19,664 bases of DNA, taken from the UHGV virus genome UHGV-0301534; one strand, given 5' to 3'. Positions 1-19,664 of this stretch are shown one piece after another. A program made the translations under genes and the position numbers. The stretch is from a virus. The notes beneath the pieces were generated by a model. It did not search any database, had not been told where the DNA came from, and saw nothing but the letters and a program-made list of their open reading frames with translations. How positions within the stretch are numbered: the first letter of the stretch is position 1; every line of letters begins with the position of its first letter.

Positions 1-22
1 GTCAGATGTGTATAAGAGACAG
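1..22. other. Tn5 mosaic-end / Nextera transposase adapter sequence (GTCAGATGTGTATAAGAGACAG) at the window start; probable untrimmed sequencing adapter, less likely a genuine Tn5 end
   Basis: Exact match to the 19-nt Tn5 mosaic end AGATGTGTATAAGAGACAG preceded by GTC, as in the Nextera read adapter; sits at the very first base of the window. Confidence 0.8.
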
Positions 23-231
23 ACCCAAGCCAGAAAGTGGGGAAATAACACTGGCAGCCACTGAAAGATGAACCTCCTGCCTGATGGCAAAAAAGATTCT
101 TTGTGGTGGCGGACTGATGGAAAGACATCGGTTATTGCAGAGACCATTCAATGAGTGGTCTCGACAATGGCTTATACCCTACACGGGATAACTTAACTGA
201 TATCCCTTTTAACGGATAAACGGAGCCAACA

Positions 232-468
232 ATGGCAGAGATTATTCCCATGACTGAAGAACAGAAATTCCAGTTAGAGATTTACAAACTGGTCATGAAC
301 CAGAACGCAGCCGCAGAAGAAGCATTTCAGTTCATTGGCACTGACGAGCTGAAGCTTGAGCTATTCAAAATTCACTTCCAGTCAGGCGGCGCTAATTCAG
401 ATATCACGACCCGCACTATCGAAGCGGTGCGTAAATCGAAGGAAGCGTTAGACCTGTTCACCACCTGA
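232..468 (+). CDS. hypothetical protein (78 aa) immediately upstream of the small terminase gene
   Basis: ATG at 232 with GGAG at 222-225 about 6 nt upstream; ORF fills the gap up to gene 3; no family recognised. Confidence 0.55.
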   Translation: MAEIIPMTEEQKFQLEIYKLVMNQNAAAEEAFQFIGTDELKLELFKIHFQSGGANSDITTRTIEAVRKSKEALDLFTT

Positions 469-509
469 GCATGATGCTCAACCTGAAATAACGATTAAGT
501 GAGATGAAT

Positions 510-998
510 ATGGCAGCACCAAAGGGCAACCGATTCTGGGAGGCCCGCAGTAGTCATGGGCGAAACCCTAAATTCGAATCGCCTGAGGCGCTGTGGGCTG
601 CTTGTTGTGAATACTTCGAGTGGGCTGATGATAACCCGCTATGGGAGGGTAAAGTATTTTCATATCAGGGAGAAATAATTAAGGCTAATGTCCCTAAGAT
701 GCGAGCCATGACTATTTCAGGATTGTGTACCTTCCTTGATATCACCAGGCAAACATGGGGAACCTTCCGGTCAATGGAAGGTTTTTCTGACGTCACATCA
801 CGAGCGGAAGACATCATCTACGACCAGAAATTCTCTGGCGCAGCCGCTGACCTTCTCAACGCTAACATCATCGCCCGTGATTTGGGCCTCAAAGAGCAGT
901 CGCAAGTTGAAGACGTGACACCTGATAAGGGAGATCGCGATAAGCGGCGCTCTCGTATCAAGGAGCTATTCAACCGTGGAACTGGACGCGATTCTTGA
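510..998 (+). CDS. 3: terminase small subunit (P22 gp3-like)
   Basis: Product from the second in-frame ATG begins [38 protein letters not shown] and ends [24 protein letters not shown], matching recalled P22 gp3 at both ends (162 aa); the ORF track starts 6 nt earlier at 504 (MNM...); AAGTGAG lies just upstream. Confidence 0.9.
777..798 (+). other. candidate pac (packaging initiation) site inside the small terminase gene
   Basis: GAAGGTTTTTCTGACGTCACAT resembles the 22-bp P22 pac site as recalled from memory (roughly GAAGAnTTATCTGAnGTCGTTA) and lies at the equivalent position in gene 3; recall is imperfect. Confidence 0.3.
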
Positions 999-2475
999 TA
1001 ACTTGAGCGACGAAGAGCAAATCGAATTGCTCGAGCTACTCGAAGAAGAAGAGAACTACCGTAACACACACCTGCTATATGAATTTACGCCATACAGCAA
1101 ACAGCGTGAGTTCATCGACGCCGGGCATGACTATCCAGAGCGCTGTTTTATGGCTGGTAACCAGCTTGGTAAGTCATTTACTGGTGCTGCTGAAGTCGCG
1201 TTTCACCTTACCGGGCGTTATCCGGGAACAAAAGGCTATCCTGCTGATGGTAAATATGGCGGTGAGTGGAAAGGTAAGCGTTTCTATGAGCCTGTTGTCT
1301 TCTGGATTGGCGGCGAGACAAACGAGACGGTAACCAAAACGACTCAACGCATCCTGTGCGGTCGTATTGAAGAGAATGATGAACCGGGTTACGGTTCAAT
1401 ACCGAAAGAGGACATCATTAGCTGGAAGAAGTCTCCTTTCTTTCCGAACCTTGTTGATCATCTTCTGGTTAAGCATCACACGGCTGATGGCGTTGAAGAT
1501 GGCATTTCAATCTGCTACTTCAAACCATACTCGCAAGGCCGTGCACGCTGGCAGGGTGACACAATCCACGGCGTGTGGTTTGACGAAGAACCACCATACA
1601 GCATTTATGGCGAAGGGCTTACCCGTACCAACAAATACGGGCAATTCTCAATTCTGACGTTTACCCCGCTGATGGGGATGTCTGACGTTGTTACCAAGTT
1701 CCTGAAGAACCCCAGCAAGTCGCAGAAAGTGGTCAACATGACCATCTATGACGCTGAGCACTATACCGAAGAGCAGAAAGAGCAAATCATCGCATCCTAT
1801 CCCGAGCATGAGAGAGAGGCGCGTGCTCGCGGTATTCCTACGATGGGTAGCGGGCGAATCTTCCAGATACCGGAAGAGACGATTAAGTGTCAGCCGTTCG
1901 AGTGTCCTGATCACTTCTACGTAATTGGCGGGATGGATTTCGGATGGGATCACCCGCAGGCGCAGGTTCAGCTTTGGTGGGATAAGGACGCAGACACAAT
2001 CTACGTTTCACGCGTGTGGAAGGCGAAAGAAAAAACAGCCGTTCAGGCGTGGGGAGCCGTTAAATCATGGGCGCATAAAGTGCCAACTGCATGGCCTCAT
2101 GACGGAAACCAGCATGAGAAGGGCGGCGGTGAGCAGCTCAAAGGGCAGTACGCGGACGCTGGTTTTATGATGTTGCAGGAGCATGCGACATGGCCTGATG
2201 GCGGTAATGCTGTGGAGCCTGGCATCACTGAATTGCGCGACATGATGCTCGATGGTCGCTTCAAAGTATTCAACACCTGTGAGCCATTCTTTGAGGAGTT
2301 CCGCCTCTATCACCGTGATGAAAACGGGAAGATCGTCAAGCTTAACGACGACGTTCTCTCAGCCGTTCGCTATGCATACATGATGCGCCGCTTCGCCAAA
2401 ATGATGCGCGACATCAAAAAACCAAAAGAGAAAAAGATACCAGCCCCAATCAGGCCCATCGCACGGAGAACTTAA
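976..2475 (+). CDS. 2: terminase large subunit (P22 gp2-like), 499 aa
   Basis: GTG start at 976 preceded by AAGGAGC (960-966), overlapping the gene 3 end in another frame; product [29 protein letters not shown]... and length match P22 gp2. Confidence 0.93.
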
Positions 2476-4641
2476 ATGGCCGACGAAAACAGACTCAATT
2501 CCATTCTGTGTAAGTTTGACGCGGACTGGATGGCGAGCGATGAAGCCAGAACCGAGGCGACAAATGACCTGTATTTTAGCCGAGTGTCGCAATGGGATGA
2601 CTGGCTATCAAACTACACTACCCTGCAATATCGCGGACAATTCGATGTTGTTCGCCCGGTGGTCAGGAAACTGGTCGCAGAGATGCGCCGGAACCCTATC
2701 GACGTTCTCTTCCGACCCAAAGACGGCGCTAATCCTGATGCTGCCGATGTGCTGATGGGGATGTATCGTACTGATATGCGCCATAACACGGCAAAAATTG
2801 CCGTTAACGTTGGCGTTCGTGAGCAGATAGAGTCCGGCGTTGGTGCATGGCGTCTGGTCACCCAGTACGAAGACAACGACCCAACAAGCAACAATCAGGT
2901 AATCCGACGCCTGCCAATCCATGAAGCCTGCTCACACGTCATATGGGACGCCAACAGCAAGCAGATGGATAAGAGCGACGCTAAGCACTGCACGGTGATT
3001 AACGCTTTGTCACGCAATGGCTGGAAAGAGTTCGCAGAGGATTACGGTATTGATCCTGACACCTTGCCATCTTTCCAGAATCCGAACGATACATGGCTGT
3101 TTCCGTGGGTATCGAATGATGTCGTCTACGTCGCTGAGTATTACGAGGTCGAAGAGAAGAAAGAGAAAGTCTTCATCTACCGCGACCCGCTGACAGGTGA
3201 GCCGGTCAGCTATTACCAGCAGGATATCAAAGACGTCATCGACGACCTGGCTAATCGTGGATTCATTAAGGTAGCAGAGCGTAAGGTGAAGCGTCGGCGT
3301 GTGTATAAGTCGATTATCACCTGCACGCAGATACTGAAAGACCGCGAGAAGATAGCCGGAGAGCATATTCCAATCGTTCCAGTGTATGGCGAATGGTCAT
3401 TCGCTGGTGACAAGGAGTGCTACGAAGGAGTGGTAAGGCTGACGAAAGACGGTCAACGCCTTCGTAACATGATCATGTCGTTCAACGCCGATATTGTTGC
3501 TCGTTCACCGAAGAAGAAACCGACCTTCTTCCCTGAGCAAATCGAAGGCTACGAATACATGTACGGTGGAAATGATGACTATCCGTACTATCTGCAGAAC
3601 AGGACCGATGAAAACGGTAACGACCTGCCGATTGGTCCAATCTCCTACATGGAAAACCCTGAAGTGCCGCAAGCCAACGCTTACATGCTTGAGGCTGCCA
3701 CCAACGCAGTGAAAGAGGTGGCTAGTCTTGGCGTGGATGCGCAGGCGGCAAATGGTCAGGTCGCTTTCGATACCGTCAATCAACTGAACATGCGGGCAGA
3801 CCTTGAGACATACGTGTTTCAGGATAACCTGGCTACCGCAATGCGACGTGATGGCGAGATTTATGCCTCAATGGTCAACGATATTTATGACGTTCCTCGT
3901 CATGTGACGCTGACACTTGAAGATGGAAGCGAGAAAGACGTTCAACTCTATGCGCAAGTTGTCGATTACCAGTCCGGCAATGTGGTCACACTCAACGACA
4001 TTCGCGGTCGCTATGAGTGCTATACAGACGTTGGGCCATCCTTCCAGAGCATGAAGGAACAGAATCGCGCAGAGATTCAGGAGTTGCTAACCAAGGTTCC
4101 GCAAGGTACTCCAGAGTTCCAGATGCTGATGCTGCAATACTTCACGTTGCTTGACGGTAAAGGCGTCGAGATGATGCGAGAGTACGCGAACAAGCAACTG
4201 GTGATGATGGGGCTGAAGAAACCAGAAACACCTGAAGAGATGGAGATGGTGCAGCAGGCACAACAACAGCCGCAGCAGCCATCAGCAGAGCAAATTCAGG
4301 CGCAGGGTATCCTTCTGCAAGGTCAGGCTGAATTGCTCAAGGCAGAGAACCAACAGGCGCAGATTCAGGTTGAAGCCGCCAAGGTTGAAGCCCAAAACCA
4401 ACTCAACGCCGCGAAGATTGCAGAAATCTTCAACAATATGGACCTCGACAAGCAGGCAGAACTGCGTGAGTACCTCAAGCTCGTAGGTCAATTCCAGCAA
4501 CAGCGCAGCAAAGATGCTCGTGCTAACGCTGAGCTGCTTCTTAAAGATGCAGACCAGACTCATTCACAACGCATGGATTTCGCGAATCTTATGCGTCAAG
4601 TTCAAATCCCCTCCGGCGGAGTAGCCGAGACACCTCAATAA
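2476..4641 (+). CDS. 1: portal protein (P22 gp1-like), 721 aa
   Basis: Starts 1 nt after the gene 2 stop; near-collinear with recalled P22 portal, including the Gln-rich C-terminal barrel segment. Confidence 0.95.
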
Positions 4642-4654
4642 GAGAGAGTTAATC

Positions 4655-5566
4655 ATGGACCAAACCACCGACATTCAGGCTTCTGAAGAATTAACCATGC
4701 CCGGCAATCATGCAGCGGCATCTGCTGATGGCTTAGTTGTCGATAATGCCAACGACAACGCAGGTCAGGAAGAAGGCTTCGAGATTGTCCTGAAAGACGA
4801 TGAGAAACCGAAACAAGACCCGGCAACTAATGCTGAATTTGCCCGTCGCCGCATCGAACGCAAACGCCAGCGTGAGCTTGAGCAGCAGATGGAAGCGGTT
4901 AAGCGTGGAGAGTTGCCGGAGCACCTGCGGGTGAACCCTGAGTTACCAAAACAACCAGACCCTAACGATTATCTTTCCGAAGACGCACTGGCTAAGTACG
5001 ACTATGACCAGAGCCGCGCACTGGCTGCCTTCCAGCAGGCAAACAGTGAATGGCAGATCAAGGCTATGGACGCACGAAGCCAGGCTGTCGCCGAGCAGGG
5101 TCGCAAAACTCAGGAGTTCACCCAGCAATCAGCGCAATACGTCGAGGCAGCCCGTAAGCACTACGACGCAGCGGAAAAGCTAAATATCCCTGACTATCAG
5201 GAGAAAGAGGACGCATTCATGCAACTGGTGCCGCCAGCAGTCGGCGCCGACATCATGCGCCTCTTCCCGGAGAAATCCGCTGCACTCATGTATCACCTTG
5301 GTGCTAATCCTGAGAAAACACGCCAGTTGCTGGCGATGGACGGGCAATCCGCGCTGATTGAACTCACTCGACTGTCAGAACGTTTAACTCTCAAGCCTCG
5401 AGCCAAGCCTGTTTCAGAAGCCCCGTTACCTGATGAACCCATTCAGGGACACGCTGTTGCTGCAAATATCTCTGCGATTGAAAAGCAGATGGAAGCGGCA
5501 GCAAACAAAGGGGATGTAGAGACATACCGCAAGCTCAAGGCGCAACTGAATAAAGGAATTCGATAA
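4655..5566 (+). CDS. 8: scaffolding protein (P22 gp8-like), 303 aa
   Basis: Sequence and length match recalled P22 gp8 (e.g. [31 protein letters not shown], conserved C-terminus ...[11 protein letters not shown]); lies between portal and coat. Confidence 0.93.
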
Positions 5567-6861
5567 TGGCATTAAATGAAGGTCAACTGGTCACGTATGC
5601 TCTGGATGAAATCATCGAAACCGTCCAGAACCTGACGCCAATGGCGTCCAAAGTGACAAAATACACCCCTCCGGCAGAATCCATGCAGCGTTCAAGCAAC
5701 ACCGTGTGGATGCCTGTTGAGCAGGAAGCGCCAACCCAGACTGGCTGGGATTTAACTGGCAACGCAACCGGGATTCTGGAACTCTCCGTGAAATGCAACA
5801 TGGGCGATCCGGATAACGATTTTTTCGAGCTTCGTGCAGATGACCTGCGTGATGAGCGTTCTTACCGTCGCCGCATCCAGGCATCCGCCAAAAAACTGGC
5901 GAATAACATTGAGTCAGCGATTGCTAAACAGGCAACTGAAATGGGCTCGCTTGTTGTTCACGATACCCGCGCAATTGGTCCATCTACTGGCCTGTCTGGC
6001 TGGGATTTTGTGTCTGATGCAGAGCGCCTGATGTTCTCCCGTGAGCTAAACCGCGATATGGGCATCAGTTACTTCCTGAACCCTGACGATTACCGCAAAG
6101 CAGGCCGCAACCTGGTAGATGGTGACATCTTTGGGCGCGTTCCTGAAGAAGCGTATCGCAACGGTACTATTCAGCGTCAGATTGCTGGCTTTGATGAAAT
6201 TCTTCGCTCACCGAAACTTCCGGCAGTTACCAAGTCAACCGCTACTGGTGTAACTGTGTCTGGTGCGCAGAAGTTTAAGCCGCAGGCATACACCCTTGAT
6301 ACCGATGGTAACAAAGAGAACGTTGACAACCGTGTTGCAACGGTGACCGTATCCTCCACCACCGGGTTTAAGCGCGGCGACAAAATCAGCTTCACTGGTG
6401 TGAAATTCCTGTCTCAGATGGCGAAGAACGTGCTAACTGATGACGCGACTTTCTCAATCACCCGTGTGATCGATGGTACTCACATCGAAATCACGCCGAA
6501 ACCGATTGCACTGGATGACGCGTCACTGACAAAAGAAGAGAAGGCTTACGCTAACGTAAACACCTCTCTTGCTAATGCCACTCCGGTAAACGTTCTGAAC
6601 GTGGCAACAACCACCGCTAACGTGTTTTGGGCTGATGACTCAATCCGTCTGCTGTCTCAGCCGATCCCGGTAACCCATGAACTGTTTGCTGGCATGAAAA
6701 CGTCTTCCTTCAGCATTCCTAGTATTGGTGTTAACGGCATCTTCGCAACGCAGGGTGATATCAACACTCTGTCTGGTAAGTGCCGTATTGCTGTGTGGTA
6801 TTCAGCATGTGCTGTACGACCAGAGGCAATTGGTGTTGGTCTGCCTAACCAGACTGCGTGA
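5566..6861 (+). CDS. 5: major capsid (coat) protein (P22 gp5-like), 431 aa
   Basis: ATGA-type overlap with the scaffold stop; [10 protein letters not shown]...[14 protein letters not shown] matches recalled P22 coat protein. Confidence 0.95.
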
Positions 6862-6867
6862 TAACCA

Positions 6868-6892
6868 GAGGGAGCTTCGGCTCCCTTTTTTA
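6868..6892 (+). terminator. rho-independent terminator after the coat gene
   Basis: GC-rich hairpin GGGAGC-TTCG-GCTCCC (6870-6885) followed by a run of six T. Confidence 0.7.
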
Positions 6893-6905
6893 TCTGGAGA
6901 CAAGC

Positions 6906-7142
6906 ATGACACACATGATCTTTCGTCATGGAGACATGAAGAAATGGAAAGGCGTTGGATACGACTTTGAAATAGTGAAAGCCGAAGAGCTTCAGGAATA
7001 TCTGGATGCTGGCTGGTTTTCACATCCTGATGACCTTTTGAAGGATGTTGCAGAGCCGGAGCCAGAGCCAGAAGAAAAACAGCGTAAAAAGCCTGGTCGA
7101 AAACCTAAGGCGGCAGCAGATGAACCTGACAACGAAGGGTGA
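6906..7142 (+). CDS. hypothetical small charged protein (78 aa) between coat and gp4; 3' end overlaps the gp4 start in another frame
   Basis: ATG at 6906 with GGAGA at 6896-6900; C-terminal [18 protein letters not shown] low-complexity tail; the track ORF (6858) begins inside the terminator so the internal ATG is preferred. Confidence 0.45.
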
Positions 7143-7620
7143 TTTAGTTCTTGCGGCATTACGTAAGCTCGGTGTGGCATCAAATGCCACGTTAACCGAT
7201 GTCGAACCGCAGTCTATGGAAGACGGCGTCAACGACCTTGAAATGATGATGGCTGAATGGCTTGGCGGTGATGCGTCACCTGGGATCAACGTTGGCTACA
7301 TTTTTGCTGATGCAGATGTCGCTCCAGATCCGGGCGATGAGCACGGCTTATCAAATAACGCTATAAATGCCGTCATTTTCAACCTTGCCTGCCGCATTGC
7401 TCCAGATTATGCGCTGGAAGCGTCTGCAAAACTTATAACCACTGCCAGATACGGGAAAGAGCGACTCGTCAAACTGTCTGCAATGGACAGAGCAAAAGCC
7501 GCTAAATGTAAGTCCGGTTATCCAAACCGTATGCCTGTTGGTAGTGGTAACCAGTTGGCGAAGTGGAACGGTTGGAATTACTTCCAGCGAAAGGAACCTT
7601 GCGATAACGGGAGCGAATAA
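7120..7620 (+). CDS. 4: head-to-tail adaptor / tail accessory factor (P22 gp4-like), 166 aa
   Basis: From the internal ATG at 7120 the product begins [33 protein letters not shown], matching the P22 gp4 N-terminus and length; the 7045 start in the ORF track is a spurious upstream extension. Confidence 0.9.
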
Positions 7621-9038
7621 TGCCGATTCAGCAACTTCCGCTTATGAAAGGTGTCGGCAAAGACTTTAGAAACGCTGACTATATCGACTATCTGCCAGTG
7701 AATATGTTGGCTACACCCAAAGAAATACTCAACAGCAGCGGATATCTTCGCTCATTCCCGGGCATTGCCAAACGTTCTGATGTGAATGGTGTATCGCGCG
7801 GCGTCGAGTACAACATGGCGCAGAATGCTGTTTATCGCGTATGTGGTGGCAAGCTGTACAAAGGAGAAAGCGAGGTCGGTGATGTTGCCGGAAGTGGTCG
7901 CGTATCAATGGCGCATGGTCGGACATCACAGGCTGTAGGCGTTAATGGTCAACTGGTCGAATACCGCTATGATGGCACGGTTAAAACCGTCTCAAACTGG
8001 CCTACAGACAGCGGATTCACACAGTACGAGTTAGGTTCAGTTCGTGACATTACGCGCTTACGTGGGCGTTATGCGTGGTCAAAAGACGGAACTGATTCAT
8101 GGTTCATCACTGACCTTGAAGACGAATCGCATCCTGACCGTTACAGCGCACAATATCGCGCAGAATCGCAGCCTGACGGCATCATTGGCATCGGAACATG
8201 GCGAGACTTCATCGTCTGTTTTGGTTCATCGACGATTGAATATTTTTCCCTGACAGGTGCAACCACTGTTGGTGCCGCTTTGTATGTCGCACAGCCATCG
8301 CTGATGGTGCAGAAAGGCATTGCCGGAACCTACTGCAAAACGCCGTTTGCTGACTCGTATGCGTTCATCAGCAATCCGGCAACAGGTGCGCCGTCTGTGT
8401 ATATCATCGGCTCCGGTCAGGTATCACCAATCGCCAGCGCGAGCATTGAGAAAATACTACGCTCCTACACTGCTGATGAACTGGCTGATGGCGTGATGGA
8501 ATCGTTGCGGTTTGATGCTCATGAGTTGCTGATTATTCACCTGCCGCGCCATGTTCTTGTTTACGACGCATCTTCAAGCGCCAATGGTCCGCAATGGTGT
8601 GTGCTGAAAACAGGCTTGTATGACGATGTGTACCGCGCTATCGACTTCATTTACGAAGGCAATCAGATAACGTGCGGCGATAAGCTGGAGTCCGTGACCG
8701 GGAAATTGCAATTCGACATCAGCAGCCAGTACGGGCTTCAACAGGAACACCTGCTGTTTACTCCGTTGTTCAAAGCGGATAACGCCAGAGTTTTCGACTT
8801 TGAGGTTGAATCGTCAACTGGCGTTGCGCAGTACGCTGACCGCCTTTTTCTCTCTGCAACCACTGACGGCATAAATTACGGTCGTGAGCAGATGATTGAG
8901 CAGAATGAACCGTTCGTTTACGACAAACGCGTTTTGTGGAAGCGAGTAGGGCGCATCAGGAAAAATGTTGGCTTCAAATTGCGCGTTATCACGAAGTCAC
9001 CAGTCACTCTGTCTGGCTGCCAGATAAGGATTGAGTAA
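7620..9038 (+). CDS. 10: tail hub protein (P22 gp10-like), 472 aa
   Basis: Start overlaps the gp4 stop (TAATG); [49 protein letters not shown] matches recalled P22 gp10. Confidence 0.93.
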
Positions 9039-9991
9039 TGGCGGATTCGAATCTCAATGTGCCGGTAATCATTCAGGCTACACGGCTCGACACATCAGTC
9101 CTTCCACGCAATATCTTCTCGCAGTCGTATCTGCTGTACGTTATCGCACAGGGCACTGATGTTGGTAACGTGGCTAACAAAGCCAACGAGGCCGGACAGG
9201 GCGCTTATGATGCACAGGTCAGGAACGATGAGCAGGATGTCACCCTTGCAGACCATGAATCCAGAATTGAAGCTGCTGAAGCAACTATCATCAATCATGA
9301 ACATAGAATTGCAGCAGCGGAAAGCACTCTTGCAGATCATGAAGCAAGGATTACGGCTGCTGAAACAGAGCTGGCTGATCACGATACGCGAATTGCTGCC
9401 AATGAATCTGAGTTAGCAAACCATGATGCGCGCATAACTCAGAATACAACCGATATCGACGCACTTGATACCAGGCTCACAGCGGCAGAGGGAAGTATTT
9501 CGACGCTACAAAGCACAGTTGGTGATCACTCAACAAGAATATCTGCGCTTGAGTATGCCACCACGCGCAAGAAATCAGAGGTTGTTTACTCAGGGGTATC
9601 GGTAACAATTCCGACAGCGCCTACCAACCTTGTTAGCCTGCTGAAAACGCTCACGCCGTCATCCGGCACGTTGGCACCATTCTTCGACACCGTTAACAAC
9701 AAGATGGTTGTGTTCAACGAGAACAAAACCTTGTTCTTCAAGCTGTCGATCGTCGGGACGTGGCCCAGCGGAACCGCCAACAGGTCAATGCAGCTAACAT
9801 TTTCCGGTTCTGTTCCTGACACACTGGTGAGCAGTCGCAACTCAGCGACAACAACCGACAATATCCTGTTAGCTACGTTCTTCAGCGTGGATAAAGACGG
9901 CTTTCTTGCCACAAATGGAAGTACGTTAACCATTCAGTCAAATGGTGCGGCGTTTACTGCCACAACCATCAAGATAATCGCGGAGCAGTGA
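9038..9991 (+). CDS. 26: tail needle (P22 gp26-like N-terminus and coiled coil) with an extended C-terminal knob domain, 317 aa
   Basis: N-terminus [43 protein letters not shown] matches P22 gp26; 14-residue coiled-coil repeats; about 84 aa longer than P22 gp26 (233 aa) with a Ser/Thr-rich C-terminal domain. Confidence 0.9.
9251..9460 (+). repeat. five degenerate tandem 42-bp repeats encoding the 14-residue coiled-coil units ([DN]H[ED]xRIxAAE...) of the tail needle
   Basis: Units at 9251, 9293, 9335, 9377 and 9419, each beginning gaccatgaa / aatcatgaa / gatcatgaa / gatcacgat / aaccatgat followed by aga/agg/cga/cgc-att/ata. Confidence 0.8.
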
Positions 9992-10446
9992 TGATTCAGT
10001 TCAAACCAACGCGAAACATCGACCTGATCGAAGCAGTAGGAAATCACCCTGACATTATCGCCGGGAGCAACAACGGTGATGGATACGACTACAAACCTGA
10101 TTGCCGTTACTTTGAGGTGAACGTGCACGGGCAGTTCGGCGGCATTGTTTACTATCAGGAAATTCAGCCGCTGACATTCGATTGCCACGCCATGTACCTG
10201 CCAGAGATTCGCGGCTTCAGCAAGGAAATCGGGCTGTCGTTCTGGCGATACATTCTGACTAACACCACCGTTCAGTGCGTAACATCGTTCGCTGCACGCA
10301 AATTCCGCCACGGTCAGATGTACTGCGCAATGATTGGCCTTAAGCGTGTAGGAACCATAAAGAAATACTTCAAAGGCGTGGATGACGTGACGTTTTACAG
10401 CGCAACACGCGAAGAACTAATCGACTTCCTGAATCACGGGAGATAG
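9988..10446 (+). CDS. 14: P22 gp14-like virion assembly/ejection-associated protein, 152 aa
   Basis: Assigned by synteny between gene 26 and gene 7; start overlaps the gene 26 stop (GTGATG). Confidence 0.8.
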
Positions 10447-10448
10447 CC

Positions 10449-11141
10449 ATGTTATATGCATTTAAGCTGGGCAGAAAACTGCGCGGCGAGGAACCTTATT
10501 GCCCTGAAAAAGGCGGGAAAGGTGGCAGTTCTGATAAAAGTGCAAAGTATGCCGCAGAAGCTCAGAAGTATGCCGCAGACCTGCAAAATAAGCAGTTCAA
10601 CACCATCATGAACAACCTGAAGCCGTTTACTCCTCTGGCTGATAAGTATCTCGGCAGCCTCGAGAACTTATCGTCTCTGGAAGGGCAAGGTCAGGCGCTT
10701 AACCAGTATTACAACTCTCAGCAGTATAAAGATCTTGCTGGTCAGGCTCGCTATCAGAGTCTGGCGGCAGCGGAAGCAACAGGTGGATTGGGTTCCACCG
10801 CAACCAGTAATCAGTTAGCAACAATCGCACCAACGCTTGGTCAGCAATGGCTATCTGGACAAATGAACAATTACAACAACCTGGCAAATATCGGTCTTGG
10901 CGCTCTTCAGGGACAGGCAAACGCCGGGCAAACATATGCCAACAACATGAGTCAGATTTCGCAGCAAAGCGCAGCACTGGCGGCGGCAAACGCCAACCGA
11001 CCGTCAGCATTGCAGCAGGGTGTTAGTGGTGCTGCATCCGGTGCGCTTTTGGGTGGTGGCATAGCCAGTGCTCTCGAGCTATCAACTCCGTGGGGTGCTG
11101 GTATTGGTGCTGGTCTTGGTCTGCTTGGTTCACTGTTTTAA
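10449..11141 (+). CDS. 7: ejection (internal virion) protein, P22 gp7-like, 230 aa
   Basis: MLYAFKLGRKLRGEEPYCPEKGGKGGSSDKSAKYAAEAQKYAADLQNKQFNTIMNNL matches recalled P22 gp7; Gly/Ala-rich C-terminus. Confidence 0.9.
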   Translation: MLYAFKLGRKLRGEEPYCPEKGGKGGSSDKSAKYAAEAQKYAADLQNKQFNTIMNNLKPFTPLADKYLGSLENLSSLEGQGQALNQYYNSQQYKDLAGQARYQSLAAAEATGGLGSTATSNQLATIAPTLGQQWLSGQMNNYNNLANIGLGALQGQANAGQTYANNMSQISQQSAALAAANANRPSALQQGVSGAASGALLGGGIASALELSTPWGAGIGAGLGLLGSLF

Positions 11142-11151
11142 GGGTTAATCA

Positions 11152-12567
11152 ATGGCTACGTGGCAACAGGGTATTAATTCTGGTGGTTTTCTGGCTGGCA
11201 TCGGTACGCAAAATGAGAATGCGCCAAAGGCAAGCGACATTAACGCAACGCTTGGTCTGATCCGCGAAAACAATGAACTGGCTCGCTCAGGTGCAAATAA
11301 CGTTGGCCTGACCGCGTTACGTGGTCTGGCTGGAGTTGCTGATATTTACAATCAGGAACAGCAACAGAAAGCTATTAGTGCGTTCAATAAGGTTCACGCT
11401 GATGCATGGGCTTCTGGTGATCCATCGGGACTATTTAAGTTTGCCCAGGAAAATCCAGCGTTTGTTGCACAGGCACAACAGGCGTTTTCCGGTCTTAATG
11501 ATCAGCAACGCAACGATATGGGCGATTTAGCCATGAGGGCTAACGTCGCTCTTTCTCAGGGACCGGAAGCCTACAGTAAATTCATTACTGACAACAAGGA
11601 CAGGTTAAATCGCGTTGGTGCTAATGCTGACTGGATGATTCAGACAGGTATCCAGAATCCAGAGCAGCTATCACACATGCTGACTACTATGTCTCTCGGT
11701 GCACTTGGTCCAGAAAAGGCGTTTGCTGTTCAGGACAAGATGGCTGGTCGTGAAATTGACCGAGGCAGGCTGGCAGAGACAATCCGCAGCAATCAGGCAG
11801 GAGAAGCACTTCAGGCGAGAGGGCAAAACCTTTCCTATCAGTCAGCAATGACTGGGCACAATATCGCAGCACAACGCTTAGCTCTGGATCAGCAAGAGTT
11901 CGGGTTTAAGATGCAGCAAGCGCAGGAAAAGGCTCAGCAGTTGATTAGCGAAGCACCTAAGCTGTCAGTAAACATGGAAAAAGGCATCGAGACGGCTGTA
12001 AACAATGCTACAGCATCATCAAACTCAGCCAATTCTATGAGTGCGCTTGCTCAACAGTTCAGAGCAGAAAAACCAACGACAGGTTTGTTCGGTAACGCAC
12101 AGAACATGTTCGCAAAACTTACCGGAAGCGATACAACATTGCGTGATTTGCGCATTCGCCAAAATGCCCTTGTTAACAGTCAGGTTCTTAAATTCCTACC
12201 TCCCGGCCCAGCAACGGATAAAGACGTTGAGATCGTTCGACAGGGTGCGCCAACTGACATGGATAACCCTGAGACGGTCGCAAGATGGCTTGATGCAATG
12301 GCAAACCTTGAGCGACGAAACGCGCAGTTTAATGAGTTTAAAGCCGAGTGGATGAGCGCGAATGGCAACCCTGGACAATCGCGTAATGGCGGTCAGATAT
12401 TGGGGTTGGATGTTAAAAAAGGTGAATCATTGGGGAGTGCCGTTAAGCGGTATATGTCAATGAATACTGACGCAGCGCCAGCACAAGATTCGACACCTTC
12501 AGGAGAACCACGGAATCAGGTTGGATCATATACCTCAAAATCAGGCATTCAATTTACGGTGGAATGA
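11152..12567 (+). CDS. 20: ejection protein, P22 gp20-like, 471 aa
   Basis: Synteny and length match P22 gp20. Confidence 0.88.
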
Positions 12568-14405
12568 TGAAAGTAACTGCAAACGGTAAGACATTTACCT
12601 TTCCTGATGGTACGAGCACCGAAGATATTGGCACCGCCATTGATGAGTATTTTGCTGGTCAGGCTGTTCAGCAACAAACAGTTAATCAGGCCAATAATGC
12701 ACCAACACGGGAAGAACCATCATTGATGCAACAAGCTGGTGATTGGCTCACAGGTGGTCAAAGTGCAGGGCAAATTGCAGAACAGGCTGGTCGTGGTCTG
12801 GTAAACATACCATTTGACGTATTGCAGGGTGGCGCAAGTCTGATTAATGCAATCAGCCAGGGGCTTGGCGGCCCCAAGGTTTTGGATGATGTTTATCGCC
12901 CTGTCGAGCGACCGACAGACCCTTATGCGCAAGCTGGAGAAACAATTGGCGGGTATTTAGTTCCAGGAGTTGGAACGGCAGGAAGCATGGCTATTGGATC
13001 ACTGGCAGAGGCCGCAAATCAGAAAGGCGATTTCGCACAAAATGCAGCTAAAAATGCCGGAGTTAACCTTGCCGCTCAGGGTGTTCTTTCCGCAGCAGCA
13101 AAGGGAATAGGGCGTGGAATAACGGCTATAAAAGGTGATATTGCGCCAGAAGTGGCGAAGAAAATTGCCACATCAGAATCGATGGGCGTGACACCAATGA
13201 CATCTGATGTTATCCCGCCGAAAAATGCTTTCACTCGCGGACTTACTCAGGATGCTGAGGGGGCTTTGCTCGGGACAGGCTCAAAGCGAGCTGAGCAATA
13301 TGCAACGCGTAGTAAGCTGGTAAGCAATTATTTTGACCGTTTTGGTGAGTACAACCCTGATGATGTGGTGAAGTCTCTTACCACCACGTTAAGGGGGCGG
13401 AAGGATGCCGCTGGCGCTGTTATCAATGACGTCACCAATAAAATGGGTAATGCCGCAGTTGATACCACAAATACCATGAATGCTCTGAATACAGCGATCG
13501 CAAGACAGGAACGGCTTGGGACGTCTGCCAATCAAAGCCTGCTTACATCCTTGCGTAACCTGCGTGAAGAATTAGCAAACCCTGCAACTGATTTGGATGT
13601 TACGTTTGATCTCTTGCGTCAGCACAGAACAGCATTTAGATCTAATGTTCAGGGAGATGCTATGGTCTTCCCCAACCAGGCAAAAGCAGCTACCAATATG
13701 GTAGAGAATGCAATGTCAAAAGACCTTCGTAACGCAGTTGCAAAAAACCTCGGTGCGTCAGACGCAGCAAAATACCTTAAAGCAAATTCCGATTATGCAA
13801 ACGTTTATAATAAGGTGCTTAATAAAAACATTGCTAACAAGCTCAACAAGGCAAGCAGTGAAGCCAGTCCTGAACTTATAAATACTGTTGTATTAAGCAG
13901 AAAACCATCTGACGTGAAACGAATCTGGAGCGCATTGGATGATAAAGGGAAAGATGCTATGCGTGCAGCTTACGTCAGCAAAATAGCGGAAAAGGCCGGG
14001 GACTCTCCAGCCAAGTTCATCACTGAAGTTAATAAGCTGAAATCTCAGTCAGGCGGTGAAATTTACAACACTATTTTTTCTGGAAAGCACATGAAAGAGC
14101 TTGATGCTCTTCATGAAGTTCTACAGCAAACAGCAAGGTCAGACACCGCAAATGTAGTAACTCAGACTGGGCAATCACAAGCCAACAGGATAAGGACGAT
14201 TGGCGCAACTGCGACTCTTGGCGTATCAATGGGGATTGAGGCTGGTTTCGGTGCAATGATGCGCTTGTATGAGTCCAAAGCAGCAAGGAATGCGCTCTTA
14301 CGTCTGGCAAACACCAAAGCAGGAACACCAGCCTATGAAAGAGCGTTGAGTAACGCAGCAAATGCCATCAGGCCGCTGCTTGCTACTGAGGCAACACAGC
14401 AGTAA
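12564..14405 (+). CDS. 16: ejection protein, P22 gp16-like, 613 aa
   Basis: ATGA overlap with the gene 20 stop; synteny and length close to P22 gp16. Confidence 0.88.
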
Positions 14406-14429
14406 CGTATGGGTAATTGGATTCAATCG

Positions 14430-14819
14430 TTAACATTTTCTTTTTACTTTTCCAACAAAAGCTTTGGTTGAATCCATATTCCCATAACCAGAAATGGTTT
14501 TCGACATTAAAACTGTTCCATTAGGATGTATTACCCATGAGTCGATAACTCGTTGAGTTTCGCCATTCGCGCCGATTCCAATGATGGAGTTTTTAGACAA
14601 TGCTTTGTAAGCCATGCCGCCCGCATCCGTCCCAGAATATGTGATACTGGCATCTTCACCGTTTGTCTTAATGATGAATGTTCCACTAAAACCATCTTCT
14701 TCCGGTTGAAAATTATTTCGTTCTGAATAGCTTATTCCGTGCATATCCCCAACGACCCAGCACTCTGCTGAGACAGAAAACGAGAAGACAAGGAAAGCCA
14801 TTGCTATAATCAATTTCAT
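14430..14819 (-). CDS. exported protein of unknown function, 129 aa, with signal peptide and two Cys in the mature part (one next to the predicted cleavage site, one as the last residue)
   Basis: N-terminus MKLIIAMAFLVFSFSVSA-ECW is a typical Sec signal with AxA-like cleavage site; AAGGG RBS 7 nt upstream on the - strand; mature part rich in G/S/T/I/V; occupies the position of P22 sieA. Confidence 0.7.
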   Translation of the reverse strand: MKLIIAMAFLVFSFSVSAECWVVGDMHGISYSERNNFQPEEDGFSGTFIIKTNGEDASITYSGTDAGGMAYKALSKNSIIGIGANGETQRVIDSWVIHPNGTVLMSKTISGYGNMDSTKAFVGKVKRKC

Positions 14820-14834
14820 TTTAAGCCCTTATTG

Positions 14835-15170
14835 TTATTGATTCTTTTTGCACGGAAATGTTTTTCCTACTGCTAGGGCGGTTAGTATAACTGCGCTCTC
14901 ATTTCTTGATTCTGGGTTTTTGTTTAGATATTTCTCAACGATATCGGTGTATTGATACATGTCAACGCCATCAGGAGGACATAGAGAACCAATTAGTATC
15001 AATGAGTCAGTTACTCCGCGCAAATATCCAGTAATGTAAAGCGATGAAAAATCATCACCCTTTTTACCTTGTTGAATGTTGTAAAGAAGGTCATTACCCG
15101 TTTGAAGCTCGCGCAGCTCAGCACTGGAAGAAGAGACAACTGCTAACAAGAACAGTGATAGAAATCTCAT
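14835..15170 (-). CDS. exported protein of unknown function, 111 aa, with signal peptide and two Cys in the mature part
   Basis: N-terminus MRFLSLFLLAVVSSSSA-ELRE is a Sec signal; start codon overlaps the mnt stop (ATGA on the - strand, 15167-15170) with AAGGA 6 nt upstream, so translation is coupled to mnt. Confidence 0.7.
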   Translation of the reverse strand: MRFLSLFLLAVVSSSSAELRELQTGNDLLYNIQQGKKGDDFSSLYITGYLRGVTDSLILIGSLCPPDGVDMYQYTDIVEKYLNKNPESRNESAVILTALAVGKTFPCKKNQ

Positions 15171-15421
15171 TTCAAATCCTTTTCATAAATCTTTTTAAGT
15201 GTCTCAAACACTATAGCCTTGAACTGCTCAGCCTGCTGATCAGCCAAGCGTTCAGCTTCGTCGCGATATCCTGTAATCGGTGATGGTTTTGATAGTGCAT
15301 CCTGAACGATTTGTAATAACTCAGAGTTCATTGACCTTCCGTTAGCCTCGGCTCTTAATTTCAATTTTTCTCTTACTTCCAAAGGCATACGGAAGTTAAA
15401 GTGCGGATCATCTCTAGCCAT
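15167..15421 (-). CDS. mnt: Mnt repressor (ribbon-helix-helix), 84 aa
   Basis: Product MARDDPHFNFRMPLEVREKLKLRAEANGRSMNSELLQIVQDALSKPSP... matches recalled P22 Mnt; the ORF-track 207-aa version is an upstream extension running antisense through arc/ant. Confidence 0.9.
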   Translation of the reverse strand: MARDDPHFNFRMPLEVREKLKLRAEANGRSMNSELLQIVQDALSKPSPITGYRDEAERLADQQAEQFKAIVFETLKKIYEKDLK

Positions 15422-15443
15422 GCCATCACTCCAAGTTAGTGTA

Positions 15444-15472
15444 TTGACATGATAGAAGCACTCTACTATATT
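15444..15472 (+). promoter_or_regulatory. Pant promoter (-35 TTGACA 15444-15449, -10 TATATT 15467-15472) with the overlapping Arc operator (ATGATAGAAGCACTCTACTAT)
   Basis: Sequence matches the P22 Pant/Oarc region as recalled; TAGA...TCTA half-sites between -35 and -10; directly upstream of arc. Confidence 0.7.
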
Positions 15473-15477
15473 CTCAA

Positions 15478-15496
15478 TAGGTCCACGGTGGACCCA
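15478..15496. promoter_or_regulatory. Mnt operator (Omnt)
   Basis: Perfect palindrome GGTCCAC-G-GTGGACC at 15480-15494, matching the P22 mnt operator core. Confidence 0.75.
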
Positions 15497-15511
15497 TATT
15501 GTGAGGTGAAT

Positions 15512-15673
15512 ATGAAAGGAATGAGCAAGATGCCGCAGTTCAATTTGCGGTGGCCTAAAGAAGTATTGGATTTGGTCCGCAAGGTGGCGGAAGAGAATGG
15601 TCGGTCTGTTAACTCTGAGATTTATCAGAGAGTAATGGAAAGCTTTAAGAAGGAAGGGCGCATTGGCGCGTAA
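15512..15673 (+). CDS. arc: Arc repressor (ribbon-helix-helix), 53 aa
   Basis: [53 protein letters not shown], near-identical to recalled P22 Arc; GAGGTG RBS at 15503-15508. Confidence 0.93.
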
Positions 15674-15741
15674 AGTTGAAGCCCCAACTGCGGGAACAGT
15701 CAGGGCTTCGGTTGTCAGTAAATCCGTGGAGAAAAACCAAC

Positions 15742-16644
15742 ATGAATAGTATAGCAATTTTAGAAGCAGTGAACACCTCTTACGTACCATTCAACGGTCA
15801 GCAAATTATCACCGCCATGGCTGCCGGAGTTGCATATGTTGCGATGAAGCCAATCGTTGAAAACCTTGGAATGAGCTGGTCAACGCAGCAAACAAAACTC
15901 ATGAAGCAGATTAGCAAATTCAACTGTGTTCATATGAACATGGTTGCCGCTGATGGGAAGCTTCGTAAGTTACTCTGCCTTCCTTTGAAGAAGTTAAATG
16001 GGTGGCTGTTCAGCATCAACCCTGAGAAAGTTCGTGCTGACATCCGCGATAAACTGATTCAGTACCAGGAAGAATGCTTTACTGTGCTGCATGACTACTG
16101 GACAAAGGGAAAGGCAGAAAATGCACGTAAGAAAACATCTGTTGATGACAGGACTCCGCTTCGTGATGCTGTAAATATGCTGGTCAGCAAAAAGCATCTA
16201 ATGTACCCAGAAGCTTATGCAATGATTCATCAGCGTTTCAATGTGGAAAGTATTGAAGAGCTTGATGCATCTCAGATACCGCAAGCCGTAGAGTACATCC
16301 ACAGGGTAGTGCTTGAAGGTGAGTTCATTGGCAAACAAGAGAAGAAAACCAACGAGCTTTCTGCAAAAGAAGCAAACAGCCTTGTATGGTTATGGGATTA
16401 TGCCAACCGTTCACAGGCATTATTCCGCGAACTGTATCCGGCATTAAAACAAATTCAATCGAACTATTCCGGCAGATGTCATGACTGCGGTTATGAGTTC
16501 TCCCGTATTATCGATATAGCGAGAGACGTTTTAATTAATCACACACGAGATGTTGATATCAATGAGCCAGACGGACCAACGAATCTTTCCGCATGGATGA
16601 GACTTAAGAATAAAGAATTACCTCCTTCAGTACATAATTACTGA
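15742..16644 (+). CDS. ant: antirepressor Ant, 300 aa
   Basis: From the internal ATG at 15742 (GGAG upstream) the product begins [37 protein letters not shown] as in P22 Ant; length 300 aa; the 15676 start is a spurious extension. Confidence 0.9.
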
Positions 16645-16663
16645 CAGATAACCAACGCAACGA

Positions 16664-16687
16664 CCCAGCTTCGGCTGGGTTTTTTTA
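16664..16687 (+). terminator. rho-independent terminator after ant
   Basis: Hairpin CCCAGC-TTCG-GCTGGG followed by eight T (16680-16687). Confidence 0.7.
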
Positions 16688-16744
16688 TGCCCAAAATTCA
16701 CCGTAGCCATGCTGCGGCGATTCATTGTATCTGGAGCAAATTAA

Positions 16745-18844
16745 ATGACAGACATTACAGCCAATGTTGTAGTAAGCATGCCTTCGCAACTCTTCACTAT
16801 GGCGCGTTCTTTTAAAGCGGTTGCCAATGGTAAAATTTATATCGGTAAAATTGACACTGACCCGGTAAATCCTGAAAACCAGATTCAGGTTTATGTGGAG
16901 AATGAGGATGGTTCTCACGTTCCTGTTTCGCAGCCAATCATCATTAACGCCGCTGGTTATCCTGTATATAACGGACAGATTGCCAAATTCGTGACAGTTC
17001 AAAGCCATAGCATGGCTGTGTATGATGCATATGGAGCACAGCAATTTTACTTCTCCAATGTCTTAAGATATTCACCAGATCAGCTAAGATATGATCTTTC
17101 ACAGCCAGATGGCGCGAAATTAGTAGGATTTAAAGACACCAATGTATACGATGCAATAAGCTCAATAAGCGTAGATTTCTCAGCGCTTGGAGAGTCAAAT
17201 GGAGCCACCTTGGTTGGCTATAGGGACAGCACCGTTTATACAGCTCTTGATAGATTATACAGATCGTTAGGAGGCGTGATTATATCTCCTCAATGGAAAC
17301 CAGTTGCAGGATCATCAACTATAAGCTTTTCTGGCGGTCTTTATTCTTTTAATGGCGTTAGTGTTATTGGTCAAAATCAGAATGTCACAACAACATCAAG
17401 CACAATATGTATTGTTGTTAAATCAGACGGAACATATGAAGCGCGTGACAGATATCCATTTGACGGCTCGCTACTTATTGCTCATATTAAATCAGGGACT
17501 CTTATAGAATTAATTGGCAATGCAAATAAAAGTGCTTTTGGAATTGCCGGATGCCCATCATCAATACCATGGTTTCCAGGTGAGCTGAGAAGAATAGAAG
17601 AGCAGATTCCAATTTACTGCGCACTTCGTTCTGATGGCACGCTTAGATATTGGACTGATTATGATGTGGCTGTGAAGAAGGCATCCAGCGGGACAACATA
17701 TTATGTGGACTGCACTAACGGTAGTGATACGACTGGAGACGGCACGCAGGCTAAACCATTCCAGCGTATAAAATATGCCATTGAGAAAACCCCGGCAGCA
17801 AGGACAATCATGATAAAAGGCGGGATGGAATATACCCGTGATTTTACATGGAATGTTAGCGTAGTTGACCGCGAGCTCGATTTCATCGGATACGATGGAA
17901 CACCAATTCTGAGCACTGTTGAACCGGCTGCAACGTGGGCGGCACAGGGAAGCGCTGGCGTATACCAGTACACAGGTAATCTTGTTCTAAACGTTGTTGA
18001 CTATGCCAATCTTGATAGTTATGGACATGCTCAGGTTCTAACTCCCGTAGCCAGCCTTGCCGACTGCGTTTCAACACCTGGCTCATCCTATAAAACAGGG
18101 AATACGCTGTATATTCATCTTTTTGACGGGCGAGCTCCTGATTCTAATTCACGGCTTGTTCTTCAATTGACTAATGGAAGAATTCAGGATAATAGCAAAG
18201 TTTATATTGAAAATATTCACTTTAAGGACAGCTTTAGGGGGTTTCAGGCTGAGGTTCAAACGGCGGGTAAAAAAGGATACTTATATGCAAAAAATTGTAT
18301 ATTTGATTTATCTGTGACAAGGAATGCCTTTAACTCTTTAGGTGTAAACTGTATTATGCAGAATTGCACTGCTCAATACGGGATGCAGGACGCATTTAAC
18401 TATCATGCCGATCAGAATGGTCTTGGGATAAAGCCGTGGTTTATCGAAATTGGTTGTACTGGCCGTTGGAGTGGTTTTGATAATTTACCAAATAATAACG
18501 GCTCTACCGCTCATGACGGAACTGTAGGGATACGTTTGAACGGTGAATACTACGGAACGTTTGGCCGTGTAGTTCACGATGTTCATGATGGCACGGTTAC
18601 AGCTAACTTTGGGTGTTACTCGCATGATAGTTCAAGGGCAGACTTTATCGGTGGCGCCTGCTTTACTGCTGGGCAAGGATCCGACTTAACTGGTAAAGCA
18701 AAGTTATATCTTTATGGATGCAGCCATGGGGGACCTAACGCGTCAATTACAAAAGATGGTTTGAGTGAGGTGTGGATTTTCGATACTCCCATAGGGGCTA
18801 ATGCACAATATACCATCGCTTCTCCTTACACTTTTATTCAATAA
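16745..18844 (+). CDS. 9: tailspike protein: P22 gp9-like head-binding N-terminal domain fused to a non-P22 receptor-binding domain, 699 aa
   Basis: First ~110 aa ([86 protein letters not shown]...) match P22 gp9; remainder does not match the P22 endorhamnosidase domain; GGAG RBS at 16733-16736. Confidence 0.9.
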
Positions 18845-18849
18845 AATGA

Positions 18850-18893
18850 TTGACTGTTGATTAACGCAAACAATACTGTATATAAATACAGTT
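18850..18893 (+). promoter_or_regulatory. SOS-regulated promoter: -35 TTGATT (18857-18862), -10 TATAAA (18881-18886), overlapped by a consensus LexA box TACTGTATATAAATACAGTT (18874-18893)
   Basis: CTGT-N8-ACAG with AT-rich spacer matches the enterobacterial LexA box consensus taCTGTatatatatACAGta; lies 17 nt upstream of the next start codon. Confidence 0.75.
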
Positions 18894-18909
18894 TTGTTTG
18901 GTAAGAGAC

Positions 18910-19149
18910 ATGATCAGACGTAACGCCATCGCGGAGGCTTTCAGAGCCTCCATTTCTATAAATCCTAAAGGTTATCAATACCTTTACACTGATTCTTTCA
19001 TCTCCGAACTACAGCGGAGGGGTATCCATTTTTCAGAAGAGGAGGCTAACAACTGGATATCAAGAGAGCAGACGTACTTTGTCGACAAAACGGCAGAGCA
19101 TAGCGAAAACAGGCTGTGGATGATGGCCAACATGGGGAGGGTCATCTGA
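18910..19149 (+). CDS. hypothetical small protein (79 aa), first gene of a LexA-box-controlled two-gene operon
   Basis: ATG at 18910 with AAGAG just upstream (the track's 18898 start is a TTG inside the LexA box); stop overlaps the next start (TGATG). Confidence 0.6.
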   Translation: MIRRNAIAEAFRASISINPKGYQYLYTDSFISELQRRGIHFSEEEANNWISREQTYFVDKTAEHSENRLWMMANMGRVI

Positions 19150-19466
19150 TGGCGTTCCCGTCTCCGGCGTCTGACTACGTTGAGCAGCGTCTGTCTGTTA
19201 ACGCGATCTGCAATGTAGGCCCAAACACGCTAGTTTTCGAGCGGTCTGGCGGTTACGTTGTGTTGGATATCTCCCTGAAACCAAGGCAGGGTAGTCAGGT
19301 TCTGATCCAGCACGGCGGCGGGACGGAACTTGCCACGTTGAGAGGGCGGTCGCTGATAACCGAAGACGGCGAAGCGATTGAAGGCGAGGCCCTGGATGAT
19401 ATCACTGTCGCCGGCGTGGTGACACACACCATCATCGATGTGAGAAGTGACAGCGTAGCGGTATAA
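19149..19466 (+). CDS. UmuD'-like (LexA/S24 peptidase C-terminal-domain fold) protein lacking the cleavable N-terminal arm and the catalytic serine, 105 aa
   Basis: From the ATG at 19149 the product begins MAFPSPASDYVEQRL, near-identical to the start of processed UmuD' (GFPSPAADYVEQRI); C-terminus LDDITVAGVVTHTIIDV resembles UmuD LDVFGVVIHVV; the SGDSM active-site motif reads SGGYV. Confidence 0.7.
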   Translation: MAFPSPASDYVEQRLSVNAICNVGPNTLVFERSGGYVVLDISLKPRQGSQVLIQHGGGTELATLRGRSLITEDGEAIEGEALDDITVAGVVTHTIIDVRSDSVAV

Positions 19467-19496
19467 GGCAGGCTTTTTATGTGGCCTGCCGCTTTT
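19467..19496 (+). terminator. possible rho-independent terminator after the UmuD'-like gene
   Basis: GGCAGGC (19467-19473) ... GCCTGCC (19484-19490) stem with a 10-nt loop, followed by GCTTTTG; loop is long so confidence is moderate. Confidence 0.45.
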
Positions 19497-19611
19497 GATT
19501 ACTGTGTCTTTTCGTCCAGCCAGTCCGCCCACCACTGCATCATCTACCTGCGCTTATCGAGATACTGAGCATGGTTGTAAATTCAACTAACCCAGTGCAT
19601 TGACAAAAAAT

Positions 19612-19646
19612 TAGCGCAAGAAGACAAAAAATCACCTTGCGCTAAT
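19612..19646. repeat. 10-bp perfect inverted repeat TTAGCGCAAG / CTTGCGCTAA separated by 15 nt, just downstream of a TTGACA hexamer (19601-19606)
   Basis: Read directly from the sequence; could be an operator or a terminator stem for an element beyond the window end. Confidence 0.4.
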
Positions 19647-19664
19647 GCTCTGTTACAGGTCACT

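What the first reader, a model, noticed from the sequence alone, without database searches (positions are those of the whole stretch)
14430..14819. 129-aa exported protein with probable beta-rich fold and an N-to-C terminal cysteine pair
The mature protein starts with Cys two residues after the predicted cleavage site (SVSA-EC...) and ends with Cys as the last residue (...KRKC), suggesting a disulfide that staples the two termini together. The cysteine is not in a lipobox context (no L-[AS]-[GA]-C), so it is probably soluble periplasmic rather than a Cor/Llp-type lipoprotein. The sequence (alternating hydrophobic and polar residues, many G/T/S) suggests a beta-sandwich or barrel. Function is unknown; as partner of the upstream gene it could be the effector or receptor-masking component.
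Basis: inference. Interest (0 to 1): 0.55.

Follow-up and report, generated by a model that had tools for sequence, protein, structure and literature searches.

The report
Exported Hex-family protein in prophage
This is a real gene for a small protein exported to the periplasm, a distant relative of phage 434's Hex protein, sitting where phage P22 keeps its superinfection-exclusion gene sieA, so it probably helps the prophage's host keep other phages out.

Summary
Window 14430-14819 (minus strand) encodes a 129-aa protein with a Sec-type signal peptide (…SVSA|EC…) and exactly two cysteines, at mature position 2 and at the last residue. Both are invariant across 84 diverse homologues.

It is a divergent member (27-29% identity; hhalign 99.75%, E 3e-27) of the uncurated phage 434 Hex / Sf6 gp38 family (PHROG 2651). 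This family has no Pfam, NCBIfam or PADLOC match and no solved structure. AlphaFold2 (pLDDT 89) predicts a small all-beta meander barrel with no specific structural relative.

The gene lies exactly in P22's sieA slot, convergent with ejection-protein gene 16, and is the last gene of a mnt-rap1a-hexL operon.

The upstream "partner" is a Rap1a/Tai4 type VI immunity homologue, present in only 14 of 80 related loci, so the two genes are independent cargo.

434 Hex is genetically a "heterologous exclusion" factor against P22. The published active fragment (sHex) starts exactly at the signal-peptidase site I predict, which suggests Hex proteins act in the periplasm rather than on RecA/repressor.

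Best reading (about 0.5): a prophage-expressed periplasmic superinfection-exclusion protein. Its mechanism and target are untested. It is a new variant of a poorly understood known kind.

The parts
14430..14819 (-). hexL: CDS for a 129-aa Hex-family exported protein. The stop codon is 14430-14432, signal-peptide codons are 14766-14819 (aa 1-18) and the mature protein is 14433-14765 (aa 19-129, with Cys20 and Cys129).
   Evidence: The ORF and its sequence are. It matches PHROG 2651 at E 2e-60. hhalign to the 434 Hex subfamily gives 99.75%, E 3e-27. The AF2 model has pLDDT 89.
14826..14830 (-). AAGGG Shine-Dalgarno-like sequence, 6 nt upstream of the hexL ATG, in the 15-nt spacer after the rap1a stop codon.
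   Evidence: Read directly from the minus-strand sequence.
14835..15170 (-). Upstream gene in the same operon: a 111-aa Rap1a/Tai4-family (type VI amidase immunity) homologue with its own signal peptide. It is independent cargo, not an obligate partner.
   Evidence: Pfam PF18602 matches at E 9.7e-15, 55.3 bits against a 27.7-bit cut-off, covering the full profile. RefSeq names it 'Rap1a/Tai family immunity protein'. It is present in only 14 of 80 hexL loci.
15167..15421 (-). mnt: the Mnt repressor gene (84 aa), first gene of the operon. Its TGA stop overlaps the rap1a ATG (ATGA).
   Evidence: It is 81.5% identical to P22 Mnt. RefSeq annotates it as an Arc-family protein.
15449..15477 (-). Pmnt-like sigma-70 promoter (TTGAGA-17-TATCAT). 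It is the likely promoter of the mnt-rap1a-hexL transcript and is divergent from and overlapping a Pant-like promoter (15444-15472, + strand).
   Evidence: Found by the consensus scan. The arrangement matches the annotated P22 Pmnt/Pant pair. Function is inferred.
12564..14405 (+). Gene 16 homologue (ejection / DNA-transfer protein), convergent with hexL. Its stop codon lies 24 nt from the hexL stop. This defines the sieA slot.
   Evidence: The ORF is. RefSeq calls it 'DNA transfer protein'. A relative's locus carries PF26808 Phage_P22_gp16. In P22 the sieA stop lies 22 nt after the gene 16 stop. In 79 of 80 hexL loci a gene 16 homologue lies downstream on the opposite strand, in most only about 30 nt from hexL.

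Best explanation
Window 14430-14819 (minus strand) is a functional moron gene of a P22-like E. coli prophage.

Product. It is made with an 18-residue Sec signal peptide and cleaved after Ala18. It folds in the periplasm into a soluble ~12-kDa up-and-down beta-barrel. The first and last strands are tied together by a Cys20-Cys129 disulfide.

Family. It is a divergent member of the phage 434 Hex / Sf6 gp38 family.

Expression. It is transcribed in the lysogen as the last gene of the mnt-rap1a-hexL operon, in the exact genomic slot where P22 carries sieA.

Most likely role. It acts as a single-protein, envelope-level superinfection-exclusion factor. It would bind a periplasm-exposed component of an incoming (probably P22-like) phage's DNA-delivery machinery, or the host structure that machinery needs, so that adsorption occurs but the genome does not reach the cytoplasm.

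What is shown here: the gene, its family membership, the signal peptide and Cys pattern, the predicted fold, the operon layout and the slot.
What is inferred: export and the disulfide (strong inference), expression in the lysogen (by analogy with P22 Pmnt), and the exclusion function and its periplasmic mechanism (by homology to Hex and by position).
For: (1) Family membership.
- tblastn to 434/Sf6/HK633/HK446/Sf101 is full length, E 3e-7.
- A profile-profile comparison of the window subfamily with the Hex subfamily gives 99.75%, E 3e-27 over 129 columns.
- PHROG 2651 matches at E 2e-60.
- Independent AF2 models of the window protein (pLDDT 89) and of 434-type Hex (pLDDT 85) have the same layout: a signal helix followed by nine strands.

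(2) Export.
- The signal peptide has a -3/-1 V-x-A site.
- 123 of 126 relatives have a hydrophobic leader and none has a lipobox.
- The Cys pair is invariant. Many relatives (69 of 126) have an extra internal Cys pair.
- The mature protein is hydrophilic, GRAVY -0.35.

(3) Independent experimental hint.
- The 'sHex' fragment recovered by Shkilnyj et al. starts at Glu43 of their 158-aa ORF (PMC3564112).
- That is residue 19 of the 134-aa protein, the first residue after the predicted signal-peptidase site TSANS|ECW.
- Their full-length protein was lethal when overexpressed.

(4) Function of the homologue.
- hex was named for heterologous exclusion of P22 by lambda imm434 lysogens of Salmonella, and the phenotype was lost in hex- (PMC3564112).

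(5) Slot.
- The hexL stop lies 24 nt after the gene 16 stop, convergent. P22 sieA lies 22 nt after it.
- sieA-type genes sit between genes 16 and 9, and only 22 of 66 P22-like phages have one (PMC10883804).
- No P22-type SieA is found in the window or in 80 hexL loci.

(6) Expression with lysogeny repressors is a family-wide pattern.
- The gene follows cI with a 4-nt overlap in 434, Sf6, Huey and in Klebsiella and Yersinia prophages.
- It follows an S24-type repressor in some P22-like contigs.
- It follows Mnt in the window and in L006.

(7) It works alone.
- The upstream neighbour varies or is absent.
- A distant member is a single-gene integron cassette.
Against: - Only one family member has ever been studied, and it is 27-29% identical to the window protein. 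Target specificity need not be conserved.
- The stage at which Hex excludes P22 is not known.
- The only biochemical paper assigns Hex a cytoplasmic role: blocking RecA-stimulated repressor cleavage, with partial in-vivo complementation by leaderless sHex (PMC3564112).
- Some relatives lie outside phages: a lone chromosomal gene between the atp and met genes (L105), an integron cassette (L103) and island edges in Aeromonas. This would also fit a general periplasmic protective or binding role.
- The neighbouring Rap1a gene points to interbacterial competition rather than phage defence.
- PADLOC has no match.
- Export, the disulfide and expression were not measured.
Confidence: 0.5

Rival explanations
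1. Periplasmic immunity or inhibitor protein against envelope-acting enzymes of competitors (type VI effectors, colicins, lysozymes or other cell-wall hydrolases). With the adjacent Rap1a homologue it would form a small prophage-borne 'orphan immunity' cassette. Exclusion of P22 by 434 Hex would then be a side effect, for example inhibition of a virion-associated wall hydrolase.
For: - The gene immediately upstream in the same operon is a Rap1a/Tai4-family immunity homologue.
- The protein is small, periplasmic and disulfide-bonded, as many immunity proteins and lysozyme inhibitors are.
- Relatives occur as integron cassettes, at island edges and as a lone chromosomal gene.
Against: - Rap1a accompanies the gene in only 14 of 80 loci.
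- No effector gene is nearby in any locus examined.
- None of 84 members matches MliC/PliC or any immunity Pfam family at E <= 0.01.
- The structural resemblance to PhiA is weaker than to unrelated generic barrels.
- The strongest recurring association is with phage repressor genes and the sieA slot.
Confidence: 0.2
2. Cytoplasmic 'repressor protection protein', as published for 434 Hex: it binds the prophage repressor and prevents RecA-stimulated autocleavage, lowering spontaneous induction.
For: From PMC3564112:
- hex::cat lysogens induce 30-fold more often, in a recA-dependent way.
- sHex blocks cleavage of the 434 and P22 repressors in vitro.
- sHex expressed from a plasmid complements about 7-fold.

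- Family genes are very often translationally coupled to cI-type repressor genes.
- The GenBank record of phage 434 uses this name.
Against: - The paper never considered a signal peptide: zero mentions of signal, membrane or periplasm.
- All family members carry a signal peptide plus conserved disulfide cysteines. That is not expected of a cytoplasmic regulator.
- sHex starts exactly at the predicted signal-peptidase site. It contains only strands 1-5 of 9 and lacks the C-terminal Cys. It was purified through guanidine, so it is unlikely to be a native fold.
- In the window the gene is linked to Mnt, a ribbon-helix-helix repressor with no S24 autocleavage domain, and not to cI.
- The hex- allele is a cat cassette with its own promoter and terminator placed right after (or overlapping) cI. 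Polar or cis effects on cI were not excluded.
Confidence: 0.05
3. Lysogenic-conversion factor that benefits the host in another way: a calycin-like periplasmic binder of a small hydrophobic ligand, metal or envelope component (stress or serum resistance, nutrient capture), unrelated to phage or toxin defence.
For: - The fold is of the class used by lipocalins, fatty-acid-binding proteins, avidins, nitrobindins and neisserial surface-lipoprotein barrels.
- One member is a lone chromosomal gene.
- The gene has low GC like other morons: 0.40 against 0.48 for the window.
Against: - Similarities are at the level of generic topology only: Foldseek E >= 5e-3 with TM 0.3-0.46.
- The only genetic phenotype in the family is phage exclusion (PMC3564112).
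- The gene is persistently placed in classical exclusion-gene slots (after cI; the sieA slot).
Confidence: 0.15
4. Two-component system with the upstream gene: the 111-aa and 129-aa exported proteins act together, one as sensor or anchor and the other as effector or receptor mask.
For: - The two genes are separated by only 15 nt and lie in one operon.
- Both products have signal peptides.
- They are co-inherited at >= 98% identity in 14 viral contigs, and the whole 1-kb cassette is present in 24 E. coli genomes.
Against: - 66 of 80 loci with the 129-aa gene lack the 111-aa gene.
- Emek, L006 and all 434/Sf6-type loci lack it.
- The 111-aa protein belongs to a family that acts on its own as an amidase immunity protein (Pfam PF18602).
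Confidence: 0.05

Closest known systems
Phage 434 Hex (= Sf6 gp38, HK633/HK446/Sf101 homologues; PHROG 2651; GenBank name 'repressor protection protein')
   Same: - True homologue: hhalign 99.75%, E 3e-27, full length.
- Same size, signal peptide, 'ECW[VI]V' mature N-terminus and C-terminal Cys.
- Same predicted nine-strand barrel.
- Prophage gene co-transcribed with a lysogeny repressor.
- Hex is genetically a phage-exclusion gene (PMC3564112).
   Different: - Only 27-29% identical.
- It sits in the immI/sieA slot behind mnt (here with a Rap1a gene in between), not behind cI in immC.
- It ends exactly at the Cys (…KRKC) rather than …GTCNQ.
- No phenotype has been measured.
- My analysis disputes the cytoplasmic mechanism published for Hex.
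P22 SieA (superinfection exclusion A)
   Same: - Same genomic slot: convergent with gene 16, 22-24 nt from its stop, between genes 16 and 9 (PMC10883804).
- Expressed from the prophage.
- Acts, or is proposed to act, at the envelope on DNA delivery by P22-like phages.
   Different: - SieA is a 162-164-aa inner-membrane protein with three predicted transmembrane helices and no signal sequence (PMC10883804).
- HexL is a soluble exported beta-barrel.
- There is no sequence similarity.
Cor / T5 Llp lipoprotein exclusion proteins
   Same: Small phage-encoded exported proteins that block infection at the envelope (my own knowledge of these families).
   Different: - Those are lipoproteins that inactivate the outer-membrane receptor FhuA.
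- HexL and all 126 relatives lack a lipobox.
- P22-like phages use O-antigen rather than a protein receptor.
HXS periplasmic defence effector HxsA
   Same: A precedent for a periplasmic protein that stops phage DNA entry (PMC13128918).
   Different: - HXS is a four-gene bacterial system that needs radical-SAM maturation and a peptidoglycan-binding effector.
- HexL is a single unmodified small barrel.
- There is no homology.
Rap1a/Tai4 and other periplasmic type VI immunity proteins; MliC/PliC lysozyme inhibitors
   Same: - Small, Sec-exported, disulfide-containing periplasmic proteins carried as mobile single genes.
- A Rap1a homologue is the immediate neighbour.
   Different: - No sequence match to any such family among 84 members.
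- No effector gene nearby.
- The structural similarity is no better than to unrelated barrels.

Membership tests
Hex family (phage 434 Hex / Sf6 gp38; PHROG 2651) | Significant full-length sequence homology to 434 Hex / Sf6 gp38 | tested here: met
   PHROG 2651 matches at E 2e-60. tblastn gives E 3e-7 over 100% of the query. hhalign gives 99.75%, E 3e-27.
Hex family (phage 434 Hex / Sf6 gp38; PHROG 2651) | Architecture: N-terminal hydrophobic leader, Cys-Trp at the start of the mature chain, Cys at or near the C-terminus, about 110-aa single domain | tested here: met
   Alignments A1, A2 and A5 show invariant C20, G28 and C129, with W95 conserved in at least 90% of sequences. W21 is invariant in the closer 35-sequence set. 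In more distant members it is replaced by Tyr, Phe or another residue.
Hex family (phage 434 Hex / Sf6 gp38; PHROG 2651) | Same fold | tested here: met
   AF2 models built from separate alignments give the same strand order. No experimental structure exists.
Hex family (phage 434 Hex / Sf6 gp38; PHROG 2651) | Co-transcription with a prophage maintenance repressor | tested here: met
   The sequence shows a Pmnt-like promoter, an mnt stop overlapping the rap1a start and a 15-nt spacer to hexL. Actual transcription was not measured.
Hex family (phage 434 Hex / Sf6 gp38; PHROG 2651) | Exclusion of a heterologous phage (P22) by the lysogen | not testable with these tools
   The phenotype is known only for 434 hex (PMC3564112).
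Hex family (phage 434 Hex / Sf6 gp38; PHROG 2651) | Inhibition of RecA-stimulated repressor autocleavage | not testable with these tools
   This was claimed for the sHex fragment. It is topologically implausible for an exported protein.
SieA (P22 superinfection exclusion A) | Inner-membrane protein with three or four transmembrane helices, homologous to SieA types A-C | tested here: not met
   There is no tblastn match to P22 SieA. The only hydrophobic stretch is the cleavable leader and the rest is a beta-barrel. Types B and C were not searched directly.
SieA (P22 superinfection exclusion A) | Location between genes 16 and 9, convergent with gene 16 | tested here: met
Cor/Llp-type exclusion lipoproteins | Lipobox L-[AS]-[GA]-C and lipid anchoring | tested here: not met
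   The sequence is SVSA-E-C. None of 126 relatives has a lipobox-like motif.
Type VI immunity proteins (Rap1a/Tai4 and others) | Match to an immunity family model and/or an adjacent cognate effector | tested here: not met
   The 129-aa protein and 84 relatives have no Pfam match. No effector gene is present in the loci examined. The neighbouring 111-aa gene does meet the Rap1a model.
MliC/PliC lysozyme inhibitors | Match to the family profile (PF09864) and its conserved loops | tested here: not met
Outer-membrane 8-stranded barrels (OmpX/OmpW/PagP; phage Huey's homologue is annotated 'PagP') | Membrane-spanning strands of about 10 or more residues, a C-terminal aromatic beta-signal, and a family profile match | tested here: not met

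The most novel reading that the evidence does not exclude
Hex-family proteins are a previously unrecognised class of single-gene, soluble periplasmic, disulfide-stapled beta-barrel exclusion proteins. They jam the trans-periplasmic DNA-delivery conduit of incoming podoviruses (ejection proteins gp7/gp20/gp16). They are carried interchangeably in the cI-adjacent and sieA slots of lambdoid and P22-like prophages and even as integron cassettes. The published cytoplasmic RecA/repressor role of 434 Hex would then be an artefact of studying a leaderless half-barrel fragment.
Probability: 0.3. Interest if true: 0.7.

Novelty: new variant of a known kind. Interest (0 to 1): 0.5.

Why it matters
- The hex exclusion phenotype was described in 1980, and its mechanism is still unexplained beyond a single 2013 paper that places the protein in the cytoplasm.
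- This family appears to be Sec-exported, disulfide-bonded and barrel-shaped, and a divergent member fills the sieA slot of P22-like prophages. That turns the question into a directly testable one: does a soluble periplasmic protein block assembly or function of the ejection-protein conduit?
- Two annotation problems come with it. RefSeq starts the gene at an internal Met, which hides the signal peptide. GenBank records for 434 propagate the name 'repressor protection protein'.
- The gene is present in about 3% of complete E. coli genomes (147 of 5426). The 434-type paralogue is in about 4% (207 of 5426). It is therefore a common but unnamed prophage cargo that may shape phage sensitivity of clinical and food isolates.
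- The adjacent prophage-borne Rap1a/Tai4 homologue suggests that the same operon also protects lysogens from type VI amidase attack.

Tried and rejected
Searches that found nothing:
- Pfam, NCBIfam and PADLOC on the protein: no match.
- Pfam on 84 relatives: only two stray single-member hits near E 0.005.
- PDB by sequence, single protein and profile: nothing below E 0.1.
- Accession and PHROG identifiers in the literature: no paper. Searches for later work on hex found only the 2013 paper. Two other papers matched 'hex' only as 'hexamer'.

Structure searches:
- Foldseek against PDB and BFVD: no hit at E <= 0.001, TM <= 0.5.
- The afdb50 library was not available.
- I could not read model coordinates. 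The Cys-Cys distance and the inside/outside residue pattern were therefore not measured.

Searches that gave little:
- The search for related loci with the diverse alignment failed because it had no conserved stretch.
- The genome-contig scan returned only 3 loci.
- The third homologue search, with the profile, added almost nothing.

Ideas rejected:
- Lipoprotein: no lipobox.
- Outer-membrane barrel or PagP, as annotated in phage Huey: too short, no beta-signal, hydrophilic.
- SieA homologue: no similarity and no transmembrane helices.
- Obligate pair with the upstream gene: 14 of 80 loci only.
- The 207-aa ORF at 15167-15790 as a gene: only its last 84 codons are Mnt.

Weak signals not relied on:
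- An internal promoter for hexL inside rap1a (14965-14938) is a 10/12 consensus match, but promoter-like sites are not enriched over shuffles (4 found against 2.9 +/- 1.9).
- No convincing terminator lies between hexL and gene 16.
Full report
**1. The observation**

It encodes MKLIIAMAFLVFSFSVSA|ECWVV…KRKC, 129 aa.
- The N-terminus is a textbook Sec signal peptide: a basic n-region, a 12-residue hydrophobic core and V-S-A at -3/-1.
- The mature chain is 111 aa, 11.9 kDa, pI 6.1 and GRAVY -0.35. It has exactly two cysteines, at mature position 2 and at the very last residue.
- The Cys is preceded by Glu, so there is no lipobox.

This is a real gene. It matches PHROG 2651 at E 2e-60. It occurs in 147 of 5426 complete E. 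coli genomes and in at least 80 IMG/VR viral contigs.

**2. The start codon**

RefSeq annotates the gene as 104 aa from internal Met26 (WP_002432306.1). That deletes the signal peptide and the first cysteine. The longer start is correct for three reasons:
- Cys20 is invariant in 84 diverse homologues, and Trp21 is invariant among the 35 closer ones. Both lie upstream of Met26.
- An AAGGG Shine-Dalgarno sequence lies 6 nt before the ATG at 14819.
- The Emek orthologue has a different but equally hydrophobic leader.

**3. What family it belongs to**

Pfam, NCBIfam, PADLOC and PDB sequence searches are empty. tblastn against phage genomes finds two groups:
- 87% orthologues in Salmonella phages Emek and ST-35, at the same genomic position;
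- full-length 29%-identical matches to Sf6 gene 38 and to the gene just downstream of cI in phages 434, HK633, HK446, Sf101 and Huey.

That second gene is hex of phage 434. A profile of the window subfamily against a profile of the Hex subfamily gives 99.75% probability, E 3e-27 over 129 columns.

An exhaustive profile search of 1.84 billion representatives finds only 188 clusters, all single-domain proteins of about 120-140 aa. Among 126 full-length representatives:
- 123 have a hydrophobic leader ending about 1-3 residues before a conserved Cys (median position 21);
- none has a lipobox;
- 118 have a Cys within the last 12 residues;
- 69 carry an extra internal Cys pair spaced 10 residues apart;
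- four that have no Cys near the C-terminus each have a single new Cys 31 residues after the first.

This pattern is what a structural disulfide in an exported protein would produce.

**4. Structure**

AlphaFold2 with a 35-sequence alignment gives pLDDT 89 and pTM 0.77. The model is a signal helix (residues 2-15) followed by nine beta-strands. An independent model of 434-type Hex from its own alignment has the same layout, pLDDT 85.
- Foldseek against PDB and BFVD gives nothing significant.
- The first strand starts at Cys20 and the last ends at residue 128, next to Cys129. In an antiparallel closed barrel these ends would be neighbours, so a Cys20-Cys129 staple that closes the barrel is the natural reading.
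- A membrane barrel is unlikely. The mature chain is 111 aa, four of its strands are 5-6 residues long, there is no C-terminal aromatic residue, and the overall composition is hydrophilic.

**5. Local context**

The window is the late region plus the immI region of a P22-like E. coli prophage. Gene order is gene 20 (11152-12567), gene 16 (12564-14405), then on the minus strand hexL, a 111-aa gene and mnt, then arc, the sar RNA, ant and the tailspike.
- A divergent promoter pair like P22's Pant/Pmnt lies at 15444-15477.
- The mnt stop overlaps the start of the 111-aa gene (ATGA), and 15 nt separate that gene from hexL. The three genes therefore look like one operon driven by the lysogen-active Pmnt. 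This is an inference by analogy with P22.
- The hexL stop lies 24 nt from the gene 16 stop, convergent. In P22, sieA occupies exactly this place, 22 nt from gene 16.
- Leavitt et al. report that sieA-type genes always lie between genes 16 and 9, and that only 22 of 66 P22-like phages have one (PMC10883804).
- No P22-type SieA is detectable in the window or in the 80 hexL loci.
- hexL, rap1a and mnt have about 40% GC, against 48% for the window.

**6. The supposed partner**

The 111-aa upstream protein is a Rap1a/Tai4-family type VI amidase-immunity homologue. Pfam PF18602 matches at E 1e-14, 55 bits against a 27.7-bit cut-off, over the full profile.
- Among 80 viral contigs with hexL, 79 keep a gene 16 homologue downstream on the opposite strand, in most cases only about 30 nt away. 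Only 14 have the Rap1a gene, all with the >= 99% hexL allele.
- Elsewhere the upstream space is empty or holds unrelated genes. Examples are a 149/150-aa unknown protein, a PIN-domain protein, Mnt-like proteins and, in L057, L072 and L082, an HTH+S24 cI-type repressor.
- Emek has hexL without Rap1a.

The two genes are therefore independent cargo that happen to share an operon here.

**7. Wider context of the family**

- The Hex subfamily is always fused by a 4-nt overlap to a 210-aa cI-type repressor. This holds in E. coli, Shigella, Klebsiella and Yersinia prophages.
- A 24%-identical relative follows a small gene that is divergent from a Cro/YdaS-like gene in a phage early region.
- Another relative lies next to terminase and portal genes.
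- In Aeromonas the gene sits at the edge of integrase/resolvase islands.
- One four-cysteine member is a cassette in a chromosomal integron array, with 14 attC-like repeats.
- One is a lone chromosomal gene between atp and met genes.

The common thread is a mobile single gene, most often wired to the repressor that is active in the lysogen.

**8. What is known about Hex, and a re-reading**

According to Shkilnyj, Colon and Koudelka (PMC3564112), hex was named by Susskind and Botstein for heterologous exclusion. Lambda imm434 lysogens of Salmonella exclude P22, and hex- lysogens do not.

The 2013 paper made these points:
- It modelled Hex as a 158-aa ORF overlapping the end of cI.
- Full-length Hex was lethal when overexpressed.
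- A roughly 6-kDa fragment, 'sHex' (Glu43-Asn103), was recovered from an MBP fusion for unexplained reasons.
- sHex inhibited RecA-stimulated cleavage of the 434 and P22 repressors in vitro.
- The paper does not mention a signal peptide, membrane or periplasm.

I translated the 158-aa ORF from the 434 record.
- Glu43 is residue 19 of the 134-aa protein, the first residue after the predicted signal-peptidase site TSANS|ECW.
- sHex ends just after strand 5 of 9 and lacks the C-terminal cysteine.
- Its N-terminus is therefore what leader peptidase would produce, and the fragment itself cannot be a native barrel.
- The hex- allele was a cat cassette with its own promoter and terminator replacing 'the Hex coding sequence'. 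If the replacement began at the 158-aa ORF's ATG, it would also have removed the last 25 codons of cI, because the ORF overlaps cI by 76 nt. The paper does not give the exact interval.

These points do not disprove the RecA model. They do make a periplasmic site of action the better-supported one.

**9. Mechanism proposed**

- Shown: the gene, the family, the leader, the cysteines, the predicted barrel, the operon layout and the sieA slot.
- Strongly inferred: Sec export, cleavage after Ala18, a DsbA-made Cys20-Cys129 bond and expression in the lysogen.
- Inferred from homology and position (about 0.5): the protein is a stand-alone periplasmic superinfection-exclusion factor. It would interfere with DNA delivery by incoming, probably P22-like, phages, for example by binding the gp7/gp20/gp16 conduit, the needle or a wall-hydrolysing virion protein. 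This would be functionally parallel to inner-membrane SieA but structurally unrelated. A 2026 study of the HXS system shows that a periplasmic protein can arrest phage DNA entry (PMC13128918).

Rivals:
- a periplasmic immunity or inhibitor protein against type VI effectors or lysozymes, in keeping with the Rap1a neighbour and the integron and chromosomal relatives (0.2);
- another host-benefit ligand binder (0.15);
- the published cytoplasmic repressor-protection role (0.05);
- an obligate pair with Rap1a (0.05).

**10. Novelty and score**

The family is known only through 434 Hex and is absent from Pfam, NCBIfam and PADLOC. As far as the searched literature shows, three things have not been described: that the family is exported and disulfide-bonded, that it has a predicted barrel fold, and that a divergent branch occupies the sieA slot of P22-like prophages.

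I rate it a new variant of a known, poorly understood kind, with interest 0.5. It is not categorically new. It offers a concrete, cheap experimental route to an old unanswered question and a likely correction of a published mechanism and of database annotations.

Noticed in passing
window 14835-15170 (-): A Rap1a/Tai4-family type VI amidase-immunity homologue (111 aa, with its own signal peptide) is carried in the mnt operon of a P22-like prophage. This is a phage-borne 'orphan' immunity gene with no effector nearby. tblastn finds only 2 weak matches among 50,697 phage records. The whole 1-kb cassette is present in 24 of 5426 complete E. coli genomes.
   Followed up: partly
L005 5131-5445 (= window 14430-14744): RefSeq/PGAP starts this gene at internal Met26 (104 aa, WP_002432306.1), cutting off the signal peptide and the invariant Cys-Trp. 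Several database entries for the 434-type paralogue are truncated in the same way, at 101-113 aa.
   Followed up: yes
L002 2429-2905 (phage 434): The N-terminus of the published 'sHex' fragment (Glu43 of the 158-aa ORF) coincides with the predicted signal-peptidase cleavage site of Hex. The fragment ends after strand 5 of 9. The 158-aa ORF overlaps the last 76 nt of cI.
   Followed up: yes
window 14770-14819 and E. coli hits H77-H85: In most of the 147 E. coli genomes with this gene (124 match at 95-99% identity), the listed DNA matches start only at nt 50 of the gene. The Emek and ST-35 matches likewise stop near window 14770. A mosaic junction therefore lies inside the signal-peptide coding part, giving two alternative leaders on one mature protein.
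   Followed up: partly
L103 970-8059: A distant four-cysteine family member (P0115) is one cassette of a chromosomal integron array. There are 14 copies of an ~87-nt attC-like repeat (TAACAA…GTTAGGC), each separated by a single small ORF.
   Followed up: partly
P0107, P0222, P0228, P0234: These family members have no Cys near the C-terminus, and each has a single new Cys exactly 31 residues after the N-terminal one. This looks like a relocated disulfide partner.
   Followed up: partly
L057, L072, L082 (upstream of hexL at about 5001): In some P22-like contigs an HTH_3 + Peptidase_S24 (cI/LexA-type) repressor gene lies directly upstream of the window-type hexL. This repeats the cI-hex linkage seen in 434-type phages.
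   Followed up: partly
window 15674-15741 (-): The sar antisense RNA of the P22 immI region is present (Rfam RF00262, 95.6 bits, E 1e-20) between arc and ant.
   Followed up: yes
window 15167-15790 (-) and 15676-16644 (+): The 207-aa ORF in the mechanical ORF list is not a gene. Only its last 84 codons (15167-15421) are Mnt. The TTG start listed for Ant at 15676 lies within the sar match (15674-15741), so it is probably too far upstream.
   Followed up: partly
L004 2501-2905 (phage Huey): The 434-type Hex homologue of phage Huey is annotated as 'lipid A acylation protein PagP'. This is probably a mis-transfer from generic beta-barrel similarity, since no family member matches a PagP profile.
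   Followed up: partly
L008-L011 around 6001-6426 (Aeromonas): In Aeromonas the family gene sits at a variable island junction next to integrase or resolvase genes, with type I restriction, RadC and DUF2787 genes nearby. The site looks like a defence-island or hotspot.
   Followed up: no

Follow-up and report, generated by a model that had tools for sequence, protein, structure and literature searches.

Within the window, by which we mean the whole 19,664-nucleotide stretch of the virus genome UHGV-0301534, a minus-strand gene at 14835..15170 encodes a protein that belongs to the Rap1a (Tai4a) family of immunity proteins by every feature that sequence and predicted fold allow to be checked. 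The reading we favor, to which we assign a probability of roughly 0.6, is that this Rap1a-like protein is an orphan, Rap1a-type periplasmic blocker of incoming Tae4-class peptidoglycan endopeptidases, expressed in the lysogen and carried as cargo by a P22-like phage. Protection against a T6SS effector would follow by analogy from membership in the family. The family itself and its fold are already known, as is the way its founding members act, and the protein has an automated name in RefSeq and UniProt.

A small gene with a predicted signal peptide

The open reading frame reported in the preliminary description is present exactly at 14835..15170 on the minus strand, where it begins with ATG, encodes 111 residues and ends with a TAA stop at 14835-14837. 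A Shine-Dalgarno motif read from the sequence (AAGGA, 15177..15181, minus strand) stands 6 nt upstream of the ATG, within the 3' end of mnt. On sequence grounds this is a real gene and more than a chance ORF, because it matches a Pfam family with an E value of 9.7e-15, is conserved in at least 20 independent loci, shows dN far below dS and is preceded by a Shine-Dalgarno motif.

Codons 1-17 (15120..15170, minus strand) encode a predicted Sec signal peptide, MRFLSLFLLAVVSSSSA, recognized from its n/h/c-region pattern and from hydropathy. In this segment M-R is followed by the core LSLFLLAVV, which is the top Kyte-Doolittle window of the whole protein (3.04), and then by SSSSA, with small residues at positions -3 and -1 of the predicted cleavage site (S-S-A, then E18). 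The pattern is present in all close homologues, and its sequence drifts. A Sec-type signal peptide and a periplasmic location are predicted for the protein, and cleavage before E18 would leave an acidic mature part of 94 residues (pI 4.96), in agreement with the signal peptide and the mature part of approximately 94 residues that had been proposed from the sequence.

The cysteine pair that had also been pointed out consists of C64 (codon 14979..14981, minus strand) and C107 (codon 14850..14852, minus strand, within a C-terminal FPCK motif). The protein has no other cysteines, and across 131 aligned family members each of the two is conserved at 90% or more. C64 aligns with Cys78 of Rap1a and Cys80 of Agrobacterium Tai4, and C107 aligns with Cys122 and Cys124 of the same two proteins. 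We infer that a C64-C107 disulfide ties the loop between helix 2 and helix 3 to the C-terminal FPC motif, as in the Rap1a family.

Family assignment by sequence and predicted structure

The Pfam search suggested in the preliminary description returned PF18602 (Rap1a immunity proteins) over the full length of the profile (positions 1-90 of 90) at 55.3 bits, above the curated gathering cut-off of 27.7 bits. A RefSeq protein that is 100% identical, WP_001211768.1, carries the name 'Rap1a/Tai family immunity protein'. The family relation to solved structures emerged with a profile. A single-sequence phmmer search of the PDB was marginal (E 0.08), and a profile built from 131 family sequences found Agrobacterium tumefaciens Tai4 as the best match (6ije/6ijf, 2.6e-9) together with Serratia marcescens Rap1a (4bi8/3zfi, 1.7e-7). 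These two protein families, Rap1a and Agrobacterium Tai4, account for all of the PDB profile matches, and both cysteines are aligned in each. Near-invariant positions in the alignment of the 131 representatives are G25, N26, G52, C64, Q73, P86, P106 and C107. In an exhaustive HMMER search, the close-clade profile returned 3595 cluster representatives at E <=0.001. Among the representatives from the profile search, P0008, a 2316-residue low-complexity repeat protein, was set aside as a spurious match. PHROGs matches were confined to families of unknown function, and the NCBIfam and PADLOC defense models gave zero matches for the Rap1a-like gene or the neighboring orf129.

An AlphaFold2 model with a mean pLDDT of 90.9 bore out the earlier suggestion that the mature part is largely helical. 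Its helices span residues 25-36, 40-59, 71-84 and 93-104, with a short one at 86-88, and pLDDT was 66-68 for residues 1-20 (the signal helix) as against 96-98 for residues 21-100. The model predicts a compact five-helix Rap1a fold. When it was compared with the PDB by Foldseek, as had been proposed, the top seven matches were all chains of Rap1a or Agrobacterium Tai4 (4bi8, 3zfi, 6ije, 6ijf) with a probability of 1.0, target-normalized TM scores of 0.71-0.74 and 23-27% identity; at the eighth match the probability drops to 0.38.

Among the candidates of the preliminary description were T6SS amidase immunity proteins of the Tai4/Rap1a type. The Rap1a part of that suggestion stands on PF18602, on the PDB profile matches and on the top seven Foldseek matches, whereas the classical Tai4 fold, that of Rap2a, EcTai4 and StTai4, was absent from the PDB profile matches and from the Foldseek matches listed. 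The Rap1a fold is distinct from this Tai4 fold, the hallmark of which is a protruding loop that extends into the effector's active site (PMC3852654).

Position of the gene in a P22-like immI region

The window comprises the late region and the immI region of an E. coli prophage that resembles P22, with the gene order gene 16, orf129, the Rap1a-like gene, mnt, divergent promoters, arc, sar RNA, ant and tailspike. Gene 16 (12564-14405, plus strand) encodes an ejection protein, and orf129 (14430..14819, minus strand) encodes a 129-residue exported all-beta protein of the Sf6 gene-38 family. The mnt gene (15167..15421, minus strand, RefSeq coordinates) encodes an Arc/Mnt ribbon-helix-helix repressor (Pfam Arc, 4.1e-28; Repressor_Mnt, 1.4e-11). 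A consensus scan placed a Pmnt-like promoter (TTGAGA, 17 nt, TATCAT) at 15449..15477 on the minus strand and a divergent Pant-like promoter, overlapping it, at 15444-15472 on the plus strand, a layout like that of Pmnt and Pant in P22. At the junction of arc and ant there is a canonical sar antisense RNA (15674-15741, minus strand; 95.6 bits with Rfam RF00262), and with it the P22-type immI region is confirmed to be complete.

The tetranucleotide ATGA (15167-15170) contains both the start codon of the Rap1a-like gene and the TGA stop of mnt, and orf129 starts 15 nt after the Rap1a-like gene, with its own Shine-Dalgarno motif (AAGGG) in the gap. Together, mnt, the Rap1a-like gene and orf129 look like one operon transcribed from the Pmnt-like promoter, and a sequence scan found no convincing terminator or operon end after orf129. 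Within the coding sequence of the Rap1a-like gene there are two matches to a sigma-70-like consensus (14909-14965, minus strand; for example TTGACA, 16 nt, TATCGT). Such promoter-like matches could provide orf129 with a transcript of its own; the scanned region held four sigma-70-like matches, a number close to the mean of 3.0 in shuffled sequence.

The orf129 product corresponds to 'gene 38' of phage Sf6, and the gene is present without the Rap1a-like gene elsewhere, for example in Salmonella phage Emek. In RefSeq/PGAP it is annotated as a protein of 104 residues, with the start placed at an internal Met and no signal peptide (L001 20031-20345, equivalent to window positions 14430-14744). This start is probably wrong, because the 129-residue form with its signal peptide is kept in all homologues.

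In E. coli XJW9B263 the prophage, of ~37 kb, is located between sbcB and dacD. No T6SS component or Tae4-like gene is annotated across this prophage, from end to end, or in its flanks, and none was present among the neighboring genes read at the other P22-like loci that carry relatives. In this one prophage, the Rap1a-like gene is an orphan member of the immunity family, with no annotated effector, as the preliminary description had anticipated. The gene was found in 26 of the 5426 complete E. coli genomes (~0.5%), and it was chromosomal every time.

Close relatives and selection

The homologues in the at least 20 independent loci share 50-100% protein identity with the Rap1a-like protein. Wherever their surroundings were read, the directly preceding gene was of the mnt type and the prophage was P22-like; relatives in this position came from E. 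coli, from Serratia fonticola and from IMG/VR contigs, and for the relative in Silvania confinis the check covered the mnt end and the orf129 homologue alone. The 4-base ATGA overlap with mnt recurs in the four loci compared (L003, L005, L024 and L032). The genes around the relatives diverge strongly: this applies to the ejection proteins, to ant and the tailspike, and to mnt as well.

The gene downstream of the relatives varies, being a homologue of orf129 (48-100% identical), a 75-residue ORF or no called gene at all. At L024, the locus of a 50%-identical relative, the next gene (6351-6815) encodes a 154-residue predicted lipoprotein with a lipobox-like LALASC, which would represent exported cargo in the same slot. 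In Serratia fonticola (L003 10001-10715), two Rap1a-family paralogues of 112 and 119 residues, 32% identical to each other, follow mnt in tandem, resembling a small immunity-gene array. Because the downstream gene varies and orf129 also exists without the Rap1a-like gene, the slot between gene 16 and mnt is a hotspot for morons, in which the Rap1a-like gene forms one cassette, tightly attached to mnt.

Between subclades dN was 0.15-0.58 with dS saturated, and dN/dS among close pairs was 0.11-0.52, values that point to strong purifying selection on the Rap1a-like gene. Members of the phage clade hardly differ in the segment G68-D76, which comes shortly after C64. In our own alignment this segment corresponds to residues 79-90 of Rap1a, which contain most of the residues in contact with Ssp1 (PMC3852654). 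Residues 65-67 (codons 14970-14978) are variable and read PPD, TPD, PTT, PSP, PAP, PTP, EPD or PPQ. We take this pattern as a hint that the protein may have a conserved binding surface with a variable, specificity-determining rim at residues 65-67. A profile scan of genome contigs with the close-clade alignment returned one locus.

Distant family members in other phages

Only two distant matches were obtained when isolated phage genomes were searched by tblastn. The metagenome-assembled phage DSL-LC04 carries a family member of 30% identity, and the phage-like contig L029 carries another distant one; both lie among small early-type genes. The virulent N4-like coliphages Bp4 and SP5M encode distant Rap1a-fold proteins (BFVD entries X2KQV6 and A0A7D5JCW4) that have a signal peptide and both cysteines and belong to the early or middle genes; in Escherichia phage Bp4 the gene is orf70 (L042 12806-13135). 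Since these coliphages are virulent, lysogenic conversion is inapplicable to them, and the phage members of the family may serve a phage-specific purpose. No Tae4 neighbor was found beside those distant representatives that had readable contigs; most contigs were too short, one was phage-like and some carried no Pfam annotation.

A clear member of the Rap1a family (profile E 5.5e-22) is also encoded by gp59 of the 'Bacillus phage' vB_BspP_Dartukuta (L027 2336-2698), in a record that also lists an 'outer membrane lytic protein'. Two readings offer themselves: that the assignment to a Bacillus host is doubtful, or that the family is not confined to Gram-negative hosts.

Proposed function

Both Rap1a and Agrobacterium Tai4 reside in the periplasm, consist of five helices and form disulfide-bonded dimers via helix 2. 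Each dimer binds two molecules of Ssp1 or AtTae4, peptidoglycan D,L-endopeptidases of the Tae4 family, in a heterotetramer in which the active site is sterically blocked (PMC3852654, PMC6277958, PMC3533786). The disulfide, C78-C122 in Rap1a and C80-C124 in Agrobacterium Tai4, is needed for folding, and the signal peptides of the two proteins comprise 26 and 25 residues, respectively (PMC3852654, PMC6277958).

A comparable course of events can be proposed for the Rap1a-like protein, beginning with its expression together with mnt. In P22, Mnt is made in the lysogen, and it is annotated as a repressor for the maintenance of lysogeny. Given this role, expression of the cargo in the prophage state would be the natural expectation. 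We infer that the Pmnt transcript of the lysogen would carry the Rap1a-like gene besides mnt and that its translation would be coupled to that of mnt. The precursor would be exported by Sec, the C64-C107 disulfide would form in the periplasm, and the protein would probably dimerize via helix 2, like Rap1a. Upon injection by the T6SS of a neighboring bacterium, a Tae4-class (Ssp1-like, NlpC/P60-type) peptidoglycan D,L-endopeptidase would encounter this dimer, which would bind two effector molecules and sterically block their active sites. The lysogen and its prophage would survive the attack without owning the weapon, and this would constitute a lysogenic-conversion trait.

In a hand alignment derived from the PDB profile match, 1 of the 12 Ssp1-contact residues of Rap1a has a similar counterpart (E90, aligned with D76), and Gln84 of Rap1a is replaced by D70. 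Gln84 bonds the catalytic His of Ssp1 (PMC3852654), and an equivalent is also lacking in Agrobacterium Tai4 (PMC6277958). Because the contact residues of Rap1a are not conserved, nothing ties the Rap1a-like protein to a known Tae4.

Alternative explanations

The gene is an orphan with no linked effector, its interface residues are unlike those of Rap1a in the hand alignment, and it is rare among complete E. coli genomes (26/5426). These observations would also suit a protein directed at a Tae4-like or other periplasm-acting toxin that arrives by a non-T6SS route (contact-dependent inhibition, a bacteriocin or outer-membrane exchange), or a decayed hitch-hiker that has no partner. We consider this unlikely, given that decay is difficult to reconcile with strong purifying selection, a near-invariant G68-D76 segment and retention of the signal peptide and both cysteines, and that the literature examined describes no non-T6SS partner for the Rap1a family. 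A weapon of phage against phage seems quite improbable to us. Such a protein would be a periplasmic inhibitor of the NlpC/P60 or CHAP hydrolases (of the virion, tail tip or endolysin) of other phages and would act in superinfection exclusion or lysis delay. In its favor, the Rap1a-like gene fills the slot of the superinfection-exclusion gene sieA in P22, the close relatives whose surroundings were read are all phage-borne, and the members in DSL-LC04, L029 and virulent Bp4 (orf70) lie among small early-type genes, where immunity based on lysogeny would make no sense. However, the characterized partners of the Rap1a fold are T6SS Tae4 effectors only (PMC3852654, PMC6277958), the endolysin of the XJW9B263 prophage itself is annotated as a GH24 family glycoside hydrolase and not as an NlpC/P60 enzyme, and neither similarity to SieA nor a PADLOC match was found.

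The occurrence of members in P22-like prophages, in other phage contigs and, distantly, in virulent N4-like coliphages also raises the idea that Rap1a-fold proteins are a widespread phage tool: exported inhibitors of NlpC/P60-type hydrolases that serve the phage, with T6SS immunity as one face only. Proteins of this kind could work for the phage by protecting an infected or lysogenic cell when a T6SS strikes or, for superinfection exclusion or lysis control, by disabling the enzymes with which rival phages degrade the wall; we regard the idea as rather unlikely. The preliminary description had, in addition, drawn a comparison with lysozyme inhibitors and with DUF1311/LprI-type periplasmic proteins, a comparison that general properties (small size, export and a cysteine pair) invite and that found no further footing. 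Ivy, MliC/PliC and DUF1311 were all absent from the Pfam matches at E values up to 1, the Foldseek matches in the PDB were monopolized by Rap1a and Agrobacterium Tai4, and an identity of this type is barely credible.

Novelty and implications

That mobile elements can carry immunity genes without effectors is an established idea (bioRxiv 10.1101/471110; PMC7400221; PMC12288458), and in Ralstonia whole T6SS toxin-immunity clusters are known from prophages (PMC11481896). In the literature covered, which mostly excludes subscription journals, we found no account in which phages carry a Rap1a/Tai4a gene or in which such a gene is coupled to mnt in P22-like phages.

If the Rap1a-like protein is indeed an orphan blocker of T6SS-delivered endopeptidases made in the lysogen, a temperate phage would give E. 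coli resistance to a class of T6SS cell-wall toxins by lysogenization. This resistance would move with the phage among strains and genera, namely E. coli, Serratia, probably Silvania, and the hosts of viral contigs for which no host is stated. Acquired interbacterial defense would be extended from conjugative elements to phages, T6SS immunity would become a further kind of cargo known from the moron slot that P22-like phages have between gene 16 and mnt, and phage-host mutualism in the competition within the gut would gain a concrete case that is easy to test. The practical value is modest, as the family has been named already and the gene occurs in ~0.5% of complete E. coli genomes.

Comparison with known systems

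Rap1a of Serratia marcescens Db10 (SMA2260; 3ZFI/4BI8), the immunity protein to Ssp1, is the founder of PF18602 ('Tai4a') and thus belongs to the same Pfam family as the Rap1a-like protein. It is among the best structural matches (target-normalized TM 0.72-0.74), has a Sec signal peptide and a similar size, and its cysteines C78 and C122 align with C64 and C107, with a spacing of 44 in Rap1a and 43 here. An acidic mature protein is a further property shared with the Serratia Rap proteins (PMC3533786). Identity to Rap1a is only 23-24%, however, and the Ssp1-contact residues are not conserved. Whereas rap1a adjoins ssp1 inside a T6SS cluster (PMC3533786), the gene described here is a prophage gene after mnt, without an effector or a T6SS cluster.

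Agrobacterium tumefaciens Tai4 (Atu4346; 6IJE/6IJF), which confers immunity to Tae4, is the best PDB profile match, with 25-27% identity and target-normalized TM scores of 0.71-0.73. The positions of its disulfide, C80-C124, correspond to those of the Rap1a-like protein (PMC6277958), and both proteins lack an equivalent of Gln84. Agrobacterium Tai4 differs in being chromosomal and paired with its effector; in addition, its helix 2 and the loop that connects helix 1 to helix 2 are both longer and contact a second effector molecule (PMC6277958).

In P22, where the order is mnt-orf59a-t_mnt followed by sieA, orf59a and sieA share with the Rap1a-like gene both the slot between gene 16 and mnt and the orientation of mnt. 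Neither product is similar in sequence to the Rap1a-like protein; BLASTP gave E = 6.7 over 11 residues for SieA, and genomic position alone is shared. The annotation of P22 SieA gives it a role in the exclusion of superinfecting phages rather than that of a toxin inhibitor in the periplasm.

The concept of horizontally acquired, effector-less immunity against foreign T6SS toxins is one that the Rap1a-like gene would share with the acquired interbacterial defense (AID) clusters of Bacteroidales and the S. Typhi islet, as these are described (bioRxiv 10.1101/471110; PMC7400221). HHpred is reported to have matched t0730 of the S. Typhi islet to S. Typhimurium Tai4 (PMC7400221), a protein that belongs to the other, Tai4 fold family (PMC3852654). 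In those descriptions the immunity genes form arrays, carried by mobile elements or by a genomic islet, whereas the Rap1a-like gene is a single gene in what looks like a phage regulatory operon.

Follow-up and report, generated by a model that had tools for sequence, protein, structure and literature searches.

A P22-like prophage tailspike whose receptor-binding module also occurs in an epsilon15-like prophage

The gene described here (16745-18844, plus strand) is an intact, modular tailspike gene of a P22-like prophage, encoded by an uninterrupted reading frame of 699 residues in the ORF listing of the window, by which we mean the whole stretch of 19,664 nucleotides that was analysed. We put the probability at about 85% that its product is a functional tailspike made up of an adaptor, a linker and a receptor-binding cassette acquired by exchange. 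The original prediction had described a mosaic tailspike with a foreign receptor-binding domain. The foreign origin holds, as the same module was found on other N-termini, and the mosaic turned out to have two junctions rather than one.

The gene and its prophage

The window covers the late region of a prophage of the P22-like (Lederbergvirus) type. Its genes run from terminase, portal, scaffold and coat through homologues of gp4 and gp10, a tail needle with an Sf6-type knob and three ejection-protein homologues to a small minus-strand cargo pair, mnt/arc/ant and the tailspike. The tailspike gene thus occupies the place of a P22-like tailspike, after immI (mnt/arc/ant, with Arc, Mnt and P22 antirepressor domains at 15167-16644) and at the end of the P22-type late operon. 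A consensus scan picked up a hairpin at 16662-16681 with an 8-bp stem, including five GC pairs, followed by TTTTTTT; going by the P22 gene order, this element would probably serve as a terminator (Table 1).

The window is collinear with a prophage located beside ybhB/bioA in E. coli STEC346, in blocks that are 95-99% identical. The two diverge in the ejection/immI segment, and the window must therefore come from a related, non-identical prophage. The tailspike itself is already contained in RefSeq as a 100% identical protein, WP_021575271.1, under the bare title "phage head-binding domain-containing protein".

Table 1. Features of the tailspike gene and its upstream signals, in window coordinates.
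Feature	Residues	Position	Strand	Remark
Terminator-like GC hairpin with T-run		16662..16690	+	3' of the antirepressor gene (ant), just upstream of the tailspike gene
Ribosome-binding site GGAG		16733..16736	+	8 nt ahead of the ATG; read from the sequence
Head-binding (tail-adaptor) domain	1-113	16745..17083	+	Pfam PF09008, positions 1-113 of 113, E=3.8e-65
Linker or neck	114-174	17084..17266	+	two copies of GAxLVG(F/Y)(K/R)DxxVYxA(I/L)
Boundary motif, copy 1	123-138	17111-17158	+	
Boundary motif, copy 2	153-168	17201-17248	+	
Recombination junction with the epsilon15-like prophage tailspike	157	17213	+	gene nt ~469, codon 157, inside LVGYRD
Small all-beta domain and connector	175-294	17267..17626	+	AlphaFold2 model, between linker and beta-helix
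Right-handed parallel beta-helix	295-699	17627..18841	+	predicted glycan-binding/cleaving domain
Stop codon TAA		18842..18844	+	

Several features of the surrounding region deserve a brief account. Between the ejection-protein genes and immI lies a minus-strand gene pair (14430-15170) that looks like prophage cargo: the 111-aa ORF at 14835-15170 has a hit to Pfam Rap1a (E=1e-14), an immunity protein for type VI secretion effectors, and the only match of its neighbour at 14430-14819 is a PHROG without an assigned function. The equivalent place in the STEC346 prophage holds a Panacea-domain gene pair instead. The STEC346 prophage also carries a NUMOD4 homing-endonuclease gene (546 nt) between its gp10 and tail-needle homologues (positions 9870-10715 of its locus, L001); this gene is absent from the window (8750-9035), where the two homologues abut at 9038. 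Within immI, the mechanical 207-aa ORF at 15167-15790 (minus strand) is over-extended. Its Arc and Mnt domains are confined to the last ~80 residues, so the mnt-like gene probably begins inside it, and as called it overlaps the arc-like ORF at 15449-15673 and, on the other strand, the start of ant. On the 3' side of the tailspike, where the prophage end is unlike that of P22, a GC-rich (54%) ORF at 19116-19466 (plus strand) matches a PHROG UmuD-like protein (E=1e-43) and is preceded by an 83-aa ORF without an assigned function.

Adaptor, linker and exchanged module

The first piece of the protein was recognized as a head-binding domain both by Pfam PF09008 and by the PDB head-binding domains of Sf6 and P22. 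It shares 101 of 112 residues (90%) with Sf6 gp14 and 83 of 112 (74%) with P22 gp9. The earlier description of the first ~110 residues as nearly identical to P22 gp9 was right about the type of the domain, and with 74% identity it overstated the closeness to P22; judged by sequence, the domain is Sf6/HK620-like. A search of all PDB chain sequences matched Sf6 gp14 over aa 1-120 (E=8.5e-64) and P22 gp9 over aa 1-118 (E~3e-49), and gave nothing significant past aa ~128. At the DNA level, megablast aligned the 5' end of the gene, at 82-93% identity, with the starts of tailspike genes from 22 phage records and from about 1,120 of 5,426 E. coli genomes. These matches all start at gene nt 1 (one at nt 49) and end at nt 215-371, which corresponds to aa 72-124; P22 itself is absent among them. 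The decay of similarity had been placed at residues 105-125, in good agreement with PDB matches that end at aa 118-120 and megablast matches that end by aa 124. Taken over all other P22-like tailspikes, similarity gives out at aa 109-124. The tail needle of the window (9038-9991, plus strand) has an Sf6-type knob domain (PF16532, E=1e-107), so that, taken with the Sf6-like head-binding domain, the tip of the virion is of the Sf6 and not of the P22 type.

One could still regard the gene as an ordinary, diverged full-length orthologue of the P22 gp9 endorhamnosidase, since the gene position, the N-terminal domain and the general beta-helix fold class are all the same. We consider this reading next to impossible. 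Similarity to gp9 stops at aa 118, the whole-chain Foldseek TM-score to the P22 structure 2xc1 is 0.15, and the C-terminal part has its 97% identical counterpart in a protein whose N-terminus is not of the P22 type. Collinearity over the full length was tried directly and failed, as the alignment to 2xc1 and 8tvr spans aa 1-118 only. The remaining ~580 residues are, as had been claimed, without detectable relationship to the P22 endorhamnosidase domain, nor do they resemble any solved chain. The modular tailspike thus resembles Sf6 gp14 and P22 gp9 (PDB 7sg7, 2xc1, 1lkt) in its head-binding domain, in its gene position after ant, in the plan of adaptor, neck and right-handed beta-helix and, as regards the phage backbone, in the Sf6-type needle knob. 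It lacks sequence similarity to them after aa ~120, its small beta domain ahead of the helix is an addition, no separate C-terminal domain is predicted, and the endorhamnosidase active sites of Sf6 and P22 cannot be aligned with it.

It is worth pointing out that base composition is of no help in locating the foreign part. The gene is indeed AT-rich, with 42.6% GC against 51% in the coat and portal genes, as was noted at the outset. The head-binding segment (41.9%) and the immI region upstream (42.2%) are just as AT-rich, and low GC was for this reason rejected as a marker of the foreign segment. Likewise, the reported richness of the C-terminal part in N, G, T and S is real but modest, at 33% compared with 25% in the N-terminal part.

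The second piece, the linker, is the private part of the gene. Nucleotides 17085-17212 of the window are matched among the 5,426 E. coli genomes only by STEC346, and nothing else in E. coli matches gene nt ~372-468 (aa ~125-156). It is this segment that makes the gene a three-piece mosaic with two junctions, one at aa ~110-124 and the other at aa ~157. The linker was predicted to be helical in the AlphaFold2 model, at low confidence, and contains an imperfect repeat: in the alignment of the repeat, 9 of 31 residues are identical, and all nine lie inside the 16-residue core of the boundary motif (Table 1). The double motif is also present in Serratia fonticola P0011, and the motif alone accounts for a weak match between the tailspike and AV101 TSP3.

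The second junction can be placed with precision, because the third piece occurs elsewhere without the first two. The whole tailspike gene was found in just one of the 5,426 complete E. coli genomes, that of STEC346, at 99.9% identity. Two others, 19AR0656 and NRZ94505, contain gene nt 469-2076 alone, at 97.3% DNA identity, and a sensitive blastn search of E. coli for diverged copies of the module found none outside these three genomes. In 19AR0656 and NRZ94505 the segment makes up the 3' end of a 727-aa gene (WP_235411875.1) of another podovirus prophage, which lies beside yfgI, has a T7 gp14-type core protein and a GH19 lysin, and is epsilon15/Uetakevirus-like. Identity between the two genes, counted in 15-nt blocks, jumps from 2-8 of 15 to 14-15 of 15 at gene nt 470, and the megablast match in the epsilon15-like gene begins at query nt 469. 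The proteins are identical at 534 of 552 residues (97%) from aa 148. The 727-aa protein has its own T7 gp17-like N-terminal adaptor of ~175 aa and a single copy of GAxLVGYRD, and its prophage differs both in backbone and in insertion site (yfgI as opposed to ybhB/bioA). The foreign origin of the module is shown directly by this attachment to a different N-terminus.

In lytic coliphages, conserved motifs at the boundary between anchor and receptor-binding domains have been put forward as hot spots of recombination, and the same study reported none in Lederberg- and Uetakevirus prophages (PMC10408124). In the present case the junction between prophages of just these two types, Lederberg and Uetake, is itself formed by a boundary motif, with the reservation that it may not be the same motif as the one in that study.

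Both tailspike genes reside together in STEC346 (L001, 20001-22100, and chromosome, 1400033-1402216), so that one chromosome harbours two unrelated podovirus prophages with tailspikes whose receptor-binding modules are 97% identical. One may ask how the resident prophages avoid superinfection exclusion at the level of the receptor, or do without it. The window showed no genes for O-antigen modification.

The module travels well beyond E. coli. The S. fonticola P0011 protein (701 aa, 69% identical overall) combines the same head-binding domain with the same module (72%), which makes the P22-type fusion more than a one-off. In K. pneumoniae prophages adjoining dacD, the module stands behind a T7 gp17-like N-terminus in proteins of 719 and 727 aa, at 87-92% identity. 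It follows a CBA120-type Tail_spike_N domain at 65-68% identity, forms a short second tailspike in the Przondovirus Henu1 (gp43, 53%), and has relatives in Asteriusvirus and in Serratia and Klebsiella jumbo phages (29-49%). In Henu1 gp43 and the 719-aa tail fibre proteins of K. pneumoniae the shared module covers aa ~150-699 of the tailspike, while the adaptors and hosts differ. Among the phages of E. coli, Klebsiella and Serratia, the cassette circulates on no fewer than five kinds of N-terminal adaptor.

The beta-helix module and its family

An AlphaFold2 monomer model built on 25 homologues was confident over aa ~175-699, where the block pLDDT is mostly 85-98. Confidence was poor in the head-binding domain and linker (pLDDT <50), at the N-terminus, where the alignment is shallow. 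The original prediction of a beta-helix is borne out by the model, in which a right-handed beta-helix of the kind found in P22-like tailspikes runs to the C-terminus. The helix opens with a beta-helix N-terminal cap motif of 29 residues (aa 318-346). It is preceded by the small beta domain, with ten short strands at aa 177-256 and a block pLDDT of 84-94 over aa 181-260 and 64-92 in the rest of aa 175-294. This small domain is conserved in closer relatives only, and the wide family begins at about aa 295.

That family is large. A HMMER scan with aa 175-699 against 1.84 billion representatives found 1,848 clusters at E<=1e-3, of which 174 reached E<=1e-30; most matches align to aa ~295-675 at 30-38% identity, and the family size of ~1,850 refers to clusters at 50% identity in public data. 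The curated collections were nearly silent on it. Pfam gave no match above the gathering score past aa 113 of the tailspike, including to the curated beta-helix families Beta_helix and Pectate_lyase_3, and assigned no family to 10 sampled distant members. An NCBIfam search yielded just a 24-bit match, at the cap motif, and a profile search of PDB sequences also matched the cap motif alone, weakly. The module is accordingly a beta-helix family outside Pfam and without a solved structure.

A comparison of 38 distant members indicates where an active site might lie. The polar residues D419, R463, E489, D549, Y553, E568, N585, S587, H590, R597 and D612 are invariant or at least 90% conserved, and the conserved positions from 549 to 612 (549-554, 568, 585-590, 597 and 612) are spaced about one helix rung apart. 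This pattern would fit an active-site groove, and on its strength we predict that the module is catalytic. The alternative, that the beta-helix binds a glycan without cleaving it, in the manner of an adhesin-type spike, seems to us improbable. A set of Asp, Glu, His, Arg and Tyr residues stays invariant or nearly so across members only ~30% identical, with a spacing of about one rung that recalls the active-site grooves of beta-helix glycanases, and the best structural matches of the model are enzymes. To our knowledge, podovirus tailspikes of this architecture have also been enzymatic wherever tested, which likewise speaks against a mere adhesin. Among the closest known systems are the beta-helix glycanases BT_1002 (5mqp), the pectate lyase Pel9A (1ru4) and the epimerase AlgE4 (2pyg); they are 8-15% identical to the module, with no relationship at the Pfam or sequence level, and their catalytic residues may not be equivalent.

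Putting these elements together, the gene consists of a family-conserved adaptor, a short private linker and a receptor-binding cassette that is exchanged by recombination inside the conserved GAxLVGYRD boundary motif. By analogy with P22 and Sf6, the protein is expected to form homotrimers, docked on the tail hub through their head-binding domain (aa 1-113). The small beta domain and beta-helix (aa ~175-699) would then bind, and probably cleave, a host surface polysaccharide. This would open a path for the virion to the outer membrane, the site at which the Sf6-type tail needle acts.

Receptor, host range and implications

The tailspike sequence did not reveal the host specificity. All three module-bearing genomes among the 5,426 of E. 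coli have an identical O8 polymannose cluster, wzm-wzt-wbdD, with protein accessions for wzm, wzt and the methyltransferase that agree between STEC346, 19AR0656 and NRZ94505; the O8 cluster is present in 303 of the 5,426 genomes overall. All three also have a Klebsiella-type group 1 capsule locus upstream of gnd. Taken at face value, the host genotypes favour O8 as the receptor. Two caveats apply. With their identical flanking proteins and common IS scars, the three seem to belong to a single clonal lineage, so the association with O8 does not count as three separate observations, and a prophage may persist in a host whose capsule has since switched. The accession of the tailspike, WP_021575271.1, is numerically near WP_021575224, 227, 228 and 229, which belong to the O8 methyltransferase and to neighbours in the capsule/O8 region; this weak and circumstantial closeness hints that the genome from which all of them were first entered was an O8 strain of the same lineage.

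The main competitor of the O-antigen is the capsule. The module could be a depolymerase for a Klebsiella-type group 1 K antigen rather than an O-antigen glycanase. Both the P22-like and the epsilon15-like prophage would then gain entry by removing the capsule, in the way that CUS-3, itself a P22-like phage, deals with K1. We regard this as a serious possibility, if somewhat short of even odds. The nearest relatives outside E. coli (87-92%) are in K. pneumoniae prophages, the relative at 53%, Henu1 gp43, serves as second tailspike in a Klebsiella Przondovirus, and others belong to the tails of Klebsiella jumbo phages; second-tailspike and jumbo-phage tail positions are typically occupied by capsule depolymerases. 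STEC346 and 19AR0656 have a K locus in common, and a rare one, with its wzy found in 9 of the 5,426 genomes. Against this, NRZ94505 (NZ_OZ501598) has a different K locus and yet the same O8 cluster. The capsule-locus glycosyltransferase gene wbuB, which is intact in 19AR0656, is frameshifted in STEC346 (locus L007, 24995-26220; chromosome, 1872994-1874219), and the capsule may therefore be defective in the very strain that has both copies of the module. Characterised P22-like and epsilon15-like phages, moreover, have mostly the O-antigen as their receptor. The Klebsiella relatives could also be accommodated by an O-antigen receptor, for the O8 polymannose has the same structure as the Klebsiella O5 antigen, which would explain how close they are.

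The comparison with tailspikes of proven or predicted O8 specificity leans the other way. AV101 TSP1, an Agtrevirus tailspike, has been shown experimentally to be O8-specific (PMC10791037), and G7C RBP1 and MK-13 RBP1 were predicted to be of an O8 subtype (PMC10408124). TSP1 resembles the tailspike in its general beta-helix class and possibly in host serogroup. When all four AV101 tailspikes were compared, no similarity was detected between TSP1 and the module, a point in favour of the capsule. Membership in the known O8 subtype of the TSP1 type was rejected, since it takes at least 30% identity in the receptor-binding domain (PMC10408124). A search of the E. coli genomes with the TSP1 receptor-binding DNA had no match and so supplied no comparator, and G7C and MK-13 were not among the best 30 of 68 rows of the phage protein search or in its displayed organism tallies. 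The literature offered little more: for the substrate or K type of Henu1 gp43 or related Klebsiella phages the search returned mentions in reference lists only, the phi1_06600x phages were not found, nothing relevant turned up on polymannose or endomannosidase tailspikes, and neither the tailspike protein nor the strain appears in the supplementary tables of PMC10408124.

On balance, the most probable receptor is a glycan of Klebsiella type that E. coli O8 strains display. We lean slightly to the O8/O5 mannan, to which we give a little less than an even chance; the group 1 capsule is a strong second candidate, and some other glycan is unlikely. Our more specific proposal, a tentative one, is that the module represents a new glycan-degrading family and that the substrate of this branch is a glycan common to E. 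coli O8 and Klebsiella. One option is an endo-mannanase acting on the O8/O5 polymannose, different from the AV101 TSP1 type and possibly of the enzyme class that was reportedly characterised in biochemical work on coliphage Omega8 in the 1970s; the other is a depolymerase for a group 1 capsule type.

The tailspike is of a familiar sort: modular, P22-like, and with a receptor-binding domain that has been exchanged horizontally. The modular exchange of tailspikes is well documented (PMC10408124, PMC10791037), and the current understanding is not overturned by this mosaic. The points of modest interest are the sharp junction between Lederberg- and Uetake-type prophages, the duplicated boundary motif and the large uncharacterised family. 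The tailspike sets the host range of the prophage. Its locus illustrates cleanly, and in nature, the transfer of a single receptor-binding cassette between podovirus backbones that are unrelated and share one chromosome. The junction is sharp to the base pair and lies in a conserved boundary motif. It provides a defined splice point for the engineering of tailspike swaps; the beta-helix family, in turn, could yield a new depolymerase or a typing reagent for E. coli O8 with group 1 capsules and for related Klebsiella.

Follow-up and report, generated by a model that had tools for sequence, protein, structure and literature searches.

Two small genes, orfA and orfB, lie behind a LexA operator directly downstream of the tailspike gene in the viral genome UHGV-0301534. 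The balance of the evidence tips modestly towards a LexA-repressed, SOS-induced two-gene accessory operon (a 'moron') in a P22-like prophage, in the slot between tailspike and attP, which would supply or modulate pre-processed UmuD' for translesion synthesis and would belong with the phage humD genes (P1 humD, N15 gene 26). The features on which this reading rests are listed below by their positions in the window, that is, the whole stretch of 19,664 nucleotides that was analysed.

16745-18844, plus strand: tailspike gene, a 699-aa ORF whose residues 1-113 match the P22 Head_binding domain (E 3.8e-65).
18850-18855, plus strand: probable -35 hexamer TTGACT, aligned with relatives and with K-12 umuDC and also chosen by a promoter scan.
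18874-18893, no strand assigned: LexA operator (SOS box) TACTGTATATAAATACAGTT, identical to the consensus at 18/20 positions; the probable -10 is TACTGT, the left half of the box.
18903-18907, plus strand: weak ribosome-binding site AAGAG for orfA, read from the sequence.
18910-19149, plus strand: orfA, encoding a 79-aa conserved protein of PHROG family phrog_3893 (E 9.6e-38; function unknown).
19136-19140, plus strand: strong ribosome-binding site GGAGG for orfB, read from the sequence within the last orfA codons (M-G-R-V), 8 nt before the ATG at 19149.
19149-19466, plus strand: orfB, encoding a 105-aa short UmuD'-like (HumD-related) protein of the S24 fold without the catalytic dyad.
19467-19500, plus strand: intrinsic-terminator-like hairpin with a short T-run (stem-loop 19467-19490, 8-bp stem with 6 G-C pairs, -16.5 kcal/mol, z -3.0).
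19499-19582, minus strand: 3' remnant of an integrase gene, a RefSeq pseudo CDS in E. coli STEC346 ('missing N-terminus').
19508-19664, no strand assigned: DNA also found close to the att/int ends of many lambdoid phages (88-95% identical to that of phage 434, mEp332, Huey, and others).

An earlier note on this DNA had described a near-consensus LexA box of the form CTGT-N8-ACAG, and such a box is indeed present at 18874-18893. It was scored by its identity to the 20-bp consensus TACTGTATATATATACAGTA and to the umuDC operator. The CTGT-N8-ACAG core is perfect, the two mismatches to the consensus falling outside it, and no other CTGT-N8-ACAG occurs in the whole window (0.27 expected). The box is also the sole site in the window with at most three mismatches to the consensus, and none of 200 shuffles contained such a site. 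A scan of the entire prophage (47 kb) in the near-identical E. coli STEC346 again yielded the box of the module as the single site of this kind. The K-12 umuDC box differs from that of the module at only two of 20 positions, both outside the core, and the K-12 20-mer occurs identically in the loci of E. coli PK6, Leclercia, and Silvania. The likeness extends to the promoter: K-12 umuDC has TTGATC, N17, TACTGTATATAAAAACAGTA, and then 19 nt to the ATG, and the module has TTGACT, an 18-nt spacer, and TACTGT, the -10 being the left half of the box as in umuDC. The hexamers named in the earlier note, TTGATT (18857-62) and TATAAA (18881-86) at an 18-nt spacing, can be read in the DNA but are not conserved in relatives; the overlap of the box with the -10 that it had pointed out holds with either pair. 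Its placement of the box upstream of the 79-aa ORF is likewise correct, the gap to the ATG being 16 rather than 17 nt.

Conservation of this arrangement extends well beyond close relatives. An alignment of 16 related upstream regions revealed that TACTGTAT...CAGT of the box is invariant and that the -35, which is TTGACT in the module itself, is nearly invariant as TTGATC/TTGACC. Counting four more distant loci, box and -35 persist in some 20 related loci, including those whose 79-aa protein has an identity of just 25-40%; three metagenomic loci and one genomic locus retain the box at an OrfA identity of 25-34%. The box lies 16-23 nt before the first gene in E. coli PK6, in Klebsiella RothC, in HK225, Eeyore, Flotzy, and HK140, and equally in Leclercia, Silvania, two Raoultella loci, Erwinia Eho59, and Cronobacter phiES15; in one of the two Raoultella loci its right half is degenerate (CCAGT). 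It is also kept at P1 humD, N15 gene 26, and BTP1; in the P1 record, the homologous site is labelled a LexA binding site. Both its match to the consensus and its conserved, promoter-occluding position are those of an E. coli-type LexA operator. As far as comparison of sequences can tell, the operon is probably repressed by LexA and switched on by DNA damage, and the earlier description of a LexA-box-controlled bicistronic module is supported by this comparative evidence.

The module begins 6 nt past the tailspike stop codon, and the hairpin that had been noticed after the UmuD'-like gene is present at 19467-19490, followed by GCTTTTGATT. In other E. coli an intact intS stands directly after orfB; homology to that locus ends at about 19584. 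The DNA from 19508 to 19664 is presumably the P arm of a lambda-type attP. [quoted passage not shown] At every locus with readable flanking genes the module lies between tail-fibre/tailspike genes and att/int, which marks it as phage cargo and not as a host operon. Isolated phage genomes (such as HK140, Flotzy, Eeyore, RothC, Eho59, and phiES15) have it, as do 146 of the 5426 complete E. coli genomes and numerous records of Klebsiella phages and genomes. The suggestion that it is an accessory replacement in the slot taken by gtr in P22 stands; the other placement offered, at or past the prophage end, gives way to a position inside the prophage, just before its right attachment site. The DNA beyond the hairpin holds the integrase remnant and att-type sequence, and the module is without umuC.

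The start of orfA at 18910 agrees with the start of all 79-aa homologues, and both orfA and orfB evolve as coding sequence. OrfA was not recognised at first reading, nor did homology, profile, or structure searches return an informative match. It has no Pfam, NCBIfam, PADLOC, or PDB sequence-profile match. Its AlphaFold2 (AF2) model (pLDDT 71) folds residues 1-56 into a small alpha/beta domain and leaves the C-terminus at low confidence; no significant structural neighbour was found. Comparisons by hhalign with UmuC, HK140 DinI, and P1 Lxr gave probabilities of at most 0.2% (0.2% for UmuC, 0.2% for DinI), and the Pfam DinI domain (PF06183) is absent from OrfA and 28 relatives, which places it outside the DinI/ImpC group. 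Close homologues number 290, those with a named source being from Klebsiella or E. coli; an HMM search of 1.84 billion representative proteins gave 115 cluster representatives at E <= 0.001, most of them similarly small, in a library without annotation. OrfA is an orphan family of temperate phages and prophages in Enterobacterales, without a known domain or fold match. Its C-terminal end, NMGRV, is conserved, and the orfB ribosome-binding site is embedded in the M-G-R-V codons; part of this conservation may come from that second constraint.

The coupling of the 79-aa ORF to a UmuD'-like gene by TGATG, also claimed in the earlier note, can be read at 19147-19151, where the TGA of orfA (19147-19149) overlaps the ATG of orfB (19149-19151). 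A UmuD'-like gene, of the short or the 129-aa type, lies directly downstream of orfA in 16 of the 21 orfA loci examined, and in these paired loci the stop and start codons overlap or are 1-6 nt apart. The usual co-inheritance and this spacing make OrfA a likely partner of the UmuD'-like protein. Among the five exceptions, HK225 and L014 have an invertase junction, L017 has a 13-residue UmuD' remnant, and L012 and L025 are short contigs; the first three are visibly rearranged. OrfA is encoded without a UmuD'-like gene in HK225, L014, and L025, and the two genes are evidently separable, since P1, N15, and BTP1 carry humD without orfA.

OrfB has the S24 beta-fold of the LexA/UmuD/CI C-terminal domain. 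Residues 2-43 align to UmuD residues 25-66, as confirmed by multiple alignment, and the N-terminus, M-A-FPSPAxDYVEQR, stands at the position where RecA-mediated cleavage leaves UmuD'. As OrfB starts with the arm of the processed protein, processing is not needed. The C-terminal strand VxGVVTH is retained in alignment with UmuD'. A 12-residue segment around Ser60 is missing and Lys97 is gone, so that the Ser60-Lys97 dyad is absent. UmuD contacts the RecA groove through Y52, D91, E93, and F94 (PMC9926225), and alignment indicates that the equivalents of all four were lost in the short OrfB clade. The dyad and the RecA-groove residues define UmuD and are dispensable for a pre-processed UmuD'. OrfB scores below the NCBIfam HumD cut-off (42.8 vs 120 bits) and that of PRK10276 (27 vs 110 bits), and it is not matched by the Pfam Peptidase_S24 model, which P1 and HK140 HumD pass. 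The UmuD'-like label originally given to orfB holds; its kinship with the LexA-regulated humD genes of P1 and N15, and the umuDC-type regulatory architecture, had been overlooked.

These observations suggest the following course of events. In an undamaged lysogen LexA would occupy the operator at 18874-18893, to judge from its conservation, and transcription would be blocked because the operator overlaps the -10 of the umuDC-type promoter. Upon DNA damage, RecA would become active, LexA would cleave itself, and orfA-orfB would be transcribed up to the hairpin at 19467. There is no terminator between the tailspike gene and the module, so that late lytic transcription would probably read through into orfA-orfB as well. 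At prophage induction OrfB, an S24-fold protein, would most likely act in the Pol V (UmuC) pathway of the host, either as a ready-made UmuD'-type subunit or as a modulator, and would help in copying damaged phage or host template, analogous to P1 HumD. OrfA would most likely act with or on the UmuD'-like protein as a putative cofactor, stabiliser, or specificity factor. Among the three roles put forward in the earlier note for the module, 'mutagenesis modulator' fits best.

The losses in OrfB also bear on a different outcome. Having shed the 12-residue segment and the RecA-contact residues, it may have lost the capacity to serve Pol V and might be a decoy or inhibitor. In that case a dead S24 domain, truncated from the start and with OrfA as its partner, would pair with host UmuD/UmuD' or with other S24 C-terminal domains (LexA, CI-type), and so lower mutagenesis by Pol V or readjust RecA-dependent cleavage during induction. 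The absence of both the dyad and the groove residues, together with retention of the N-terminal arm and the VxGVVTH strand, is in line with such a role. It is nevertheless rather unlikely, as the nearest characterised relative, P1 HumD, reportedly complements UmuD' and does not inhibit it. The P1 record states of humD that it 'functionally complements E. coli UmuD''; the statement on HumD function rests on that annotation and on a 1999 title by McLenigan, as cited elsewhere. Small proteins that bind S24-family proteins have precedents in DdrR with UmuDAb and GIL01 gp7 with LexA, going by titles in the references of PMC11332147. A broader form of the same idea, in which OrfA and the dead short UmuD'-like protein form an SOS-timed device, not a polymerase accessory, that docks on S24 proteins of host or phage origin (UmuD/UmuD', LexA, or the CI-type repressors found in its own or rival prophages) and tunes mutagenesis, SOS shut-off, or cross-induction of prophages, is unlikely; such a device would be a new class of phage-encoded S24-domain modulator.

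It is quite doubtful that OrfA is a small antirepressor under LexA control, comparable to Gifsy GfoA/GftA, 186 Tum, or N15 AntC, which would tie induction of its own or co-resident prophages to the SOS response with the UmuD'-like gene as a passenger (like dinI in the Gifsy operon). OrfA is small, is encoded behind a LexA box, and lies outside the immunity region, a layout shared with Gifsy, where the LexA-regulated operon has the order dinI, antirepressor, irsA (PMC3121763). Antirepressors can also act in trans on other prophages (PMC3121763), and in HK225, HK140, and Flotzy, as well as in Eeyore by annotation, a dinI homologue stands divergently beside this LexA box. The two repressors that were examined, those of this prophage (234 aa, 59 bits) and of HK140 (238 aa, 83 bits), nevertheless both carry Peptidase_S24 and are of the self-cleaving CI type, which leaves no need for an antirepressor. 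This prophage, moreover, already encodes an Ant of the P22 type, in immI, as well as an antirepressor of the KilAC type. OrfA is found on very different, heteroimmune phages (P22-like, lambda-like, HK97-like, Erwinia Eho59, and Cronobacter phiES15), its sole consistent neighbour is the UmuD'-like gene and not any immunity-region feature, and neither Pfam nor PHROG links it to known antirepressors. The role of induction-linked antirepressor that the earlier note had entertained is therefore disfavoured.

LexA boxes also precede dinJ-yafQ, yafNO, and tisB. A pair of short genes whose stop and start codons overlap, placed as a moron in a prophage that encodes another probable toxin-antitoxin pair elsewhere (a Panacea-domain gene and its partner), could bring to mind an SOS-induced toxin-antitoxin or abortive-infection/defence cassette. 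This is very improbable: neither OrfA nor OrfB has a PADLOC match at E <= 1 or a toxin or antitoxin Pfam domain, a hydrophobic peptide is absent, and OrfB clearly has the UmuD'-family S24 fold. The refuting possibility raised at the outset, a host SOS operon that merely lies beside the prophage, is already refuted by context and distribution, as is a chance palindrome: for all the resemblance of the promoter-operator to chromosomal umuDC, the module lies inside the prophage before attR, with ybhB-bioA only beyond the phage att arm, occurs in isolated phages and in few E. coli genomes, and has a box conserved across deep divergence.

LexA-regulated phage homologues of UmuD' have been known since P1 HumD; the short, orfA-paired form is widespread and unstudied, and no discussion of the orfA and orfB genes was found in the literature on module-carrying phages. 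What sets the module apart is a UmuD' homologue that has shed all that is needed for RecA-dependent processing and that usually comes together with an orphan protein of 79 aa. If instant UmuD' is supplied, the delay before mutagenic Pol V activity would be shortened, which would be relevant to stress-induced mutagenesis and to how lysogens of clinical species evolve antibiotic resistance. If S24 proteins are inhibited or redirected instead, the module would be a new phage tool with which to manipulate the SOS response. Whichever reading holds, OrfA is a well-defined protein of unknown function with a clear regulatory handle.

Several known systems share parts of this arrangement. In Acinetobacter DdrR-UmuDAb and GIL01 gp7-LexA, according to titles in PMC11332147, a small protein binds an S24-family protein, which is the relationship proposed for OrfA and OrfB. 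These systems are from other organisms, with no homology to OrfA or OrfB shown, and UmuDAb, unlike OrfB, is a repressor of full length that binds DNA and cleaves itself.

Gifsy dinI-gfoA-irsA, 186 tum, and N15 antC are, like the module, LexA-box small-protein operons outside the immunity region that come with an SOS-modulator gene, and the dinI gene adjacent to several relatives of the module recalls the Gifsy operon. The repressors of these antirepressor phages are not cleaved, whereas those of this prophage and HK140 are of the S24 type, and no sequence relationship was detected between OrfA and the Gifsy, 186, or N15 antirepressors.

The impCAB operon of plasmid TP110 is a mutagenesis operon on a mobile element under LexA control, in which a small gene (ImpC) precedes a UmuD homologue (ImpA), the same order as in orfA-orfB; a 1990 title by Lodwick, as cited elsewhere, is said to name its third gene. 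ImpC is DinI-like, which OrfA is not by either Pfam or hhalign, and the module lacks an impB/umuC-type polymerase gene.

E. coli umuDC has the same promoter-operator, with -35 TTGATC, 17-18 nt, and a LexA box of which the left half serves as the -10, and its two cistrons overlap by one base as orfA and orfB do. OrfB aligns to UmuD over residues 25-66 and the C-terminal strand. The module differs in having no umuC, in its first cistron, which is the unrelated orfA (0.2% by hhalign against UmuC), and in a UmuD-like protein that is pre-truncated and catalytically dead.

The closest parallel is offered by P1 humD and N15 gene 26 / phiKO2 gp23. HumD and gp26 are 128-129 aa long compared with 105 aa for OrfB, P1 and HK140 HumD pass the Pfam S24 threshold, and Lys97 and the acidic RecA-contact patch (D91, E93) are kept, with Tyr or Phe at the F94 position and, in P1, the Ser too. 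P1 and N15 lack orfA, P1 having instead a divergent lxr that is unrelated to it. Over about 95% of its length OrfB is 33-35% identical to P1 HumD and N15 gp26. These, too, are phage genes whose UmuD' product begins at the processed N-terminus (MGFPSPAxDYVE); as in the module, a LexA box stands 16-20 nt before the start codon of P1 humD and N15 gene 26, and the N15 gene likewise sits after a tail-fibre gene.

The module directly downstream of the tailspike gene consists of a LexA box, a 79-codon ORF (orfA), and a 105-codon ORF for a UmuD'-like protein (orfB), arranged as follows.

Layout of the module in the window
Up to 18844: tailspike gene, with a P22 head-binding domain at the N-terminus
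18850-18855: candidate -35 hexamer TTGACT, six bases past the end of the tailspike gene
18874-18893: LexA box, 20-mer TACTGTATATAAATACAGTT
18910-19149: orfA, 79 codons, its ATG 16 nt from the box
8 nt 5' of the orfB ATG: GGAGG
19149-19466: orfB, 105 codons, its ATG sharing its A with the TGA of orfA
19467-19490: hairpin (8 bp, six G-C pairs, -16.5 kcal/mol, z -3.0), followed by GCTTTTGATT

The description of the module in the earlier note was accurate, as the box, the coupled ORFs, and the hairpin are all in the sequence; the spacing of box and ORF holds as an arrangement, with 16 nt to the ATG instead of the 17 nt given there. TACTGTATATAAATACAGTT is the sole occurrence of CTGT-N8-ACAG in the 19.7-kb window and the only site in it with at most three mismatches to the LexA consensus, while none of 200 shuffles gave such a site.

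Related loci were taken from isolated phages (HK225, HK140, Eeyore, Flotzy, Klebsiella RothC, Erwinia Eho59, and Cronobacter phiES15), from genomes (E. coli PK6, Raoultella, Leclercia, and Silvania), from metagenomic contigs with orfA relatives of only 25-34 % identity, and from phages with humD only (P1, N15, and BTP1). Almost all intact loci have a LexA box whose end lies 16-23 nt 5' of the first start codon; locus L024, with a box approximately 290 nt upstream, is an outlier, and the box is absent from two decayed loci. An alignment of 16 sequences revealed that TACTGTAT...CAGT is invariant, with variable box interior and flanks, and that a -35 sequence (TTGATC, TTGACC, or TTGACT) is located 17-18 nt 5' of the box. 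The umuDC control region of E. coli K-12 has the same layout (TTGATC, N17, TACTGTATATAAAAACAGTA, 19 nt, ATG). Its 20-mer is present in identical form at the PK6, Leclercia, and Silvania loci and differs from the box of the window at positions 14 and 20 only. The P1 record labels its counterpart of the latter as a LexA binding site that serves lxr and humD. Because of this conserved layout in the relatives and umuDC, the most probable promoter consists of TTGACT (18850-55), an 18-nt spacer, and TACTGT, and the operator would cover its -10. The hexamers TTGATT and TATAAA, to which the promoter had been assigned before, are present in the window but are not conserved among the relatives. LexA control of the module, as proposed in the earlier note, is strongly supported by comparison, the box and the -35 being kept across the related loci. 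In Salmonella phage BTP1, a frameshifted humD-type gene that has escaped annotation (2464-2861 of its locus) retains an intact LexA box, TACTGTATTAATATACAGTA; the gene lies between gtrA and int, on the strand opposite to an annotated hypothetical CDS.

OrfB matches the PHROG "UmuD-like" family (E 7e-44) and is, by tblastn, 33-35 % identical over approximately 95 % of its length to HumD, the UmuD' homologue of phage P1, and to its N15 counterpart gp26. It scores far under the NCBIfam HumD cut-off (42.8 versus 120 bits) and does not match Pfam Peptidase_S24, which the HumD proteins of P1 and HK140 pass. A gap-free alignment pairs residues 2-43 of orfB with residues 25-66 of UmuD; orfB, like HumD, therefore begins at the Gly25 position made by RecA-mediated cleavage of UmuD. 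Multiple alignment placed it in a short clade of 105-108 aa without the 12-residue segment bearing the catalytic Ser60 and without Lys97, in which the equivalents of UmuD Y52, D91, E93, and F94 are replaced. These four residues are filament-groove contacts in a cryo-EM study of RecA-UmuD (PMC9926225). The clade of 128-129-aa HumD proteins, in contrast, retains D91, E93, and K97 and has a conservative Tyr or Phe at F94. Retained in orfB are the N-terminal arm FPSPAxDYVEQR and the C-terminal strand VxGVVTH. Judged from its sequence, orfB is a pre-processed, catalytically dead, and trimmed UmuD', features that are consistent with a protein never needing RecA-mediated cleavage. A distant short UmuD'-like partner in locus L022 (3242-3550), starting MENVAVPRFRLEEICGV..., lacks the nearly invariant GFPSPA arm; the remaining UmuD'-like domain, the LexA box, and orfA are retained there, and an extra 82-aa ORF is next.

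On sequence evidence, orfA is clearly a coding gene. Its product, which the earlier note did not recognise, was assigned by homology searches only to phrog_3893, a PHROG family of unknown function, and gave no match in Pfam, NCBIfam, PADLOC, or PDB sequences. Close homologues number 290, the source-named ones being mostly from Klebsiella or E. coli, and 1.84 billion representatives, searched exhaustively with a profile, yielded 115 proteins at E <= 0.001, mostly similarly small. Conserved are F11, F30, L34, N47, W49, and a C-terminal ENRxW/FxLxNMG motif. A UmuD'-like gene lies directly 3' of orfA in 16 of the 21 orfA-bearing loci examined, with stop and start codons that overlap or are 1-6 nt apart. 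The pairing holds in HK140, where the partner is the full 129-aa HumD, and also in loci whose orfA shares no more than 25-34 % identity with that of the window. The five unpaired loci are either visibly rearranged (HK225, Raoultella L014, and L017, whose UmuD'-like gene is reduced to its first 13 residues) or short contigs (L012 and L025). In HK225 (2501-2800) and Raoultella ornithinolytica (2986-3318), the UmuD'-like gene is lost, and orfA either carries part of a Hin/Gin-type DNA invertase as a C-terminal fusion or runs into an invertase gene. These junctions explain why longer orfA-family members are named "putative invertase" and match HTH_7 in Pfam. In P1, N15, and BTP1, a humD gene with a LexA box occurs in the absence of orfA.

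A divergent dinI homologue was observed in HK225 (2162-2449), HK140 (910-1176), Flotzy (1895-2161), and Eeyore, where it is transcribed away from the short intergenic region that contains the LexA box. A single operator may control both dinI and orfA-umuD' in these relatives, and at the junction of tail-fibre genes and att the whole group makes up a small SOS island. The phage of the window, unlike them, has no dinI, and its tailspike gene abuts the promoter.

The module region matches a prophage of E. coli STEC346 at 99.3-99.7 % identity, and in this prophage orfA-orfB is the last intact gene pair before the right end. The earlier note had pointed to the flanks for integrase or att features, and in STEC346 these are found at both ends: 3' of the module come a short remnant of an integrase gene, DNA common to many lambdoid phages, which we read as a lambda-type att arm, and ybhB-bioA, while a tyrosine integrase and an excisionase adjoin ybhC at the opposite end. 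In other E. coli, orfA-orfB are flanked by a tailspike gene on one side and, on the other, by intS at the tRNA-Arg site beside yfdC. The module therefore fills the tailspike-attP slot, which holds gtr in P22 and gtrA and gtrC in BTP1; it is phage cargo, in line with the accessory status given as one option in the earlier note, and not a host operon. At a nucleotide identity of at least 80 %, it is present in approximately 2.7 % of complete E. coli genomes (146/5426), always annotated as "hypothetical protein" or "S24/S26 family peptidase". Window positions 19499-19664 form a recombination scar at the prophage end, with an 84-nt 3' integrase remnant (a pseudo CDS in STEC346) that overlaps the start of DNA common to phage 434, mEp332, and other lambdoid phages. 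Since other E. coli have the intact intS and tRNA-Arg site after the module, the integration module seems to have been swapped and the orfA-orfB cargo retained.

Elsewhere in the window, a NUMOD4-domain ORF (~6924-7469), homing-endonuclease-like by annotation, is inserted in the P22-like late operon between the packaged-DNA stabilisation and tail-needle genes. Two neighbouring genes (~13798-14665) between the DNA-transfer genes and immI, one with a Panacea domain and the other for a 139-aa protein, look like a PanA-type toxin-antitoxin moron, going solely by the STEC346 RefSeq annotation. ImmI (~14678-16643) contains three Arc-family genes and a P22-type antirepressor with P22_AR_N and P22_AR_C domains. 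Outside the window, the nin region of the same prophage encodes a KilAC antirepressor, and the gene for its S24-type repressor adjoins one for an SDH/ClpP-like serine protease.

We favour, with moderate confidence, an SOS-derepressed operon in which orfB would serve host UmuC as an already mature UmuD'-type subunit or modulator and orfA, as their linkage suggests, would act with or on orfB. With the operator over the -10, LexA would repress the operon and SOS would derepress it, as the conservation supports; late antiterminated transcription from the tailspike gene probably also reads through the module, as no terminator separates the two. HumD is reportedly a functional UmuD' homologue, according to the title of a 1999 paper by McLenigan et al. 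The annotation of the P1 record describes it likewise. Because of this description of its homologue, orfB may be supplied to UmuC at induction, which would sidestep the slow RecA-dependent maturation of UmuD and aid the copying of damaged templates. The "mutagenesis modulator" among the three roles suggested in the earlier note fits best. A role of orfB as a decoy or inhibitor is less likely but plausible, because both the dyad and the RecA contacts are gone and because the fold of orfB fits the C-terminal domains of repressors as well as it fits UmuD'. Still more doubtful is a LexA-controlled antirepressor of the Gifsy or 186 type, another of the suggested roles, for orfA: the regulatory layout fits that described in PMC3121763, but the repressors of the window prophage and HK140 contain a Peptidase_S24 domain, the prophage already has Ant and the KilAC antirepressor, and the consistent neighbour of orfA across very different phage types is a UmuD'-like gene. 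A toxin-antitoxin or defence cassette, for which PADLOC offered no model support, is highly improbable, and a host operon or a chance palindrome is refuted by the prophage context and the conservation.

In conclusion, the module is a HumD-type, probably LexA-regulated phage UmuD' gene, shortened and dyad-less, that is coupled to an orphan 79-aa gene. Its regulatory logic and its family are already known; its uncharacterised parts, the conserved partner orfA and the S24 domain in its trimmed form, occur widely in clinical Enterobacterales and would be simple to test.

Follow-up and report, generated by a model that had tools for sequence, protein, structure and literature searches.

SOS mutagenesis in enterobacteria stems mainly from Pol V, and the checkpoints that limit it include the slow cleavage of UmuD. 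In work attributed to McLenigan in 1999, HumD of phage P1 reportedly is a functional UmuD' homologue that promotes mutagenesis. The GenBank record of P1 HumD likewise describes a LexA-regulated, pre-processed functional UmuD' homologue, and gp26 of phage N15 is a second pre-processed phage homologue. A pre-processed, LexA-controlled phage UmuD' without umuC has been known since 1999, and the concept itself is not new. In this study, we analysed a stretch of 19,664 nucleotides of the virus genome UHGV-0301534 (the window), which encodes a short protein of this kind. Similar to HumD and gp26, it has the M-G-F-P-S-P-A type of start, a LexA box before its unit and no adjacent umuC, and its gene is among the accessory genes of a temperate phage; most of its short family also shares their acidic-Pro-hydrophobic tail, and some HumD-type genes are accompanied by the same 79-aa partner. 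In contrast to HumD, the protein has 105 rather than about 129 residues, has lost the Ser60 loop (11 residues) and the basic residue at position 97, carries a shorter hairpin after strand 97–101, shares 35% identity and is not detected by the Pfam S24 model. What is new here is the excision of the whole active-site loop, a conserved, coupled partner with a predicted winged helix that public annotation has missed or misnamed, and a conserved acidic-Pro-hydrophobic tail that resembles the C-terminus of UmuC. We found no experimental study of the short UmuD'-like family or of its partner in the literature.

Compared with E. coli UmuD' (PDB 1umu, 1i4v), the short protein is not made by cleavage, has no Ser-Lys dyad, is not encoded in a umuC operon and is without the residues predicted to hold the UmuC C-terminus; it also carries a conserved acidic loop, LITxDGEAIEGEALDD, where UmuD' has LxPxNxxYxPI. 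Unlike the S24 domains of LexA and lambda CI, it has neither the dyad nor a covalently attached DNA-binding domain, and its partner is not similar to the LexA N-terminal domain. The YqjX/YolD-type accessory subunits of Gram-positive Y-family polymerases also have a conserved unstructured N-terminal arm that is predicted to enter a polymerase, with a globular part that is variable or lost (PMC12926913), but their sequences are unrelated and they are encoded beside their polymerase. Tum of phage 186 and the Gifsy dinI-antirepressor operons are likewise small SOS-controlled phage genes, and DdrR-UmuDAb likewise pairs a small partner with a UmuD-family protein; no homology to either was detected.

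Table 1. Coordinates of the two-gene unit, its signals and nearby prophage features in the window.
Feature	Coordinates	Strand	Remarks
Rap1a/Tai-family gene	14835–15167	−	Immunity protein against type VI secretion effector (PF18602, E 1e-14)
P22-type immI region	15167–16641		
Arc/Mnt-domain ORF	15167–15787	−	206-aa reading probably starts internally
P22 Ant antirepressor	15676–16641	+	P22_AR_N/C
Sigma-70 promoter-like site	18850–18877	+	TTGACT, 16 nt spacer, AATACT; 9/12 in consensus scan
LexA (SOS) box	18874–18893	.	TACTGTATATAAATACAGTT; 2 mismatches to TACTGTATATATATACAGTA; sole match in the window
Partner gene, 79 aa	18910–19149	+	Predicted winged-helix fold
Perfect 8-bp hairpin	18933–18951		GGAGGCTTTCAGAGCCTCC then ATTTCT; within partner coding region
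Shine-Dalgarno of UmuD'-like gene	19134–19141	+	GGGGAGGG; direct reading; within partner-gene end, 8 nt upstream
UmuD'-like gene	19149–19466	+	ATG 19149, TAA 19464–19466; 105-aa product, dyad-less, pre-processed
Intrinsic terminator	19467–19500	+	GGCAGGC...GCCTGCC then GCTTTTGATT; terminator scan

An earlier sequence-only reading of the window had placed this open reading frame at exactly the coordinates given in Table 1, with its start at the N-terminus of UmuD' and no arm left to cleave. The relatives agree on this start. M-G-F-P-S-P-A begins at this point in 114 of 120 close relatives and in nearly all distant ones; the cleavable Ala/Cys-Gly site and the N-terminal segment before it are absent, and the first residue is the one after the cleavage site. 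The ATG overlaps the TGA of the upstream 79-aa gene (TGATG, 19147–19151). Starting at the in-frame GTG at 19116 would lengthen the product by 11 residues, but this codon was rejected as the start because homologues begin at the position of ATG 19149; the extension has no similarity to the UmuD arm and lies inside the partner gene. In this copy, codon 2 (GCG, 19152–19154) encodes Ala, against Gly in 114/120 close and 27/29 distant relatives, and the mature N-terminus would therefore be AFPSPA, compared with GFPSPA in UmuD'. The gene is under purifying selection, with dN/dS of 0.07 in comparison with a homologue from E. coli and 0.15 with one from a Klebsiella phage, values that exclude a decaying pseudogene. 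The protein is acidic, with a net charge of about −7 by hand count, and family column counts reveal a highly conserved acidic loop, DGEAIEGEALDD.

Based on profile alignments, the protein has the beta-barrel fold of the peptidase S24 (LexA/UmuD) family. A phmmer search against UmuD' in the PDB gives E 6e-5 across residues 2–43, and the hhalign alignment of the family profile to E. coli UmuD, with a probability of 98.1 and E 8e-14, covers UmuD residues 25–136. In both the MAFFT and the hhalign alignments, the same 11-residue gap lies over UmuD 58–68 (GDSMIDGGISD), and Tyr36 pairs with UmuD Leu71, not with Ser60. The proposed Ser-to-Tyr substitution therefore does not hold, since Ser60 is deleted along with its loop. 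The loss of the dyad lysine, which had also been suspected, is confirmed: UmuD Lys97 pairs with Ala62 in a column that is Ala or Gly in 25/29 family members, while the next column (UmuD K98) is K or R in 19/29 members and Thr63 here. Neither alignment contains a Ser-Lys dyad, and the description of the protein as catalytically dead is right, with deletion as the route of loss. The C-terminal strand is kept as had been claimed, VAGVVTHTII aligning with VFGVVIHVVK of UmuD. As judged from the alignments, dyad loss is a trait of the whole family and not peculiar to the window copy. Among nine long pre-processed homologues, the Ser60 column holds S in two, T in four, and M, R and D; the nucleophile has decayed in this whole group, and catalytic loss is thus expected once the protein is pre-cut. 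The long HumD-type proteins have a basic residue at position 97 in 8/9 and an acidic residue at position 93 in 8/9.

The UmuD'-like protein has no match to Pfam PF00717 (Peptidase_S24) even at E <= 1, and none of the 29 family members match it at E <= 0.01. The NCBIfam model NF051876 (HumD family) gives 42.8 bits and E 4.5e-11, far under its equivalog cut-off of 120, whereas PHROG 3469 (UmuD-like protein) gives E 7.1e-44, with residues 1–102 aligned to positions 1–102 of the 106-position profile. These profile scores indicate that PHROG 3469, a short phage family, is the protein's own family.

The expectation of SOS control was correct in that a LexA box is present, but the box precedes the 79-aa gene by 34 nt and does not directly precede the UmuD'-like gene. 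No LexA-box match arose in 200 shuffled sequences (0/200). The box overlaps the −10 element of the promoter-like site, and the operator is almost identical to the tight E. coli umuDC operator. Most related loci also have a TGATG or TAATG stop/start overlap, and its recurrence indicates translational coupling. From the position of the box and the gene overlap, the UmuD'-like gene is thus the second in an SOS-controlled, coupled pair. The terminator, with an 8-bp stem of 6 G-C pairs and a T-rich tail, begins directly 3' of the stop codon, its stem-loop occupying 19467–19490, and closes the unit. The stretch from the tailspike stop at 18844 to the promoter-like site contains nothing terminator-like, so read-through from the late operon would be possible. 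The hairpin within the partner coding region also scored as terminator-like; it may be a chance structure or an attenuator.

The 79-aa partner is confidently predicted to fold as a winged helix. Against PDB structures, it gives only generic winged-helix matches, and its one significant match among BFVD structures is itself a member of the partner family. No Pfam family, LexA_DNA_bind included, matches any of 17 partner members, and no NCBIfam model matches the partner; together with an hhalign probability of 0.1 against LexA, these results led us to reject homology with the LexA N-terminal domain. A hand count from its sequence puts the charge of the partner near neutral, and few basic residues are visible in its third helix, usually the recognition helix of such a fold. 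Its C-terminus reads ...MGRV(I/L/F/M) and is followed by M-G-F-P-S-P of the next gene, whereas a second partner clade ends in NPNGG(L/F). Four longer proteins that suggested natural fusions of the partner to UmuD' (P0188, P0143, P0241, P0261) look like frameshift or deletion artefacts. Some partner members carry the names "DNA polymerase V" or "putative invertase" at NCBI, and in the GenBank record of mEp390 the partner is unannotated, with a 42-aa ORF called on the opposite strand instead.

The genes of the window identify it as the morphogenesis half of a P22-like prophage. The tailspike carries the P22 head-binding domain (PF09008, E 4e-65), and the best phage matches are P22-like. The Rap1a/Tai-family gene is a moron situated where the DNA-ejection genes give way to the immI region. 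The most similar genome is that of E. coli STEC346, which shares the right end of the window, with 99.3–99.7% identity over the unit and 98.5% identity across 63% of the window's last 5.7 kb. Its prophage ends about 600 bp further on, shortly after the unit, at the lambda att site adjoining ybhB-bioA, and its repressor carries PF00717 (59 bits); this prophage shares only the right end, and the immunity region of the window's own prophage lies outside the window. The end of the window, ...CTGTTACAGGTCACT, is presumably the start of the lambda attP P arm, and the unit therefore lies att-proximal in the phage genome, the usual place of a moron. The last 155 nt (19509–19664) match more than 2900 E. 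coli records and include a short remnant that is annotated as a truncated pseudogene in STEC346. As had been noted, the window contains no umuC. None lies in the flank of the nearest genome before the prophage ends, and none is annotated in the rest of the STEC346 prophage; an ordinary umuD with umuC just beyond the window was rejected on this ground. A PADLOC scan for defence systems gave no match, and a defence or anti-defence system was rejected.

The family is widespread in temperate phages of Enterobacterales. It is matched by 359 clusters at 90% identity, mostly from Klebsiella, by 185 representatives at 50% identity, and by 113 phage records from Klebsiella, Escherichia, Enterobacter, Erwinia, Pantoea and Cronobacter. 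Matches occur in 176 of 5426 complete E. coli genomes, and 64 genomes contain 80% or more of the unit. Whether the context is lambda-like, N15-like, P22-like or myovirus (baseplate-type), the gene lies between tail-fibre or tailspike genes and int/attP, and at other loci the next gene is int or a host gene. We surveyed 25 loci that carry a pre-processed UmuD' gene. All 25 have a CTG-N10-CAG box roughly 30–60 nt (mostly 32–45) before the first gene of the unit, none has a phage umuC (0/25), and 16 have the 79-aa gene directly upstream, usually with the TGATG/TAATG overlap. The partner also precedes a long HumD-type gene at four loci (L021, L033, L053, L090). In contrast, at 55 loci with an ordinary, arm-bearing umuD, umuC follows immediately downstream. 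A umuC stands beside the short form only at L015 (3971–6155) and L052 (764–4216), from Enterobacter vonholyi and an uncultured Pantoea-like genome, where a complete chromosomal umuDC lies next to a degenerate short copy; at L052, umuDC lies between the partner gene and the short remnant. In mEp390 (L006, 1909–2821), the unit and a dinI homologue diverge from an 86-bp spacer that contains one LexA box, an arrangement also seen for lxr-humD in P1.

The C-terminus of the family is also conserved. In 27 of 38 full-length representatives, the chain ends in P-(x)-hydrophobic-COOH, and in 28 of the 38 an acidic residue followed by Pro occurs within the last seven residues. Tails such as DDCPVI, DDIPIM and DDLPVM-COOH are found in most phage pre-processed UmuD' proteins, long and short (examples span P0129–P0251, L004, L005 and L090). 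These tails resemble the UmuC C-terminal consensus, [DE][LI]Px[VA][KR]-COOH over 46 loci, whereas chromosomal UmuD has no such tail; they also resemble the tip of SSB, DDDIPF. The tail of the window copy (19434–19463) ends without Pro in DVRSDSVAV, the form of its clade being DVRSDS(L/V)A(V/I).

We favour, tentatively and with a probability of about 0.4, the reading that the protein serves as a ready-made UmuD' surrogate, engaging host UmuC once LexA is inactivated. Inactivation of LexA would allow transcription of the two-gene unit, and the 79-aa winged-helix and 105-aa UmuD'-like proteins would be made together through the TGATG overlap. Once the initiator Met is removed, the chain would begin with the N-terminus A/G-F-P-S-P-A, equivalent to the product of RecA*-stimulated cleavage of host UmuD. 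The protein retains the UmuD' beta-barrel and the C-terminal strand that forms part of the dimer interface in UmuD', and would presumably dimerise; it needs no protease site because there is nothing to cleave. Its conserved N-terminal arm would then insert into host UmuC to give a Pol V-like translesion complex with no delay for the slow conversion of UmuD to UmuD'. Such a complex would help the copying of damaged phage and host DNA while SOS and the prophage are induced, comparable to Weigle reactivation, and the partner protein may contribute.

Several observations argue for this surrogate. Of the ten family columns that are invariant or nearly so, six fall in residues 1–7 (M-G-F-P-S-P-A), and D9, Y10 and E12 are also kept; as the protein has no protease site, this conservation cannot serve recognition of a cleavage site. 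Of the targets proposed earlier, UmuC/Pol V, RecA filaments and the beta-clamp, UmuC is the best supported on the alignments and published models; the beta-clamp motif of UmuD, TFPLF (residues 14–18), lies in the arm that this protein never had. In an AlphaFold model of Pol V, one UmuD' arm enters the cleft between Palm and Little finger of UmuC, N-terminus first, and work cited there describes armless UmuD' as non-mutable (PMC11791011). Such an arm is the only feature shared by the accessory subunits of Y-family polymerases in Gram-positive bacteria (PMC12926913). It is the conservation of the arm, the Pol V model and the precedent of HumD, which belongs to the same phage clade, that lead us to favour the surrogate. 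Moreover, the shared tail motif [DE][DE]xP[VI][IM], the 79-aa partner and the LexA box indicate that the short form derives from HumD, and the near-identity of the operator to that of umuDC is a further argument. Some points count against the surrogate. In the Pol V model, the C-terminal carboxylate of UmuC is held by S36, T71, K73 and E69 of UmuD', which are S60, T95, K97 and E93 of UmuD (PMC11791011). At these cleft positions, the UmuD'-like protein has A62/T63 and G57, and the short family has deleted the Ser loop, so one of the two predicted contacts with UmuC is gone. Furthermore, Ala2 replaces an almost universal Gly, where single-residue changes at the UmuD' N-terminus affect mutagenesis according to a report cited in PMC11791011, and the HumD equivalog score is far below its cut-off.

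The missing cleft is also the starting point of an opposite reading, in which the protein antagonises Pol V as a decoy and its UmuD'-like N-terminal arm, dimer strand and UmuC-like tail occupy UmuC. We consider this unlikely, yet the decoy is a serious rival because the cleft elements are lost in the short family while HumD keeps the charges at 93 and 97; that is, the residues predicted to bind the UmuC tail are lost in the short family only, and the long HumD-type proteins keep the basic residue at 97. Without the cleft in which the UmuC C-terminus is anchored, no productive mutasome would form. In a variant, also doubtful, the protein heterodimerises with host UmuD or UmuD' or caps it, and the phage might in either case, with similarly low probability, suppress error-prone synthesis on its own replicating DNA. 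The tails (27/38 and 28/38 by the two patterns) fit this reading, and since removal of 1–3 C-terminal UmuC residues is reported to abolish Pol V function (PMC11791011), competition there would be potent. However, the likeness is short and the spacing after Pro is off by one residue, the tail of the window clade has no Pro at all, and HumD, the sole tested relative, is reported to promote mutagenesis and not to block it. It is also possible, although we rate it as unlikely, that the pair provides no Pol V cofactor and that the winged helix and a dead UmuD'-like dimer form a two-chain SOS complex, acting either as a LexA-like, DNA-binding regulator that cannot be cleaved or as a decoy whose UmuD' arm plugs host UmuC and whose UmuC-like tail caps host UmuD'. 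If a decoy were true, the phage would switch host mutagenesis off during its own replication.

A role in DNA binding or regulation in place of a polymerase cofactor seems quite improbable to us. Here, the winged helix and the S24-type dimerisation domain would amount to an already cleaved LexA or CI in two chains or, with as little likelihood, the 79-aa protein would be an SOS-triggered antirepressor or regulator with the UmuD'-like protein as its accessory, comparable to Tum of 186 and the Gifsy dinI-antirepressor operons or to DdrR with UmuDAb. The junction of ...MGRV(I/L/F/M) and M-G-F-P-S-P resembles ...VGRVAA/GEP of LexA, and the two genes are translationally coupled and co-inherited, with a confident winged-helix prediction for the partner. 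In addition, LexA-controlled antirepressors exist in Gifsy phages (PMC9879122), and the mEp390 unit shares its LexA box with a divergent dinI. Against this stand the hhalign probability of 0.1 for the partner and LexA, the 0/17 members that match LexA_DNA_bind or another Pfam family, the near-neutral charge with few basic residues in the third helix, and the NPNGG(L/F) end of the second clade. Fused proteins occur only as apparent artefacts, and P1 and N15 have the UmuD' gene without the partner. The closest prophage also has an S24-containing repressor (PF00717) and a P22-type Ant, so no further SOS antirepressor would be needed there, and the window itself encodes P22-type Ant and Mnt. It is very unlikely that the dead S24 domain binds in the groove of the RecA* filament and, like DinI, influences how LexA, UmuD or the phage repressor is cleaved. 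The C-terminal domains of UmuD and LexA do bind this groove (PMC9926225), and the acidic charge, the conserved acidic loop and the dinI neighbour in mEp390 are in keeping with such a role. In the cryo-EM structure, however, the pocket that receives RecA F203 is built from UmuD Y52, V54 (printed "L54") and F94 together with F18 of the second subunit, and D91 and E93 are contact residues as well (PMC9926225). By hhalign, Y52, V54 and F94 become L28, F30 and T58, D91 and E93 become G55 and G57, and F18 falls in the absent arm; RecA filaments, one of the targets proposed earlier, are accordingly less likely because their docking residues are not kept. Finally, the notion of an ordinary UmuD with an upstream start and a umuC beyond the window, or of a decaying pseudogene, is close to untenable: GTG 19116 could add 11 residues, but the starts of the homologues, the att end at ybhB-bioA, the umuC survey and the dN/dS of 0.07–0.15 are all contrary.

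The module is present in many Klebsiella genomes and in about 1–3% of complete E. coli genomes. A UmuD' look-alike that is already cleaved would bypass or block the UmuD cleavage checkpoint in lysogens exposed to DNA-damaging antibiotics. Moreover, the family is a natural experiment on UmuD', in which the active-site loop is dispensable and the first seven residues are not, a pattern that agrees with recent models that make the N-terminal arm the key polymerase contact. The conserved 79-aa partner, with its predicted winged helix, is a candidate new player.
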